Origin: a virus | DNA: 64,000 bases | Direction: 5' to 3' (one strand) | Virus record (IMG/VR): IMGVR_UViG_3300042505_000752 | Span: 1 to 64,000 of that record | In this document: positions 1 to 64,000 of the stretch, one piece after another | Position numbering within the stretch: the stretch's first letter is position 1 | How the letters are laid out: the number at the start of each line of letters is the position of its first letter | The notes under the pieces: model-generated | The model's input: only the letters and a program-made list of their open reading frames with translations | What the model was told of the DNA's origin: nothing | Databases searched by the model: none | Program-made: the position numbers and the translations under genes

Positions 1-214
1 TTTGTAGTCGTACTCGTGTGCTCGTGACTTTCTTTTGCTCTGTTGCCTTGCGTGTCAAGCGACCCCAACCCCAACTAGTAGGTGACTTCACTTCGCTTTG
101 CTTTGCCTTGCGTGTCAAGTAAAAGTGCGCGACAAGTGTGTCATTGGGATTGAACTCTGACAATTCATCTATGAGCATTTGTACTGTCATCTTTGTAGAT
201 ATGTTGCGTGTCAT
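1..214 (-). CDS. Hypothetical early protein, truncated at the window edge (absent from the ORF track)
   Basis: ATG at 214 follows an AAAGGACAAAGC RBS and the promoter at 245-273. The frame stays open to position 1: MTRNISTKMTVQMLIDELSEFNPNDTLVAHFYLTRKAKQSEVK... Confidence 0.55.
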   Translation of the reverse strand, partial: MTRNISTKMTVQMLIDELSEFNPNDTLVAHFYLTRKAKQSEVKSPTSWGWGRLTRKATEQKKVTSTRVRLQ

Positions 215-244
215 GCTTTGTCCTTTAGTAGTGGTGACAAGGTA

Positions 245-273
245 ATCATACACACCTATCAACCAAAAAGCAA
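245..273 (-). promoter_or_regulatory. Sigma70/SigA-type promoter
   Basis: The minus strand reads TTGCTT-17 nt-TATGAT. The promoter at 3318-3346 has the same architecture. Confidence 0.7.
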
Positions 274-317
274 CCTTTATCAAAAGAAATATTTATAATA
301 GTTATGTGACAAATGTC

Positions 318-469
318 TGTGGATAAGGTGTGGATAACTCTGTACACAGGCTGTGGGTAACGCTGTGGATAACCATGCGTGCTGTGGATAGTGCTGTGTA
401 TAACCTGTGGATAACTACATGACCAAAGTGTGGATAACTAGCACCAACTGTGGACAAAGGTGGGGATAA
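318..469. repeat. Array of 10 co-oriented DnaA-box 9-mers (oriC-like or DnaA-titration site)
   Basis: TGTGGATAA at 318, 329, 364, 406 and 429; TGTGTATAA at 395; TGTGGACAA at 449; single-mismatch copies at 352, 383 and 461. An AT-rich tract lies at about 277-305. Confidence 0.85.
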
Positions 470-633
470 CTGTTGCGAAAACGAGGATGCGGGGCTATTT
501 TTCGGACGACCTCAGAACAGGGGGGAAGAGACACACACACCATATTGCATTGTTTCCATATAGATTTATCCAAAGTCGGGGTAGTGCACTACTCCTTGGT
601 CTGGAATAATGCACTCCCCTAACTTAGTCGTGA

Positions 634-861
634 TTACAGCGACGCAATAAATTCTTGCGATGCGCTGTCGTATGCGACGAGTGACAAGCCTGCACAACCC
701 AGTGCGTCCAGTAGGAGGTTAGGTGTGATTTCGCCACCATCATTCTCATACGGCATGAATTGCGTGAGTTCTTTGAGGAGGGCTTCTGCATAAAGCGTTT
801 GCTTACCATCCGTAAGTTTTTGTAGTGTTTTTTCTTCTGTTGAGTTAAGTATGATTTCCAT
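634..861 (-). CDS. Hypothetical protein
   Basis: C-terminal part of track ORF 634..1050. The likely start is MEIILNS at 861, after GGAAGG. Confidence 0.6.
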   Translation of the reverse strand: MEIILNSTEEKTLQKLTDGKQTLYAEALLKELTQFMPYENDGGEITPNLLLDALGCAGLSLVAYDSASQEFIASL

Positions 862-871
862 AGTTGATATT

Positions 872-1075
872 CTACCTTCCAGTTTCAGTATTGTCAAGTG
901 TTTGTTTGATTTGTCGTTTACCATTTTTACTCGTGGATAGTCCGTTGATGCACTTGTGGTTTTTATGCCAGTCTTCAACATGTTTCCATTCGCCCCATCT
1001 GAATGATTTTCTATTACAGAGGGTGCATTGACCCCTATGATTTTTACCAATTGTTATGTTTTTTAGGGTTAACAT
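872..1075 (-). CDS. Hypothetical protein with CxxC
   Basis: Part of track ORF 872..1207. The likely start is MLTLKN at 1075, and the protein contains CTLC. Confidence 0.5.
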   Translation of the reverse strand: MLTLKNITIGKNHRGQCTLCNRKSFRWGEWKHVEDWHKNHKCINGLSTSKNGKRQIKQTLDNTETGR

Positions 1076-1256
1076 TTTTATTTGCTCTGCGTTGTTTTCG
1101 TTTAGATTTATCTGACTTTTTCTCATACTCGCGCATTTCTTCTTCGTAATATTTTTGCCATTTGCGATGAGAAATTTGCTTTCTGATGACATCTCTCGCG
1201 TAATCAAAAAACATGATTCCTTGGATTGTCAGACTGATTGTCAAGATTGTTTTCAT
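1044..1256 (-). CDS. Hypothetical protein with a hydrophobic N-terminus and basic tail
   Basis: 70-aa ORF whose start overlaps the upstream stop by 4 nt (ATGA). Confidence 0.6.
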   Translation of the reverse strand: MKTILTISLTIQGIMFFDYARDVIRKQISHRKWQKYYEEEMREYEKKSDKSKRKQRRANKNVNPKKHNNW

Positions 1257-1447
1257 TTGAATATCTCCTCTAATTTTTGCATGATGTCTTCGGGTAAATT
1301 TTTCTGCGTTGTGTAAATTTGCTTCAGCACTTCGTAGTAATACTCTCGTTCTTCTACTTCACAGTGATGACAACCTTTTACGGAGCATCGTACAAGTGCA
1401 AGATTTTTTACTATCGGTTCTTTATCTGTTTTTTGGTAATAGTTCAT
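1253..1447 (-). CDS. Hypothetical protein
   Basis: 64-aa ORF with a GAGG RBS and a CSVKGCHHC motif. Confidence 0.6.
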   Translation of the reverse strand: MNYYQKTDKEPIVKNLALVRCSVKGCHHCEVEEREYYYEVLKQIYTTQKNLPEDIMQKLEEIFK

Positions 1448-1518
1448 GGGGTGCCTCTCAAAAAAAAATCGGTTTTGTTCTGTGCGTTTAGATTTATCTG
1501 ATATTGCATGTGGGCTGT

Positions 1519-1556
1519 TTCTAAATACGAGGGGGTTTTAATTCTAAATACGAGGG
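1519..1556. repeat. 15-bp direct repeat, two copies
   Basis: TTCTAAATACGAGGG at 1519-1533 and 1542-1556. Confidence 0.8.
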
Positions 1557-1557
1557 T

Positions 1558-1607
1558 AAAAAAGTTATACCCTCTACCATCCTTCCCAGATTGGCAGAGG
1601 GTACAAC
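1558..1607 (-). terminator. Intrinsic terminator
   Basis: 16-bp stem (1564-1579/1592-1607) with two G-U pairs that form only on the minus strand, followed by U6. Confidence 0.75.
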
Positions 1608-1665
1608 CCCGTAGTTGGTTTAAGTTGTCAATGGCAATTCTTGCCACCGTCAGATTTCTCTGCAC
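1558..1665 (-). ncRNA. Putative ~105-nt small RNA or attenuator leader
   Basis: Bounded by a TTGACA promoter and a terminator. It contains a GAAA-tetraloop hairpin and a GGUGGCAA/UUGCCAUU hairpin. Confidence 0.5.
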
Positions 1666-1669
1666 CAAC

Positions 1670-1698
1670 ATATTATCTGCGTCCGTTATTTTTGTCAA
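1670..1698 (-). promoter_or_regulatory. Sigma70-type promoter
   Basis: The minus strand reads TTGACA-17 nt-TAATAT. Confidence 0.6.
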
Positions 1699-1716
1699 CC
1701 TAAACAACAAAAATTT

Positions 1717-2013
1717 TCAGTCCATTAAGGATTCAAATTCTTCATAAATCTTGCCTGTGATATCTGCGATCTGATTGTTCCACCAGTGTTCGGGTGGGCA
1801 GGTTGGCGAGATGAGAACTTCAATTGACTTAGAAACTTTTTTTGCTTCGGGGTGACTCTTGAAGAACTTGTCAACTTCTGTCATGTTCTTGAATGGACCG
1901 AAGAACACTCGGTCAGTTGCTCGGACATGATGAAGGATGAGTGAATAGTTAGGCATTTCGGGCTTTTCGGGTTGAGTTTCGTCCACGAAAAGTATTTCTC
2001 CTCGGTAAATCAT
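1717..2013 (-). CDS. Hypothetical protein
   Basis: 98-aa ORF in a tightly packed operon. Confidence 0.7.
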   Translation of the reverse strand: MIYRGEILFVDETQPEKPEMPNYSLILHHVRATDRVFFGPFKNMTEVDKFFKSHPEAKKVSKSIEVLISPTCPPEHWWNNQIADITGKIYEEFESLMD

Positions 2014-2613
2014 TTATGCGCTCCTTATAGCAGTTTTTATGTATGTGATTGCTTTGCCGATGTCTCGGGCGTAGTTAAATAGCCAGTCATTGGCATGCTT
2101 GTAAGAATTGTCTTTAATGGGGTGCCAAAAGAAATGACCCTCATCTATGGGTGTATGTAAAAAATCTTTGAGTTCAGAGACAGCCAAAAAGTTCTTATTG
2201 AATTCAGTTAACTTTCTAATGATTGACTGACCTGTATCTATGTTGTATGCGTGTCGGTCAAATTGACTTGAAGATAAATCAACAAAATGAGTTCTTGTTA
2301 CCGTCACTAAATGGGCATTAAAATCGCCTGTAGTGCTTTTGATTTCTCCGACCCAGTTCGGTCCAACACCAACGCTCCAAGCAGTCTTAGACCAGTTGTC
2401 GCGTGGCACAGAGGTGCTGATGCTCTCTGCCATCTCCTCATTGCAAACAAATGCAGACACGGGAATCACTTTGTTCTGAATGTTGAAGTAGTTGAATACT
2501 TCTGATGTAATTCGTGCTGAAAGTATGCAACAATTTTTCTTGACATTTGGGGCTACTTCTGCTTGCCAAAATTCGTTGAGTTTCTCGGTTACAAATGCTT
2601 GTTTAGTAGTCAT
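2014..2613 (-). CDS. Hypothetical protein, possible transglutaminase/papain-like Cys-His-Asp fold
   Basis: The likely start is MTTKQ at 2613 (ATGA overlap). Motifs NCCILSA, NAHLV and FVDLSSSQF. Confidence 0.45.
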   Translation of the reverse strand: MTTKQAFVTEKLNEFWQAEVAPNVKKNCCILSARITSEVFNYFNIQNKVIPVSAFVCNEEMAESISTSVPRDNWSKTAWSVGVGPNWVGEIKSTTGDFNAHLVTVTRTHFVDLSSSQFDRHAYNIDTGQSIIRKLTEFNKNFLAVSELKDFLHTPIDEGHFFWHPIKDNSYKHANDWLFNYARDIGKAITYIKTAIRSA

Positions 2614-2834
2614 GAAATTTTGATTTTCTTGATTTTGATTTCGTCCAGCGGAAGCCAACCAAACCATTTGTTGTTGATGCTTTTCAATAGAACCTGATTG
2701 ACTCTATTTGGATTGGGCATCATAAAGAATTCAGGTCCGTGTTCTTTGACTCGGTTCCGTGTTCTCTTTGATGCTGTTTGACCGTTAATTGTAATAAACA
2801 CTTCTTCGGTAATTTGAGGGTCAGGCGCTGTCAC
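2610..2834 (-). CDS. Hypothetical protein
   Basis: 74-aa ORF with ATGA overlaps on both sides. Confidence 0.7.
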   Translation of the reverse strand: MTAPDPQITEEVFITINGQTASKRTRNRVKEHGPEFFMMPNPNRVNQVLLKSINNKWFGWLPLDEIKIKKIKIS

Positions 2835-3286
2835 TTCTCTGCCTTTCTCTCTTCTTTCGGATTACGAACTTGGTACAAACCCTTTTTGATCTTCCTAAAG
2901 TACTGAGGATTTGAATCAATAAATTTGAGAATTGTCGGATATGACATTTCTGATAAGTCTGTCAAAAATTGAGTAGTGACGGTTGCTTCAGCGTTGTCGT
3001 CTAGCCATTTGTAGATTTCGTCATACTTGTCAACACGCTTAACTTTTGGTTCTAGACCATCAAACTCGGGATTGACTTTTGCGATAATGCTCGGTGGGAA
3101 CATGTACTTACTGAGCGTTTCAGCGGTGACTTTGCCTTCGTATTTTTGCATGGTGTAGCGAAGGCGAATAATCTCTGACGGCTCCCGCATTTCTTCGGGT
3201 GGAATGCTTGTGGCATTGCCATACTTAGCAATGAGATTTTGGATTGCAGTGCGGTATTCGTTTTCGGCAGTTTCAATAGTTGTCAT
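2831..3286 (-). CDS. Hypothetical protein, possible C-terminal winged helix
   Basis: 151 aa with an AAAGGACAA RBS and its own promoter. The C-terminus reads VTTQFLTDLSEMSYPTILKF...KKGLYQV. Confidence 0.6.
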   Translation of the reverse strand: MTTIETAENEYRTAIQNLIAKYGNATSIPPEEMREPSEIIRLRYTMQKYEGKVTAETLSKYMFPPSIIAKVNPEFDGLEPKVKRVDKYDEIYKWLDDNAEATVTTQFLTDLSEMSYPTILKFIDSNPQYFRKIKKGLYQVRNPKEERKAEK

Positions 3287-3317
3287 AATTGTCCTTTACT
3301 AGTAATCGGTTACACAT

Positions 3318-3346
3318 AGTATAACATGCCTATTTACAAAAAGCAA
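3318..3346 (-). promoter_or_regulatory. Sigma70/SigA-type promoter
   Basis: The minus strand reads TTGCTT-17 nt-TATACT. Confidence 0.75.
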
Positions 3347-3379
3347 ATAATTATTAAAAATAGCCTCTGACCAGCGGTT

Positions 3380-3712
3380 TTAGTCACCGATAGTTTTGGT
3401 AAATTTGCTTTCTTTTACTTTTTTAAGAATTCTTAAGATGTCATCTTCCGAAGCATCGTCAACAATGAAGAGTTCTGCTTCGGATGTTGAACCTAAATTC
3501 ATTTTATAACAGTCTTTGATAAATTCATATGATTGACCAATCAATTGTTGCTTGGTGTTTTTAGTATAGCAAACGGTATCATTTTTTTCATTTAGAAGTA
3601 CGGCAAATGGAATATCCCCATTTTCGTACTCATAGTAAAAAATTGCTGGGTATGTGAACTTTTCTTTTAAATTCTGTCTTGCGCGTTTGGTAACATCTAA
3701 ATCCTGCTTCAT
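3380..3712 (-). CDS. Hypothetical protein
   Basis: The likely start is MKQDL at 3712, coupled (TGATG) to the kinase gene stop. Confidence 0.65.
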   Translation of the reverse strand: MKQDLDVTKRARQNLKEKFTYPAIFYYEYENGDIPFAVLLNEKNDTVCYTKNTKQQLIGQSYEFIKDCYKMNLGSTSEAELFIVDDASEDDILRILKKVKESKFTKTIGD

Positions 3713-5754
3713 CACAATCCACCATTCCATGGAACAGAAGTTGTGTCTTTGATTGCTTGAATAAGTGCAGTTGGGTTATCTTCTAAATATTTAAGTCGTG
3801 TCATAGCAAGTGTCCTCATGGCGTTAATATGTGCTTCCTCGGTGGGTGTCAATTCTATACCACGACTTCTTAATCTGTCAAGAGATAAAATTTCATCAAT
3901 TTGAGCACGAAATTTTTTCATGGCAATTTTTTGCCCTTCGGTGAATTGCCTCATTGCCTCTGGGTCGCTTGAAATTCTTGTTCCGAATGTACCCAAATAA
4001 TTAAAAAAGATATTTCCGCCACTAGCAGCGTAATTTGTTGGAGTCATATCTTTGCGATTTTCAGCATGTTCTTCAAATTCGTAACCCTCTACCTCCACAT
4101 CGTGTCCTATTGACATCAATTCTGGGGCACGACCTCCAAACATTAAGCCGTTATCAATTACGCCAAGTCTTTGATTCCCATCTTCGTCATATGCGACCTT
4201 AATATTGTTTTCATGCCTATCAAGGTTGTCAAAAATATAATCAAGTGCTAAAACTTGAGCAACATCCTGAGGACTGACTTTATCTGAGTCAACCCCACCC
4301 ACGCGACCAGAGTCAACCCAATAGGAGGGTTTGCCATCTTCTGTTTGAATCTTTAAAGGCACTGTCCTGTCCCATGATTCAATGCTTCTCATTGCTGTCC
4401 AGCGAACTTTTCTTCCCATTGGGTCGTTCCAATCTGGATTTCGTGGATCAACAACTGGGACTTGTGTTCCAGTGCGAATTTCTTTAGGATCGTTTTTTGA
4501 CGCAAGATCAAGGAGGGCTGATGCTTCCATTCCGATGTTTTCAAGAATTCCGTCGTTAGAACCAAAAGTTGAAGCCTTCAAATACCAAACTTCTCCAGTT
4601 TCTTTGTCTTCTACTTTAAATACAGTCCAAAGACCACCGTACTCATGTCCGCCAACCGAGTCTTTTCCTTGGTTTCCTTTTAGTGTCTTAAATTTGAAGC
4701 GTTTATTTTCAAATGTTGCCTTGGCTGCAATGTCCGAAAATATGACGCTTTCGTCAAAGTTGCCCGTCATAATATCCTCAAATGTGATGTCAATACCTTG
4801 AGGATTTAGTAGACCTAGCCCACTATTTTCATCAATAATAATATTTTCGTCAAAGATTGCGGCTGCAAAAATGTCATCATCAAGGTCAGCGACATCGCCA
4901 CCTCCATAGTGAATATCGGCTACAGCATTGCGATACTTCTCGTCATCAATTGTACTAATGCGGGTTGGACCAATAAGTTCAGCCTTTGCTTCTTCTGCTC
5001 CAGCAAATTGGACCTTAGGCTTGCCATATCGCATAACCTGTACGCCGTCAGGAACATTGCCTGATCCGCCAATTCTGTCAATAAAATCATCGTAGTCTCG
5101 TTTTGAAAGAACCAATATTTCTTTATCCGTCTCAACGACATAATGGTCACCCGAAGTAAATGCGAGTTCTTGTGCTTTTTCGTCAGCACGCTTAAATGCG
5201 CGATTTCTATTGATACGAATAGGGACACGCTGGTCTTGAGGTAAGCCTCGTGCAAGGGCACTAAATGCATCTTCAAAATCTTCTGCTGGCTCTTCTGGGG
5301 CACTGGCATTTGCAATGCTTGCATCAAAACCAAGACGATCTTGTGAAATTTCACTAGATGGCTGTGGAGGGTCAAGAATGTTCTCAACCGATGGAACCCG
5401 AGTTTCAAGACCGGGATATCCAATTTCCTCAAGCGATGACGATCCGAGTGATAGTCCACGCTCTGAAAGTGATGGGTATCCAAGTTTTCCTAATTGAGAA
5501 GGTTTTCCACGCTTCTTAGCATCACCAGCACTGCCATAAGAAGGCTTGTAGGCAATGTCCACACCATCGGAACCGACGACCCTCATTGAGGGACGACTCA
5601 TTGAGGTTATTCCCCGCTGAATATCGTTGCCGATTTCGTCAAGTAAACGACTTCCAACAGGGCGTTCCCACGCTGTACCTTCTTGGACAATGCCGTCGTT
5701 GTCAGCGTCTATGGCATCTGGGTCATAGGGTTCTATGCGTAGTTTTCGTGCCAT
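3712..5754 (-). CDS. Large protein with a C-terminal HipA/PI3-4-kinase-like domain
   Basis: WYLK (ATP-binding Lys), DYIFDNLDRHENN (catalytic) and VIDNGLMF (metal-binding). The N-terminus has a DADNDGIVQEGTAWERP motif. Confidence 0.75.
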   Translation of the reverse strand: MARKLRIEPYDPDAIDADNDGIVQEGTAWERPVGSRLLDEIGNDIQRGITSMSRPSMRVVGSDGVDIAYKPSYGSAGDAKKRGKPSQLGKLGYPSLSERGLSLGSSSLEEIGYPGLETRVPSVENILDPPQPSSEISQDRLGFDASIANASAPEEPAEDFEDAFSALARGLPQDQRVPIRINRNRAFKRADEKAQELAFTSGDHYVVETDKEILVLSKRDYDDFIDRIGGSGNVPDGVQVMRYGKPKVQFAGAEEAKAELIGPTRISTIDDEKYRNAVADIHYGGGDVADLDDDIFAAAIFDENIIIDENSGLGLLNPQGIDITFEDIMTGNFDESVIFSDIAAKATFENKRFKFKTLKGNQGKDSVGGHEYGGLWTVFKVEDKETGEVWYLKASTFGSNDGILENIGMEASALLDLASKNDPKEIRTGTQVPVVDPRNPDWNDPMGRKVRWTAMRSIESWDRTVPLKIQTEDGKPSYWVDSGRVGGVDSDKVSPQDVAQVLALDYIFDNLDRHENNIKVAYDEDGNQRLGVIDNGLMFGGRAPELMSIGHDVEVEGYEFEEHAENRKDMTPTNYAASGGNIFFNYLGTFGTRISSDPEAMRQFTEGQKIAMKKFRAQIDEILSLDRLRSRGIELTPTEEAHINAMRTLAMTRLKYLEDNPTALIQAIKDTTSVPWNGGL

Positions 5755-5766
5755 AAGTTAACTATT

Positions 5767-6132
5767 TTACTCTTTTTTCTGTTGACTGACAGGTTCCCAA
5801 CCTTCTTCACAAAAAGAATGATGAAGCGTTTTGAATTGACCGTTTTTACCCTTGCGCATAAGTTCGCCAGGTTTACCTGTTACTTCGCAAGTCAAAAGGG
5901 AGATTCGTTCTGCATTTCGTATTAAGCCATCAATTTGTTCGCTGAATTCAGGGTTTGAAGGTGCGTAGTAAAATCGTAAACCACCAAATTTTTCTTTGAT
6001 TTGATAAATCTTATAATCGGGGTCTATTTTGAGAATATCGTTATGTAGGCGCTCAATCAGCGGGAACCAACCCTCATCGCAACTAACTGTTGCGGGAAAT
6101 GTTGGGTGGAATCGTAGTAAAACATCTTTCAT
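5767..6132 (-). CDS. Conserved phage hypothetical protein (QIKEKFGGLRFY family)
   Basis: Motifs IYQIKEKFGGLRFYY and TCEVTGKPG. Confidence 0.7.
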   Translation of the reverse strand: MKDVLLRFHPTFPATVSCDEGWFPLIERLHNDILKIDPDYKIYQIKEKFGGLRFYYAPSNPEFSEQIDGLIRNAERISLLTCEVTGKPGELMRKGKNGQFKTLHHSFCEEGWEPVSQQKKE

Positions 6133-6155
6133 AAAATCCTTATCGTCTATTTTGT

Positions 6156-6776
6156 TTAAAAATCATATTGCAAAAAATACCCTGCTGTCTCATGTAAGCC
6201 AACAGAAATTGCAAGATGAAATGTATCTATGTCTTCTGGAATTGTACCAGTTTCCATGTTTAAAATTTCTTGAGCCTCACTAATATATTCATTATTTCTA
6301 AGTACAGATGGGTCTTCCGAATGGACCAAAGCGCCCCATGTAACCTTTTTACCTAATTTAATCTTAAATGGTATAGCGCATAAATCTATAGTGTCTACAT
6401 CAACATAATTTATTGTTAAGCATTCATTAACTCCGCTTTTTGGATCAAGAAATGCCTCTACGAGGTTTTTGTCGCGGGTTAGTTCGGGGTTTTTGGACAT
6501 ATATCCCTCTGCCAAGACGGTGAACGAATCACAATGCCATCCTCGCCTGAGTGCATTATATGCATCGTGCGTGCGCTCAATCTTTTCATCATCATCGCTC
6601 ATAAAAGATGTGTCCATTTGCGCCACGCAAACAAGTTCATCATCGCGCCATCCAAAAATATTCATGGCTAGTTCTTCCCCGATGCCATGGTCTTTGACAA
6701 CTTGCGTTTTAGCAGCCTGACCAACAGCGAGTGTCAAACTAATCTTTGAAATAGAATCTGGATATTTTCCCTGCAT
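6156..6776 (-). CDS. Hypothetical protein
   Basis: 206-aa ORF. Confidence 0.7.
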   Translation of the reverse strand: MQGKYPDSISKISLTLAVGQAAKTQVVKDHGIGEELAMNIFGWRDDELVCVAQMDTSFMSDDDEKIERTHDAYNALRRGWHCDSFTVLAEGYMSKNPELTRDKNLVEAFLDPKSGVNECLTINYVDVDTIDLCAIPFKIKLGKKVTWGALVHSEDPSVLRNNEYISEAQEILNMETGTIPEDIDTFHLAISVGLHETAGYFLQYDF

Positions 6777-6856
6777 ATAGACAACTTAGTAGGAAAATAG
6801 TATGGATGGGGGGAACCTTCCACTGGCGGTCAAAGTAATCCACTAATGTTTCTTTT

Positions 6857-7180
6857 ATGACACAGAGCAATACTCCCAAAAAGAAGACAGTAGCCAAAAA
6901 AACTACTGCGCCCAAAAAGGCAACAGCAAAGAAAACTAGTCCTTCATTAGCCCCCGCAAAGCGTGGTCGCCCTCCAAAGAAGAAGGCAGAAGAAGTAGTT
7001 GAACAAATCAACAATGCGGTAGATTCAGCGCAAGATAAGGTAACTGAAATTGTTGAAGAAAAAATTGATCAGGCTTTTGCCTTGATTGATGATTTTGCTG
7101 AATATGTTGTTACACCAGAGAACATTAAAAAGGCAAACTGGGTACAACGATTTTTCCGTTCGCTTGCTAAGCGTTCGTAA
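6857..7180 (+). CDS. Lys/Ala-rich histone-H1-like protein with an AT-hook
   Basis: KKKTVAKKTTAPKKATAKK followed by KRGRPPKKK; the C-terminal half is acidic. Confidence 0.6.
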   Translation: MTQSNTPKKKTVAKKTTAPKKATAKKTSPSLAPAKRGRPPKKKAEEVVEQINNAVDSAQDKVTEIVEEKIDQAFALIDDFAEYVVTPENIKKANWVQRFFRSLAKRS

Positions 7181-7182
7181 AA

Positions 7183-7515
7183 CTATTTAATATTTTTCCC
7201 GCACTTCATACAGCGCGTTCCCCACGGAAACCATTTTAGCGTTTCCGCTGGGTGACCGCACTCAAGGATACTTATAGCCATCTTGTTGGCTGCGTTGCGC
7301 AAAAATTCGCTGAGAGTGATATTTTCTTTGTCTGCAGCGCGTTTCCAATAAGCGTGATCTTCATCCGTTGTCCTGATTAATACTTGTTTTGTAGCAGTAG
7401 AACCATCTTCTGCTCCAGTATTAGGCTTACGAGTAGGCGTAATTGTTTCAGCAATTTTTGCCATTGCTGCTTCTACATTGTCAATATTTTCGTCATCCAT
7501 AAATTGTTTCCTCAT
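7183..7515 (-). CDS. Ribbon-helix-helix DNA-binding protein with a C-terminal Cys motif
   Basis: KQVLIRTTDEDHAYWKRAADKENITLSEFLRNAAN followed by CGH...CMKC. Confidence 0.6.
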   Translation of the reverse strand: MRKQFMDDENIDNVEAAMAKIAETITPTRKPNTGAEDGSTATKQVLIRTTDEDHAYWKRAADKENITLSEFLRNAANKMAISILECGHPAETLKWFPWGTRCMKCGKNIK

Positions 7516-8131
7516 CGTCGTCTATATCTGCTGTTTGCGCTTCAATTTCCGCGAGGGAAGGTAAAGCCCTAACTTCTTCTCCTAGAATTTGCTTAACCGT
7601 ATCAGATGGAAGCACGCCAGATAATCCCATAAGTTCAAGAAGTGCTCGCGCCTCTGTTTCGGGGTTAAATTTGTTAATTTCTGCTGGTCCAGCATTCATG
7701 GTGCCAGCGAGAATAGCCCGTGGCAAACTGTCTATTGTCTCAACGGTGAGATTAACGGTCTGTTGCTCCATGCCAAGGAGTTTTGCTCGCCTATCCATAA
7801 TTGCAAGCACTTGTTGAATTGCTTTCAAATCTGGCTCTACAGTAATTTCAGTACCATCATCTAGCGTGGTTTTACGGTGCTGGGTTAGCGGCCAGATTGC
7901 TTGTTGCAATGCGTCTAGTCGCTCTAATTCCATGCGAAGCACTTCGGGGTATGCCATTAGTGCTTCTTTATTCATTTTTTCCAGTTGACGCTTAATAGCA
8001 GCATTAACTGATTGGGTCGTAATATTGAAACGACGACCAATTTCCTGCGGAGAAACACCTGCTTGACGCATCTTGAAAATACGCAAATCGCGTTCAGCCA
8101 AAAATTCTTTTGTCAAGCCTTTGCTACTCAT
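7493..8131 (-). CDS. HTH protein, possibly the terminase small subunit
   Basis: N-terminal HTH (IFKMRQAGVSPQEIGRRF) plus ERLDALQQAIWP and IMDRRAKLLG, a pattern typical of actinophage TerS-like proteins. Confidence 0.5.
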   Translation of the reverse strand: MSSKGLTKEFLAERDLRIFKMRQAGVSPQEIGRRFNITTQSVNAAIKRQLEKMNKEALMAYPEVLRMELERLDALQQAIWPLTQHRKTTLDDGTEITVEPDLKAIQQVLAIMDRRAKLLGMEQQTVNLTVETIDSLPRAILAGTMNAGPAEINKFNPETEARALLELMGLSGVLPSDTVKQILGEEVRALPSLAEIEAQTADIDDDEETIYG

Positions 8132-9843
8132 CAGTCACCTTCTAGGAATTCTAGCACCTCAAACGGAAATACTTTCCCACGCTTCATTTTAGTCGGCCAT
8201 CTACGCTGGTCACGGGCACCTCGGAAGTGCCTGACTTCGTAAACATAACCATCAACTGATGTTGGGTCGGGCTGTAAAGATAAGCCAAATTCAGGCCAGC
8301 GTGACCATACGGCGGAACCAAATGGTCGCAAATCTCGTGATGCCATGGCGCTACCAAGCGGAGCATGATGCTCAAACCAAAAGGCGCACTTAAAGTATTC
8401 ACGAAGAGTGTCAAAGTATTTAGCAATCTCAATTGCTACGGATTCGCTTGTTCTTCCGCCTGGGTCAATAAATGACTTATAGATAGGACCGAGGAATACA
8501 ATGTCAGGCTTAACTATTTCAAGTTTCTCCTCAATCATCATCCTGTCCTGCATTCTCATTAAGTCAATACCGTCAGGCTTGATGAGTAGATGGGCATCAG
8601 GAACATGCTTATTACCGTAATGTAATGTCGCATTATAGATATTTCGTGATGTTCGCCTAATGATTCTTTCGGGGTTTTCCAAGTCAATCATGAGAGTACG
8701 CATCGGTGGAATTGCCTCAAAGGTAAAAGGATGCAGACCAGAGGAAACGCAAAGTGCCACCTGTCGTGCAAGCATCGTTTTTCCCACCCCCTCAGCAGCA
8801 ACAACCATCACTCGCTCGCCACGCTCTAGGAGACCGGGTATAACCCAATCGTATGTGTCCGTCTCCGACTCATTAACGAATTCTCCCCACTCAACTAAGC
8901 GTCCCTCGTTCTTTACTGCCACAACCTGAGGGTCTAATTCAAGAAGAATTCTTTCAGCACGCTGGATTTTTGCTTGATGGGATAAATTATCTTTCTCAAA
9001 TAATTTGTGAAGTTTGTCTAAGACTGGCGCATATGGATCGTGAGCCTCAGGCTCATCTACCATTTCATCAAAATCACGCAAGTCCTCAAGTTTTCCGCCA
9101 CCCTTGAGAAGATCAGTTACATCTTTTACTTTGTCTGCAATTTTAACTGAGACTTGGCACTCTGCTTGGATTAATTTATTTGAAACATCAAGAGCGTGCT
9201 TTTTACCAACTTCATCGTTGTCTGCAACTATAACGATCTTTGCACCAGCAAGCGTCTCGGTGTGGATGTCTAGCCACTTACCTGCACCACCAGGCATTGT
9301 TGTTGCTGGTATGCCCATGTTGATGAGGGTATTAGAGTCTTTTTCTCCCTCAACTACCCAAATGGTTTCGCCATTATCACGAGAGGCACAAATCATTGGC
9401 AGGTTGTATAGGACTTTTTCAATCCCATCAAGATTCATTACCCATTCGCCACTTACTGGGTCTACACGGCGTTGACGGAATGTTTTTTTGCCATCCTCAT
9501 CAACAAATCTTTGTTTTTGAAATAACAATTCACCCAAAGCATCACGATAATCGTAAGTTTCTACAAGGGTTAATCTTTGTTTCTTTTTTGGAATATCTTT
9601 TGGTGGCATTAAATCAGAAACTGTCATTCCAACCGACCCACAAATAGTTTCTACATCACAAGGAATTCCGCGGTGACATGTAACTAGGACGCGACCATCA
9701 GTGCCTTGACCAATTGAAAGGGATGGGTTTTTATCATCATTTCTACACGGGCATTGTGCTGACCAATTTTGACCGTTTTGTTTTACGCCATTAAGTTTTG
9801 ATAGAAATTTCTCTACCTCTGATGAAGTATTTTCCCTTGCCAT
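8131..9843 (-). CDS. Primase-helicase (Zn domain + Toprim + RepA/AAA_25 helicase)
   Basis: CPCRNDDKNPSLS; VVEGEKD and IVADNDEVG (Toprim); Walker A AAEGVGKT. Confidence 0.9.
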   Translation of the reverse strand: MARENTSSEVEKFLSKLNGVKQNGQNWSAQCPCRNDDKNPSLSIGQGTDGRVLVTCHRGIPCDVETICGSVGMTVSDLMPPKDIPKKKQRLTLVETYDYRDALGELLFQKQRFVDEDGKKTFRQRRVDPVSGEWVMNLDGIEKVLYNLPMICASRDNGETIWVVEGEKDSNTLINMGIPATTMPGGAGKWLDIHTETLAGAKIVIVADNDEVGKKHALDVSNKLIQAECQVSVKIADKVKDVTDLLKGGGKLEDLRDFDEMVDEPEAHDPYAPVLDKLHKLFEKDNLSHQAKIQRAERILLELDPQVVAVKNEGRLVEWGEFVNESETDTYDWVIPGLLERGERVMVVAAEGVGKTMLARQVALCVSSGLHPFTFEAIPPMRTLMIDLENPERIIRRTSRNIYNATLHYGNKHVPDAHLLIKPDGIDLMRMQDRMMIEEKLEIVKPDIVFLGPIYKSFIDPGGRTSESVAIEIAKYFDTLREYFKCAFWFEHHAPLGSAMASRDLRPFGSAVWSRWPEFGLSLQPDPTSVDGYVYEVRHFRGARDQRRWPTKMKRGKVFPFEVLEFLEGD

Positions 9844-9885
9844 AATTCCCTCTTGTTTAGCATATAACTACTAGAAGGACGCAGA

Positions 9886-10563
9886 TTACGGCGCTTTTCT
9901 TCCGTTAGCAATAAATGAATTGTATGTTACTGGCATTTGTTCAGCAAGGATTTGCTCTAATGCATTGGCGTAATCACGAATTTCTTTTTGAGCATGTGAA
10001 TCTGCTCTTAGTTCAATGAAGTTCATTAAAGAACGAGCATTGCATGTTGCGTAGAACTGAGTGAATGTTCCTACAGGAAGAACAACGCGAGCAAGTTCCT
10101 TGGCAACACCAAGGTCTAAAAGTGAACGATATGAATCATAAGCATGACGCATAACTTCGCCCATTATCTCCGATGCATCAACTGCAATAACTTCTTCAAG
10201 TGGTTCAAAAGAGTAACGACCAGGTACTCCAACTTGCGTACGGAAATCTTCAATCTCTGGAATGAAAAACTCGTCGTTCATCTCTGCATATCGTGCTGAA
10301 AATTCGTTATACGACCAGCCGATTCTGTGACGGAACCATTCTCTTGTTACGAAAATTGGTGCCTTGATATGAAGTCTAAAAAAGTTATGTTCAAATGGTG
10401 TACCGTGCTGATTTTTCAAAAGATAGTTGATAAGCCCAATGTCCCCATCGGAGATTTCCTCTACACGCTTTCCGAAAGAAACTCGTGCGCTATTGACAAC
10501 ACTTCTATCATCAGCCATTACTGCGTCTAGGCGTACAAAACCGCCACCTGCTATTTCAATCAT
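9886..10563 (-). CDS. thyX: Flavin-dependent thymidylate synthase
   Basis: HGTPFEH and RHRIGWSYNEFSARY signature, plus ELARVVLP. Start MIEIAGG has an ATGA overlap. Confidence 0.95.
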   Translation of the reverse strand: MIEIAGGGFVRLDAVMADDRSVVNSARVSFGKRVEEISDGDIGLINYLLKNQHGTPFEHNFFRLHIKAPIFVTREWFRHRIGWSYNEFSARYAEMNDEFFIPEIEDFRTQVGVPGRYSFEPLEEVIAVDASEIMGEVMRHAYDSYRSLLDLGVAKELARVVLPVGTFTQFYATCNARSLMNFIELRADSHAQKEIRDYANALEQILAEQMPVTYNSFIANGRKAP

Positions 10564-10817
10564 TTTGATATTGCACTCACTCTCCGTGAAACACCCCGTT
10601 CTATTGGTGTCTTTCCTCCCCAAATACCGAATATTTCTTTATTTTCCATAGCGGATAGCAAGCATTGCTCTCTAACTTTACAAATGTTACAAAGTGTCTT
10701 TGCTTGAACCATCAACTTGCGACTTTCACGACTGTTCATCTCTTTTGGGAACCACCATTCTTGTGGTTGCCCCTTGCACATGGCATCTTTAGCCCAATCG
10801 TTATTCTTGAATTCCAT
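10560..10817 (-). CDS. whiB: WhiB-family Fe-S transcription factor
   Basis: Four Cys (C...CxxC...C) and the GIWGG turn motif. Confidence 0.92.
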   Translation of the reverse strand: MEFKNNDWAKDAMCKGQPQEWWFPKEMNSRESRKLMVQAKTLCNICKVREQCLLSAMENKEIFGIWGGKTPIERGVSRRVSAISK

Positions 10818-10986
10818 TTTGCCTCCTTAGAAATGAAAAATTGATCTTACGCACACGAGCGAAAAAAGTCAAGTATTTGTTGATGAATTCGGTAATTTTA
10901 TTTTCTTCAGTCGGCAAGACTGGAGCCTTGTAATCGGGATGATTCGTGAAGTCCTTATAACGAAAATGATGGTTTCGGTCGTTCAT
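10801..10986 (-). CDS. Hypothetical protein
   Basis: 61-aa ORF overlapping its neighbours. Confidence 0.55.
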   Translation of the reverse strand: MNDRNHHFRYKDFTNHPDYKAPVLPTEENKITEFINKYLTFFARVRKINFSFLRRQNGIQE

Positions 10987-12107
10987 GAATTATCAAATAA
11001 AGATAATTGTTCCTGTCTTTGCAGGCGGGCAGTTACAGCCTCGTTTACTCGTTTGTCAATTAACGGTATGTATTCAGAATTCAACTCTACTGCAACCCCG
11101 TTTCTGTCATTAAGTATAGCAACAGCAACAGTTGTGCCAGAACCGCCGAATGGGTCAATGACTGTTCCATCCTGCGGACACCCCGCAAGAATGCAAGGTT
11201 CAATGAGGTCAGGTGGGAAAGCGGCAAAGTGAGCACCTTTGTATGGTCGTGTTGCTACTGTCCATACAGAGCGTTTATTTTTGAACTCTCCTGTAGCGCC
11301 AGTCATGTTATTCATTGTCGTACCACGACGCGAATCTTTTCGTGCCCCACGGTTATCCCCTGCATATACTGCTGGTTCTTTAATTGCGTCTGCATCAAAA
11401 TAATAGTGTGGGCTTTTAGAAAGCAAGAAAATATACTCATGCGCTTTTGTGCATCTATCTTTTACTGACTCAGGCATTGGATTGGGCTTGTGCCAAATAA
11501 TGTCTTGGCGCAAATACCAACCATCAGCCTGAAGCGCAAGTGCTACTCGCCAAGGAATTCCTACAAGATCTTTTGGCTTTAATCCATCTGAAATTCTGTT
11601 AGTTATCGTCTCTCGTGGATTGCCAAATCCAGCCCTGCCTCCATTGCTGGCGCGCGAATTATTCCCTGCGTATGAATCACCAAGATTTAACCAAAGTGTT
11701 CCATCGTCCTTTAGTACACGCCGTACTTCTCGGAAGACTAAGACCATCTGTTCAACAAATTCATCAGGGGATTGCTCTAAGCCAATTTGTTGGTCAATTC
11801 TTGTTGCTCCGCATAAATGGCAGTTATCTGATGCTCCACCCCTATTTGCCACCTCTGGTCGCAGTACCTGAGTTCCACGCTTTGGGTCGTTCCATTTGGT
11901 TGGCATGGAAATCGTATGTTCGCAGTCGGGTTCGCCACCTTCCCACTCTGCCGTTCCATAGTCGCGAAGCCCCCAGTAAGGTGGAGAAGTTACACAACAA
12001 TTGATGCTTTTTTCTGGCAATAGTGACAATACTTCTCGGCAGTCGCCATTATAAATGCGATATTTCTCGCCCTCTAATGCGGGTGAAATGTCCAATTTGG
12101 TCTCCAA
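10983..12107 (-). CDS. DNA methyltransferase (N4-C/N6-A, beta class)
   Basis: Catalytic TSPPY precedes the SAM-binding DPFGGSGTT. Confidence 0.92.
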   Translation of the reverse strand: METKLDISPALEGEKYRIYNGDCREVLSLLPEKSINCCVTSPPYWGLRDYGTAEWEGGEPDCEHTISMPTKWNDPKRGTQVLRPEVANRGGASDNCHLCGATRIDQQIGLEQSPDEFVEQMVLVFREVRRVLKDDGTLWLNLGDSYAGNNSRASNGGRAGFGNPRETITNRISDGLKPKDLVGIPWRVALALQADGWYLRQDIIWHKPNPMPESVKDRCTKAHEYIFLLSKSPHYYFDADAIKEPAVYAGDNRGARKDSRRGTTMNNMTGATGEFKNKRSVWTVATRPYKGAHFAAFPPDLIEPCILAGCPQDGTVIDPFGGSGTTVAVAILNDRNGVAVELNSEYIPLIDKRVNEAVTARLQRQEQLSLFDNS

Positions 12108-12110
12108 TAG

Positions 12111-12188
12111 TTAAGATAGATGTGAAAATATATACAAAAGCAAATATGCCGACGCTACCAATGCGGCAATTTCTTGCCAGTCTCGCAT
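12111..12188 (-). CDS. Possible 25-aa membrane peptide
   Basis: MRDWQEIAALVASAYLLLYIFSHLS fills the gap between two genes and is below the track cut-off. Confidence 0.35.
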   Translation of the reverse strand: MRDWQEIAALVASAYLLLYIFSHLS

Positions 12189-12189
12189 C

Positions 12190-12567
12190 TTAGAATCCCT
12201 GTGATTTTGCTTCATCAGTTAATGCCTTCATATAGTCCTGCCACTCTGTAATTGGCGAAATGTCAATTTCTGACATCAGACTAGGGTCAGTGAATACTAG
12301 GCGGTCATAGAGCGCCTGAGATAGGTCTGCGAGCGATTGCGCATGGTCTGTCACTGTTGAGTACAGAGAGAATCCACTCACCGCCATTGCCATCAAAACC
12401 AATAGTGAACGGGATGCCGTAGAAATAACTTGAGCATCTTCTTCTGACATGTTGTCATACTTGCCAATTTTGCCTAATAGTGTAGATGTTGCTAAAATAT
12501 AGTCAACCATATCTTCATCTGGTGGGCGAAATTCGGTGTTAAATAAATTCTCTGGAGTATCAGGCAT
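12190..12567 (-). CDS. Hypothetical protein
   Basis: 125-aa ORF. Confidence 0.7.
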   Translation of the reverse strand: MPDTPENLFNTEFRPPDEDMVDYILATSTLLGKIGKYDNMSEEDAQVISTASRSLLVLMAMAVSGFSLYSTVTDHAQSLADLSQALYDRLVFTDPSLMSEIDISPITEWQDYMKALTDEAKSQGF

Positions 12568-12746
12568 TACTTGCTCCTCGTTTGTAGGGTTAAATCTCTA
12601 AATGAACCTATTGCCTTCTGAACTGACGAATTAGAAGCCAAGTCTGGGTATATTTTTACACAATTAAAGAGTGCATCAACTAGTTCTTTATTGATACTAG
12701 CAAGATGATCTTGTTTAGTTAGTTTTTTTCTTTTTGCGTAAAACAT
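12567..12746 (-). CDS. Hypothetical protein
   Basis: The likely start is MFYAKRK at 12746, just downstream of the promoter at 12753-12781. Confidence 0.5.
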   Translation of the reverse strand: MFYAKRKKLTKQDHLASINKELVDALFNCVKIYPDLASNSSVQKAIGSFRDLTLQTRSK

Positions 12747-12752
12747 TCGGCA

Positions 12753-12781
12753 ACAGTAATCAGGGAAGGTGCGCTTGTCAA
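12753..12781 (-). promoter_or_regulatory. Sigma70-type promoter (left member of a divergent pair)
   Basis: The minus strand reads TTGACA-17 nt-TACTGT. Confidence 0.55.
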
Positions 12782-12829
12782 GTATTTGAATGACTGCAAA
12801 AATAAAATTGAAAAATATTCTTTCGGAAG

Positions 12830-12858
12830 TTGCATAATTATTTGACTGTAGGTACCAT
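12830..12858 (+). promoter_or_regulatory. Sigma70-type promoter (right member of a divergent pair)
   Basis: TTGCAT-17 nt-TACCAT. Confidence 0.45.
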
Positions 12859-12907
12859 GTACTCGTGGTTATAACCACAACAACTACAATTATTAGGAGA
12901 AACTATT

Positions 12908-13159
12908 ATGGCAACAGAGTTTGAAAAACTCGCAAGCAGTCCAACTGGTATGCGACGCGGACGCATTAGTCGTCTCACCGCAGAACAAAAGGCTGAAAAA
13001 CTTATTGAGACAAAGGCAAAGAATCGTCTCCGCAACGAGGCGCGTCGTCGTGCCCACATCGTCTTGCAGTATCGTTACCAGAGCGAATTTGAACAATTGA
13101 TTGAATCAGAAATGAAGAATTTGATTGCCAACGATCCTCGGTACGCAACAATTTCCTGA
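12908..13159 (+). CDS. Basic helical hypothetical protein
   Basis: 83 aa with an AGGAG RBS, followed by a terminator. Confidence 0.75.
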   Translation: MATEFEKLASSPTGMRRGRISRLTAEQKAEKLIETKAKNRLRNEARRRAHIVLQYRYQSEFEQLIESEMKNLIANDPRYATIS

Positions 13160-13180
13160 AAACAAAAAATATGTGGCGAG

Positions 13181-13205
13181 AGACACCCTTCGGGGTGTCT
13201 TTTTG
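13181..13205 (+). terminator. Intrinsic terminator
   Basis: AGACACCC-TTCG-GGGTGTCT followed by a T run. Confidence 0.85.
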
Positions 13206-13253
13206 CTTTATAAGGTCTAATGGCAAAACCTTGTTGTGATGTACCATCTTTAG

Positions 13254-13559
13254 ATGAGTTATGAAGCCGATAAAAACACAGAATATGTTCTTGGCAACAT
13301 AACAATCCTCAGGCAGGGTCATGAACCTTGCATTGTTTGTGGACACCCAACAGGAGACTGTTCAACTAGTACATCTCAGCCTCATCACATTTGGGGAATG
13401 ACGGAAGTACCGTCGCTACAAGAAACAAACATGATGCTTGTAGAGCATGATGTTATTGAATGGAGACAAATAACGCCATTCACAAAAGCAAAAGTTATTC
13501 TTGCTCGTGCTGGACAACAGATAGCAGTCTCACGAGCAATAGAACTCGGAATCATCTAG
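13254..13559 (+). CDS. Hypothetical protein with a CxxCxxxxxC motif
   Basis: CIVCGHPTGDC. TACCAT lies 6 nt before the ATG, suggesting a leaderless start. Confidence 0.7.
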   Translation: MSYEADKNTEYVLGNITILRQGHEPCIVCGHPTGDCSTSTSQPHHIWGMTEVPSLQETNMMLVEHDVIEWRQITPFTKAKVILARAGQQIAVSRAIELGII

Positions 13560-13642
13560 TCTGTCCGTTAAACCAACGAGCAGACGAAAGATTTTTTGAC
13601 TCTGCTTTATAACATCAACCAAAAACACAGAAAGAAAAAAAA

Positions 13643-15571
13643 GTGGCTCACATTAGCGACCAATTTGTATCAAAGTACGCATCACAACAAGCACCTTGGG
13701 GATTTGGTGGGCTTGGAGAAATTGTTTATCTCCGAACCTACAGTCGTCGTATTGAGGAAATTGATCGTAATGAAATGTGGCATGAAACAATTCAGCGCGT
13801 CATCAATGGTGCCATTGAAATTGGAGTTCCATATACGCAAGAAGAAGCAGAAGTTTTATTTGACCACATGTTCAATCTTCGTTGCTCATTTTCTGGTCGC
13901 GCATTGTGGCAACTAGGAACGCCATTGGTTAAGCAATTCAATGCCGCTTCGCTTAACAATTGTTACTTCGTAAACATTGAATCTGTTAACGATTTTGAAT
14001 TTCTTTTTGATCACTTGATGCTTGGTGGTGGTGTTGGTTTTTCTGTTGAACGAGCAAAGATTCACGAATTGCCAAAAGTTAAAAGCAATGTGAAGATTTC
14101 GCATGAGCGAACAAACGATGCCGACATCATTGTTCCAGACTCGCGTCAAGGATGGAGCAGACTTCTTCATTCCGTATTGAAGTCATACTTTGAAACAGGA
14201 AAATCTTTTACTTATTCAACAATTCTTGTTCGTGAATTTGGCGCTCCACTAAAGAAGTTTGGTGGCACAGCATCAGGACCGGGCGCTCTTATTGATGGCG
14301 TTACCGACATCTGTAAGGTCATGGAAAATCGCGCTGGCAAGAAGTTGCGTTCAGTTGATGTGTTGGATATTTGTAACATCATTGGTCGTATTGTTGTTTC
14401 AGGTTCATCGCGCCGTTCAGCGCAAATTGCAATCGGAGACCCCGACGATGTTTTGTTCCTTCGTGCAAAGAACTGGTCATCAGGAACTGTTCCAGCATGG
14501 CGAGCAAATAGCAACAACAGCATCTATGCGGATGCATGGGATGAAATTCTTCCAGAAGTATGGAAAGGATATGACGGTTCTGGCGAGCCGTATGGTCTCG
14601 TAAATCGCAAGTTGGCTCGTACCGTTGGTCGTTTAGGCGAGAAGCACGCAGACCCATCAATTGAGGGCTACAACCCTTGTGCAGAAATTGCACTTGGCGA
14701 TGGTGAGTCATGTAACCTTGCAACACTTTTCTTGCCCAATGTTGAATCACTTGAGCAGATGAAAGAAATCTCTCGCTTGCTTTACATGTGCCAAAAGCAA
14801 ATTACTCGTCTTGAGTACCCATACGAAAAGACCAATAAGATTGTTGCAAAGAATGCTCGCCTAGGTCAGTCAATCACTGGAATTCTTCAGTGTGATGAAG
14901 AGCACCTTTCGTGGTTGTCTCCAACATATGATTACCTGCGTTCGGTAGATAAGGGATATTCCAAGGAACATGGATTCCCTGAAAGCATTCGCTTAACGAC
15001 TGTTCAACCTTCTGGAACATTGGCACTTCTGCCTGGTAATACGCCTGGTATTCACCCCGCTTATGCCCGTTACTACATTCGCCGTGTTCGTTTCGGTGCA
15101 TCAGATCCACTAGTTGATGCCTGTCGTCGCCGTGGATATGTCGTTAAGTGGGATGTCGGTCTTGATGGACGCGAAGACCACACTCGTTATGTGGTTGAGT
15201 TCCCAGCAGAGTCGCCAGAGAACGCTGTCCTCGCTAAGGACATGACTGCCGTTGAGCAGTTGGAATGGGTAAAGAAGATGCAGACCGAATGGGCGGACAA
15301 CGCCGTATCAGTAACGGTCTATTACCGCAAGGAAGAACTTCCGTCCATTAAAGAATGGCTTGCATCTAACTACACGAATTCAGTGAAGTCAGTTTCATTC
15401 CTTCTCCACAGTGACCACAACTTCCCACTTCCCCCTTATGAGGAAATCACCAAGGATGTTTACGACAAGATGATTGCTAAGGTTGACTATTCATCGCCCT
15501 TGGTTTTGATCGCTTCGGGAACCGAGTTGGACGATACTGACTGCGCTACTGGCGCTTGTCCAATCCGCTGA
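13643..15571 (+). CDS. nrdJ: Class II (B12-dependent) ribonucleotide reductase, monomeric RTPR type
   Basis: NPCAEI active-site motif, TVQPSGT, and C-terminal CATGACP redox cysteines. Confidence 0.93.
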   Translation: MAHISDQFVSKYASQQAPWGFGGLGEIVYLRTYSRRIEEIDRNEMWHETIQRVINGAIEIGVPYTQEEAEVLFDHMFNLRCSFSGRALWQLGTPLVKQFNAASLNNCYFVNIESVNDFEFLFDHLMLGGGVGFSVERAKIHELPKVKSNVKISHERTNDADIIVPDSRQGWSRLLHSVLKSYFETGKSFTYSTILVREFGAPLKKFGGTASGPGALIDGVTDICKVMENRAGKKLRSVDVLDICNIIGRIVVSGSSRRSAQIAIGDPDDVLFLRAKNWSSGTVPAWRANSNNSIYADAWDEILPEVWKGYDGSGEPYGLVNRKLARTVGRLGEKHADPSIEGYNPCAEIALGDGESCNLATLFLPNVESLEQMKEISRLLYMCQKQITRLEYPYEKTNKIVAKNARLGQSITGILQCDEEHLSWLSPTYDYLRSVDKGYSKEHGFPESIRLTTVQPSGTLALLPGNTPGIHPAYARYYIRRVRFGASDPLVDACRRRGYVVKWDVGLDGREDHTRYVVEFPAESPENAVLAKDMTAVEQLEWVKKMQTEWADNAVSVTVYYRKEELPSIKEWLASNYTNSVKSVSFLLHSDHNFPLPPYEEITKDVYDKMIAKVDYSSPLVLIASGTELDDTDCATGACPIR

Positions 15572-16280
15572 TAACAGTTTCAATAAATGTGTTGACCACT
15601 TGCTCAATTGCTTGTTCTAGCGGTTGTAGCAAGTGGGATACACCTTTTATTTGCGTAACTGGCTTTCCCCAGACATGATTGTCTGCCGTAATGAGAGAAA
15701 CTTCTAGTTCTTTGGGGAATTCTTGGGTATCTAAAACAAATGCCGTTGAGTTTGAGTAGCAGATACCAAAAAGGACAGTTCTTTGCGACATTAGTTTCTT
15801 AAATTTGTCATCTCTAATATCGCATTTGTTGTGCGTTTTCCAGTGCGTTTTCAGATCAGTAACTAGTTCAAGATTTCTTATAAATTTATTGAATCCAAAT
15901 GTAAAGTCTGCACTTGAACTAACACTTGCACCTTTTAGAAAAACACGATTTTTATCTGCGCCATGCGTCCTTAGCGGAAGTCCTGCGTCTTTGAATTGGA
16001 TGGCTATGGCATCCTCGCAGAGCCATCCAAGAGCGATGTCCGTTGCGTACTCCACTGGCGTGCGTGTATCTCTATTATGAGAAAGACTCTGTGACCCAAG
16101 TATTGAATCTATATAAGACTGCGTTTTTGCGCTGACTTCATAGTTTATGAGTTCGTAAAATACTTCAGATTTGATAATGTCACTATTTGGAAATGTTTCA
16201 TTTTCATACTGTGACAATAATAAAGACATGTCTATTTGGGAACGCTCAAGAAATTGTGTAAAAATTTTAGTACTGTTCAT
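15546..16280 (-). CDS. Hypothetical protein, possible PD-(D/E)XK restriction-endonuclease-like nuclease
   Basis: GWLCED...SSSADF...LELVTD spacing of acidic residues; the resemblance is weak. Confidence 0.35.
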   Translation of the reverse strand: MNSTKIFTQFLERSQIDMSLLLSQYENETFPNSDIIKSEVFYELINYEVSAKTQSYIDSILGSQSLSHNRDTRTPVEYATDIALGWLCEDAIAIQFKDAGLPLRTHGADKNRVFLKGASVSSSADFTFGFNKFIRNLELVTDLKTHWKTHNKCDIRDDKFKKLMSQRTVLFGICYSNSTAFVLDTQEFPKELEVSLITADNHVWGKPVTQIKGVSHLLQPLEQAIEQVVNTFIETVISGLDKRQ

Positions 16281-16303
16281 TTTCTACTTTCGTATTTTCG
16301 CCC

Positions 16304-16960
16304 TTAAATCCAGTCATCTTTAAGATACCCAATAGCAATAGGAGTATCCTCTGTCATATCAAGGATTGTTTGCCCAACGACCAAGGGTAGCACATGCCTT
16401 AGTTGCCCAATCCAGTGTTCTGCAAAATATCTATTTATATATCCCAATGGGGAGTTTAATCTCAATGCATCACATCTTGCCCACCAATATGTTCCACCAT
16501 AAAACATATTTTCATCTGGCGTACCTCTAGAGACGACAAGCCAATGACAACCAGCAAGATACTTCCCATCAATTAATGCCTGTCTTGGTATTTCCCACTC
16601 TACAAAATTGTGGTACTCCATACTTCGTCGCCACGATGTATTAATTGGGGATGGATGAGCAGAACCTTTTGAGTGAGAATAAATAACTATCCCATCATTT
16701 TCTTTACTAAATTTATGCAAATATTCTAGAGTTACCTGCTCCCACCCCAATTCCTGCTCTGCTATAACTGTATAAGTTAAATTCTGCTCATTTAAAAATT
16801 GTTTTACTGCTTGCGTATTTTCAACTGAACCAACAAGCCCAATATTTATTGATGCCAATTGCTGGTCAAATGAATTCCTTCTTAGTGCTGTGATATGCTC
16901 GGATACAGGTTCATGCCAACTCCCATCGGCATAAATATGGTAAAAATGATGTAAATCCAA
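16304..16960 (-). CDS. Glycosyltransferase-like protein
   Basis: YSHSKG, WRRSM and FYGGTYWW motifs, as in phage/large-virus GT-like proteins. The likely start is TTG at 16960 after AAGGA. Confidence 0.5.
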   Translation of the reverse strand: MDLHHFYHIYADGSWHEPVSEHITALRRNSFDQQLASINIGLVGSVENTQAVKQFLNEQNLTYTVIAEQELGWEQVTLEYLHKFSKENDGIVIYSHSKGSAHPSPINTSWRRSMEYHNFVEWEIPRQALIDGKYLAGCHWLVVSRGTPDENMFYGGTYWWARCDALRLNSPLGYINRYFAEHWIGQLRHVLPLVVGQTILDMTEDTPIAIGYLKDDWI

Positions 16961-16974
16961 CTTGCGAGGTCCTT

Positions 16975-17709
16975 TTGTCAATTGAAACATACATAACAGT
17001 TCACGATTCAACAATAGTTGCTGAATGCGAGGATTCGGGGAAGTTTAATTCAGTTAGCCATACATACTTATTTGTTGGACCAAGACCTGTTGATGTTGCT
17101 GATGATGTTAAAATAATTGTTTGTAAAGACATACAGCCAAACTATGAACACCTACCACATTTTTATGATTTCACTGGTTGGTTTGTTCTTGGAAAATACG
17201 AATTATTCTCAACAGACAACGCCATATTTTTGCAATATGACCACCTAATTAACTCTGAGGATCTAGAGTCCCAGACCGAATCAGCATTGGCTGACAACCA
17301 CATGATTGGGTATGCGCCAGCAGGACCAGAGTTATGGACATTGCAGTTGCCAAACTTCTACGAACGACAATTGGATGGCATTAGGGCGTGTGGTAACGAC
17401 TGGGAAAAACTGCTGACTGAAGTTCCCTTTACAATTTGGCCAACGACTCAAGGTACGGCTTGGCGAACAAATGAATTCTGCCAGTTTATGAAGTGGTTTG
17501 AACCAGCGTTTGAATCCTTCAAGGACCACACATTTGCTGGGCATCTTGCCGAACGAATGATTCAACCATTTTTAATGGCACACGGGATGACGGCAGGGTA
17601 CTTACCGGGCTTGATTTCGCATGAATCCTTGGACTGTCATGGAACCAAAGATCTAATCCTTGGGAATATAGAATCTTATAATAATAAAACCTTAACCTTT
17701 GGGCTATAA
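16975..17709 (+). CDS. Glycosyltransferase-like protein
   Basis: FLQYDH (DxD-like) and GHLAERMI. It sits inside the sugar cluster. Confidence 0.5.
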   Translation: MSIETYITVHDSTIVAECEDSGKFNSVSHTYLFVGPRPVDVADDVKIIVCKDIQPNYEHLPHFYDFTGWFVLGKYELFSTDNAIFLQYDHLINSEDLESQTESALADNHMIGYAPAGPELWTLQLPNFYERQLDGIRACGNDWEKLLTEVPFTIWPTTQGTAWRTNEFCQFMKWFEPAFESFKDHTFAGHLAERMIQPFLMAHGMTAGYLPGLISHESLDCHGTKDLILGNIESYNNKTLTFGL

Positions 17710-18315
17710 GATTTTTTTATTGACATACCAGTCTTCGTAGGGCTTCATGTAATACAGGGGATTCGTGTCAAGACATGGCGCATCTTCAACAACTCGCTCA
17801 AATCCATTATTTGACATAATTTGGAATATCAAGTTTTTGTTTACTGGACCATCCATATACAGATTGTGCTCAATTGTTGCTGAGTTAATTTGATATTTGG
17901 AAAAATCAAAAGACAGCAATACATCTGGTTCCATGCCCTCAATGTCCATTGACATGTAATCAATCTCATATGGGGCGTTTGCTAACTCAAGAATTGTCTC
18001 AAGTTTTGAACAAGGAACTAATGGGGCATTTTTATCTGATGTTGATGAAAATCCAGAAAAGTTTATTTCTCCTTCAAATGAAGCAGCGGCTACATTTAAG
18101 TTTTTACAGTTAGGGCGATTGATAATAAGTGACTTAAACACCTCTGGGCTTGCTTCAATACACACCCCAGTCCATCCTTGTTCCTCCAATGCCCATGTAT
18201 TGCTCGTATTGATGCCATCGTATGCGCCAATATCCACAAAAAATTTAGGAGATTGCTTGTACTGCATTATTTCTAAAACCCACTTATCCTGACCTGCTTG
18301 GGAATAGAAGTTCAT
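17704..18315 (-). CDS. FkbM-family SAM methyltransferase
   Basis: YSQAGQD, FVDIGAYDG...SNT, CIEAS and SMDIEGME. Confidence 0.88.
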   Translation of the reverse strand: MNFYSQAGQDKWVLEIMQYKQSPKFFVDIGAYDGINTSNTWALEEQGWTGVCIEASPEVFKSLIINRPNCKNLNVAAASFEGEINFSGFSSTSDKNAPLVPCSKLETILELANAPYEIDYMSMDIEGMEPDVLLSFDFSKYQINSATIEHNLYMDGPVNKNLIFQIMSNNGFERVVEDAPCLDTNPLYYMKPYEDWYVNKKIL

Positions 18316-19262
18316 AAAATCTCCTTAATCATTTTTTCAATATCATCAATAAACAAGTTTGCATATTTATTCTTCAAGTCAATAGCATTATTGCTAAATG
18401 TATCGTAACTATTAACAATATCTGCAAAGTTTACATTTGGATATCTTGGGACACTTTCATCAATATGTCTAAAAAGTGCACAGTCGCTCAATAGCATTGG
18501 TTTTCCAGAGGCAATCAAGTAGTCAGCAGAAGAAGATATCCCAGCATTGCTTGGTGGGAGTTCATAAAATAGTGCATTGATGTCATTTGAAGCAAGCATT
18601 TCAACAATTTCTTCTTCACTTACATAATCACTAGTATGGTTAAAGCGAATATTGGGTTTTGTAATTTCACTAAGGATTGATTGAATAATCCCATCTGTAT
18701 AATCCCCAGTAAAAGTACCAACTGTCATGTGTAGGTTAAAAACGGCATTATCAAAATGTTTGTTTATTTCTCGCATAATGATATGAAAATTCTTATGGGG
18801 TAAACCAAAGCCAAAACTGCCTATTCGTATTTCGCCATCACTTAGTTGGGTGTCTACGCTTTTACCCGCGTGAATTGTTCTACCAACTGGAAATATGCGA
18901 TTATCCGATGTTTTTAGTGTTGGATCGTTGCATATCATGTAGTCAAATAAGCCAGAATAACCATCCATTATTGCGGTGATGCTTGTTGGATCAAATAGAT
19001 GCTGCACTACGACTCTTTTGGCGGGGAAACCAGATATTGAGTCCTTTGACACCCACGGCATAACAAGTTGCATGTAATTAAAGAAAACAATAGACGGCTG
19101 ATGAATTGCGTAGATAGAGGCGTACTCGTCTGCTGAATTACACTCAGCGTAAACAGCGTCCAAGAGTGAACTCTTTGCTAACTGATTAAACTGCCGTTTT
19201 CCAAAGTCATAAACACCACAGCGAGAACCGAGACCGTGGTTTATATAAAGGACTTTTATCAT
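18312..19262 (-). CDS. Glycosyltransferase (GT-B/GT4-like)
   Basis: IGSFGFGLPHKNF and SSSADYLIASGKPMLLS acceptor/donor-site pattern. Confidence 0.65.
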   Translation of the reverse strand: MIKVLYINHGLGSRCGVYDFGKRQFNQLAKSSLLDAVYAECNSADEYASIYAIHQPSIVFFNYMQLVMPWVSKDSISGFPAKRVVVQHLFDPTSITAIMDGYSGLFDYMICNDPTLKTSDNRIFPVGRTIHAGKSVDTQLSDGEIRIGSFGFGLPHKNFHIIMREINKHFDNAVFNLHMTVGTFTGDYTDGIIQSILSEITKPNIRFNHTSDYVSEEEIVEMLASNDINALFYELPPSNAGISSSADYLIASGKPMLLSDCALFRHIDESVPRYPNVNFADIVNSYDTFSNNAIDLKNKYANLFIDDIEKMIKEIL

Positions 19263-20479
19263 GAACCAACTATATCAAACACTGGACAAGGGAAAACAAA
19301 CTTTCCGCCACCATCAAGGTATGACTTTTCTCGGAGAATAAACTCTGCACGGAAGTGCCAAGGGAGAACGAGGAGGTAGTCTGGTTTTGCCTCTCGCATT
19401 TCATCTTCTGATTTGATTGGAATATTTGTACCAATAGTGCGGAGACCAAACTTATACGGCGAGCGTTCCGCAATTGCGTCTACCATTGTTTCATCAATTC
19501 CAAAGTATTGCAACAATGTATTGCCTTTTGTTGAGGCACCGTAACCCCAAACTGTTTTGCCTTCTTCTTTTGCCTTCTTAAGAAAAGCCAAAGTTTGTGC
19601 TTTAAGGTTTTCAATCTTGACAAAGAAATCATTCCATACTTCTGGAGTATTAACTTTTGTTTCGCGCTCATGGGCAAGTACGGATTCAACTCTAAATTTG
19701 CACACATCACGATGAGGCTGTGTCCCAAATTTCGTCTTATCAGCAACATCTTTCATAGCGTAAATTCTGAAACTTCCACCATTAACATCATTGAGTTGAC
19801 AGTCCATAATTTTAAAACCGCATGATTCAAATAGTGTCTTAATTGAATCTAGGCTGTAATAATAAACATGTTCATGACAGATATTGTCAAATGCAACTTG
19901 TGCCAACATCAAGGGCGTATAACTCATTTGAAGAATAAAGATCCCATCATCATCCAAGACTGAATATGCATCATTTAAGAATGGACGCGGATTATCCAAA
20001 TCGTAAAACATTGCGATACAAGTAATAATGTCTGCTTTGGGCGCATCGGATGGGTATGACTCAGCAGAAAAGTAGTCACGAATAACTACATCGCCGTGCT
20101 TTTTTGCTTCTTCCGTAAAGGACTCATCAGCAGGGTCAATGCCAATTTTGTAAACATTCTTCGGGATTTTTTCAAGAAGTGTTCCATCATTACATGCAAT
20201 ATCAAGCCATGTTGAAATATTGCCTTGCCCCTTGATTTGAATGGCAGAACTCACAATTCCTGCGAGTTCATCTTTCATAGTTTGGTTGGTACCAGACCGA
20301 TACCAATAGCGACCATACATAAATGAAGGATCAGCAGTTTGCTTGAGGCGAGCACAATTAAGTTCTGAGTCCCACTCTAATTGAAGGTCTACTGGCTCAC
20401 ACCGAGGCTCTTCGTTTTCGGCAAGAAAGTCAGAAAGAAATAAGTTTCCAAGATTGAACAAATCCACAATAAACTCCAA
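19259..20479 (-). CDS. NDP-hexose C-methyltransferase (NovU/TylC3-like)
   Basis: YWYRSG, LDIACNDGTLL, DNICHEHVYYY, NGGSFR, GYGASTKGNTLL and LVLPWHF. Confidence 0.9.
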   Translation of the reverse strand: MEFIVDLFNLGNLFLSDFLAENEEPRCEPVDLQLEWDSELNCARLKQTADPSFMYGRYWYRSGTNQTMKDELAGIVSSAIQIKGQGNISTWLDIACNDGTLLEKIPKNVYKIGIDPADESFTEEAKKHGDVVIRDYFSAESYPSDAPKADIITCIAMFYDLDNPRPFLNDAYSVLDDDGIFILQMSYTPLMLAQVAFDNICHEHVYYYSLDSIKTLFESCGFKIMDCQLNDVNGGSFRIYAMKDVADKTKFGTQPHRDVCKFRVESVLAHERETKVNTPEVWNDFFVKIENLKAQTLAFLKKAKEEGKTVWGYGASTKGNTLLQYFGIDETMVDAIAERSPYKFGLRTIGTNIPIKSEDEMREAKPDYLLVLPWHFRAEFILREKSYLDGGGKFVFPCPVFDIVGS

Positions 20480-20539
20480 ATTTAAAACATTGATTTTTGT
20501 TTATTATAGACTTATATTTTTTTGTCAGGCATAAGTCAA

Positions 20540-22333
20540 TTAATTGTTTATATTAGATTCCTCTAATTGCTGGAGTCGTTTTCTTAAATCTTTAACTTCT
20601 GCTACAAGGACTGCCACTACCCCATGAAACTTCCAGCCTGCGGGAACAAGATTACCCTCACCATCATCACTATATTGAGCCAAAAACCCTGTACCAACTT
20701 CCGCTACTTCTTCAGCAATGAACCCGTATTCAAGATCGTTATCTTTCCATGATGTAGATAATTCATCATCATCTTCGGTGATTTTTGCTTGATATGTGAC
20801 AGGGTTGAGTTGATCAATCAATGATCCACTGTCTGTAATTGTCTCAATGTTGCGCTTGGCATCTCTTACAGATGTAAAATGATAGTACGCAGGGAATCCA
20901 CTTGTTGAACGAACAACATACTGAAAACCAGTTAATGTTGTTGTTGCTACAGAGTTATTCCAAATGTTATCGTGCGTAGTCAAACCAATAAGGTTTGTTG
21001 CAACATCGGTTCCATTGCCAACAATTAAAGTGTCTGTACCAGCACCACCAAGACGAACAGTTGAACCAGCAGTAGTAGATCGCAAATAAACATTGTTGTT
21101 ACCTGCCAAAGCACCAAGAAGCATATAGCCTTTGGAAGTTTCAACTGACGCATAAGCACTTGAACCTGACCAGTTGCCGAGAGTGACAGCAGGGGCAGCG
21201 CCATTATTATTTACAACAAGATTGTTACCAACTGTCGCATTATTGTTTTCAAGATTGATTATTAACGGCCATTGACCACCAAATTGCGCCCATGTCGTTG
21301 AGTTGTTCCCATCGCCACGCAACACATAAAACAGGTTGCTATTGCAATGAATCATTGACGATCTGTTATCGGTGTCTTGTAAATATATTGTTGGCGAACT
21401 ATTGTTTATAAATTGCTGACCTACCGACCTGATGTTTCCTGTGACATCTAAACTTGCGCCACTAATAATTCCTGTGGCATTGTAATCACCCGTCGCCATA
21501 TCCCAAGTATGTTTAATGGTTGTAGCAGACCAGCCACCTAACTCCATTTTGTTGGCAGTTGATAAACCAAAGTTTACCGCATACGCACCAACCCGATGAA
21601 AAGACATAACAGCAGGGAATGTTGCATTACCTCTAACAGAAAAACTGCCTGTATCATTTGCCGCTGCCACAGTTGTAGTAGTGCAAACATCGCCTACTAA
21701 AAGTTCAGTTAAATTACCTAAAGAAGTAATATTCGTAGCAGCAGCGGGTAAACGCAAATTATTCAAAGTACCACTAGTCAAACTAGAAGCATCAGTAGTA
21801 GCCAAAGTACCAGAGGTAGGTAATGTTACGCTTGTATTAGCAGTTACAGTTAAGGTTGTAGTAAAAGCGCCAGTTGTAGTAAAAGCGCCAGATGTAGTGA
21901 GGTTTCCACCCAGTGTTATGGTCCTACCAGTATTGGCAACACCAGTTCCACCATACTGCCCTGCAATGACAGAGGCATTCCAAATACCAGCGGTAAGCGT
22001 CCCTACTCCAGTAATTCCCGTATATGAACCACCAATGCGAGCAGATGCAATAGTTCCACTTAAAAGAGTAGAAGCAATGTCTCCAGCAGTTACCGTTCCT
22101 ACGCCTGTAATGCCCGTATAAGAACCACTAATACGCGCTGATGGGATAATGCCAGCAAGATCACTAGCGTCTGTTACATATAGAAGGCTACTCCACGCCG
22201 TAGAACCAGTGCCGACTTTAAGTCTTCCTGTGTCGGTTTCAAAGCCCATCTCGCCAACGGCAAGGGTAGGGTCTACAGACATCCAAGTGGATGCCGTGTC
22301 ACTTCTCAGTTGTATTAGGTCATTCCTCGGCAC
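20540..22333 (-). CDS. Tail fibre/spike with an Mtd_N-like N-terminus and a C-terminal S74-type chaperone
   Basis: IQLRSDTASTW...GEMGFETDTGRLKVG at the N-terminus and SVRDAKRNIE...GFIAEEV at the C-terminus. The likely start is GTG at 22333. Confidence 0.85.
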   Translation of the reverse strand: MPRNDLIQLRSDTASTWMSVDPTLAVGEMGFETDTGRLKVGTGSTAWSSLLYVTDASDLAGIIPSARISGSYTGITGVGTVTAGDIASTLLSGTIASARIGGSYTGITGVGTLTAGIWNASVIAGQYGGTGVANTGRTITLGGNLTTSGAFTTTGAFTTTLTVTANTSVTLPTSGTLATTDASSLTSGTLNNLRLPAAATNITSLGNLTELLVGDVCTTTTVAAANDTGSFSVRGNATFPAVMSFHRVGAYAVNFGLSTANKMELGGWSATTIKHTWDMATGDYNATGIISGASLDVTGNIRSVGQQFINNSSPTIYLQDTDNRSSMIHCNSNLFYVLRGDGNNSTTWAQFGGQWPLIINLENNNATVGNNLVVNNNGAAPAVTLGNWSGSSAYASVETSKGYMLLGALAGNNNVYLRSTTAGSTVRLGGAGTDTLIVGNGTDVATNLIGLTTHDNIWNNSVATTTLTGFQYVVRSTSGFPAYYHFTSVRDAKRNIETITDSGSLIDQLNPVTYQAKITEDDDELSTSWKDNDLEYGFIAEEVAEVGTGFLAQYSDDGEGNLVPAGWKFHGVVAVLVAEVKDLRKRLQQLEESNINN

Positions 22334-22457
22334 TTTCCGAATCTTTCTGAATAGCGTCAATCGTCGCTTCTAAAACAGCGATGCGCTGCGCCTGTTGTGC
22401 AATTTGAGTCACTAGTGATTCAACTATTTTATTGACATCTAATTGAAGATTTGACAT
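22320..22457 (-). CDS. Small coiled-coil protein (45 aa, absent from the track)
   Basis: AAGGA RBS, then MSNLQLDVNKIVESLVTQIAQQAQRIAVLEATIDAIQKDSESAEE. Confidence 0.65.
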   Translation of the reverse strand: MSNLQLDVNKIVESLVTQIAQQAQRIAVLEATIDAIQKDSESAEE

Positions 22458-22471
22458 TTTATTATCCTTAA

Positions 22472-22699
22472 TTATGCGAGCGAGTCGTGCTCTGTAGCAA
22501 TGGCAGCGTGGGCAGATTCAATGATTTCAAGGTTATTCGTAAACTGAGCGACCTGAGTCTCTTTTGCCTCATCGTCGGGAAGGCTTTGTGCCACCAACAA
22601 CGCGGTTTCATTGCTCAAGTACTCTTGTTCCAACTGGTTGAGACGACCAAGCAGAGCCTGCTTTTTGCCTTCTACGGGGTCAAGTGTTCTAAATTCCAT
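22472..22699 (-). CDS. Small coiled-coil protein, probable fibre chaperone
   Basis: 75 aa with an AGGAG RBS, located between fibre genes. Confidence 0.6.
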   Translation of the reverse strand: MEFRTLDPVEGKKQALLGRLNQLEQEYLSNETALLVAQSLPDDEAKETQVAQFTNNLEIIESAHAAIATEHDSLA

Positions 22700-22814
22700 T
22701 TTGTTTCTCCTGTGCCAGGTAGGTTTGATAGTTTCTGGTTGCTAATTTATCACATGCGCCTCGTGGTTTGCGCAACCGAGCGATACGCTGGATATTTAGC
22801 AGTACATTAGACAT
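22689..22814 (-). CDS. Possible 41-aa protein
   Basis: Strong TAAGGAG RBS, then MSNVLLNIQRIARLRKPRG...; no recognisable motif. Confidence 0.3.
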   Translation of the reverse strand: MSNVLLNIQRIARLRKPRGACDKLATRNYQTYLAQEKQNGI

Positions 22815-22844
22815 TATTATTCTCCTTAGTTATTGTTGTTATTA

Positions 22845-23426
22845 CTAAACTGCACCAATATCTTCTACGAGAAGAATTGCTGATCTTGGTGCGGTACGAA
22901 CTAACGCAGGAGAGCCTGTCGTATCTGATGTTTTAGCGCAACCAACCAAAGTTACTGAGCCAGCAGTAAAAGTCTTGATCGCTATAACTGTCAAAGCAGA
23001 CTTGATTATATATTGAGGTGAAAAAATAATGGTTGTGCCTTGGCTTGCACCTGCAGCATTAGTCAGCCGAATATCAATTTCAGTATTTACTTGAATAGGA
23101 ATATCTGCCGTCTGTGCTTCAGGTTCGTAATAGGTGATCTTGTAACGCCTGTTTGCAACGGCAGTAAAAGTTACTGACATACCCGTGGTAGCAGTAAGTG
23201 ATGTGGTCAATGTGTAATTTGTTTGTGATGTTGCTAACGCCATCACACCACGAGGTGAAGCATCCGTAACATAAAGCAAAGATGTCCATACTGTAGAGCC
23301 AGTACCAATCTTTAACTTGCCTGTATCTGTCTCAAACCCCATCTCACCAGCGGCAAGAGTTGGGTTTGTAGAGGTCCAGTTAGCGGCGGTATCACGCCGT
23401 AATTGAATGAGTGCGTTACGAGCCAT
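22845..23426 (-). CDS. Short fibre protein with an Mtd_N-like N-terminus
   Basis: MARNALIQLRRDTAANW...GEMGFETDTGKLKIG, paralogous to 20540..22333. Confidence 0.75.
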   Translation of the reverse strand: MARNALIQLRRDTAANWTSTNPTLAAGEMGFETDTGKLKIGTGSTVWTSLLYVTDASPRGVMALATSQTNYTLTTSLTATTGMSVTFTAVANRRYKITYYEPEAQTADIPIQVNTEIDIRLTNAAGASQGTTIIFSPQYIIKSALTVIAIKTFTAGSVTLVGCAKTSDTTGSPALVRTAPRSAILLVEDIGAV

Positions 23427-23625
23427 TATTGTCTTCCAATGTTTCTTGTTCTTCAACTATCGGCGCTTGCCATACGCCGTCAATAAGTATCCACCCCGTG
23501 TTAAGCGGGTTCTCTGGTGTTACTTCAATCAAGGTACAGCGTAGTGCCGCTTCTGTCGCTTCTTTGTCATCTGCAACAATTATGTTTGACACATAGTTGC
23601 CGTTTATCATTGCATAAATTGCCAT
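23416..23625 (-). CDS. Small fibre-associated protein
   Basis: 69 aa: YVSNIIVADD...GWILIDGVWQAP. Confidence 0.65.
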   Translation of the reverse strand: MAIYAMINGNYVSNIIVADDKEATEAALRCTLIEVTPENPLNTGWILIDGVWQAPIVEEQETLEDNNGS

Positions 23626-23634
23626 AAATACTCC

Positions 23635-25215
23635 TTAATAGAAAAGATATATAACACCGTTGCCGCCAGTTCCACCAGTGCCATTGTTCATTCCAGCACC
23701 TCCTCCACCCCCGCCGTTTCCGCCATTTCCACCGTTTACGGTTGATGCATTAGAGCCAGCACTAATATACCCTCCGCCCCCGCCACCTGCACCAACAAGA
23801 ATGCCTGTGCCACTTGTTCCCGTTCCGCCAGCAAATTTGTCTCCAGCACCGCCAGACGCACTAACAATTGTGTTCAGTCCTGTCACGCTTGCAGCGCCTC
23901 CACCAATAAGACCCAAACCTCCACTGTTGGCGGTTATTGAAGCAGTTGTAACAGCAGAGTTTGTGTATCCACCGCCCCCACCAGAGACACCGACCCCTCC
24001 AGGTAGTGTGCTCCCACCTCCACCCGCATAACCAATGCCACTCGTTGATGAGGCTGGAGCACCATAGAAAGAAGCGCCACCTCCTGTTGCACTAATATGG
24101 GCAGAGTTACCACCGCCAGCACCGCCAGCAATGGGAGCCAAGGTTCCAGTTGTACTTACACCACCACCACCTGCACCGCCGCCAGCAATAACCATTCCGT
24201 AAAGTGTGTCACCACCTTTGAAACCATTTCCGTTTGGATTGTTCCCAGTAAAAGTTGTGCTGTTTGGCACAAAAGCCATTTCCATTTGACCGCCCGCACC
24301 ACCAGCACCAACAGTGCAAGTATTAGAAGCAAATGTCCAACCAGCAGAAAATCCACCGCCTCCCCCACCACCGAAACTTGATACTGTTGACTGCGTGAAC
24401 TGCGAGTTACCACCGCTAGTCCAAGCCGTTGCTTGGGCGAGAGTGTTAGCAACAGAATATTCCGTAGAACTTGCTCTGACCACAACCTGTGTTGCCAAGT
24501 TAAACCCCGCAGCCGTGTGACCAGTCATTGTGACTATTGAACCAACTTTATAGTTGTTTGCAGCCGTATATCTGACCACACCAGTAAATGTGATGGTTCC
24601 AGTTGCTGCACCAGTTGTTGCGTTATCAACTGTAAAACTTGTTCCAGGATTACTTGCGGTAACAAGCCATGCTCCGTTGTATCCAGTGGGTGTTGCACCT
24701 GAAATTACTACTGGCACACCAACTGGAACGGCGGTTGTGGTGCTGTATGTAACCTTACCAGTAGAAGGTGAACCTGCTGTTACGGCAGTTATTGTTCCGC
24801 CCGCAGCAGCGCCAGTCGTTACTGTTCTTGCTGTAGCAGTGGCGGTTGTCAGGGTTGGCGTACCAGTAGTGGCGTTTGTGACCGTAAAATTAGTTGCGGA
24901 AGCCGTAGCAATAGCAACATTAGTGAGGTTGTATCCAGCAATACTTGAACCCACAGTTGTCACCTCCATGCCTGCAACAAAATTGTTATCACAGGTGTAT
25001 GTAACAGTTGTTCCATTACCTGAGATATTAGTAATATTGCGAATATTGGGAAGCGTTCCTGTTCCACCACCACCACCACCACCAATACAGACAGCATAAA
25101 CCCGCTTAACACTGCTAGGAATTGTAACGCTACCGCTTGAAGTAATTGTTTGTTGTAATTTCAATCCAAACGGTGTATCCGAAAATTGAGAATTTTGATA
25201 AATATTTACGCCCAT
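23635..25215 (-). CDS. Glycine-rich tail/fibre protein
   Basis: Split Gly-rich domain (VCIGGGGGG...GGNGVIYLFY) with three inserted beta-rich repeats. Confidence 0.75.
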   Translation of the reverse strand: MGVNIYQNSQFSDTPFGLKLQQTITSSGSVTIPSSVKRVYAVCIGGGGGGGTGTLPNIRNITNISGNGTTVTYTCDNNFVAGMEVTTVGSSIAGYNLTNVAIATASATNFTVTNATTGTPTLTTATATARTVTTGAAAGGTITAVTAGSPSTGKVTYSTTTAVPVGVPVVISGATPTGYNGAWLVTASNPGTSFTVDNATTGAATGTITFTGVVRYTAANNYKVGSIVTMTGHTAAGFNLATQVVVRASSTEYSVANTLAQATAWTSGGNSQFTQSTVSSFGGGGGGGFSAGWTFASNTCTVGAGGAGGQMEMAFVPNSTTFTGNNPNGNGFKGGDTLYGMVIAGGGAGGGGVSTTGTLAPIAGGAGGGNSAHISATGGGASFYGAPASSTSGIGYAGGGGSTLPGGVGVSGGGGGYTNSAVTTASITANSGGLGLIGGGAASVTGLNTIVSASGGAGDKFAGGTGTSGTGILVGAGGGGGGYISAGSNASTVNGGNGGNGGGGGGAGMNNGTGGTGGNGVIYLFY

Positions 25216-25224
25216 AACTTCTCC

Positions 25225-26079
25225 TTAATAGAAAATATAAAGAATGCCGTTACCACCTGCGGCACCGGGGGCAGCACCACCACCACCAAGACCTCCAGCG
25301 CCACCAGAACCCGTTGTTGCATTGCTACCGTTTGCTGCAATTCCCGCGCCACCACCACCACCGACACTTCCCGTATGACTGACTCCCGTCCCACCTGTGT
25401 AGATAGTTCCGTCAATACCGATGGCGTTCCCACCAGCACCAGATGTACGAGTTCCTGAAGGTGATTCGCCACTACCACCAGCACCGCCAATAATCCCCGA
25501 CCCGCCGTCACCCCCAGACTCTCCAACAGCCATAGAACGAGAGCCACCACCACCAGAAATACCGTTAGCACCATTTCTGAGACCCAACTGACCTCTGCCA
25601 CCACCAGCGCCACTTCCAGTCCGTGCTAAAAGCGTACCTGTGGCACCAGCGCCACCTGCAAACCCATAGTAATTGGTACTGCCAGAATTACCATTAGTAT
25701 CATTGCCTCTACCAGCACCCCCAAGCACACCAGAGTTTCCGCCACCAGCAATAATATGCCCATAGCGGCTATATCCTCCTGGGTCACTTGCACCAGCGCC
25801 AATGATGCAACTTGATTGTGCCAATGTCCAACCCCACGAAACACCACCAGCACCACCACCACCACCGAATGCGCCCTGAGAACCAGCGCCAGTGATAATC
25901 ACATACACCCAAGTTATACCAGTAGGAATTGTTACCGCACCTGATGAAGTAATTGTTTGTCGCAAGCGAAGTCCGTGTGGCGCAAAAAAAGATGTGTTTG
26001 CAATCGGAGTATAATCAGGACCTTGCATCCCAGTAGAAACTTCACTTCCTACCTGTCCTCTGCGGTTTGGGTTAGCCAT
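25225..26079 (-). CDS. Glycine-rich tail/fibre protein
   Basis: Paralogue of the preceding gene (QTITSSG.VTIP...GGNGILYIFY). Confidence 0.75.
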   Translation of the reverse strand: MANPNRRGQVGSEVSTGMQGPDYTPIANTSFFAPHGLRLRQTITSSGAVTIPTGITWVYVIITGAGSQGAFGGGGGAGGVSWGWTLAQSSCIIGAGASDPGGYSRYGHIIAGGGNSGVLGGAGRGNDTNGNSGSTNYYGFAGGAGATGTLLARTGSGAGGGRGQLGLRNGANGISGGGGSRSMAVGESGGDGGSGIIGGAGGSGESPSGTRTSGAGGNAIGIDGTIYTGGTGVSHTGSVGGGGGAGIAANGSNATTGSGGAGGLGGGGAAPGAAGGNGILYIFY

Positions 26080-26441
26080 TAGGAAATCCTATTGATGTAA
26101 CCAGAAATAGTAATAACTGATGCCGTTGCAGCAAAAGCATAAATAGTGTTCGCTGCTGCACCTGTGCCTGTCAACGGTAGACCTGCAACAATCAAAACAT
26201 CACCAGATTGCGGAGAAAGAGTAATCGGTTTAGCGTGCTGCACTGCACCTGTTCCACCAAATTGCACCGTGAGCAACACGGGCGATGTTGAAGTATTATT
26301 TGCATACAACCATACCTCGTCAATAATTGAAGACGAAGTTCCTGTTGCGTGAATGGTTGTGCCAGTTGAAGCAGTTTGAACTACTGTGATGGGTTGTCCT
26401 TGTGTTGAACCACTTAGTAAAACCTTGTTGAATGAAGCCAT
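26079..26441 (-). CDS. Small beta-rich structural protein
   Basis: 120 aa, Thr/Ala-rich, in the fibre operon. Confidence 0.65.
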   Translation of the reverse strand: MASFNKVLLSGSTQGQPITVVQTASTGTTIHATGTSSSIIDEVWLYANNTSTSPVLLTVQFGGTGAVQHAKPITLSPQSGDVLIVAGLPLTGTGAAANTIYAFAATASVITISGYINRIS

Positions 26442-26451
26442 TATTTATCTC

Positions 26452-26718
26452 CTAAGAAAAAACCTGTGTCTGAATAATTAGGTCAGCGGATAGTTCGCCA
26501 CCATTAATAGTGCCACTAACATTTAATGAAGTTAAAGTACCAACACTTGTTAAAGACGACCCAGTAACAGTGGATTTAATAGTAGTACCAGGAAGAGTTT
26601 CAGCACTGAAAGAGGTGGTGTTGTAGGTATTCCAAGTAGTACCGTCATAAATCCAAGTCTTATTACCTACGGTATAAGTGGCGTTGGTTGCTGGTGAGTT
26701 AGGAAAGTCAATTGCCAT
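26452..26718 (-). CDS. Small fibre-associated protein
   Basis: MAIDFPNSP...TWIYDGTTW motif. Confidence 0.65.
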   Translation of the reverse strand: MAIDFPNSPATNATYTVGNKTWIYDGTTWNTYNTTSFSAETLPGTTIKSTVTGSSLTSVGTLTSLNVSGTINGGELSADLIIQTQVFS

Positions 26719-29700
26719 TATGCGCTACCTCCATCTAGTCCAGAACTTGGGGAACCTACTTCAATCCAGAACGAATCATAATACACATACATTGCTCCAG
26801 TATCAGATTTGTACCACAAGTTACCTGCAACTGGCGCGGTTGGGGCAGTATCAGATACTGCGATAAGAGCAACCGTGCCTGAAGCGTTAGGTAAAGTAAT
26901 TGTTTTATCGGAACCAGTCGGTTCAGTGACAGCAAGTGTTGTTTCAAAGCCATCGGCAGTTGCACCTTCAAAAACAACCGACCCTGTTAGGGCAATATTG
27001 CCTGCAACATCTAGTTTTTCGGTTGGTGAGGCAGTACCAATACCAACATTGCCTGATGAGTCAATACGCATACGAACCGTAGCGTTAGTAGTAAAGGCTA
27101 ATGTAGTTGCACCTTCAGAACCAATAAACGGTGTATTGCCAGTAATAGAACCAAGTAGCAAACGACCACTTGTAGTAGTGCCAAAAGCACCTGACACATT
27201 GGTTTGCGAAGAAACTGTGTTGCTACCCAAAACTTCAAGTCTTGCCACTGGAACGGTAGTGGCGATACCAACATTGCCTGCGTTGGTAATACGCATACGC
27301 TCGGCGTTTACAGATGCGCCATTGGAAGTGGTGAAAAAAGTTATACGACCAGGAACACTACCTGTTGCTACGGTACCATCAACATTAGCCGTAATTTGTG
27401 CTGCAATAGGGTCTAGTGTTGTTCCATCCGCACCAGCAAACATCAAATTTGCAATGCTGTCACCATCAACAAGTGCTGTTACTGCACCAGCAGTAGTGCC
27501 ACGACTTTTACCCAGAACAAAACGCAGACCATTACTGTCGGCTCTGTTAAGAACAGAAGTAAATGCAGTTAATCCACCGCTTCCTTGTTCATTGAAGATT
27601 TGGTTTACTACAGCAGTTTGAAAAGAACCACCAACACTTCTACGACTGGTTGCACCTACTAAAAGATTACCAGTAGAGTCAACTTTGAACTGTGATGCTC
27701 CACCAGAGTCCTGAACATCAATGAAATCTCCTGATTGTGATGCAGCACCCTTGACGACTAAAACTTTAGCGGCGGCAGTAGAAGTTGTAACTATTGTTCC
27801 GTTTGAAGCAAATGTGGCAATGTCTGTAGTGCCCGAACCAATACGAACATCCTGTGCGGATGTGCCACCAAAAGCAACATAGCCCATATCGGTTGCATCA
27901 ATAGTTCTTTGAATTTTAGCCTGAGCAGTAGTCCAATCCGCACCAGTAGATACACGCCTATATTTTGTATAGACAATGTCTTGATTGTTGTTTGTTGCCC
28001 TAACTTGTGTAGCAATAAGTTCATCACCAGCAGTGCCGCCGAGTGCACCAGCAAAAACATGAAGTGCAGAGTTAGGTGAAGCGGTGCCGATACCGACACG
28101 ATTATTGGTTGCATCAACAAATAAAGTACTTGTATCTACTGTTAAATTGCCAGATACTGTTAGTGCAGTCAAAGTGCCGACACTAGTAATTGCTGTTTGA
28201 GCCGCACCAGTAACAGTTGCCGCACTACCAGACACATTGCCTGTCACATTACCTGTCAATGGACCAGCAAAAGCCGTAGCAGTAACTGTGCCGACAACTT
28301 GAAGGGCTGTTGCTGGTGATGCAGTTCCAATGCCGACATTTCCAGCACTATTGATACGCATACGCTCAGTATTGCTAGTGCTGAAAATCATTGGGGCTAC
28401 TTCTTGGGTAATAATGCTAAGAGCACCAGTACCACGATGAAGTAACTCACTGGCTGCGTTTGCACCAGTGTTGCCACGCAAAAGCCTCAACCCATAATCG
28501 GTATAAGTAGCGTCACCAATTAAATCAATATAGGAATAACCATTTCCAGTTCTACCAAAACCAACTTTAGTTTTAGCATCACCTGTAGTAATATTTGAAG
28601 CAACAAACAAGTTTCCTGACGAGTCAACTTTGAACCGTGATGCTCCACCAGATTCCTGAACATCAAAGAAATCGCCCGCTTGTGATGCTACACCTTGAAC
28701 AATCAATGCTTTATTGGCAGCAATGCTTGGAGTAAAAGTGGTTGTACCTCGTACCAAAATATCGGTAGTAGACCCACCCGAAAGACGAATACCATAAGCA
28801 GTATCCGACCAGGGTGCAATGACAAACGATCCTCTTGATGTAGTTGAGTTTGCTCCAGACGCAATAATTCCTTTTGACCCAGCGGTAACTATGCCGTTGT
28901 AGGAACCAGCACCCATATCGTTAAACAGGTTTAGCGACCCTGAACCTGAAACACCATTAAGCGTCACTACTGGGTTAGCACTATTAGTAGTGCTACCACT
29001 AAAGGTTGCTGCTGTCGTAGCGTTAGAAACTGTCAACCCAGTCAAAGTACCTACAGAAGTAATTGCTGTTTGAGCCGCACCAGTAACAGTTGCCGCAGTA
29101 CCCGTAGTGTTTTGGTTGAGCGTAGGAATATCAGCAGCAACAATTGCTCTAAATGTAGGAACTCCAGCAGACCCGTTAGGTGCCGCTAAGACATAGTTGG
29201 CAGTCTTAGAAGCGTATGGGTTTTGTGTATCTCCATAACTAGCCGCCAAAGAAACGGTAGCCGATGAACCCTCGCCAGCAGTATGCGCCACAGATACAGG
29301 ACTTGTTCCAGAAATGCCCGACATGTAGTTACCTGTCGTATCTGTACCAAGGTCAATAGCGTCATTAACCCATGCTGTGCCATTCCATTTAAGGAAGTCT
29401 CCAGACGATGGGGATGGGGCGGTTACATCAGTAAGACCATCTAGGGTTGTCGCTCCTCCACCACCCACAAGGTTTGTTGTGGCTGCCGCCGCTCCACCAG
29501 TTATGTCAATGTAGAAACCTCTGTTAGTTCCCCCATTTTCATAAAAACGCAACCTATTTTGGTTAACATCAATGGTTACGCCAGTTACAATTGTTGTGTT
29601 TGTTGACGCTTTGCTGAGGAATATCTCCCCACCCTCGTCACCATTGCTGTATACAGATTCAAGGTTTCCATTTACTTTTATGCTTGTACCGTCGTATTGA

Positions 29701-30884
29701 AGCCCAGAACTACCTGTTGCGACATTAGAACTATTTTTATAAATAATCTGGTTAGCAGAACCTGGATATGGGATATCAGTAGCAGTTAATGCTCTGAACG
29801 ATGGGGCACCACTAGAACCATCAGGGGACGCTAAGACATAATTAGCAGTCTTTGACCCATATGGGTTTTGTGTGTCACCATATCCACTTGATAAAGAAAC
29901 CGTTGCCGAAGAACCTTCAGAGGGAGTATGGGAAACAGACACGGGACTAGTACCCGAAATACCAGACATATAGTTACCTGTGGTATCTGTACCGAGGTCA
30001 ATAGCATCTGCTACCCACAATGAACCGTTGTACTTTAGGAACTCTCCAGAAGCAGGTGAGGGCAAACTCACATTATGAAGTTCATCTAGTTCATATCCAT
30101 TTTGGGTAGCAACATAGATAATGCCGTTATTAGTGGCACGAACTACTACACCAATGAATACCAAGTGGTCTGGTGCTGTGGGTTTAGTTTTCGTAAATGC
30201 GCCAGCCTCGCCCAACCATAAAACATCTCCAGCGGTATACCCAACCGATAGATCAATACCATCTACATATCCCTGTGTTACAACTACACCATTTTCGCTT
30301 GCTAAAATATTTGCACTAACAACACCAACAGTTTTGGATGAAGTGGTATCGCTATTGTTATCTGCTCGTTTAACAGTGGCATGATCACCTGTTGCGCCAA
30401 ACAAATAGACACAAGTACCAGTTGTAATAGTTGTTGCTTCAGCATTTCTTACATATACGCTGCTTGGAGAATTTGCGTTAACCCAGTTAGTACCGTTGTA
30501 CTCAAGAGTTTGAAACTCTAAGGGTGTTGTAATAACAACATCTGAAAGGTCATTTAAGGCACCAACACTACTGCCCGTTGCTGGGAGAAACTTTGTGCCA
30601 TTGTACTTAAGAACTTGATCTGTAGTAGCACCAGTCGTATCTACTTCAATGCCATCAATAAAAAGTACAGGAACCTTTAGAGTGTCATCAGTTTTAAGGA
30701 CACTGGCAGAATCGCGATAAATGTTAGTATCAACAGCATTAGTTCCATCACCCCACGAAATCTTTCCACCCGCATCAATACTCAGACGAGGATTAGCATC
30801 ACCACTAACGCCAACATCTAAGGCGGTGTCTGCTGCTGTATTAAAAAATCGTGCGCGGATAGCCGCGAAAAACTTGTTTGCCAT
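26718..30884 (-). CDS. Long tail fibre
   Basis: 1388 aa, Thr/Gly/Ser-rich, with repeated ERMRI.S.GNVGIGT.SP units and internal duplications. Confidence 0.85.
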   Translation of the reverse strand: MANKFFAAIRARFFNTAADTALDVGVSGDANPRLSIDAGGKISWGDGTNAVDTNIYRDSASVLKTDDTLKVPVLFIDGIEVDTTGATTDQVLKYNGTKFLPATGSSVGALNDLSDVVITTPLEFQTLEYNGTNWVNANSPSSVYVRNAEATTITTGTCVYLFGATGDHATVKRADNNSDTTSSKTVGVVSANILASENGVVVTQGYVDGIDLSVGYTAGDVLWLGEAGAFTKTKPTAPDHLVFIGVVVRATNNGIIYVATQNGYELDELHNVSLPSPASGEFLKYNGSLWVADAIDLGTDTTGNYMSGISGTSPVSVSHTPSEGSSATVSLSSGYGDTQNPYGSKTANYVLASPDGSSGAPSFRALTATDIPYPGSANQIIYKNSSNVATGSSGLQYDGTSIKVNGNLESVYSNGDEGGEIFLSKASTNTTIVTGVTIDVNQNRLRFYENGGTNRGFYIDITGGAAAATTNLVGGGGATTLDGLTDVTAPSPSSGDFLKWNGTAWVNDAIDLGTDTTGNYMSGISGTSPVSVAHTAGEGSSATVSLAASYGDTQNPYASKTANYVLAAPNGSAGVPTFRAIVAADIPTLNQNTTGTAATVTGAAQTAITSVGTLTGLTVSNATTAATFSGSTTNSANPVVTLNGVSGSGSLNLFNDMGAGSYNGIVTAGSKGIIASGANSTTSRGSFVIAPWSDTAYGIRLSGGSTTDILVRGTTTFTPSIAANKALIVQGVASQAGDFFDVQESGGASRFKVDSSGNLFVASNITTGDAKTKVGFGRTGNGYSYIDLIGDATYTDYGLRLLRGNTGANAASELLHRGTGALSIITQEVAPMIFSTSNTERMRINSAGNVGIGTASPATALQVVGTVTATAFAGPLTGNVTGNVSGSAATVTGAAQTAITSVGTLTALTVSGNLTVDTSTLFVDATNNRVGIGTASPNSALHVFAGALGGTAGDELIATQVRATNNNQDIVYTKYRRVSTGADWTTAQAKIQRTIDATDMGYVAFGGTSAQDVRIGSGTTDIATFASNGTIVTTSTAAAKVLVVKGAASQSGDFIDVQDSGGASQFKVDSTGNLLVGATSRRSVGGSFQTAVVNQIFNEQGSGGLTAFTSVLNRADSNGLRFVLGKSRGTTAGAVTALVDGDSIANLMFAGADGTTLDPIAAQITANVDGTVATGSVPGRITFFTTSNGASVNAERMRITNAGNVGIATTVPVARLEVLGSNTVSSQTNVSGAFGTTTSGRLLLGSITGNTPFIGSEGATTLAFTTNATVRMRIDSSGNVGIGTASPTEKLDVAGNIALTGSVVFEGATADGFETTLAVTEPTGSDKTITLPNASGTVALIAVSDTAPTAPVAGNLWYKSDTGAMYVYYDSFWIEVGSPSSGLDGGSA

Positions 30885-30926
30885 TGAGCCTCAACTCAAA
30901 ATAAGTGACCCCGCAAGGTCTATGAT

Positions 30927-32204
30927 TTAACCCGTTACTACGATTCTGTAGGAAGAAGCACCGGGCGCAACACTAAAAGTAACTATAACTCTATTTACAG
31001 TTGACCGAACAATATCTGCAAAAACCGTGTCATATGATGTGATGTCATAAACTTGGACGGTGACATCGCGCGTATTGAAGTTGTGGTCAATATCAAAACT
31101 TGTTGCAACACCCGTAACTGTCTGCGACGCAACGCGAGCCAACGCAGGGGTGTTGGTAGTGCCACCAGTGATATCTCCTGCAAGGTTGGTTCGTGCGCCA
31201 CTAGCAGTACTAGAGTTAGTACCACCAGCAGCAACGGAAATATCAGTAGCGTTCCATGTGCCTGTAGTAATAGTTCCAAGGGTCGTGATGGTTGACTGAC
31301 CAGCATATGTAGAAGCAATGTCTACGGAGTCAGCATTAACTGTAATGCGGTCTGTTGTGCCGCCAACATCAAGAGTATTACCGCTCTTGGTAAGACCAGC
31401 GCCAGCAGTGATCTGACCAGCGCCAGAGAACTGAACAAAAGTTAATCCTGTTGTTCCAAGTGTGATCGTGTCATTTGTTGACAGAACCCAGCCAGAGTCA
31501 GCATTTATGGTACCTTCAGAGACAAAGGTGAACATTCCCGATGTAACTTCTGCCGAAGTGTCAGCATCAGTTGCTCGCACAGCGGCACCAGTTGCCTGAA
31601 CTACATAAATACCGTTTTCCGAAGCGGTATCTTGGTTTTTTACAAGAACACGGTTGCCAGTAGCAAGTGTTACCCCGTCAATAACATCGCCATTCTCCAA
31701 AGCAGAGGCAAGAAGAACCGAGGCAGTTGTGGCGACCCTCACAGACTCCTTGACATCAAGACCCGAACGGGTGGCATCTACATATGCCTTGTTGGCTGCA
31801 TCAAGATCATTTGATGGAGCGGCAACTTGTAGCCGACCATCAGCATCACGCTTAGCAAGCGTGCTACCAGTACTAGATGCCGTGGAGTTATTAAGCAGAG
31901 TATAGAAAGCACTTGTTAAAAGACCAGCATTTGACCCGTCAGCAAGGTTGAGAGTAAGGGTGATTTCTCCAGCATTAGTTTCACCAACGGTCAGGGCGCT
32001 AGCGTAGGTTCCAGCAGATGTAACGCCGTTGATGAGCGTTTCCCAAGCCGTACCAGTGTAATACTTTACAGCATCGTCGCCCGTATGAAAAAACATACGA
32101 CCTTCAAATAGGTTTGTACTAGGATCAGCGCCAAGTTTTTCAAATGTACCATTTAGAATCTGATTGTTATTCAGATCTAAATTTGTAAGAAATTTTGTTG
32201 CCAT
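30927..32204 (-). CDS. Tail fibre/attachment protein
   Basis: DAANKAYVD and GLDVKESVRVATT...GNRVLVKNQ...ENGIYVV fibre motifs. Confidence 0.75.
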   Translation of the reverse strand: MATKFLTNLDLNNNQILNGTFEKLGADPSTNLFEGRMFFHTGDDAVKYYTGTAWETLINGVTSAGTYASALTVGETNAGEITLTLNLADGSNAGLLTSAFYTLLNNSTASSTGSTLAKRDADGRLQVAAPSNDLDAANKAYVDATRSGLDVKESVRVATTASVLLASALENGDVIDGVTLATGNRVLVKNQDTASENGIYVVQATGAAVRATDADTSAEVTSGMFTFVSEGTINADSGWVLSTNDTITLGTTGLTFVQFSGAGQITAGAGLTKSGNTLDVGGTTDRITVNADSVDIASTYAGQSTITTLGTITTGTWNATDISVAAGGTNSSTASGARTNLAGDITGGTTNTPALARVASQTVTGVATSFDIDHNFNTRDVTVQVYDITSYDTVFADIVRSTVNRVIVTFSVAPGASSYRIVVTG

Positions 32205-32216
32205 TGAATTTATCCT

Positions 32217-32702
32217 TTAGGTCAAATACGCATAGCCCGAAAAAGGCGCAGTAAATGATATCCGCACCTGAGATGTACTTATATATGATACTTCCCCGAT
32301 AACGGTTGTAGATGCAGTATCAACTACAGTTACGCTTGGATACCCACCTAGAATGTGATTAATGGTCCATGTGGAGGACGCTGATGCCTGAGTGTGGACA
32401 TGACGAGTCGTTGCACCAGGGACGAAAAATGGGGATGCAGGCCATCCTGACTCAGTTTTTGGTCCCCATAATGAACTATTTGTAGTATTTACATATATTT
32501 CACCAACTCTGCCAATGTTGGAGGTTGGGTTTGTGGTCCCAGTTAGAATTCCAAGACCTTTTGACCCCGAAATACCAACTAGCGAAACAAGAACATTGGT
32601 AGTTTCTTCATTTACAGAAACAAGGTTGCGTAATTGATCTGGGGCATTTTCAATATTTAATTTTGTTACTTCTTGGACTACTGAGACATTGACATCGGTC
32701 AT
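32217..32702 (-). CDS. Fibre-associated protein
   Basis: HTQASASSTWTINHILG.YPSVTVVD motif. Confidence 0.65.
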   Translation of the reverse strand: MTDVNVSVVQEVTKLNIENAPDQLRNLVSVNEETTNVLVSLVGISGSKGLGILTGTTNPTSNIGRVGEIYVNTTNSSLWGPKTESGWPASPFFVPGATTRHVHTQASASSTWTINHILGGYPSVTVVDTASTTVIGEVSYISTSQVRISFTAPFSGYAYLT

Positions 32703-33046
32703 CTAGTGACCTCTAATTCAAGTTTTATTTTACCTTTTAGTATACGGAATACCCTGCCTTGCGCGTCAATGATTTCAATGTCATATACGCCATCCGAGGT
32801 CATGACAGCGGTATTTGCGGCAAGGATAACCAGAGTAATTGTTCCCGCAACACCACCAAGTGTAATTCCACCATTTTCAGTAGTTAACGATCTGACGACA
32901 GTACTAGAGTCAATTTCTGTTCTAATTTGCATACGAGCGGTAAAACCCGTCAAATCATATATTGAATCATCAGAGTTAGTTATGGTTACAACACGCTCAA
33001 AATGAGCGCCCTGGTCAATTGTAAAGTTATAATTGCCAGCAAGCAC
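32699..33046 (-). CDS. Fibre/baseplate adaptor-like protein
   Basis: NFTIDQGA...DLTGFTARMQIR. The likely start is GTG at 33046 after GGAGG. Confidence 0.65.
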   Translation of the reverse strand: MLAGNYNFTIDQGAHFERVVTITNSDDSIYDLTGFTARMQIRTEIDSSTVVRSLTTENGGITLGGVAGTITLVILAANTAVMTSDGVYDIEIIDAQGRVFRILKGKIKLELEVTR

Positions 33047-33116
33047 ACTAAACCTCCAAAACAATGGCTACAACTAATTCTAGCCCTAAATGCGACAGTT
33101 TTATAGCATATAAGCA

Positions 33117-33147
33117 AACGGAGCGGTCAGGAGGGTACCGCTCCGTT
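33117..33147. terminator. Stem-loop, probable terminator
   Basis: AACGGAGCGGT/ACCGCTCCGTT 11-bp inverted repeat in the intergenic gap. Confidence 0.6.
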
Positions 33148-33168
33148 GCTCTCCTTGTCGGGAGGACC

Positions 33169-33435
33169 CTAATCTTCGTCAGAATCTTCGTCTAGGTCAT
33201 CATTATCGCTATAAAAGAATGATGCATCTAATTCCCTAGTCATCATAATTTCCTTGGCGCAATCAAGCATCCCCGCCCCAAGCCAAGTAGTCATCCCATC
33301 GGATGTGCCAAGGTGAAGGTCGCGAGAATCATTATCAAGCACTTCGGCAATAATGATCCAGTTTGTGATCATTTGCTCTGGGAATGCCTCAGATATTAGA
33401 CCCTGTAGATCTTTATCATCGTAAGGATTTCCCAT
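33169..33435 (-). CDS. Acidic hypothetical protein
   Basis: 88 aa. TGcTAAAAT lies 6 nt upstream of the ATG. Confidence 0.7.
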   Translation of the reverse strand: MGNPYDDKDLQGLISEAFPEQMITNWIIIAEVLDNDSRDLHLGTSDGMTTWLGAGMLDCAKEIMMTRELDASFFYSDNDDLDEDSDED

Positions 33436-33523
33436 TTATATATTTTAGCAGTCAAATGAGACTCAAGACTTATGATGCCTCATGCCACATATCCCACCAC
33501 AAATATCATTTACTGTGACTAAG

Positions 33524-33748
33524 TTAAGGCATGTCTGGGAATTCAACAGTGTAGGCTGGTGTCCATGTTTCGGGGAAGTCTCGCAAGGCTTGACGATAAT
33601 TACCCCAAGCAGTCTTATTAGTTGGGGTGTCTGGAATCATCGCCCAGTCGGAGGTAACCAAAAGTGCGTCACGGCGTAGCCTCATTCGTTCTATCAACCA
33701 TTCGTCGGGTGCTTCAGTTTCGTGGGGTGCTAATAGGTTCATGTTCAT
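33524..33748 (-). CDS. Tail fibre assembly chaperone
   Basis: RLRRDALLVTSDWAMIPDTP...YRQALRD...P motif; start at the ATGA overlap. Confidence 0.8.
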   Translation of the reverse strand: MNMNLLAPHETEAPDEWLIERMRLRRDALLVTSDWAMIPDTPTNKTAWGNYRQALRDFPETWTPAYTVEFPDMP

Positions 33749-34317
33749 GCCGCCTGATAATACATTGACCAAAAAATGATGTCGGTACTTGCCCATGTAA
33801 ATGGAATTGAATTTGTGATTGGCGATGCTGAAAGATAACTACCTGTCAATGATTGAGAGGCTAACGACGCTATACCTGAAAAGCCCTCAATGTTGCGAAT
33901 CAACCCGACATAATTGACTGAGGCACTCACATCGCGCATATTAACAAAACCGCTATATGTTCCACTAGTGCTTGAAAAGGACGCGTCGCACCCAACGGGC
34001 AAAGTAACTTGTAAACCTGAAGTGTTGATTGATGTTCCTGGTCCCCATACGACACGCCCCCAATAATGCACAAAATCGTTGACACGACAATACTCGGCAG
34101 TCACTACTCCGTCACCAAGTGTCAGACCTGACGGGAAGGTTGGCGTGAACGAAAGGTAATTACCGATCACCGTATTGCCGATTCTTACTTTCGCCTCAAG
34201 TGCCTCAACTGCGTCGTTTAGGTCAGAGTGAGACAATGAATGAGACGGTGAAGTCAATAGGCTTGAAGCCGTTGGATTCGTGAAAGTATCTAAAGATGTG
34301 GGGAATGTGCTAGCCAT
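33745..34317 (-). CDS. Minor tail/fibre protein
   Basis: MASTFPTSLD...HSLSHSDLNDAVEALE N-terminus; position downstream of the baseplate genes. Confidence 0.6.
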   Translation of the reverse strand: MASTFPTSLDTFTNPTASSLLTSPSHSLSHSDLNDAVEALEAKVRIGNTVIGNYLSFTPTFPSGLTLGDGVVTAEYCRVNDFVHYWGRVVWGPGTSINTSGLQVTLPVGCDASFSSTSGTYSGFVNMRDVSASVNYVGLIRNIEGFSGIASLASQSLTGSYLSASPITNSIPFTWASTDIIFWSMYYQAA

Positions 34318-34356
34318 TATCTAGTCCTTTTATCCATGCTGTTTTAAAATATTATT

Positions 34357-35613
34357 TTATAGAAGTGTATCATTATAAGTGCCATCTGCATCGTCGTATA
34401 TGTTTGGCGATTCATATGTTGATACTACCGTATGGACATATGTGTAACCCATTGGTCGCGATAATTCGGCAGCACCCAAAACTGATGCGTCTGAACCTAA
34501 GCCAGTTGGAGTTTCGGAATCAAGGGTTTGAATAGTTATGACCCATGGGGAGGCAATTGGGTCTAATAGTATATTTACTGTCTTGGATGCGCTAAGTACA
34601 GTTTGTACTGAAGCAATAATTGCATCTCTAGTACCAGCATTATGCCCTGTTCTTGCAGTAGTAATCTGATTCCGTCGTCCCTGAACATAGTTACTATCTA
34701 CGGGGTTGTATAGTTCAATTTCCTGCCAGATGGTGGTGTCGTCGTTGTCTCCAGCGTCATCTATCGCATTGATAAATGTTGTCCATGTCTGGGGAAAGTT
34801 CCCCCAAGGAGTAGTTCCTCCAGTTGTTTGACTTAATTTAACTCCAACAATTTGAGCAAGCCATGGCAAAAAGTGATCTGAGGCTACTTGAGGCTCAACA
34901 AGATAACTTTTAGTAGAGTCATCATCGGGGTCATATCCAGAGGCTATGTCTAAATATGGGAAAGAATCTAATTGGTCTACCCCTTTTCCTGCATAGGCAA
35001 GACCAATATCCATAATCCTCATTAACGGGAAATTAGGGAAAGTTTGTTCAGAGTCTTTTTCTATAAAAAATGCTGGCATTCTTTGCATGCACATTCGTAA
35101 AAAAAGATTATTTCTTATTGCGTAGATGTTTGTTAATACTGGATGCCCTAAATAAATAGCAGCCTGATTATGATTAGTAATTTCTATTTTTACTGTAAAT
35201 TTAGTTGTACCTTCTGTTGGTTGTACTTTAACTTCTGGACCGCGAATAACTCCCCATGTCAAAGCATTTAAAATTGTAGTAATAGATTGACTTTCACCAT
35301 ACGATGAGGTGATTGTAACAACTACTGTAACTTTAGATTCACAGTAAATGTGACCGTAAAATGTCACATAGTCATTACTGTATACTGACGGTAAAGATAC
35401 ATTACTTCTCGTTAATGTGACAACATTGAGTGAAGAAGGGACAGTTTTTAGCGTGTGATACTGGTCAAAAAATCTAAAAGAAAAATCAACACTTGACGAA
35501 CCACCGATAGTTGTCCATGAGCCGACGCTTGTGTCAAAATAACAATCTTCTACACTCAAAAAGTTTGTACAGTTAGCACTTAGGTTTTCAATAGCCTCTA
35601 AACTTGTAGCCAT
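34357..35613 (-). CDS. Baseplate wedge protein (P2 gpI/Mu gp48-like C-terminal part)
   Basis: FLPWLAQIVGVKL and GTRDAIIASV; it directly follows the gpJ-like gene. Confidence 0.65.
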   Translation of the reverse strand: MATSLEAIENLSANCTNFLSVEDCYFDTSVGSWTTIGGSSSVDFSFRFFDQYHTLKTVPSSLNVVTLTRSNVSLPSVYSNDYVTFYGHIYCESKVTVVVTITSSYGESQSITTILNALTWGVIRGPEVKVQPTEGTTKFTVKIEITNHNQAAIYLGHPVLTNIYAIRNNLFLRMCMQRMPAFFIEKDSEQTFPNFPLMRIMDIGLAYAGKGVDQLDSFPYLDIASGYDPDDDSTKSYLVEPQVASDHFLPWLAQIVGVKLSQTTGGTTPWGNFPQTWTTFINAIDDAGDNDDTTIWQEIELYNPVDSNYVQGRRNQITTARTGHNAGTRDAIIASVQTVLSASKTVNILLDPIASPWVITIQTLDSETPTGLGSDASVLGAAELSRPMGYTYVHTVVSTYESPNIYDDADGTYNDTLL

Positions 35614-35614
35614 A

Positions 35615-37120
35615 TTAAATACTACTTACCGTTACTGAAGATACTGGTAAAGTTCCTTTATAAACAAAAACAGCATTACCAGATCCATCAATAGATGCTA
35701 GTTCTGTACTATTTGCATTAACGGTCATTGTAAATGAGTCAACATAGTCAACGCCATCAACATTTGCAACATCTGCAATTAATTGATTTTTACGAATTTC
35801 TGTTGTAAATGGGTATTCTAGTGGTGATAAATAGTTTGTAACAAAAGCATCAACCGCAGTCCGTACATCAAGAGATGAATATCCTTCTATTACTGCAATT
35901 GAAATAGATACTGAAATGTAAGCCAAGATTACATCAGTAACATATACCGTTAATCCGCCAACGCAACGAGACCTAATATCATCAGCGACTACACCCTTTT
36001 CTTCCGCGGTCAAACTAGCGCCAGTTGAGTCAGATAAAAATACTGTAACAGCGCCAATTTGGTTAGAACTACTAAATGCAAGGGTGTCAAGAATTTCAAC
36101 TTCTGGAGAATAAGTTGGAGTAGTTAGAATTGTTGTAGCAACCCCAGAATAAACGGCATCGGCAGTAACTGTGCCACTAGTACCTGGGTCGTTGGATACT
36201 GCCCAGATTCCCTCATAGGACGCAATGTTTGTATTTGAAATTCTAATAGTGGAAGCACTGCTCATATTGGGGAGAGACGCGGTAGGGAGTGTATAAATAC
36301 TCCTACCAGTAGTTCCGTATGAAATGGCATGGTAGCCAGTTCCAGTATTAGTAAAACTTGAACGGAGTGTACCTACGCCAACAACCTTACCAAGCGAGTC
36401 TGCTTCTAATTTAATTACCCGAGTTAAGTCGTATGTAGCAACACGATAAGTATCAGAATAATTTGTCAAAATATAATCTGTTGTCTGAGATGCTGTCGCC
36501 AATGAACGACTAAGACTTCCAAGGTATGTTCGTGCACGGGAGAAGAATTCAGCATCTGTTTCGGTTGCTTTGCCTTGGGTCAAATTTCCATTAAATTCTG
36601 CATCAATTAATTTGACAATAGGACTCAAAATTGTTAAAATTGTGCCATCAGCAATAACTGGCTTCACACCCGAGGTAATTGCCTTAATTTGCGTTGAAGC
36701 AGACTGCGTATCACCAGCATCAATAGTGACTGATGCTGTGGTTTCAAAGATATGGAGAATTGACTGATCGTCAGTAATTTCTGTATACCCGACTTGAGTA
36801 CCAGCGGGAATTGTCAATCCTGAATTATCAATTGCAGAGAAAATAACAGCACCTGAAGCAAATGTTGACTCAAGGCGATAAAAGCCCATAACACGAAGCA
36901 TTCCTTCAATTAGGCTATTTGGAAGCCTATTGATTGCCCCCGTAACAACGCCTGAAACATAAGACATCGCTTGGAGCATGGCATCTTCCACTGTTCCAGT
37001 TCGTGGATTAAACTCTGGAAGCGCAATAAGAGCATATTCGCGGGCGAGGGAATATATGTCTGATGGCTGTAAGTCATTAACCGTAAGGTCAATGTATTCA
37101 CTAAAATCTGGTGATGCCAT
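35615..37120 (-). CDS. Baseplate J-like protein
   Basis: GLTIPAGTQV and GKATETDAEFFSRA; synteny. Confidence 0.85.
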   Translation of the reverse strand: MASPDFSEYIDLTVNDLQPSDIYSLAREYALIALPEFNPRTGTVEDAMLQAMSYVSGVVTGAINRLPNSLIEGMLRVMGFYRLESTFASGAVIFSAIDNSGLTIPAGTQVGYTEITDDQSILHIFETTASVTIDAGDTQSASTQIKAITSGVKPVIADGTILTILSPIVKLIDAEFNGNLTQGKATETDAEFFSRARTYLGSLSRSLATASQTTDYILTNYSDTYRVATYDLTRVIKLEADSLGKVVGVGTLRSSFTNTGTGYHAISYGTTGRSIYTLPTASLPNMSSASTIRISNTNIASYEGIWAVSNDPGTSGTVTADAVYSGVATTILTTPTYSPEVEILDTLAFSSSNQIGAVTVFLSDSTGASLTAEEKGVVADDIRSRCVGGLTVYVTDVILAYISVSISIAVIEGYSSLDVRTAVDAFVTNYLSPLEYPFTTEIRKNQLIADVANVDGVDYVDSFTMTVNANSTELASIDGSGNAVFVYKGTLPVSSVTVSSI

Positions 37121-37419
37121 TATGTATTCCTCTGCCTGAAGCCTAAACCGATTTCAACTACGCCTGATTCGGTTTCTGATATTTGAACATTATCAATCAT
37201 AATTTCTGGAATGAACGCTCCAGCGGTAAACGCCAAATCTCGCGTTAATGCGGCTTGAAATGTAGGGTCTTCAATTCCGTATGTTGGAGTTAATGGCAAT
37301 TCACCAGGGATAATCTGGATTGATAAAGCGAGCAATTGAGCGTAATAGTCATCTGTAAGATCTGTCAATTTTTTGACAGATCCATTATAAAATTGAATTG
37401 GAAAACGAAAAGTATCCAT
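37120..37419 (-). CDS. gp25/GPW-like baseplate wedge protein
   Basis: Size, GELPLTPTYGIEDP motif and position before gpJ. Confidence 0.75.
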   Translation of the reverse strand: MDTFRFPIQFYNGSVKKLTDLTDDYYAQLLALSIQIIPGELPLTPTYGIEDPTFQAALTRDLAFTAGAFIPEIMIDNVQISETESGVVEIGLGFRQRNT

Positions 37420-37446
37420 ATGACTATTTTGCCATCTTTTTAGTCA

Positions 37447-37737
37447 TTAGGCAGAACCACCGTGAATTGAAGTAAAAGTATTCAATGTAATCTTACCGAT
37501 AACAACTAACTCGGATTTAGAATTATTCAAAAATGCACAGATAACGGTGTCATTTACTGACGGTATGATTCCAGCCCCAGAGACAACACAGGGACCAAAA
37601 GCGTAACCTGGCGCAACGGCACGAAGTTCAACATATACCTGCGTATCAACAACGCGCCTAACTATCCCATAATGAATCCCGCCTTGAAAAGGTACGGAAA
37701 CAGCCTTATTTCTGGCTGTAAAGTTTGGATTCTGCAT
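37447..37737 (-). CDS. Baseplate spike-like OB-fold protein
   Basis: PSVNDTVICAFLNN...VIG motif; position after the hub gene. Confidence 0.55.
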   Translation of the reverse strand: MQNPNFTARNKAVSVPFQGGIHYGIVRRVVDTQVYVELRAVAPGYAFGPCVVSGAGIIPSVNDTVICAFLNNSKSELVVIGKITLNTFTSIHGGSA

Positions 37738-37742
37738 AGTTC

Positions 37743-39467
37743 CTACTCCTTAATGAGACCAGGGTAGTTTTGTCCAAATGATCTAGTTGAGTCATATGGT
37801 GGAATCAAAAGTTTTACAACACCTTCTTGGCGAACCGCCTTGTATATAAATGAATTCATGCCACCAGAGTAAGATTTTTTAATTTCATTGTATTTTTTTA
37901 TTTTTTCACTCTTGGTTGGCAAACCATAAATAGTACTTGCTAGTGTTTTTGCCTTGGCTTTCAAAGATTCCTTAGTTATTCCAGCAGCCTGAATCCACTG
38001 TCCATCTATGTAACTATCAATTAAAGTGTTAACCGCCGATGGATAAATCTGTTTAGGACCAAGCAAATTAGTGCCGCCACTTGCACCAGATGAATCAGTT
38101 GGACCTTTTGCTGGAGTTATAGTTGTTACACCAGAAGTAGTGGTAGAAATATACCCTTCTTTAATTTTGGCAAATGCATCAGCAGAAAGCCCTCCAGCAA
38201 CTGCGTATGTTCTCAGGGGAATACTAAACATGAATCCCCATAAAATATTCTCAGCCAAAGTCTTATCCGCGGCTGAAAGTTTTGTAGAAAAAGTTTTAAT
38301 AAGTGACTCAGCATTGGCGGGGTCGCCACCTTCAACTAAGTATTTAGCGGCTTTCATAACTGCATCTTGAATGAGATTTGCATTAGAGCCTCCGTACCTA
38401 TAATTTGCCAAAAAGTCTGTTACATACTTCTTAGAGTCGGTAGCATTAAGTTTTGAAAAATCAGTAGCAAATTTGTTTTCTTCATCAGTATCTGGACCGC
38501 CAATTCCGTTTTCGTCACCATTCCCGCCCGAGTTTGTAGTCTCTTTTTTTGTACCGTCAGTAGAGATATTTTCTTTATTTGGGTCAACTGGTGTGCGGAA
38601 CTGAACTTGGACAGGCTGAAAAGTACCCTCACTAAACTGAACATCACTAATTAAATAAAAGCCATCAAACCCATGCATCCCACCAAGAAAAATAGTCATA
38701 CCAGGCCTGAGTAAAACGCCGTTTGCCCTATCTACGGTCATTGAGCCAGAGGCAGCGCGAACATCATCATCTGAGCGACGCACTGTAGGCATGTCTAGAA
38801 GGACATATTTATCTATTGCTTCTGGAAGAAAATCAACTGTTGGTTCTGGCCAGATAAAAGGAATAAACTTTATATCGCCATAAGCAAACTTAGGGTCTCC
38901 CCATTTGCCAAGAAGCCATTTTTCCGAAGCATAAAAAAGAGTATTGTCAGATACAAAACAAACAAATTCCTGTTCGCCAGCAGCGCTTTGTAAAACACTC
39001 CAAACTGAGTCGTCAGTAGTACCGCTATTGGACTTGACCGTAGCCTGTTTTTTGGCATCTTTTTGCCCAACAAAGTTCATGTTGTATCGCAGTGCCATTC
39101 TTTGAGCAAGGTCATATCCCGAAATGCCGTTGAATGCTTCAGGTCGCTTGTCCCTTTTCATCAACTGAATAGCCTTTGAACGACAATCAAGTTGGTGCTT
39201 TGGATGTATGCCTTCACTTCTTGATGTTTCTACGGCTGCAATTTCAAAAAGCAATCCTTTATAAAAAGCATCTCGCCTAATTTGAAAATAATTAGCCTTA
39301 GCCATTCTGAAATCTGGGTCAATAACGCTTACTGAAACTTCAGATGACCCCGAAATAGTTAAAGAGATATTTAGTTCTGTTAGTGCTTGTACAATGTCCC
39401 TATTGGAAAATGTACCCAAGTCACCAAGACTGAATAAATTTATGTCAATGTTGTCAAAGTACGCCAT
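37743..39467 (-). CDS. Baseplate hub (gpD/gp27-like) with a C-terminal extension
   Basis: EFVCFVSDNTLFY and LRPGMTIFLGG...GFYLISDV; synteny. Confidence 0.65.
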   Translation of the reverse strand: MAYFDNIDINLFSLGDLGTFSNRDIVQALTELNISLTISGSSEVSVSVIDPDFRMAKANYFQIRRDAFYKGLLFEIAAVETSRSEGIHPKHQLDCRSKAIQLMKRDKRPEAFNGISGYDLAQRMALRYNMNFVGQKDAKKQATVKSNSGTTDDSVWSVLQSAAGEQEFVCFVSDNTLFYASEKWLLGKWGDPKFAYGDIKFIPFIWPEPTVDFLPEAIDKYVLLDMPTVRRSDDDVRAASGSMTVDRANGVLLRPGMTIFLGGMHGFDGFYLISDVQFSEGTFQPVQVQFRTPVDPNKENISTDGTKKETTNSGGNGDENGIGGPDTDEENKFATDFSKLNATDSKKYVTDFLANYRYGGSNANLIQDAVMKAAKYLVEGGDPANAESLIKTFSTKLSAADKTLAENILWGFMFSIPLRTYAVAGGLSADAFAKIKEGYISTTTSGVTTITPAKGPTDSSGASGGTNLLGPKQIYPSAVNTLIDSYIDGQWIQAAGITKESLKAKAKTLASTIYGLPTKSEKIKKYNEIKKSYSGGMNSFIYKAVRQEGVVKLLIPPYDSTRSFGQNYPGLIKE

Positions 39468-39469
39468 TA

Positions 39470-40216
39470 TCAGGTACCAGCATCTATATTGCCTGAAATT
39501 GCCCCACCGTAACTACTACTGTCACGAACAACTGTGTAATCCAAGAAGTCAGGAACTGGGTCTGGGTTGTCTTTTTTAGGAATATTAACAGTTGTGTTGT
39601 AGGTAATTGCAGGTAAATCAGCAACAACAACACTTGGGTTGACATTCTCAACTAATGTCATATTTGCTTCAGCAGCAGTGATCTGATTCTGTTCATTTCT
39701 ACGGATAGAACTAAAATTCAAGTCAGTGATAGACCAAAAAATGTTTTTAGATGCGTCTGTCGTGCCCATCGGATTAGAAATTTGTTTATCCATGTTTGTA
39801 AAAAATACAGGACGAGCAAGGTTTGCCATGTCAAACAATAATTCCAAATCATTATCAACTGATGTAAATAAGCCATCGTTAGGAACTGCAATTAGAAACT
39901 TGATAGACAACTGTCTTGACCTAAATCTACTGAATGCAACAATCGGCATTTTACCAGGACGAGAAATTTCCTGTAACTCTGGTCCAATATTTCCATATTG
40001 AATTTGCTGTGGAGTAAAAGGGAAAGTAAATGAAAGCATTGGTTGATTTTCATTACTTCTTGTTGCATGCATGGTAACGGGAACGGCATTTGCTGTATTC
40101 GTATAAAGAGTTTCAGTTAATGAAAGTCTGTCACGAACAAACCTCTTAACAGTCGTTGAAATAAAACGACGAGAATTGCTAGGTATAATAGATCGTAGGT
40201 CACTATTGGTTGCCAT
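39470..40216 (-). CDS. Tail tube initiator-like protein
   Basis: FPFTPQQIQY...RPGKMP motif; immediately after the tape measure gene. Confidence 0.6.
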   Translation of the reverse strand: MATNSDLRSIIPSNSRRFISTTVKRFVRDRLSLTETLYTNTANAVPVTMHATRSNENQPMLSFTFPFTPQQIQYGNIGPELQEISRPGKMPIVAFSRFRSRQLSIKFLIAVPNDGLFTSVDNDLELLFDMANLARPVFFTNMDKQISNPMGTTDASKNIFWSITDLNFSSIRRNEQNQITAAEANMTLVENVNPSVVVADLPAITYNTTVNIPKKDNPDPVPDFLDYTVVRDSSSYGGAISGNIDAGT

Positions 40217-40218
40217 AT

Positions 40219-43200
40219 TTAGTATCTTTCATTCCTTGAACGCTGAGCGCGCTCAATTTGATACATAACTTCTGAAGCCAGAGCATTGACATCCATATTT
40301 GGAGTGGCATTGATGACTAGATTAACCGTAGAGTTACTGCTTGAGGATGGAGCCATGATTGGAGCACCCATGTACGGAGTAGCCGTATCGCCAACAGGAC
40401 CATTTCCTGGTACGACATGAAGATGGCGGGCACTGCCATTGCCGTGGAATTCTGCAAATCCGCCAGCCTTATTGATTGCCTGACCGTATAGTCCAAGGTT
40501 TTGGCCAACGAGGTCATAGGCTCGTCCAGCGGCGTGATCTGAAGACATAGAGCCAAGAGCATTAGTTCTAAAGCCTGATGTCACTGTACGATTTCCTGCA
40601 ATCTGAGCATCAAATGCGGAGTGCTTACCCATTGTGTTGAGCATATTTCGGCGTGGGCTTGCTGTATCTCCGCCAAGTTCGTCAATAATCATTTGAGCGG
40701 CTGTATCAAACTTTCCTACCGCAGTAGTGAATGTGTCTCCAGAGTCGGTCCACTCAACCATGCCAAGTTGAAGTCCTTCAATTGTGCTTCGTAATTTTTC
40801 TTCATTCGTTGCTTGAAGAGTCAGAGTATTTGCAAATTCAGTATCTTTAAATGCCAATGCTACCTGTTCGTCGGCGGTTAAAGTACTCCCTGGCATAGCA
40901 CCATAAGGCGTAGCGGTTGTTGTTGGTACAAGGAATTCGCCAGAAGTTATCTTGCTAATTATTTCCATATATGCGCCCATGCCCTTTTCGGAAAGGACGC
41001 TATTCAGCATTGCTGTTATATCTTCAACACTTCCAGCCTGCATTCCAACACCAGCAAGACCAGAAACAAGGTTTTCGGCAGCGGCACCAGAAACTGCACC
41101 ACCCATTCCTCCAGTACCAAAGAAAGCATCCACGAGTGCTTGACCTTCGCCTTGGAATAATGAGCCACCAAGACCAGCCAAGACACCAGGTACTGCCTTG
41201 CCATCTTTTAAGCCTGTTGTGGTAAATTGTTTAGCACCTTCAAAACCAATATTGTTATATAAAGTCTGAAATGCCTTAAGTGGGTCTCCACCAGAAGCAA
41301 TTAGTTGTTCTTGTGCTAATGCTTCAAGAAGTGCTGCTTGATCTTCTGTTGTGACCGTACCAGCCAATGCTTTTTCACGGAAGGACCGAGTTACCTCATT
41401 GGCAACCTTGGGAGCATTAAGAATTTCTAAAGTTTTTCTAATGTTACTAACAGCCTCTGAATATGCATCTGTTAGGTAATTTTTTAAGTCATCGCCAAAA
41501 CGCATGGTTGCGATACCAGTAGCGGCAAGAACATCCTGAAGACTTAGAAGTCCATTGCCCAATGAAATCTCTGCGGAGTTTGCTAGTTTTGTAATTTCCT
41601 CGCTTGTCAAACCACTAATTTTACCCAAGTCTGCAAAGCGAGATTCCATCAACTTGAGTCCGCCCTCAAGTGATGCTCTTTGTTCATTCCACTTTTTTGT
41701 TGCTTCTTTAAGTGCGGTGCCACTCTTTATCTGTAGATCAGCCATTTTCTGAGCGTTTGAACCAAATTGATCAAATGCTTTTCGGGCTGTAGCAACATTA
41801 TTCTCGCTCAGAGCAGTATTTATGATCCCCGAATATGCTGTAACAAACTTTTGAGCGGCTTGCTTTGCTTCTTTTTTATACTTGGAATCCTTCATGAATC
41901 CAGTGTATGCACCAACAAGAGAACCAAGAACCGCACCGACTGCAGCGCCGATTGCAGTTCCAAATACTGGGACAATTGAACCAATAGCCGCACCAGTCAA
42001 TGCGCCACCAAGAGCGCCAGTAGTAGCGCCAGTTGCGGTAGCAAGATACCTATTCCCACCAGTCTTTCTGTAGGCATAATCTGATACTTCACTAGCGGCT
42101 GATTGGGTAAGTACTGCCCCACCAACACCAATAGCACCAACGGCACCCATTTTACCAGCAGACATGCCACCGATACCTTTAGGTAACATGCCTGCTAATT
42201 GCAAGCCCGCCGCGCCACCAATAATTGTTCCGCTCACTGAGTCTTTAATAATGTCAGGAGTGTCTCCCATTAAGTAGTTTGCACCAATTCCAGCACCAAT
42301 ACCTATACCGAGTTTGGAAGTAAGCATATTCTTTGCATGCTTTCCTATAAATCCTCTAGCACCTTTTGCCTTCTTTCCGTCCCCAAGTAAAAACATTGGA
42401 GCAGCGGCGGCAAGAAGTCCTAAAGATCCTCCAAACCCTCTTCCTGAAAGACCCTTAATCATAGAACTAACACCACCAACAATTGTTGAGATAATGTTTG
42501 CAAAAATCGTAAGAGTTGGAAGTGCTTCCATAAAAGCAATACGAATAGCACTGAATAACTCAAAAATCTTGGAAATTAGTTTTTCAATAGAGTCACCAAA
42601 CTTTAAAAAACTACTTTCGTTTTTTACAATACTTTCTCCAAATGTTTCAAAGTTCTTCTTAAGACCACTACCAAGCGCCTTGATAATTCCACCAAGGAAC
42701 TTATTAATAATTTTACTAGCAGCACTAAATCTTTGCAGATACGCAGTAAAAGAACCAAAGGCTGATTTTACCTTATCCCAGAATGATGAAAAGCCTTTAA
42801 AGAAACCTTGAGACTTAGGAACATAATCCTGCATCAACTGAACTAAGAATCTTGAAACTGTATCTATACCCTTGACAACATTGTCTAAAAGTCCGCCTTT
42901 TGCGTAGTCGGCAAGGAGAGGACTAATTGCGGTAAAGGTCCGAACCATGATGCGTCGGATTTCTTCAAACGCAACTTGAACGGGTTGAATAAATTGAGCA
43001 CCAAGGTCGCCAAACATGACCTGCATTTGAGTAATAAAGGATTTGAACTGACCCAAGAGTGATCCTTGGACTGCTTGAGAAGCACCAGAGATGCCAGCCT
43101 TTTGCGCAAATTCACCAGACGAGAACATCTTAATGAGTTCTGCACTTGTCATCTTTCCGCCAGCAATCATCTCCTTGTAAGTCTTTTCAAACTCAGGACC

Positions 43201-43998
43201 GATTTCTTTGGCAGCGCCAGTAACTTTTGAACTACTTAGTTCTTCACCCTTTTGGATAAGGGAAATGATGTTTGCTAGCGCACTTGCACCTTTTTCAACA
43301 TCCCCAGATGCGTAAGCGAAGTCAAGTAATCCAGCCAATGCACCACTCGTTGCGCCAGTGACTTTTGAGTTTTTTGAAGCGGCTGCAAAAGCCTGAGTAA
43401 GACCCTTCATGCCAACCTCAGCAAGACGAGCATCCCCCGTCATTCCCCGTAGGGCGGCGCTAGAGGCTTTATAGTCCCCACCATAGCGACCTGTGGCTTG
43501 AGCGGCTACGAACTGACGCTGAGCGGCGGCTACTGTTGCTAGGGCGATAGCGGCAACTGCAGCGCCCTTGGCTAGGGCAGATAATGCAACTTGGTATGAC
43601 TTAGCGGCAAATTTACCAATTGCTAACAAGCCGTTGACCGAAGATAATGCCAGCGCAAGACCAGCAGTTTCAATTGCCGCGCCAATCATGGCAAATTTGT
43701 AAGTCGTCTTTAGAATGCCTGCTAGACCTTTTCCTGCCTTGCCTGCTTTTTTAAATCCATTCCCAGCACCATCTGCGTCTTTTCCTAATTTTTGAGTGCT
43801 TTTACCCGCCTTAACAGCAGAGTCGTCAAGATCGTTTAAAGCATCTCCAAATTTTCCAGTTTTGATGCCAGCATTCTGTAATTGAGCGTTAACGAGTTTT
43901 GCCTTGGCAGCAAGTGCTAGGAGTTTGCGTTCTACCTTGTCAATGCCGCCTGTATTAGCATCGGTATCAATTTTTATAGTGACTTGCTCGCGAGCCAT
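40219..43998 (-). CDS. Tape measure protein with a C-terminal M15-like peptidase motif
   Basis: 1259 aa, Ala/Gly-rich and helical, after the chaperone genes. SDHAAGRAYD...HLHV near the C-terminus. Confidence 0.9.
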   Translation of the reverse strand: MAREQVTIKIDTDANTGGIDKVERKLLALAAKAKLVNAQLQNAGIKTGKFGDALNDLDDSAVKAGKSTQKLGKDADGAGNGFKKAGKAGKGLAGILKTTYKFAMIGAAIETAGLALALSSVNGLLAIGKFAAKSYQVALSALAKGAAVAAIALATVAAAQRQFVAAQATGRYGGDYKASSAALRGMTGDARLAEVGMKGLTQAFAAASKNSKVTGATSGALAGLLDFAYASGDVEKGASALANIISLIQKGEELSSSKVTGAAKEIGPEFEKTYKEMIAGGKMTSAELIKMFSSGEFAQKAGISGASQAVQGSLLGQFKSFITQMQVMFGDLGAQFIQPVQVAFEEIRRIMVRTFTAISPLLADYAKGGLLDNVVKGIDTVSRFLVQLMQDYVPKSQGFFKGFSSFWDKVKSAFGSFTAYLQRFSAASKIINKFLGGIIKALGSGLKKNFETFGESIVKNESSFLKFGDSIEKLISKIFELFSAIRIAFMEALPTLTIFANIISTIVGGVSSMIKGLSGRGFGGSLGLLAAAAPMFLLGDGKKAKGARGFIGKHAKNMLTSKLGIGIGAGIGANYLMGDTPDIIKDSVSGTIIGGAAGLQLAGMLPKGIGGMSAGKMGAVGAIGVGGAVLTQSAASEVSDYAYRKTGGNRYLATATGATTGALGGALTGAAIGSIVPVFGTAIGAAVGAVLGSLVGAYTGFMKDSKYKKEAKQAAQKFVTAYSGIINTALSENNVATARKAFDQFGSNAQKMADLQIKSGTALKEATKKWNEQRASLEGGLKLMESRFADLGKISGLTSEEITKLANSAEISLGNGLLSLQDVLAATGIATMRFGDDLKNYLTDAYSEAVSNIRKTLEILNAPKVANEVTRSFREKALAGTVTTEDQAALLEALAQEQLIASGGDPLKAFQTLYNNIGFEGAKQFTTTGLKDGKAVPGVLAGLGGSLFQGEGQALVDAFFGTGGMGGAVSGAAAENLVSGLAGVGMQAGSVEDITAMLNSVLSEKGMGAYMEIISKITSGEFLVPTTTATPYGAMPGSTLTADEQVALAFKDTEFANTLTLQATNEEKLRSTIEGLQLGMVEWTDSGDTFTTAVGKFDTAAQMIIDELGGDTASPRRNMLNTMGKHSAFDAQIAGNRTVTSGFRTNALGSMSSDHAAGRAYDLVGQNLGLYGQAINKAGGFAEFHGNGSARHLHVVPGNGPVGDTATPYMGAPIMAPSSSSNSTVNLVINATPNMDVNALASEVMYQIERAQRSRNERY

Positions 43999-44031
43999 TG
44001 GTACCTCAACTAAAGTTTGAAGGCTGTAAAA

Positions 44032-44226
44032 CTATTTGTTCTTATTCATTTTACGCTCTTGTTCAGCCCTATCAGCCTCAATAACTTTAGCACATGCATA
44101 CCTAATAACCCATTCTTCATCAGAACAGTTAAGTAATTGTATAGGGTCAGTCCCCCATAGTTCGCCAAGTCTAGCGGCTGCAACAATCCGCCCGTCCGAG
44201 ACTAGAAAGTCTAGGACATCTTCGTA
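44032..44226 (-). CDS. Frameshift extension of the tail assembly chaperone (GT form)
   Basis: 64-codon -1 frame with no plausible start codon of its own, entered at GGACCCT: YEDVLDFLVSDGRIVAAARLGELWGTDPIQLL... Confidence 0.7.
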   Translation of the reverse strand, partial: YEDVLDFLVSDGRIVAAARLGELWGTDPIQLLNCSDEEWVIRYACAKVIEADRAEQERKMNKNK

Positions 44227-44726
44227 GGGTCCACCGTCTCAACGGTGTCTGAATACCCCGCCGCCTCTAGGATTGCTAGAGCCGCCCCTTCAACATGGGG
44301 GTCAATGCCGAAGAAGGCACGGACACAATCTGGAACTGGACGAGTCGTGCTAGTCATCTGGAGAATGGCTTCCGAGGCAAAAGTAAGACCAACACCATCC
44401 TCATTGACTACTTGCTCTCCATTAATGAAGATTCCCGTGCAGGTATGACCAACCACAAAAGCGGCAAAGCGAGTTGCATCCATACCATTTTTGGTATCTT
44501 CACCAGCGTTTTTACGCCATGAACGAAGTTGGTGCTGTGTAATGTTTGGCGAAACCTGAACAGTTACACCGGGGCGTTCTGGGACTTCAATAAATACTGA
44601 ATCCCGTTCAACCTTTTTGGTAATTACTTCTTTTAGTTGTTCCAAAACGCTAGGAGGCTTAACATCCTTGACGACTTGCTTTTTAGGGGTGTTATCTTCT
44701 GAAATGGTGAAAATATCGTTGCTCAT
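44211..44726 (-). CDS. Tail assembly chaperone (G form)
   Basis: Lies between the tube and tape measure genes and ends VDPTKMS. Confidence 0.8.
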   Translation of the reverse strand: MSNDIFTISEDNTPKKQVVKDVKPPSVLEQLKEVITKKVERDSVFIEVPERPGVTVQVSPNITQHQLRSWRKNAGEDTKNGMDATRFAAFVVGHTCTGIFINGEQVVNEDGVGLTFASEAILQMTSTTRPVPDCVRAFFGIDPHVEGAALAILEAAGYSDTVETVDPTKMS

Positions 44727-44743
44727 GTTTTGAACCCTAGCAT

Positions 44744-44773
44744 GAAAGAAGGAGCACCTAGTGGTACTCCTTC
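44744..44773 (-). terminator. Intrinsic terminator after the tail tube gene
   Basis: GAAGGAGUAC/GUGCUCCUUC stem followed by UUUC on the minus strand. Confidence 0.6.
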
Positions 44774-44799
44774 AGTCAAAACAATTATTGAATTTTTAT

Positions 44800-45273
44800 T
44801 TAACCTGTAGTGGTTGCGCTAATCACACTCTGAATGCTGAAGGTCAAAGAATAAGTAGACGGAGCACCAGAAGCGGCATCACCATCAGGCTCGGTCAAGC
44901 CGACCAGCAACGCCTTGGAGTAGGTTCGCTGAAGTTCTGGGATGGCAACATTGCAGTTCAATTCGTCAATCTGAATGTCGTAATAAGCACGACCAACCAT
45001 CTGACGAATCCCACCAAGGAAAGATCCGTCAATGTCTGAGTCATAGTGGCGAGTTACCGTGATGTCACCAATTTCCGCAGGAGCACAAAGCACTTCGGGG
45101 AACAACTTTCCACCGATGTAAACTTTTTCAACTGAAGCGGTAATTTCACCACCAGTTACCTGTGCGTAATAAACAAGGTCACCATCTGCGCCAGGGGAAG
45201 GAGGTGTCTCAATATTTCCTGACGATGATGGGCTAATTGATGCAACAATTTGCCTCTGCGCGATTTTGCTCAT
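44800..45273 (-). CDS. Tail tube protein
   Basis: 157 aa directly after the sheath gene; GDITVTRHYD motif. Confidence 0.8.
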   Translation of the reverse strand: MSKIAQRQIVASISPSSSGNIETPPSPGADGDLVYYAQVTGGEITASVEKVYIGGKLFPEVLCAPAEIGDITVTRHYDSDIDGSFLGGIRQMVGRAYYDIQIDELNCNVAIPELQRTYSKALLVGLTEPDGDAASGAPSTYSLTFSIQSVISATTTG

Positions 45274-45292
45274 AGTTGTTCCTTGCTCCTTA

Positions 45293-46750
45293 TCAGACTA
45301 CTGATGCTGTGAGATTTGACTTAGTGACATCAACCTGAATCTGGTCACCAATGCTAGAAATACGGACTCCGACCTTAGCCTTGACTAAACCGCCAGCCAA
45401 TTGCGAAAGCGGGTTAATGGCATCGCTAACAACAACAGAGTAACCGTAGTCAATGCGACGACCAGTACCATCAAATGCCTCATACAACCCACCAGCAATA
45501 CGGATGGGTTCCAACATGGCGACAAGGCGACCCTTGACACGAGTAAACAAGGCAGAACGACCATCAATTGGTGAGAAAATCAAGTCTTCCAGAACTGACT
45601 CTGATTGAACAACAATAAAGTTGAGCATTTCGCGAGCGTTCAAGAAGCGATAGTTATCTTCATCATTGGATACCGAGCGAGCGCCATAGACGCGAACACG
45701 ACCACCAATGATGCGCAAAGTGTTAACTCGCGACTCATCCAAGGTGTTGCTAATCGTCTTGGTTACCGTATCGTTCAATCCAGTCAACCAGCGCGATTCC
45801 GAAATAACACCAGCGTAAGCCGCCCAAGAACCAGTACGGTTGTGGGCAATTGAACGCTTGGCGGCTACGAAACCTTCTGGCGAAATGACAATAGCGGTGT
45901 CATCGTCACGAGTTGCCTTGACCCATGGCCAGAACAGGCCACCATATTCTGCGTAAGCAGAGGCAGAAAGTGTGCTTGTGGCATGCGTTGCCGCTTGGGT
46001 TGAAGTGTAGTTAGAAGGTGTTGACAAAATTGCCATGCGGTGATTTTCATAGCAATGGGTGAGCATTAACAAATGAACCGATCCAATATTTGCACTAGTC
46101 ACAAAACCTGGCATTGAAAGAGCGCCAGCACCAAGATCGTATCCAAAATCGGCCATAGCGTCTGTCCAGTTGGCATCCACGATGGTTGCAACTTTGTCAT
46201 CACCAGCACTGAATGCCAATGGGCTTGCTACATCAACAAATGCTCCACCATTGGCGACTGCCGTGATGTATTTTGCTGCCGTGGCGCTACTGTTGATCTT
46301 ATTTACAAGAGCAGCGGCTGTTGCCGCTTCTCCAGAAGCATAAACAAGTTCACCACTCAAATACAACTTAAGTGTTTTTCCACTACCAATACTAGTGATA
46401 GTTGCCGTGAGGTTACTTGACCATGAGCCTTCGCCAACAGCAGTGAGTGTGAGTGCGGGAGTAGAGGCTGGCAAAGCACGAACGCCAGCGGTTGCTGATG
46501 CTCCTACAACTCGCGAAACATAAACCTGTGCTCCACCTTCTTCAAAGAAGGTCTGCACTTGCTGATGCACAACTCCAGTTGAAATATAACCACCATAGAT
46601 TGATTCGTAGTCGGAAAGACTAGTTACCAGTTGCGATCCGCTAGACGAACCGCGCTCCGTGATTCCAACAACAAACCAAGTAGAGGTTGGCGATTGGTTG
46701 ATTGTACTCGGTCCTGTTCGGACTGATGTGTTGACTACGATTCCGGGCAT
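45293..46750 (-). CDS. Contractile tail sheath protein
   Basis: MPGIVVNT start after GGAGG; YGGLFWPW, RVYGARS and YRFLNAREML. Confidence 0.92.
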   Translation of the reverse strand: MPGIVVNTSVRTGPSTINQSPTSTWFVVGITERGSSSGSQLVTSLSDYESIYGGYISTGVVHQQVQTFFEEGGAQVYVSRVVGASATAGVRALPASTPALTLTAVGEGSWSSNLTATITSIGSGKTLKLYLSGELVYASGEAATAAALVNKINSSATAAKYITAVANGGAFVDVASPLAFSAGDDKVATIVDANWTDAMADFGYDLGAGALSMPGFVTSANIGSVHLLMLTHCYENHRMAILSTPSNYTSTQAATHATSTLSASAYAEYGGLFWPWVKATRDDDTAIVISPEGFVAAKRSIAHNRTGSWAAYAGVISESRWLTGLNDTVTKTISNTLDESRVNTLRIIGGRVRVYGARSVSNDEDNYRFLNAREMLNFIVVQSESVLEDLIFSPIDGRSALFTRVKGRLVAMLEPIRIAGGLYEAFDGTGRRIDYGYSVVVSDAINPLSQLAGGLVKAKVGVRISSIGDQIQVDVTKSNLTASVV

Positions 46751-46800
46751 CGTGCCTTCCTCCGCTCCCATAACTTGGGACTAAGTTCATGACTTTATGA

Positions 46801-46849
46801 AGTATACCTGGTCTAATGCCTATATTTTGAACAGGTGAAACTTACCTGT
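46801..46849 (-). promoter_or_regulatory. Sheath-operon promoter with an upstream inverted repeat
   Basis: TATACT -10 at 46801-46806 and ACAGGT-N7-ACCTGT at 46831-46849. Confidence 0.4.
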
Positions 46850-46892
46850 AACTATTGTGACCGATTATTGCTATATCCTAGTGGAACAACTG

Positions 46893-47495
46893 TTATATAT
46901 TGTCAAAAGTTTCTTGAATAGCAACATCTACGACTTCTGTTTCTATGCTCGTTGCGCTTGGTGCGATAACTGGAATACGGCTTGTTTCTACGATTGTTAC
47001 CGTATATCCAAGATAAGCGCCAGCCATAACTCGCTCTCCCTTGATAAGTGTAAGTTCTGAATATTCTTCACGAATACTTGATTCGTCAATCATTACTTCT
47101 AAACCCTCCGAATCCCCACACTGATTGAGTGATGGACCATCAAGAATGGCAGAGCGTAAAACTGTTATCAATCGGTCTCTTTTAAGTGTTGCAAGATCAC
47201 TTTGGTCATCTTTTACCCAAATATATGTTCTCATTGTGTAGGCGACACTAAATCTAGGGTCATATAGGCGCGTATAGTCGGTTCGCTCCAAGCCATCCAT
47301 TGAAATTGCCACGGTAATTAAAGTAGGCCATGCGTCAATTGCTACAGGTTCGTAGGCTAGGTACTTTTTCGGCTCAGGAAGTTCTTCATCATCAAGGTTC
47401 CAAGCATTACGATATTTAATAAGCCTATCTGGTAAATCAGATTCTAGATATAAATTGACAAATTCTTTTGCCTTATGGGGTCCCTGCATCGTCAT
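46893..47495 (-). CDS. Tail terminator/completion protein
   Basis: Position between the neck and sheath genes. Confidence 0.55.
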   Translation of the reverse strand: MTMQGPHKAKEFVNLYLESDLPDRLIKYRNAWNLDDEELPEPKKYLAYEPVAIDAWPTLITVAISMDGLERTDYTRLYDPRFSVAYTMRTYIWVKDDQSDLATLKRDRLITVLRSAILDGPSLNQCGDSEGLEVMIDESSIREEYSELTLIKGERVMAGAYLGYTVTIVETSRIPVIAPSATSIETEVVDVAIQETFDNI

Positions 47496-47938
47496 TAGAG
47501 CGTCCCATTAACAATATAGTTAGCGGCTTTTCGTGACAAGTCTTCACTGAAGCCTCGGGGTTCAAAGATAATTTTTCGTGCTGGCATCTTTGTAGTCCCA
47601 TATTGATGAAACTTTGCATACTCAACATTTGTACCAAAATTTGCAAATGTTGGAGTAATAACATTAGGAGGACCAAACAAAGATGTCAAAGAACGCATCA
47701 ATTTACCAGTAGGACCTGCTAGTGGGGGGTGCGTGTATGATTCTGCATCACGCCTCGGTGCCCATCCACCCACTGGTAAACCGCCAGTAGCAAAGTTTTC
47801 TGCATTTGCTAATTCAAGCATTTTCCTTGCATACATGAAAAGAGGCGTAAAGTTCTTTGAACGCAATTTCATGGTATTTAGGCGCAGGAGGGCTTCCTTA
47901 ATATCAACATCAATATCAATATCAACACTCATACTCAT
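47495..47938 (-). CDS. Virion morphogenesis/neck protein (Mu gpG/HK97 gp10-like)
   Basis: GKLMRSL, FGTNVEYAKFHQYGT..MPAR motifs. Confidence 0.8.
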   Translation of the reverse strand: MSMSVDIDIDVDIKEALLRLNTMKLRSKNFTPLFMYARKMLELANAENFATGGLPVGGWAPRRDAESYTHPPLAGPTGKLMRSLTSLFGPPNVITPTFANFGTNVEYAKFHQYGTTKMPARKIIFEPRGFSEDLSRKAANYIVNGTL

Positions 47939-48564
47939 GAGACGCGAACTCGCTTCCATCGCTTAACGGAACGAAGTTCTTCCTCGGAAAATCCCGTAGT
48001 TAAGGGGGCAGTATTTCTGGTTTCAAGGTCCTTGATACCAACAACATCATCGTGCATGTTTTGCATTTCGCGAGCCGCTGCTCGTAAAATTAATAGTCTA
48101 AATATTTTAATTTCAGAGCCAGCAAGACCTGCCGTATATTCAATTTCAATAGAATCATTGGCAAATGTTCGGTAAATATCTACGCCATAGCGCCTAACGA
48201 CATAATCAGTACCTTCAGTCAAAACTTCAGGAACGCTACCCGGAGTAGGCGATGTGACGGTAATTGTCTCAACGGAAACAATTGGCGAATTCCGTGCATA
48301 AAGCGTGTATGGAGGATGGAACCATGTCATTGGACGCTCGGTCGTATCCAGACTGACATCGTAAAAGAAAGATGAAGTTGGAACGCCAACACTATTTGAC
48401 TCAACAACATATGTTTCCGTTAATGAATTTACTTCAATTGGACGGCGAAGCCACGCCTCTAATTCACTTTGGAGACCTTCAAGGACATATTCAGCAGCAT
48501 GAAGTTGCCGATTGCTTAGTTTGATGTCCATGTAACGCTCTAATTCAACAATACTGACAAGCAT
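47935..48564 (-). CDS. Head-tail adaptor
   Basis: ELERYM...LEAWLRRP and IEIEYTAG; synteny. Confidence 0.75.
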   Translation of the reverse strand: MLVSIVELERYMDIKLSNRQLHAAEYVLEGLQSELEAWLRRPIEVNSLTETYVVESNSVGVPTSSFFYDVSLDTTERPMTWFHPPYTLYARNSPIVSVETITVTSPTPGSVPEVLTEGTDYVVRRYGVDIYRTFANDSIEIEYTAGLAGSEIKIFRLLILRAAAREMQNMHDDVVGIKDLETRNTAPLTTGFSEEELRSVKRWKRVRVS

Positions 48565-48607
48565 TCTGCACCTTCCTTACGGATAAGTTTACTATTTAAT
48601 GCTCGGC

Positions 48608-49690
48608 TTAGAGGTAAGAGGCTAAAATCTCATCCCATTTTTTAGCCATAACTTTTACATTTAAGGCTTCAACTAGTTTTCTATTCTTTTTTGCCTCTTC
48701 AGAGCGAGCACGCACATCTGTCATTTCAGTTAGATAATTAACCCAGTCATCTTTACTTGAAGCAAGAAACCCAATCCCGTACTCATCGTGAAGTCTGCGA
48801 TATTCAGGCATGTCGGACATAACTACGGGGATGTTTGATGCTGAGTATTCAAGTGCTTTAATCCATGATTTTGCACGATTAAATGGGACATCATTCAGCG
48901 GAGCAACTCCACAGTCAAATTCAAAAGACAAACGAGCATAATCTTTTGGGTGATGCATGGGGGTTAGGGTTACATTTTTTCGTTCAACGCCAACTTTGTC
49001 AGCAAAATATTCTGATGATGAGTTATGCCCAGAATGATGCAATCGCCACAATGGATTATTCAATACTCCATCCAAAATTTCAAGGTCTCCAGAACGATGC
49101 GAAGTTGAACCAACCCATCCAACTTTCATTTTGCGCTGACGATGAAAACGCTGACGAAAATCTAATGGCGTAATACAATTCTCAATCAAATGAACATTTT
49201 TACAGCCAAATTCATTTTTAAGTTTCTCAGCAATATAAGGCGTACTAGTTGTTACGGCATGCCCAAGTTGAATGATCTGTTTATAGAAATCTATGTTTTC
49301 TGTTTTGTTAAAATCTGGGTGCGTTAGTTTATATGCTTGATTATCTTTGTGGAGTTCCCAGTACCAATCATCAATATCATTAATAAATACTTGATTTTTG
49401 TTTGGGTTTTCTGCAAGTTTTTCAGCAAGATTACTAAACATTAACCGCTGTAAGACAATAATATCGCAGTCATAGTGACTATTTGAACCCCAGTCGCCAA
49501 TACCAAATCCCTTTTGTGGGTGATAAACCAAAAGACCAGTAACAGAATGGTATTTGAGATGTTTGCGATTTTGTTGTATGCGGACCCAATTAGCACCACC
49601 AGGTACTGGATGTCCAGATTGGTCAAGCATTGACTGAGACCAATCAGTTGAAGCAAATCCTATTTTAATCATTTTGCTAGTATGAGCCAT
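48608..49690 (-). CDS. Glycosyltransferase (GT4-like)
   Basis: INDIDDWYW, VGWVGSTSH and GVAPLNDVPFNRAKSWIKALEYSASNIPVVMS. Confidence 0.85.
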   Translation of the reverse strand: MAHTSKMIKIGFASTDWSQSMLDQSGHPVPGGANWVRIQQNRKHLKYHSVTGLLVYHPQKGFGIGDWGSNSHYDCDIIVLQRLMFSNLAEKLAENPNKNQVFINDIDDWYWELHKDNQAYKLTHPDFNKTENIDFYKQIIQLGHAVTTSTPYIAEKLKNEFGCKNVHLIENCITPLDFRQRFHRQRKMKVGWVGSTSHRSGDLEILDGVLNNPLWRLHHSGHNSSSEYFADKVGVERKNVTLTPMHHPKDYARLSFEFDCGVAPLNDVPFNRAKSWIKALEYSASNIPVVMSDMPEYRRLHDEYGIGFLASSKDDWVNYLTEMTDVRARSEEAKKNRKLVEALNVKVMAKKWDEILASYL

Positions 49691-49739
49691 GTATTTCCCT
49701 TATTTGTGATTCAGGGAAATCCTAGCACGCCATTTATGA

Positions 49740-49922
49740 TTACCCGTTACGGCGAAGCCTATCTGGAAGCAAATCTCGTCCAGCGCCCTGTGGGTTGCCA
49801 GCACCGCCAAGGCGCTTATTCATGCCTCGGAGAAGGAATGCAAGAGCGCGTCGCCACCACGCAGGGCGACGACCTTCACGCTCGTCAGGTTCAACATCTG
49901 GTGTACCACCGGGTATAGGCAT
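49740..49922 (-). CDS. Small Arg-rich hypothetical protein
   Basis: 60 aa with a TGcTAAAAT promoter and an AGGAG RBS. Confidence 0.6.
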   Translation of the reverse strand: MPIPGGTPDVEPDEREGRRPAWWRRALAFLLRGMNKRLGGAGNPQGAGRDLLPDRLRRNG

Positions 49923-49975
49923 ATCTTCTCCTAATCTCTAAAAGATTTTAGCACAATATAATAACCTGTTATTGA

Positions 49976-50566
49976 TTATCCGTCGGCGTTCGGTGGGCGC
50001 TCAATAACAAGAGCATCGTCTTTGGCTGATGATGGTGCCTCAATCGGAACCCATGCTGAAGAGTATTTATGTTCTGCAATATTTTTATCTTTCAGCATTG
50101 TGCCGTCAACCATTAGGTCAATTTCATCCATATGCATGACAAACATTCGTTTGATGTCTGCCTCGCTATATTTGCGTGACCGAAGAACCTGCTGAATAAT
50201 CCGCGACAACTTCTTTGCGACCACCTCGCCACGAGAACGATTAAGTCGGGCATGAAGAATCATAGCCTCAATATCATCACAGTCAACATAAATAACAGGT
50301 ACAGTATCCTCTGTAATTTTTGATAGTTTATGTAAACTTTTACTAATTTGCCACCTATACGAACCGTCAATAATTACATTTTTTGACTTCTGAACAATTA
50401 GTGGCTGAAGCCACCCATAATCCTCCATAGACCTTGCTAGTACCTGTAAGTCAGGCTTCAAGATATATGTTGTACGCCACGAAGCCAGATTCAATGTAGA
50501 GCCATCAACCCACTCCATTTGTCCATTGCCTAGCATTCCAGATTTGCCTTTTCCAAAAATTCCCAT
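49976..50566 (-). CDS. ibrB: IbrB-like ParB N-terminal domain protein
   Basis: LARSMEDYGWLQPLIV...IIDGSYR and ARLNRSRG; adjacent to the IbrA-like gene. Confidence 0.7.
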   Translation of the reverse strand: MGIFGKGKSGMLGNGQMEWVDGSTLNLASWRTTYILKPDLQVLARSMEDYGWLQPLIVQKSKNVIIDGSYRWQISKSLHKLSKITEDTVPVIYVDCDDIEAMILHARLNRSRGEVVAKKLSRIIQQVLRSRKYSEADIKRMFVMHMDEIDLMVDGTMLKDKNIAEHKYSSAWVPIEAPSSAKDDALVIERPPNADG

Positions 50567-50574
50567 AATTTCTC

Positions 50575-51738
50575 CTACCGTGAATCGTCTTGATAATCAA
50601 GTGCGTCTAATTCGGCTAACTCTTGAGCCTCTGCCAGACGCATAGTATGTGCTCGTGTTTTTGGTCCAATAGGGTTTACTGAACTGATATTGAATTCATT
50701 AATTAATAGATTTCTAATCAACCAGTGGACTGGGTATGAATAAGGGTCTTTGCGATGCTTCTTTCTAAATTCTGAAGCAAATGCCATTGCCCGCTGTTTC
50801 AGCCCTGGTGTAATTATATTGTCATCAATGCACAATTGCACGCCTTTCCAACCTCTGAGGGCATACATTTGGATCATGAGTTCAAGGTCAAACTGTGACC
50901 ACAAACGGCGCTGTGCATCAATGTGTGGAAAACACTCCACTAGTCTGTCGTAAAATTCTGGTTCAGTTCTAACTACATCCTTAATGCGTCGGATGGCAAC
51001 TGAGTGCAATGGAATACCAATACGGCTATTTGAGCCAGACAGAGCAGCGTGGTCGTAATATTCGCAGTATGAGGCATTGTGTTCCTCTGAAATAAATTTA
51101 AACACATCGCTTGCTGTCCAGTCATAAATAACCTTGGCAAATCGCAAAGGAATTGACTTTTTCATTTTGAATGGGATATTGATGTAATTTTCATTTAATT
51201 TCTGAACACATGCTCTATATCTGACCATTGACTCGTTGGCTCGTACACCAGTCAAGAAAGCAACACTTCCCGACTTTCCTTGCATTGTGTAATAGTCAAT
51301 TGACTCTGGAAGAATTTGATCTCGTGTAAGTCCGAAATGTTCAGCAGTAATTGCCCACGGCGGAATATCGCGGTAGAGACGACCTTCTCGTTCTCGCTTG
51401 GCGGACCAAAGTAAACAAAACTCTCGCCTACCTAGAACCCAGACTTCTTGACCCATTGGCATGCAATACCATTCCATGTCAACCCAGTCGTAATTGCGTA
51501 CTTCTTCAATATATTTAATAGTCAAAGGCGAAACCATTTCTTCGTCTCTGAAGATTACTTTTACTGGACCCAACCCTCGTTCTTCATGAATTTCTTTCGC
51601 AAGATACAAAACTGCTGTTGAGTCTTTACCCCCTGAGAATTGAACACATACCGTGTCAAAAGTGTCGTAGACATGTCGGATTCTTTCGCGAGCAGCCTCA
51701 ACACAATTGATATCTAAAAACATTCTTTGTCTGGTCAT
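50575..51738 (-). CDS. ibrA: IbrA-like PAPS-reductase/PP-loop family protein
   Basis: QFSGGKDS PP-loop, FRDEE, GVRANES..R and IYDW motifs. Confidence 0.8.
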   Translation of the reverse strand: MTRQRMFLDINCVEAARERIRHVYDTFDTVCVQFSGGKDSTAVLYLAKEIHEERGLGPVKVIFRDEEMVSPLTIKYIEEVRNYDWVDMEWYCMPMGQEVWVLGRREFCLLWSAKREREGRLYRDIPPWAITAEHFGLTRDQILPESIDYYTMQGKSGSVAFLTGVRANESMVRYRACVQKLNENYINIPFKMKKSIPLRFAKVIYDWTASDVFKFISEEHNASYCEYYDHAALSGSNSRIGIPLHSVAIRRIKDVVRTEPEFYDRLVECFPHIDAQRRLWSQFDLELMIQMYALRGWKGVQLCIDDNIITPGLKQRAMAFASEFRKKHRKDPYSYPVHWLIRNLLINEFNISSVNPIGPKTRAHTMRLAEAQELAELDALDYQDDSR

Positions 51739-51746
51739 TATTTTCC

Positions 51747-52523
51747 TTAGCGATAATCTGCGTGAGCATCTAAAAAGTTAATAAGTTTTTCTGCAATTGT
51801 GTCTCCATCGGTGGAAGGATCACTTCTTAGCCATTTAACAAATGCATACCAATGACCTTGCTGGTCAGCGTTATCAAAAACCAGAGTGTATTGAACTACT
51901 GCATTTCTAGTCCCCTGAGCGCCAATGCTTGTACTTCCGTTAGCGGCAACTTTCCTATCATCCACTGATTGAGATGGAACCAGTCTTGAACCCTCATCAG
52001 TATGCTCCACGGCATATTTGGGTGAGTTTTGCATTGGGTCTATTAATACTGGAGCGGTGTAACCGATTGTATTTTCTTGAGTCCGCTCAATGCGATTAAT
52101 TTGTTCGTTAATTGATGCCATTTCAAACATATCCCAACCTAAATCCTCAAGTAGTTCGGGGTAGATTTCATCAATATCCCCAAGCAATGATTTTAGGATG
52201 GATGGGTCCGTGTACCCAAGTTCGTTCGTTCTGTTGTCGGCAAGTGCAAAAGCAATAGCCCTATTATCGTCTACCTCGTATTGCACGGCAGCAATATGCG
52301 TCCAACCTAGTTTTTGAGCGGCTTGAAACTGGTGATTACCAGCAATAACCGTCATTGTTCCGTCCTCATTCGGGCGAACAACAATTGGCTTTAGTTGACC
52401 AAATTCCCTATACGAAGCAATGATTGCGTCTAAGTTTCCCTTGCGAGGGTTATTTGGTAATGGGATTAGTTTTTCTATATCAACTAGCAAATTAGTTAGT
52501 GATGCGTCAACTTGATAATCCAT
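51747..52523 (-). CDS. ParB N-terminal domain protein
   Basis: NNPRKGN...SYREFGQLKPIVV...VIAGNH...ALADNRT. Confidence 0.85.
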   Translation of the reverse strand: MDYQVDASLTNLLVDIEKLIPLPNNPRKGNLDAIIASYREFGQLKPIVVRPNEDGTMTVIAGNHQFQAAQKLGWTHIAAVQYEVDDNRAIAFALADNRTNELGYTDPSILKSLLGDIDEIYPELLEDLGWDMFEMASINEQINRIERTQENTIGYTAPVLIDPMQNSPKYAVEHTDEGSRLVPSQSVDDRKVAANGSTSIGAQGTRNAVVQYTLVFDNADQQGHWYAFVKWLRSDPSTDGDTIAEKLINFLDAHADYR

Positions 52524-52537
52524 AATTTCTCCTTAGG

Positions 52538-52894
52538 TTATGGCATTGTCTGTGCACGGACATTAGCGGCTAGCGTGCGTAGGGCATCAATGCTTGTGCG
52601 TAACGAATGAAGGCGTTCTCGTTTGCTCTTCACTAATGCTTCGCTAATTTTATATTGCATTATTAAATCCTGCAATTTATAATCAGCCCATGCTTCTCGT
52701 TCTTTGATTGATCCTTTTGCGCCAAGGTATTCTTTAGCCCATGAAGACTTCATGTTTGCGTCTTTGATAGCGGCATCTTGCGCTAAGGTTTCAAAATTTT
52801 CTGTTTCATTTTCTAGTAAGCCAGTGAGCCGAAGAATTTCTTCTTCTACTTCAATCTGACTAATCGGTCTGTTTCTGTTCAATTTTTCCTCCAA
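52538..52894 (-). CDS. Helical protein, possibly a UvsY-like recombination mediator
   Basis: 118-aa coiled coil within the recombination cluster; weak resemblance only. Confidence 0.4.
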   Translation of the reverse strand: MEEKLNRNRPISQIEVEEEILRLTGLLENETENFETLAQDAAIKDANMKSSWAKEYLGAKGSIKEREAWADYKLQDLIMQYKISEALVKSKRERLHSLRTSIDALRTLAANVRAQTMP

Positions 52895-53399
52895 TAGTAG
52901 ACCAGTCTATTTTCTGTAGACTGTCAATGCTTTCCTTGCCCCATTTATATCTGGGTCGTCCTAGGACATATAAACCCATTTCTTCAAGAATCCATGCATC
53001 ACACATATCATCAGCACCCTTACCAGCCCAAACAATTCCTGTTTTTGCCGATATTGATGAGACTACTTCATTTTTTGAAGCATTGCCACGACCTGTAGCA
53101 AATTTTGCTCTACAAGTCGGAGGTACTACCGCAAATGGTATTTCTAGATTATGTAGACATAAGCGGATTGCCCCACCTAATTCACCGATTGAAAATGCCT
53201 GCCCACTACGGCTTGCAAAAGAGTATCCCTCAAGCACAACCAATGGTTCATTTATTTCAGATAACAATTTCGTGAATTCGTTTACTATATCACTCAAGCG
53301 TTGAGTGTCTTTTGATTTAACAGCAATTACTCCCTGTTTATTGTCACATGCCCATCCCGTGGATGTTAGCGAAATATCTAGACCAATTACTGATTTCAT
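52860..53399 (-). CDS. ruvC: RuvC-like Holliday junction resolvase
   Basis: IGLDISLTSTG, VVLEGY, ATGRGNASK and DDMCDA acidic motifs. Confidence 0.88.
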   Translation of the reverse strand: MKSVIGLDISLTSTGWACDNKQGVIAVKSKDTQRLSDIVNEFTKLLSEINEPLVVLEGYSFASRSGQAFSIGELGGAIRLCLHNLEIPFAVVPPTCRAKFATGRGNASKNEVVSSISAKTGIVWAGKGADDMCDAWILEEMGLYVLGRPRYKWGKESIDSLQKIDWSTIGGKIEQKQTD

Positions 53400-53462
53400 T
53401 TTTTTAGTCTACTTGGTTGTGATTTTTCTAGCGGACGATAAAATAATTGTTCGGAGGGCGTA

Positions 53463-53810
53463 ATGACACTAAGCAATGAAGCAAGAAGAGAACGAAGCAA
53501 GCAAGCGCAAGTAAATCGCATGGGGTATAGAAACCTGCCAGTTATATATGGCTCAAAGACTCATATGGTTCTTGAATTTGCCAAATTTTTCAACCGACCC
53601 GTTACAAACAGGGAAGTCTTTGAGTTTTCTCCACGATTTAAGGAAATCAGAGAAGTAACAGACGGATTTAACGACCTCAGAGTAAGAGGATTGGCAGTAA
53701 GAGTTGGGGACAAGCATCAAATCACAAAACTTGGCATTGATGTCTTGTACCTATGTGCCAGAATACATGTAGAAAAAACATCTTCTTACACAAGAAGCGT
53801 TAAATATTAA
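53463..53810 (+). CDS. Hypothetical protein, possible winged helix
   Basis: TAAAAT -10 and GGAGG RBS; LRVRGLAVRVGDKHQITKLG. Confidence 0.6.
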   Translation: MTLSNEARRERSKQAQVNRMGYRNLPVIYGSKTHMVLEFAKFFNRPVTNREVFEFSPRFKEIREVTDGFNDLRVRGLAVRVGDKHQITKLGIDVLYLCARIHVEKTSSYTRSVKY

Positions 53811-53874
53811 CTGGTGGCTATAAACCTATTTGCTATAATTTACTTGTCCGCCTAACACGACAAAGGAAAAAAAA

Positions 53875-54225
53875 ATGGCAACAGGAGTTTTAGCCCCATC
53901 AACAATTACCCTGACAATTCCGGGTACCCTCAGTGCTTCAAGCATTGTCACCGCAGCAATGCCCTTCAATGGCACAATCACTGGCGCTTATGTTGCAGTG
54001 ACTACCGCTCCCGCAGGTTCGGCGCTTACCGCTGACCTCAAAGTTGGTTCTGCCGTTGCCGCTGCTTTTTCAATTGCCGCTGCAGGAACTTCAGATGAAG
54101 GTACTTTGAATGCCGCGAATGTCAAGTTTGACAAGGGTGCCCTCATTAGCCTTGATGTTGCAACGGTTGGTTCAGGTACCGCTGGTTCAAACATTACGGT
54201 TGCATTCACAGTTATTGAAGGCTGA
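53875..54225 (+). CDS. Small beta-rich structural protein, probable capsid decoration
   Basis: Ala/Thr/Gly-rich MPFNGTITGA...TTAPAG; TGcTATAAT promoter and AAAGGA RBS. Confidence 0.5.
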   Translation: MATGVLAPSTITLTIPGTLSASSIVTAAMPFNGTITGAYVAVTTAPAGSALTADLKVGSAVAAAFSIAAAGTSDEGTLNAANVKFDKGALISLDVATVGSGTAGSNITVAFTVIEG

Positions 54226-54229
54226 TAAA

Positions 54230-54547
54230 TCAGTCCCAAGAATGTTTGGCTAAACCGAGGTCAAATGCTAATTGGGGATTATTCCCGATTCGTGTGTGAC
54301 ATTCACGGCATACTGCCATCAAATTAGATTCGTCAAGGATAGACCCACCTTGAGAGCGTCGGACTAGTTCGTGAATGTCTCTACTAGGGCGACGAATATA
54401 AACCATAAGATTGTCATGTTCTGCAAAAACTGGACATGCTTCACACCAACGCCGTTCCTCTAGTAATTTTTTTACTAGAGGAACTCGTTGTTTATACAGT
54501 TCTTCAGTTTTTTTAGAACGCTTTTTTATTGGTTTTCGGGGTTTCAT
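54230..54547 (-). CDS. HNH endonuclease
   Basis: CEAC...DIHELVRRSQGG...NLMAVCRECH. Confidence 0.8.
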   Translation of the reverse strand: MKPRKPIKKRSKKTEELYKQRVPLVKKLLEERRWCEACPVFAEHDNLMVYIRRPSRDIHELVRRSQGGSILDESNLMAVCRECHTRIGNNPQLAFDLGLAKHSWD

Positions 54548-54556
54548 GACTTAATG

Positions 54557-55066
54557 TCAGTCATCAATGACATCTTCAGCCCTAATTGTGTTGAATGTCC
54601 ACTTACCTTCAAGTGATGCCCATAAAGCCTCATCAATTGAAGTCGGTTCAATATCATATAACTCAATAAGCGCTTTATGTTTTTTGATAGCGTTTTCGTA
54701 AAGCATTACATTTTGACTTGGGTCATTCTGAATTGTTCCAGTTTTGATCATTAATTCAACTTCATCAAGCCTTCGCTCAACATGAAATTTAAATCTTTCA
54801 ATCTTGCTAGAACGAGCGGAATAGGCAGACATTGCTTCTGCAAGCAATTTTGCACCATCAGCGCCGAGTGCTTCATATCTTTTTTTGTCAGACTCAGAAT
54901 CAAAATAAATTGCATCTAATTGCTCAGATAAACTTAAACTCAAACTAATTAAAGAGCGTTTCCAACGATCCCAGTTTTCTTTTTCTGTAAGAATGCTTCT
55001 TTGTGATTTAGAAACTTTATTTTTTACTTCTTCTGCCACAAGACGCGCAAATGCATCATCGTTCAT
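54557..55066 (-). CDS. Hypothetical helical protein
   Basis: 169-aa ORF in the operon. Confidence 0.7.
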   Translation of the reverse strand: MNDDAFARLVAEEVKNKVSKSQRSILTEKENWDRWKRSLISLSLSLSEQLDAIYFDSESDKKRYEALGADGAKLLAEAMSAYSARSSKIERFKFHVERRLDEVELMIKTGTIQNDPSQNVMLYENAIKKHKALIELYDIEPTSIDEALWASLEGKWTFNTIRAEDVIDD

Positions 55067-55078
55067 AACTTCCCTTAT

Positions 55079-55831
55079 CTATTTAGTCCAAGACGGACAG
55101 ATTTTCTTAAAATTACACCAATTACAAAGAGGACCTGTTTTTGTTGGAAAATTTTCATCTTCGCAGTACTGGTCAATTAAGGACTTAGTTTTAACAATCT
55201 TATCAACTGTTGTTTTTACTATATCCTGAGTTACTGGAGTTGTAAGGACTTTTGGTCCAGTGAGATAAATTAAAGAAACTGTCTCAGTTTCCCCAACGCC
55301 CAACTCCTGTAACATTGCCGCATATATGAAAAGTTGCAAAAACTTATCATCCATATAGCGTTTATCAGGTATCTTGCCTGTTTTGTAATCCTCAATAATA
55401 AGCGACCCATTGTCAGACTTCTTAAATCTGTCAATAAATCCCTTGACGGTTACGCCTTCAATTGAACCATATACTTCGCGTTCAACATCAACAAGATTGG
55501 TGTCTTGTGGATCTTCAAGTTTCCACAGATTCTCTACGCACCACCATGCTTTCCAGCGAAACTCACGACCATTTAATCTTAGTTTGCTAGTTTCAGCCTC
55601 GTAATACTCTTCCCATTTCAATCGCGCTAACCCTTTAGCCATATCAATTGTTCGTTCATTTGATGGCAAAAGGTATAACGCTTCAAGAATGTCGTGGACA
55701 AAGTTTCCAAGAAGAGTATGGACTGTTGGCGGTTCCATCATTCCATCAATTTTATTAAACTTAAATTTTAATGGACATTGATGAAATGTGTTAATTGATG
55801 ATGGCGATAAGTGTGGGGGTGCTACAAGCAT
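55079..55831 (-). CDS. RecB/Cas4-like PD-(D/E)XK exonuclease with an Fe-S staple
   Basis: LSPSSINTFHQCP, GFIDR...IEDYKTG and LCNWCNFKKIC. Confidence 0.9.
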   Translation of the reverse strand: MLVAPPHLSPSSINTFHQCPLKFKFNKIDGMMEPPTVHTLLGNFVHDILEALYLLPSNERTIDMAKGLARLKWEEYYEAETSKLRLNGREFRWKAWWCVENLWKLEDPQDTNLVDVEREVYGSIEGVTVKGFIDRFKKSDNGSLIIEDYKTGKIPDKRYMDDKFLQLFIYAAMLQELGVGETETVSLIYLTGPKVLTTPVTQDIVKTTVDKIVKTKSLIDQYCEDENFPTKTGPLCNWCNFKKICPSWTK

Positions 55832-56502
55832 TATTCTGCGCTGTCAACAAACTCTGGAGAAATAGTCCCACCAAGATGAATGCGAAGTGCTTCTACTGTA
55901 AGAACTTCTAGTTCTTTAATAGTAAATTCGCTTGGCTTAGGGATTGCTCGTCCATCGCTCCATGTTGACCAGTAAGCGCGCAAGTCTTTAACTTGGTCCT
56001 CGGTGAGAAGGTCTCTGATTTCCTTGAAACGATTGTACTTATCAACAACTGGGTCAATTTGCACTTCTGCGTGAATTACTTCATCCATTTCAATTGCATC
56101 AGCATCACGAGCAAGGTATAGACCTACTCCAAGATGTTGGCATGCCTTTTTAAGTGCGTCAGAAACGGCACCCTTAAATTCATCACCTAGGTCAAGAATA
56201 TCGCCACTCTTAGTGCGCTTGATCTTGGTTCCACCAAATCCAGCATGGGAAGTATGGAACATAGATGTGGCACCTTCGTCATAAACATCAACACGAACAT
56301 GTGCAATTACCCATTCAGGGTCATTCTTGTCTCGTTCGCAAGATACAACAGTATGCGACCATCCACATGGTCCAAATATCCTGTTCATTCGTGTAATAAC
56401 TTCCGAAATAGGAATATAGGTAAGGCTTGCCCCACCTTTTTTGACTTGGCGTTCCATTTCTATTGGGAATGGATCAGATAGTTTTTCGTATAAGTTTTCC
56501 AT
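55831..56502 (-). CDS. Rad52/Rad22 (Sak)-family single-strand annealing protein
   Basis: LTYIPISEVITRMNRIFGPCGW and KGAVSDALKKACQHLGVGLYL. Confidence 0.88.
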   Translation of the reverse strand: MENLYEKLSDPFPIEMERQVKKGGASLTYIPISEVITRMNRIFGPCGWSHTVVSCERDKNDPEWVIAHVRVDVYDEGATSMFHTSHAGFGGTKIKRTKSGDILDLGDEFKGAVSDALKKACQHLGVGLYLARDADAIEMDEVIHAEVQIDPVVDKYNRFKEIRDLLTEDQVKDLRAYWSTWSDGRAIPKPSEFTIKELEVLTVEALRIHLGGTISPEFVDSAE

Positions 56503-56505
56503 GAT

Positions 56506-57033
56506 TTATTTACCCTTCCTTAGTGAGATACTTGGTTCTGCTTCGCCTGACTGACAGTAGTCGTCGGCATTTACTCCAATATTTGATAATGCTGTTACTC
56601 GCCAATATGACGGCTGAACATAGTCAAGCAGTGCAGTAATCATTTCTTTTGTAGAAAGTACTCGCTCGCCTGTATCCATGTCAATAGCAAGCGACTCAAT
56701 TTTTTCCGAAACTACATCTGCCAAATCTTTATGCTTCCATGCTTTTCGGTTCTTGTCCCATTTTTTTTCAATGGTGTCACCCGACGGAAGAACGACCATT
56801 TCTGTTTCGGTCATTTCTTTTAGCAAATGATGAGTCAAGGAGTTATAAATAATTGACAATTGAGTTTTAAAGTTTGAAATCTCAACAGCCATTTCACACC
56901 AATTTTCCAGTGTAATTTGGCTTTCTTCTGGGCTTTTTTCTTTTAATGACTGAATAAAATCATCAAGAAGAAGAATTGCAGATTGGAAATCACCAAAATG
57001 CGAAGCCTTGCCTGTTTCGTTAGTATCTTGCAT
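56506..57033 (-). CDS. Hypothetical protein
   Basis: 175-aa ORF with an AGGAG RBS. Confidence 0.7.
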   Translation of the reverse strand: MQDTNETGKASHFGDFQSAILLLDDFIQSLKEKSPEESQITLENWCEMAVEISNFKTQLSIIYNSLTHHLLKEMTETEMVVLPSGDTIEKKWDKNRKAWKHKDLADVVSEKIESLAIDMDTGERVLSTKEMITALLDYVQPSYWRVTALSNIGVNADDYCQSGEAEPSISLRKGK

Positions 57034-57058
57034 TTTTCTCCTAGTAAATAGTTATGTA

Positions 57059-58363
57059 CTAGAGGATTATAGTCGCTCTACCCCTTTGAGGCAACCCCAA
57101 ACCTGTTAAATGCGTAAATGCTCCTACGGCAGAGTCAACTTGGTCATCGTGGTTGCAAGCCTCGGGAAAAGATGCAAATTCGTCTAGCCAGTCTGTAAGC
57201 CAAGCGCCCCTGACCAGACGGACATTGCCATTCGCTACAGCGGCGGCGAATGGGCGAGCACGCGTAACTTTGTCGCCAGTTGCCCTTATTCCCATGAAGT
57301 CGTAACCTGGTAATACATATCGGGCATATTGGTCAATTAGAGCCTTTCCTGACGAACCAGGTTCCTGCTCCATTCTGATAGTTACCGCATTACCATCTTC
57401 ATAGGCTGTTTGTGCAATTAATTGTTCTACTTTTTCGCCTTTAACTCTGGCTTTCTTTACATCTAATATGTAACTTATACCCGAATCAAATAAAATTAAT
57501 GTACCAACGGTCCAGTCGGGGTCTGGGTTGCTATGTGATGGTTCAGTCGCGGCGCAGTCCCAGAACCTAACAGCGCGAGCATTAGAGGCGATCTGAGGCA
57601 CCTCGTGGGGGTCAATAATGACAAAGTTCTCTCGGTCAAACAATGTTCCGAGTGAGGTCGTAAACCAGTCGCCCTCTTCTAGCCTGCGACGCTCAATGGG
57701 GTCCAAAGCCTGCAATGCCTGCCGATATGACTCAGCGTCAATGCCGGGGTTGTCGTGGAGTTTAGAAGGGACGAAGATCCGCCCAGTTTCCATTCCTTCA
57801 ACGATGAATCTTTGGCGAACCCAATTGGGTGCTGGGTTGGATGCTGACCTCATTCTTAGCGGAACCTGCGCCAAAGCGCCTTTTGCTGGACGGCGGAGAC
57901 GCGAGAACATATACCGATAGTCGGATTCTCGGATTTCGGTAACTTCGTCCATGCCAATAAATTGAAATTCAGCACCCTTGTAGCGAAGGTAGTCCTGCTG
58001 GTTATTTAGGTATCCAAACGATATGCGAGCGCCAGAAGGGAAAACAGCAGTATAGTTATTAGCATTCCACCTAACATTGTCATAGTTCGCCACCCAAGAT
58101 TGGAATCTGTCCATGATTGCACCAGGGAGCGCAAGGTCGGCATATGTCCTACGGAAAAGAATGGCTGAATAATTTGGGATATCAACATACTGTAGGGCAG
58201 ACATTAATAGAGCCGAACTTTTACCTCCGCCAGCCGCTCCTCCAAAAAGTGCTTCTAGAGCGTAAGTCCGAAGAAAAACCTTCTGAGTCAAGGAAGGCTC
58301 CTCAGGGCAAAACTCAGACATTTTTGGTTCTAAATATTTTAGAATTGATTCCCAGTCAGTCAT
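57059..58363 (-). CDS. terL: Terminase large subunit
   Basis: Walker A GGAAGGGKS, Walker B IGMDE, nuclease motifs FWDCAAT and HDDQVDS. The likely start is MTDWES at 58363. Confidence 0.93.
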   Translation of the reverse strand: MTDWESILKYLEPKMSEFCPEEPSLTQKVFLRTYALEALFGGAAGGGKSSALLMSALQYVDIPNYSAILFRRTYADLALPGAIMDRFQSWVANYDNVRWNANNYTAVFPSGARISFGYLNNQQDYLRYKGAEFQFIGMDEVTEIRESDYRYMFSRLRRPAKGALAQVPLRMRSASNPAPNWVRQRFIVEGMETGRIFVPSKLHDNPGIDAESYRQALQALDPIERRRLEEGDWFTTSLGTLFDRENFVIIDPHEVPQIASNARAVRFWDCAATEPSHSNPDPDWTVGTLILFDSGISYILDVKKARVKGEKVEQLIAQTAYEDGNAVTIRMEQEPGSSGKALIDQYARYVLPGYDFMGIRATGDKVTRARPFAAAVANGNVRLVRGAWLTDWLDEFASFPEACNHDDQVDSAVGAFTHLTGLGLPQRGRATIIL

Positions 58364-58421
58364 ACCGTTCCCTCGTAGATCATAAGATACATTAGTGTTG
58401 ACCAAAGCCTCAGAGGTACAT

Positions 58422-58601
58422 GTGAAAAATTTTCTATTAAAATTTAAAGGCAAACCATGGCGCACAATGGCTGCGGACACTTTAATGATAACATTTATAG
58501 TGCTTACAAGTATTGGAGCATACATGATAGCACCGCCAGTTGGACTAATTACTGGCGGCGCATGTTGTGGCTTATACGGCTTTCTTTTGGGGTCTGAATA
58601 A
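58422..58601 (+). CDS. Small membrane protein upstream of the portal
   Basis: Two hydrophobic helices; GTG start after GAGG. Confidence 0.6.
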   Translation: MKNFLLKFKGKPWRTMAADTLMITFIVLTSIGAYMIAPPVGLITGGACCGLYGFLLGSE

Positions 58602-58603
58602 AT

Positions 58604-60874
58604 ATGGCTTGGAATTCACGAAACACCAAGGGACTAAATTCATCTGAATCAAAGGCCGCCTCGCTCGGTCCTGGCGCTCCTGTCGCACAAAACCCCTCCA
58701 TGATCGGTAGGGGTTATAAGGATTCATGGGATATTGAGCGTGCATACCGAGAGGGAATGCAAAAAGTAACTTGGGTGTCGCGTTGCATTGATGCAATTTC
58801 AGGCAACCAAGCACGACTTCCAGTTATTTTACGAAAAGATAATAGTCCTAGTGGTGAAATTTTTACAAAAAAGCATGAGATTTTAACCCTTCTTAATACA
58901 AAAGCAAATATTGGCGAAAACTCATTTATTTTTAGGTATCGTTTATCTAGCCAACTTTTAATGTCAAGCCGTGGCGTTTTCATTGAGAAAATTCGCGGGC
59001 GTGATGGACGGTTAATTGCACTCAACTTACTCCCACCGCAACACACTTCCCCGATCCCAGACGCTAAGAAGTTTGTCTCTGGGTATGAAGTATTGATGCC
59101 AAACGGTGGAAAAATAATCATTCCCCCAGACGATGTGACATGGATTCGTCGCCCCCATCCTCTTGACCCTTATTTGTCAATGACACCAATGGAATCCGCT
59201 GGTATTGCCATTGAAGTAGAAAACCTAGCAAAGTTATATAACCGAAACTTCCTGCTCAATGACGGTAGACCAGGTGGTCTTTTAGTTCTTCGTTCTGAAA
59301 TTGATGACGACGACAAGGATGAACTTAGAAGCCGTTTCCGTGGAAATATTAACAAGACGGGTTCAATTACGGTTATTTCATCAGACGATGGCGCTGACTA
59401 TATTGACACCTCGTCTAGCCCTCGCGATGCCAGTTACATTGAAATGCGTCAAATAACCAAGGAAGAAATCCTTGCCGCATTTGGTGTTCCAGAATCCGTC
59501 ATCGGAAACGCCGCTGGACGAACTTTTAATAACGCCGCCGAAGAACTTCGTGTTTTCTGGATGGAAACAATGATGCCCCACCTTGAGCAAATTGCTCGGG
59601 CATTAGATGAATTAGACGAAGAATACTACATTGACTTTGAAACTGGGAATATTCCAATCCTAATTATCGCCAAGCAAGAGCGTGAGCGATACAGCAAAGA
59701 TGAATTCCAAACTGGTCTTATCAGTATTAATGAATATCGGACCGCCACTGGACGAAAGACCGTAGAGTCAGATATTGCCGACAGTCTCCTCCTGTCCCCG
59801 AACCTTGCCCCAGTTGCAAATACAGAGAAGCCTTTTGATGCCGCTCAGGTTCAGCCTGTTGATATGGCTGGTGGTCAACCTGGTGCCCAACCTGGTGCCC
59901 CTGCTGGTCCTCCAGGCTTACCTATGCTCGGTTCTGAGCCACCGCCAGAAGGAGAGCCTATGGTTGGCGAGGCGACCCCAGTGGGCGAACCAGGTCCAAC
60001 TGACCAAATCGCACCAGGTGCCTCGCCGGGGCAAGAAATTGAAGGAATTGCACCTGTCGCCAACGCGGCACCGGGTCAACTTTCCGCTCGTCATGGAAGA
60101 TTTGAAGTCAAAACAGAGAATCAAGCACTTGATGCTTGGGATGTCAAGGCTGAGCAAACTACAGAACGATGGTCAGAAATTCTTGATCGTAACTTAGAGC
60201 GTTATTTTGAAAGACAACAAAGGGTTGTTTTAGAGAAGGCTCTAGGTGCAAAGGCGCGCAAGTTGATGAGTTCTCGTGAATTGAAAACAGAGGATGTTTT
60301 TGATACTCCTGTCTGGAATAGGCAAATTGCCGACGACCTTGGTCCTGTCTATTTAGCAATTCTCCAAGATGCTTCTGAAATTTCACTAGGTGACTCTCAA
60401 AGTAGTAAAGAATTAGATGAGCAACTTGTTAAAGAGTACATTGCACAGCAAGTTGAGCGAACACAAAAGGTCAACGACACGACCAAAGAGGAAATTGCGG
60501 CTGCTTTACTAGTTGCCATGGCAATTGCCAACGAGGACGAATCTGACAGAATGAGCCTATTACGGGCAGCGTTAGCCGCTATTTTCGCTAACTTACTTGG
60601 CAAGCGTCGTCGCGTAATTGCCGAGCATGAGGCTTCTTCGGCTTTTAACGCTGGTACTTACTTTGCTGGTAAGCAGTTAGGTAAGTCTTCAAAGACTTGG
60701 ATTACTCGCCGTGACCAGAAGGTTAGGTCTGAGCACACAATTCTTCATGGCAAGAGTATTCCCCTTGGTGAAGGTTTTATGGAAGATGGCGCTTTATTGA
60801 GGTTCCCTGGTGACCCTACCGCTCCGCTTCATTTGACTATCAACTGCCGATGCAGACTGAAATTCAATAACTGA
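58604..60874 (+). CDS. HK97-type portal protein fused to a MuF-like head morphogenesis domain
   Basis: Portal motifs NFLLNDGRPGG and ILAAFGVP. The C-terminus has KTWITRRDQKVRSEH...LRFPGDP...INCRC. Confidence 0.88.
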   Translation: MAWNSRNTKGLNSSESKAASLGPGAPVAQNPSMIGRGYKDSWDIERAYREGMQKVTWVSRCIDAISGNQARLPVILRKDNSPSGEIFTKKHEILTLLNTKANIGENSFIFRYRLSSQLLMSSRGVFIEKIRGRDGRLIALNLLPPQHTSPIPDAKKFVSGYEVLMPNGGKIIIPPDDVTWIRRPHPLDPYLSMTPMESAGIAIEVENLAKLYNRNFLLNDGRPGGLLVLRSEIDDDDKDELRSRFRGNINKTGSITVISSDDGADYIDTSSSPRDASYIEMRQITKEEILAAFGVPESVIGNAAGRTFNNAAEELRVFWMETMMPHLEQIARALDELDEEYYIDFETGNIPILIIAKQERERYSKDEFQTGLISINEYRTATGRKTVESDIADSLLLSPNLAPVANTEKPFDAAQVQPVDMAGGQPGAQPGAPAGPPGLPMLGSEPPPEGEPMVGEATPVGEPGPTDQIAPGASPGQEIEGIAPVANAAPGQLSARHGRFEVKTENQALDAWDVKAEQTTERWSEILDRNLERYFERQQRVVLEKALGAKARKLMSSRELKTEDVFDTPVWNRQIADDLGPVYLAILQDASEISLGDSQSSKELDEQLVKEYIAQQVERTQKVNDTTKEEIAAALLVAMAIANEDESDRMSLLRAALAAIFANLLGKRRRVIAEHEASSAFNAGTYFAGKQLGKSSKTWITRRDQKVRSEHTILHGKSIPLGEGFMEDGALLRFPGDPTAPLHLTINCRCRLKFNN

Positions 60875-60904
60875 CTTTACTGAAAGTCGTACTTTACTGA
60901 AAGT
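60874..60904. promoter_or_regulatory. Tandem palindromic operator-like sites
   Basis: ACTTT-ACTG-AAAGT at 60874-60887 and 60891-60904, upstream of TATGAT at 60935. Confidence 0.5.
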
Positions 60905-60967
60905 ACCTTCCACTAGCAGTACCCCTATTGCGTTTATGATTAGTGTGTTAGTTACATGAGGTGAAAA

Positions 60968-62653
60968 ATGCCTGTACAAGAAGCAATAGAATTCAAAGCA
61001 ATGCCTGGTCAAATTGGTATTGACGAGGCTAAAGGCATCGTTGAATGCTTCGTTGCTGGTGTTGGCAACAAGGACAGCGTTGGCGATATTGTTCTTTCTG
61101 GTGCCTTTACTGAAAGTCTGAAGCGACGCAAGCCACGAGTCGTTTGGGGTCACGACTGGAATCACCCAATTGGCAAAGTTCTAGAAATTTACGAAGTACC
61201 TGCTAATGACCCTCGTTTGCCCGCAAAAATGAAGCGCGCTGGAATTGGTGGTCTTTATGCTCGCGTTCAGTTTAATTTAAAGGCAGATAAAGGTCGCGAG
61301 GCGTTTGCCAATGTCGCGTTCTATGGCGAGGACCAAGAATGGTCAATCGGCTACAAAACTTTAGATGCTATTTACGATAATGGTCGCCAAGCAAATCTAC
61401 TTCGTGAAGTAGAACTATATGAAGTAAGCCCTGTATTGCACGGAGCAAACCAACTGACGGGCACTATTTCTATTAAAGCAGCAAAAAAAGACGAGCCAGT
61501 AAACTCTTTTGGAAAATCAAAATGGGTGATGTTTGATCGTGAGTTTGCAAGTCGCCTAAAAAAGGATTATCCACAAATTTGGGCGCTCGGTGGAAACATC
61601 AAGGGCAATGACCAATATCGCATATTGACACAGATTGCCGAAGCGGGCGGAGTTGCTAAAAATCAGGCACAGACAAATGCATTAGAATTGCGTGAAGCAT
61701 GGGTGGCGCGCCATGCAGGAGATTTCCGACTACCTGGCGTAATTGCTCAAATCAAGTGGTTAGCAGTGGGTAGTCGCGGTGAAGACCACATGAAAAATGT
61801 AGTCCGTGAAGCCATGCAAAAACAAGATGCCAAAATGAAGGAAAAGACATTCCCAGCAGGGGAAATGGACGAAGAAGAAATGCCAAAAGGCATGGTAGGT
61901 CGTCAAATGGGGATGGCTCGTGCTTTGGCGATGGAACTTGGAAATAGGTTTGGTGGTCCTGCCAAAATTCGCCATGCTGATTCAAATATGGTTGTTTTTG
62001 ACCACATTATGGATGGCGTTCCAAGCACTATGCGTGTTGCTTTCCATTTTGACGGTGAACGGTTTATGTTCGGTAAACCAGACCGCGTAAAGCCTACTGT
62101 CGTGTATATGCCAGAAAATGAAGATGAGGAATACTCCAAGCCTTCAAAGCCAATGATGAAACCAACTAATGCTGGCAATGTTTACGACGATCAGTACGAA
62201 GATGAGGATAAGCCCGTCTGGATGAAGCCTAAGGCTTGCGGTTGTGGCGGGAAAACTAATGCGTCTTCGGAAATTGATGATGCATTTGACAGTTTCAAAT
62301 CTCTTTTTTCTGAAGAGGTCAAGGCTGGTCGTGCTATCAGTTCTGGCAATCTTGAAAAATTGATGCAGGCTATTGAATTAATTCGTGGTGTTGTAGCAGG
62401 TGGCGGGCGAGCCGAAATTGAAATGAAAGATCCAAGCGCCAACATCTCAACTAACATTGAAGACCTATTTGGAGTTAAGCAATTACTTGACCCAGTTTTT
62501 GAATACCATAATTTAAAAACACTTGCAACCGAGAATGGTATTGAAATAAAGGGTATAGTTTCAAGTAGTGCAATGAGCGCCATCAACACGGCGCTTAGTG
62601 TTTCTGATTATGATGCTGAATTGGTAGTGGAAAATAATTACACCGATAACTGA
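60968..62653 (+). CDS. Prohead protease (HK97/S78) with C-terminal extra domains
   Basis: DSVGDIV..GAF, VWGHDW..PIG, WSIGY and LYEVSPVLHGAN. Confidence 0.88.
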   Translation: MPVQEAIEFKAMPGQIGIDEAKGIVECFVAGVGNKDSVGDIVLSGAFTESLKRRKPRVVWGHDWNHPIGKVLEIYEVPANDPRLPAKMKRAGIGGLYARVQFNLKADKGREAFANVAFYGEDQEWSIGYKTLDAIYDNGRQANLLREVELYEVSPVLHGANQLTGTISIKAAKKDEPVNSFGKSKWVMFDREFASRLKKDYPQIWALGGNIKGNDQYRILTQIAEAGGVAKNQAQTNALELREAWVARHAGDFRLPGVIAQIKWLAVGSRGEDHMKNVVREAMQKQDAKMKEKTFPAGEMDEEEMPKGMVGRQMGMARALAMELGNRFGGPAKIRHADSNMVVFDHIMDGVPSTMRVAFHFDGERFMFGKPDRVKPTVVYMPENEDEEYSKPSKPMMKPTNAGNVYDDQYEDEDKPVWMKPKACGCGGKTNASSEIDDAFDSFKSLFSEEVKAGRAISSGNLEKLMQAIELIRGVVAGGGRAEIEMKDPSANISTNIEDLFGVKQLLDPVFEYHNLKTLATENGIEIKGIVSSSAMSAINTALSVSDYDAELVVENNYTDN

Positions 62654-62667
62654 TTCAGGAAAGTAAT

Positions 62668-64000
62668 ATGGACACAGAAAAATCTTTAGTAAAAATAACA
62701 ACCAAGTATCACTGCATGGTTTCTGGAAAGAAACAAATGGAACCATGCGACGGATGCACAAACCCACAAGGCTGTCTTTCAAAAGCCATGCAATACAAGG
62801 AGAATGAAGAAATGGACGAACTCAACGAAAAGGCTATCGTCAAACTAGATGCAGACGGTGCTGTCGTAAAGTGCGCCAAGGGTCTTGGGGCTGCTGAATG
62901 TGGCTACAAGGCTGGAGCAAAAGTTTGTGGTGCTTGTGGTGCAATGGCATCAATGACCAAGGCTGGCATGATGCCAGATGCCGAAGAAGACGAAGAAGAA
63001 GAAATGTCGGATGACGACACTTCAATGATGCCCGATAAGAAGAAAAAGGGTGGCATGGGTGGCTACGCAATGGGCGAAGATGACGAGGAAGAAATGATGC
63101 CCGTCAAGAAGCGCGGTATGCCGATGGTGGATGTGGAAATGGCTGACGACGAAGAAATGATGCCTGCTCCAAAAAAGAAGAAGCCAATGATGATGGTTGA
63201 AGACGAAGAGGAAATGCCCGAAGACGAAGAAATGGGCAAGACTTGGATGATGAAGCCGAGCAAGCGTTCGCGCATGATGGCAATGAAGTCACTTGAAGTG
63301 AAGTCTGAAAATGACGATGTTTACATGTGTCAGTTGGAGCGCAAGTCGTACCCATCGGCAAGTCAAATTTGCGAAAACTGTCCTGGTGGATGCCAGACAG
63401 AAGGAGGCATGCCTGGCTTGTTAGATGTTGAAGGCGTTGGTCTTGGCATTATTGGCGGAAAAGTACTTGACTCTGGTTACTCATTTGACGACGATCTTTT
63501 TGTTGTTCAACTTCAGGCAAAAGATGGCAATACATGGGAAATGATTGCCGATGGTCAAAGTGGTGAAATGTTGCGCATGGAGCGCATTAAGACACCAGAC
63601 TTTGGCATTGAAGGCAAGTCGGCATTTGATGAAGAAACCGCTTCAGACTTTGGAATCGTTTCAGCATCAGAAGCAGTTGAGATTGCATTGAAGTCGCTTG
63701 AAGCAGAATTTGATGTAATTGGCGATGTTGTTTCAACTGACTCGGATGTATTCCTCGGTCATGATGTTTACTCAATTGAAGTAGACGCAATGAATGGCAA
63801 GTCATACGATGTCTATGTTTCGCTTGATGGACAGTTTGTCGGTCTTGATGAGTGGACTGCTGATGAAGCAGAAGAGATTGAAGCAGAGGCTGCTGAAATT
63901 GCATTGAAGCGTGCATACGACGAAGAGTCACGCACAGACATGGCTAAGGGCGGTATGGCAATGCCTGACGGCTCATACCCAATCAAGGATGTTGCTGACC
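62668..64000 (+). CDS. Head-module protein with Cys clusters, a Met/acidic tract and PepSY-like repeats, truncated (absent from the track)
   Basis: AGGA RBS and ATG at 62668. The frame stays open to the window end: MDTEKSLVKITTKYHCMVSG...GMAMPDGSYPIKDVAD. Confidence 0.75.
   Translation, partial: MDTEKSLVKITTKYHCMVSGKKQMEPCDGCTNPQGCLSKAMQYKENEEMDELNEKAIVKLDADGAVVKCAKGLGAAECGYKAGAKVCGACGAMASMTKAGMMPDAEEDEEEEMSDDDTSMMPDKKKKGGMGGYAMGEDDEEEMMPVKKRGMPMVDVEMADDEEMMPAPKKKKPMMMVEDEEEMPEDEEMGKTWMMKPSKRSRMMAMKSLEVKSENDDVYMCQLERKSYPSASQICENCPGGCQTEGGMPGLLDVEGVGLGIIGGKVLDSGYSFDDDLFVVQLQAKDGNTWEMIADGQSGEMLRMERIKTPDFGIEGKSAFDEETASDFGIVSASEAVEIALKSLEAEFDVIGDVVSTDSDVFLGHDVYSIEVDAMNGKSYDVYVSLDGQFVGLDEWTADEAEEIEAEAAEIALKRAYDEESRTDMAKGGMAMPDGSYPIKDVAD

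What the first reader, a model, noticed from the sequence alone, without database searches (positions are those of the whole stretch)
277..469. Phage-borne oriC mimic: 10 co-oriented DnaA boxes beside an AT-rich tract
Seen in sequence: about 150 bp of non-coding DNA holds five perfect TGTGGATAA boxes, one TGTGTATAA, one TGTGGACAA and three single-mismatch copies. All have the same orientation, with start-to-start gaps of 11, 23, 12, 19, 12, 11, 23, 20 and 12 bp (mostly about one or two helical turns). An AT-rich tract (277-305) and an outward-firing promoter (245-273) abut the array. Established: TTATCCACA is the bacterial DnaA box and TTGTCCACA is the Streptomyces/mycobacterial consensus; DnaA-box clusters act as origins (oriC) or as titration sinks (E. 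coli datA, B. subtilis DBCs). Inference: a phage that encodes its own primase-helicase either recruits host DnaA to open its origin, or sequesters DnaA to stall host replication as phage copy number rises. DnaA control of the adjacent promoter is a third option.
Basis: partly seen in the sequence, partly recalled or inferred. Interest (0 to 1): 0.82.

Follow-up and report, generated by a model that had tools for sequence, protein, structure and literature searches.

The report
Phage array of host DnaA sites
A 129-kb virus of actinobacteria carries ten same-direction, helically phased binding sites for DnaA, the host protein that starts DNA copying, as one of eight such clusters, so it most likely captures or redirects that protein rather than copying a bacterial origin.

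Summary
Ten co-oriented TGTGGATAA-type boxes (5 perfect, 5 with one mismatch) lie at 318-469 with exactly the reported spacings. They are phased at 11.0 bp, and an AT-rich tract and a leftward promoter sit beside them.

The array is not an isolated oriC copy:
- The record closes into a ~128.8-kb circle, so the array is internal.
- It is one of eight DnaA-box clusters: 60 boxes, 30 perfect against 0.28 expected. All lie in the 28-kb early region. This scan had already noted the largest, at 115.3-115.9 kb.
- The host is actinobacterial (two WhiB genes, a LexA-box array).
- The phage has no dnaA and no family A or B DNA polymerase.

Boxes change less than spacers in a 91-97% identical sister genome. 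However, 35 more distant relatives and a 137-kb syntenic relative have no arrays, and the DnaA-trio criterion for an unwinding module is not met.

The other clusters are built from an inverted-plus-two-direct box unit with the orientation logic of the E. coli DARS core. That unit is common in uncultured viruses: at least 118 convergent pairs against 2 divergent.

Best reading: an accessory dock or sponge for host DnaA (0.42). An origin role is possible (0.25). DnaA binding itself is inferred, not shown.

The parts
1..214 (-). 5' part of a small basic-protein gene (about 77 aa). Its start codon is at 214-212, its ribosome-binding site AAAGGA at 227-222, and its 3' end lies across the circular junction of the record.
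   Evidence: Sequence. The full ORF is read in the sister genome at L223:9412-9711. The ends of the record overlap by 193 bp.
245..274 (-). Leftward promoter GTTGCTT-N17-TATGAT that fires away from the array. It is a member of the genome's repeated one-gene cassette promoter family.
   Evidence: The pattern search finds 23 family members, including this site. Its -35 element lies 44 bp from the first box.
275..316 (.). AT-rich tract (82% A+T) that abuts the array on the 5' side of the TGTGGATAA-oriented boxes. This is the same polarity as the unwinding element next to box R1 in E. coli oriC.
   Evidence: Top 0.24% of 40-bp windows. It is about 60 bp longer in the sister genome. No DnaA-trio run lies within 16 nt of the box.
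318..469 (+). Array of 10 co-oriented DnaA boxes, starting at 318, 329, 352, 364, 383, 395, 406, 429, 449 and 461. Five are perfect and five have one mismatch. The array is phased at 11.0 bp.
   Evidence: Boxes are conserved against spacers in the sister genome.
473..501 (+). TTGCGA-N17-TATTTT, a promoter-like element 3 bp after the last box. It contains the recurring motif GCGGGGCTA (489-497). Its function is not established.
   Evidence: The motif occurs 14 times, 12 on the + strand, only in the early region and here. A similar arrangement of boxes followed by GGGGC...CTA is seen in other viral contigs. There is no ORF downstream and no Rfam family.
566..574 (-). Isolated weak box TTATCCAAA (one mismatch) in the opposite orientation.
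   Evidence: It is conserved in the sister genome.
634..861 (-). Upstream leftward small gene (about 75 aa) whose 3' end precedes the array. Its own promoter TTGACA-N17-TAGAAT lies at 897-869.

Best explanation
The array is a high-density, cooperative docking site for the host initiator DnaA. It is one element of a phage-wide set of about 60 DnaA boxes in eight clusters.

Proposed mechanism:
1. After entry, the early region exposes consensus boxes that bind DnaA through its domain IV.
2. On this array the boxes are co-oriented, 2-3 bp apart or two helical turns apart, and phased at 11 bp. Bound DnaA can therefore form a head-to-tail oligomer on one face of the DNA, as on the left half of oriC or on datA.
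3. The other clusters are built from a unit of one inverted box plus two direct boxes. That unit has the orientation logic of the E. coli DARS core.
4. The net effect proposed is that the phage captures DnaA, and possibly changes its nucleotide state. This diverts DnaA from the host origin and from DnaA-regulated genes.
5. Such diversion suits a phage that has no DNA polymerase of its own and must take over the host replisome.

Shown here: sequence identity with the DnaA box, enrichment, phasing, conservation of boxes against spacers, the distribution of clusters, and the absence of a shared phage-encoded binder among the candidates tested.

Inferred, not shown: DnaA binding itself, oligomer formation, and any effect on the host.
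For: - Exact consensus. TGTGGATAA is the most frequent 9-mer of the genome, at 31 copies.
- Enrichment. There are 30 perfect boxes in the 28.4-kb early region against 0.28 expected, and 1 in the other 100 kb against about 1 expected.
- Distribution. The eight clusters sit in gene-free gaps, several directly after gene 3' ends and hairpins where no promoter or origin feature is evident.
- Affinity. Half of all boxes are full-consensus high-affinity sites, unlike a regulated origin, which relies on weak sites. The comparison with origins rests on established knowledge of E. coli oriC.
- Conservation. Boxes show 9 substitutions in 436 aligned positions, against 86 in 1595 for the surrounding non-coding DNA (Fisher p = 0.003). 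Copy number changes by whole-unit indels. This suggests selection on box presence rather than on a fixed architecture.
- Phasing. The 11.0-bp phase is kept in the sister genome.
- Patchy occurrence. Arrays are absent from 35 relatives and from the 137-kb genome G001, which share the primase-helicase at about 60% identity. The arrays are therefore an accessory, not the family's core origin.
- A second host-regulator array. Eight LexA boxes lie at 117477-117640. LexA and DnaA boxes are adjacent in a diverged relative.
- No shared phage binder among the candidates tested. The same box arrangements occur in many unrelated viral contigs and in Streptomyces phage Faust. No dnaA-like gene lies in about 300 flanks, and the 1080-aa multi-HTH protein is not shared.
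- Dependence on the host replisome. The phage has no dnaA and no PolA or PolB.
Against: - No binding data exist.
- A pure sponge needs neither strict co-orientation, nor 11-bp phasing, nor an adjacent AT-rich tract. Those features fit an origin better, although tandem duplication of 11-, 12- and 23-bp units would also create them.
- The benefit of titrating DnaA during a lytic cycle is unproven.
- The host, and the number of DnaA molecules per host cell, are unknown.
- The array also lies next to two promoter-like elements, so a regulatory role could be primary.
Confidence: 0.42

Rival explanations
1. DnaA-dependent phage origin. A host DnaA oligomer assembled on the ten phased boxes opens the adjacent AT-rich tract, helped by transcription from the neighbouring promoter. 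The phage primase-helicase and the host polymerase then load there.
For: - Co-oriented boxes with 2-3 bp gaps and 11-bp phasing resemble the oriC DnaA-oligomerisation region.
- The AT-rich tract lies on the side expected from E. coli oriC and from the layout of box, then spacer, then unwinding site.
- The tract is longer in the sister genome.
- The phage lacks DNA polymerases A and B, and no initiator was recognised.
- In other viral groups the box module sits beside iteron-like repeats and AT-rich DNA.
Against: - No DnaA-trio run lies within 16 nt of a box. The first run of three or more triplets starts 25 nt away, inside generally AT-rich DNA.
- The tract is only 40 bp long and is not the least stable site of the genome.
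- There are eight clusters, and the largest is elsewhere.
- Relatives with the same replication genes have no boxes.
- Box number varies between near-identical genomes.
- GC skew is uninformative.
Confidence: 0.25
2. DnaA acts here as a transcription factor or roadblock. The array couples the flanking promoters to the host's DnaA-ATP level, or insulates the one-gene cassettes from read-through.
For: - The array starts 44 bp upstream of the -35 of a cassette promoter (245-274, minus strand) and ends 3 bp before TTGCGA-N17-TATTTT (473-501).
- The cluster at 101671-101691 lies 17 bp upstream of another cassette promoter.
- Several clusters sit between a stop codon and a hairpin.
- In other viral groups the module lies at a fixed short distance from a GGGCTA motif.
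- DnaA-mediated repression, activation and termination are established in E. coli (general knowledge).
Against: - Ten boxes are far more than any known DnaA operator uses.
- Most of the 23 cassette promoters have no boxes.
- The GCGGGGCTA motif does not behave like a -10 element, because its last position is not conserved (and my own reading).
- The consensus promoter scan finds no more sites here than in shuffled sequence.
Confidence: 0.13
3. The repeats are binding sites for a phage-encoded DNA-binding protein, for example the 1080-aa multi-HTH protein, that happens to share the DnaA-box sequence.
For: - TTATCCACA-N3-TGTGGATAA is a perfect palindrome, of the kind dimeric repressors use. The orientation bias of at least 118 against 2 would also fit such a protein.
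- The multi-HTH protein is largely missing from G001, which has no boxes.
Against: - Long runs of direct repeats (10 here, up to 9 elsewhere) do not suit a dimer on a palindrome.
- The motif is identical in phages of GC 0.31-0.58 and in cultured Streptomyces and T5-like phages.
- The multi-HTH protein has no homologue in five complete genomes that carry the module.
- The motif is the exact universal DnaA consensus.
Confidence: 0.1
4. T5-like role in DNA entry. DnaA boxes in the first-injected DNA tether or pause the genome at membrane-bound DnaA.
For: T5-like phages keep eight DnaA boxes, in pairs 3 bp apart, in the non-coding injection-stop region. This function has been proposed but not tested (bioRxiv 10.1101/866236). 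Here the boxes are likewise confined to a region of small early genes.
Against: The physical ends and the direction of packaging are unknown, because the record is a closed circle. This phage is a myovirus unrelated to T5. Sixty boxes spread over 28 kb is not a single stop site.
Confidence: 0.06
5. Assembly artefact: host oriC DNA joined to a phage contig.
For: The array lies within 320 bp of the end of the record.
Against: The ends of the record overlap, and the junction is continuous in an independent 145-kb assembly from another sample, with phage genes on both sides. There is no dnaA or dnaN in the record. Seven other clusters lie inside the same genome.
Confidence: 0.01

Closest known systems
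E. coli oriC, left DnaA-oligomerisation region next to the unwinding element
   Same: A run of same-direction DnaA boxes 2-3 bp apart, with an AT-rich tract on the 5' side of the TGTGGATAA-oriented boxes. The 11-bp repeat allows a head-to-tail DnaA oligomer.
   Different: Half the boxes here are full consensus, whereas oriC uses mostly weak sites. There are no DnaA-trios or 13-mers, no opposing right-half array and no dnaA/dnaN context. The array is on a phage and is absent from that phage's relatives.
DnaA titration and inactivation loci (E. coli datA; the B. subtilis DnaA-box clusters)
   Same: Clusters of high-affinity boxes outside the origin, several per genome, in intergenic DNA. They are thought to lower free DnaA or active DnaA.
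   Different: Much denser here (10 boxes in 152 bp; 60 per 129 kb) and carried by a virus. No IHF-type site was sought or found. An effect on initiation is untested.
E. coli DARS1/DARS2 core (DnaA-reactivating sequence)
   Same: The unit of the phage's other clusters is one box facing two co-oriented boxes. DARS1, read from MG1655, has the same orientation: TTATCCACT, 5 bp, TGTGGATAA, 3 bp, TGTGTATTA (PMC6868365). The sister genome's copy of this array begins with such a unit.
   Different: The spacer between boxes I and II is 3-4 bp here, not 5 bp. The window's own array has lost the inverted box and is purely co-oriented. I know of no DARS described in Actinobacteria. Nucleotide-exchange activity is untested.
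Injection-stop region of T5-like phages
   Same: A phage-borne, non-coding, conserved set of DnaA boxes in pairs 3 bp apart within the early region. The function is proposed but untested (10.1101/866236).
   Different: T5 has 8 boxes at one locus inside the terminal repeat. This phage has 60 boxes in eight clusters, an unrelated virion type, and unknown ends.
P1 oriR and iteron-plasmid origins that use DnaA boxes
   Same: A mobile replicon that places host DnaA boxes beside AT-rich DNA.
   Different: Those origins combine a few DnaA boxes with iterons for their own Rep protein. No iterons and no Rep gene were recognised here.

Membership tests
oriC-type DnaA-dependent origin | Cluster of DnaA boxes arranged for oligomer formation (same direction, short regular gaps) | tested here: met
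   Ten co-oriented boxes with gaps of 2-3 bp or about two helical turns. The period is 11.0 bp, vector strength 0.88, p = 0.003.
oriC-type DnaA-dependent origin | AT-rich unwinding element adjacent to the boxes, on the correct side | tested here: inconclusive
   The 40-bp tract is 82% A+T and the polarity is correct. But it is short, it is not the genome's least stable site, and it serves as the upstream region of a promoter.
oriC-type DnaA-dependent origin | DnaA-trios: at least three triplets with the conserved middle base within 16 nt of a box (basal unwinding system, PMC8287927) | tested here: not met
   Reading the minus strand from the box at 326-318, the first run of at least three triplets starts 25 nt away and does not match the CTA/GAT consensus.
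oriC-type DnaA-dependent origin | Kept in relatives that share the replication module | tested here: not met
   Present in the 91-97% identical G011 only. Absent from 35 relatives and from the syntenic genome G001.
oriC-type DnaA-dependent origin | DnaA-dependent unwinding and autonomous replication | not testable with these tools
   Needs P1-nuclease or KMnO4 assays and a minichromosome test.
DnaA titration locus (datA / DnaA-box clusters) | Cluster of high-affinity boxes outside the chromosomal origin, several per genome | tested here: met
   Eight clusters with 30 perfect boxes, against 0.28 expected.
DnaA titration locus (datA / DnaA-box clusters) | Lowers the initiation potential of the cell | not testable with these tools
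   Needs multicopy or infection experiments with an ori:ter read-out.
DARS core | Three boxes, with box I opposite to boxes II and III | tested here: not met
   The window array is all one direction. The feature is met by the sister genome's copy of this array and by eight other units in this genome.
DARS core | 5-bp spacer between boxes I and II, as in E. coli | tested here: not met
   Convergent pairs in this genome have gaps of 3 bp (8 cases) or 4 bp (4 cases). DARS1 has 5 bp.
DARS core | Promotes ADP release from DnaA | not testable with these tools
   Needs a labelled ADP-DnaA dissociation assay.
T5-type injection-stop DnaA boxes | Box pairs 3 bp apart in non-coding early DNA | tested here: met
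T5-type injection-stop DnaA boxes | Location in the terminal repeat, which is the DNA that enters first | not testable with these tools
   The record is a closed circle.
Iteron origin with its own Rep protein | Repeats specific to a replicon-encoded initiator whose gene lies nearby | tested here: not met
   The repeat is the universal DnaA box. No Rep or initiator family was found in the proteins scanned, which include those around the array.

The most novel reading that the evidence does not exclude
Large phages of actinobacteria, and many other uncultured viruses, carry a DNA-only toolkit for taking over the host initiator. DARS-core-like triple units would recharge or strip DnaA. Long co-oriented phased arrays such as this one would then assemble the captured DnaA-ATP into an oligomer. 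That oligomer would either start phage replication with the host replisome or hold DnaA away from oriC. This would be the first viral counterpart of the chromosomal datA/DARS regulatory loci.
Probability: 0.2. Interest if true: 0.9.

Novelty: new variant of a known kind. Interest (0 to 1): 0.72.

Why it matters
DnaA-box clusters are textbook elements of bacterial chromosomes (oriC, datA, DARS) and of a few plasmids and phages (P1, lambda, the T5 injection-stop region).

Here a lytic-type phage with no dnaA and no polymerase gives several hundred bases to about 60 boxes. The same oriented box units recur in hundreds of viral contigs from hosts of very different GC content. In the paper library I could search, no study treats this as a general phage strategy.

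If DnaA binding and a host effect are shown, this would be a protein-free way for viruses to control host replication initiation. It would also give a direct handle on how the orientation and spacing of DnaA boxes set function. The cultured Streptomyces phage Faust carries the same triple unit, so the question is open to experiment.

Tried and rejected
- **blastn against cultured phages.** Window 1-1200 gave no match.
- **Host placement by the ribonucleotide reductase.** The search in bacterial genomes returned only one 'Bacteroidia' MAG contig at 75% identity, probably a mis-binned phage contig, so it says nothing about the host.
- **The genome search 'relatives'.** Not available for a virus record. 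I therefore could not compare the array with a candidate host's oriC.
- **Metagenome scan for more variants of this array.** An 18-mer search returned only unrelated chance hits.
- **Rfam search of the early region and window start.** Nothing relevant.
- **Promoter reading of GCGGGGCTA.** I considered it and dropped it as unsupported, because the last position of the putative -10 is not conserved.
- **Consensus promoter/terminator scan of 1-1300.** No more sites than in shuffled sequence. It did not list the cassette promoter at 245-274, which I placed by the family pattern instead.
- **A different repeat at the same position in relatives.** None found.
- **Phage-plasmid lifestyle.** No tyrosine integrase was found. 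The two ParB_N-domain proteins lie beside the terminase and are shared with G001, so they do not argue for plasmid partition.
- **Host contamination or chimera.** Rejected.

Full report
**1. The observation**

The sequence at 277-469 is as described. One search places ten boxes on the + strand at 318, 329, 352, 364, 383, 395, 406, 429, 449 and 461. Five are perfect TGTGGATAA. The others are TGTGGGTAA, TGTGGATAG, TGTGTATAA, TGTGGACAA and TGGGGATAA.

With about 35 one-mismatch hits expected per 129 kb, ten in 152 bp cannot be chance. The boxes are also in helical register. A periodogram peaks at 11.0 bp with vector strength 0.88, and only 0.3% of random gap placements reach that value.

The AT-rich tract at 277-316 is 82% A+T, in the top 0.24% of 40-bp windows. 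The element at 245-274 on the minus strand, GTTGCTT-N17-TATGAT, belongs to a 23-copy promoter family of this genome. It drives a small gene that starts at 214.

**2. What the DNA is**

- The window is the first half of a 128,966-bp viral record.
- Bases 1-193 repeat at 128774-128966 with one mismatch. An independent 145-kb assembly, G011, is 91-97% identical and runs straight through the junction. The genome is therefore a closed or permuted circle of about 128.8 kb, and the array is internal, between two leftward small genes.
- The virus is a myovirus: it has a tail sheath, portal, large terminase and HK97-type capsid.
- It has a primase-helicase, ribonucleotide reductase, ThyX, a DNA methylase and an SNF2 helicase.
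- It has no dnaA and no DnaA C-terminal domain, no family A or B DNA polymerase, no tRNA and no tyrosine integrase.
- Three lines point to an actinobacterial host: two WhiB genes, primase-helicase relatives in Arthrobacter, Gordonia and Microbacterium phages, and LexA boxes of the CGAAC-N4-GTTC type. At 42% G+C, a low-GC freshwater actinobacterium is likely, but I could not test that.

**3. The array is one of eight**

- A whole-genome scan finds 31 perfect boxes and 73 boxes with up to one mismatch. TGTGGATAA is the commonest 9-mer of the genome.
- Thirty perfect boxes lie in the 28.4-kb early region (101 kb through the junction to 0.6 kb), where 0.28 are expected. The other 100 kb hold one.
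- The clusters in record coordinates are 101671-101691, 106165-106196, 107336-107380, 115306-115933 (about 30 boxes, with three palindromes between them), 116701-116722 and 127385-127417, plus this one.
- Neighbouring boxes are 11-13 bp apart in 32 of 39 cases.
- Several small clusters sit right after a stop codon or a hairpin.

**4. Evidence of selection, and its limits**

Against G011, box positions carry 9 substitutions in 436 aligned sites. The surrounding non-coding DNA carries 86 in 1595 (Fisher p = 0.003). The arrays differ by whole-unit insertions and deletions. G011's copy of this array has 12 boxes, a 60-bp longer AT-rich tract and the same 11-bp phase.

Beyond that genome the arrays vanish:
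- G001 is a 137-kb syntenic relative (large terminase 85% identical, primase-helicase about 60%). It has one perfect box and no cluster.
- None of 35 relatives sharing the neighbouring phosphoesterase at 59-81% identity has a cluster within 5 kb, and none has another repeat in its place.
- One diverged relative (SNF2 helicase 59% identical) does have four DnaA boxes directly after a run of LexA boxes.

The arrays are therefore a patchy accessory, not the conserved origin of this phage family.

**5. Origin tests**

- The polarity is right. The AT-rich tract lies 5' of the TGTGGATAA-oriented boxes, as the unwinding element lies next to R1 in E. coli. It also matches the order of box, spacer, then unwinding site in the basal unwinding system.
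- The defining DnaA-trios are missing. Reading away from the box at 318-326, the first run of three or more triplets with the required middle base starts 25 nt out. That is beyond the 16-nt limit of the published search rule, it lies in generally AT-rich DNA, and it does not match the consensus.
- Cumulative GC skew has its minimum at 59.9 kb, where the two large operons diverge, and its maximum at 3.8 kb. It follows gene orientation and gives no support.
- The most AT-rich DNA of the genome is at 113.56-113.64 kb, not here.

**6. A wider pattern**

The other clusters are built from one inverted box followed by two direct boxes, with gaps of 3-4 and 2-3 bp. There are eight such units in this genome. 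G011's copy of the window array starts with one; the window's copy has lost the inverted box through a deletion.

I read E. coli DARS1 from MG1655. Its core is TTATCCACT, 5 bp, TGTGGATAA, 3 bp, TGTGTATTA. That is the same orientation logic: boxes I and II face each other, and II and III are in tandem, as described in PMC6868365. The difference is a longer spacer between boxes I and II.

In the viral contig collection:
- The divergent pair of identical composition occurs in 2.
- A 24-base version of the triple unit occurs in 78 stretches, in several unrelated conserved contexts.
- Three perfect tandem boxes occur in at least 120 stretches.
- None of about 300 such loci has a dnaA-like gene in its flanks. 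Arrays range from 2 to 18 boxes, with co-oriented runs of up to 9, so the run of ten here is extreme.

Among cultured phages, the only blastn hits to the large array are 121-131-kb Streptomyces phages. Phage Faust carries the triple unit in a 1.5-kb gene-free gap. Five complete genomes with the unit have 4-8 perfect boxes in one to three loci. None shares the 1080-aa multi-HTH protein of this phage.

A monomeric host factor present in all these hosts, DnaA, explains both the direct and the inverted arrangements better than any phage-encoded dimer.

**7. Literature**

T5-like phages keep eight DnaA boxes, in pairs 3 bp apart, in their non-coding injection-stop region. A role in pausing injection is proposed but untested (10.1101/866236). 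Other phage papers only report routine origin predictions. Searches for DnaA boxes in actinobacteriophages, or for DnaA-reactivating sequences in phages, found nothing on point. That covers only the library I could search.

**8. Verdict**

It is very probably a DnaA-binding array (about 0.85), but binding is inferred, not shown.

| Reading | Confidence |
|---|---|
| Accessory dock or sponge for host DnaA, part of a genome-wide set with DARS-like units | 0.42 |
| DnaA-dependent origin. This array is the most origin-like of the eight clusters, but it fails the trio and conservation tests | 0.25 |
| Control of promoters or read-through by DnaA | 0.13 |
| Sites for a phage-encoded binder | 0.10 |
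| T5-like role in DNA entry | 0.06 |
| Assembly chimera | 0.01 |

An earlier follow-up in this scan reached a similar 'dock or sponge' reading for the largest array of the same genome (e1-5969308). This report adds the closure of the circle, the absence of arrays in relatives, the 11-bp phasing, the comparison with the DARS core, and the orientation bias across viral contigs.

Noticed in passing
window 1-193 and record 128774-128966: The two ends of the record are the same 193 bases with one mismatch. The 'linear' record is therefore a closed circle of about 128.8 kb, and a small gene runs across the junction.
   Followed up: yes
record 115306-115933 (L008:15306-15933): This is the largest DnaA-box array, with about 30 boxes in both directions. 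It is built of inverted-plus-two-direct units separated by three copies of a palindrome (AGTAGTTGTA..TACAAGTAAG). The palindromes may be sites for a second, dimeric protein.
   Followed up: partly
record 117477-117640 (L008:17477-17640): Eight LexA-type boxes (CGAAC-N4-GTTC) lie in tandem just upstream of the SNF2 helicase gene. In a diverged relative (L218:200-345), LexA boxes run directly into four DnaA boxes. In E. coli, DARS1 also shares the uvrB control region with LexA sites (abstract of PMC6015884, listed).
   Followed up: partly
window 489-497 and 13 sites in record 96-127 kb: GCGGGGCTA occurs 14 times, 12 on the + strand, and only in the early region. It often lies near CCGCCACCGT or is paired with its own reverse complement to form long hairpins. 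GGGCTA-type motifs also follow the DnaA unit in two other viral groups. It looks like the 5' end of a tRNA, but no tRNA and no Rfam family is found.
   Followed up: partly
record 100-128 kb and window 245-274: About 20 near-identical promoters GTTGTAATTnTTACAC-N7-TGnTATACT each head a one-gene cassette. The -35 and spacer contain a TGTAA-N3-TTACA palindrome, a likely operator.
   Followed up: partly
window 10596-10796 (-), record 93507-93692 (+), G011 L223:7782-8090 (-): The phage has two WhiB-like genes. The sister genome has a third, inserted between the phosphoesterase gene and a DnaA-box cluster.
   Followed up: partly
whole record: No family A or B DNA polymerase is found in a 129-kb phage that does have a primase-helicase, ribonucleotide reductase and ThyX. 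It presumably uses the host replicase.
   Followed up: partly
record 77997-81239 (L006:13997-17239): A 1080-aa protein in the head operon carries several helix-turn-helix domains (HTH_7, sigma-70 region 4, GerE-like). It is mostly absent from the relative G001. It may be a DNA-binding protein delivered with the genome.
   Followed up: partly
window 3712-5754 (-) and record 66829-72948 (+): Two large proteins give weak matches to the PI3/PI4-kinase family, below the curated cut-off.
   Followed up: no
L230:6762-7435 and about 25 similar viral contigs (GC 0.38-0.40): This is a separate phage group. The DnaA triple unit sits in a conserved 670-bp gene-free gap with three CGTAAA-N10-GGCCCACA repeats and AT-rich DNA. 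The layout resembles an iteron-type origin.
   Followed up: partly
L229:6581-8116 (Streptomyces phage Faust, NC_070783.1 123175-124710): A cultured 131-kb Streptomyces phage carries the same triple DnaA unit in an unannotated 1.5-kb gap full of other repeats. It offers a tractable system for testing the function.
   Followed up: partly
L228 (JBDNIH010000009.1): A 25.9-kb contig binned as a 'Bacteroidia' MAG encodes a ribonucleotide reductase 75% identical to the phage's. It is probably a related phage contig placed in the wrong bin.
   Followed up: no
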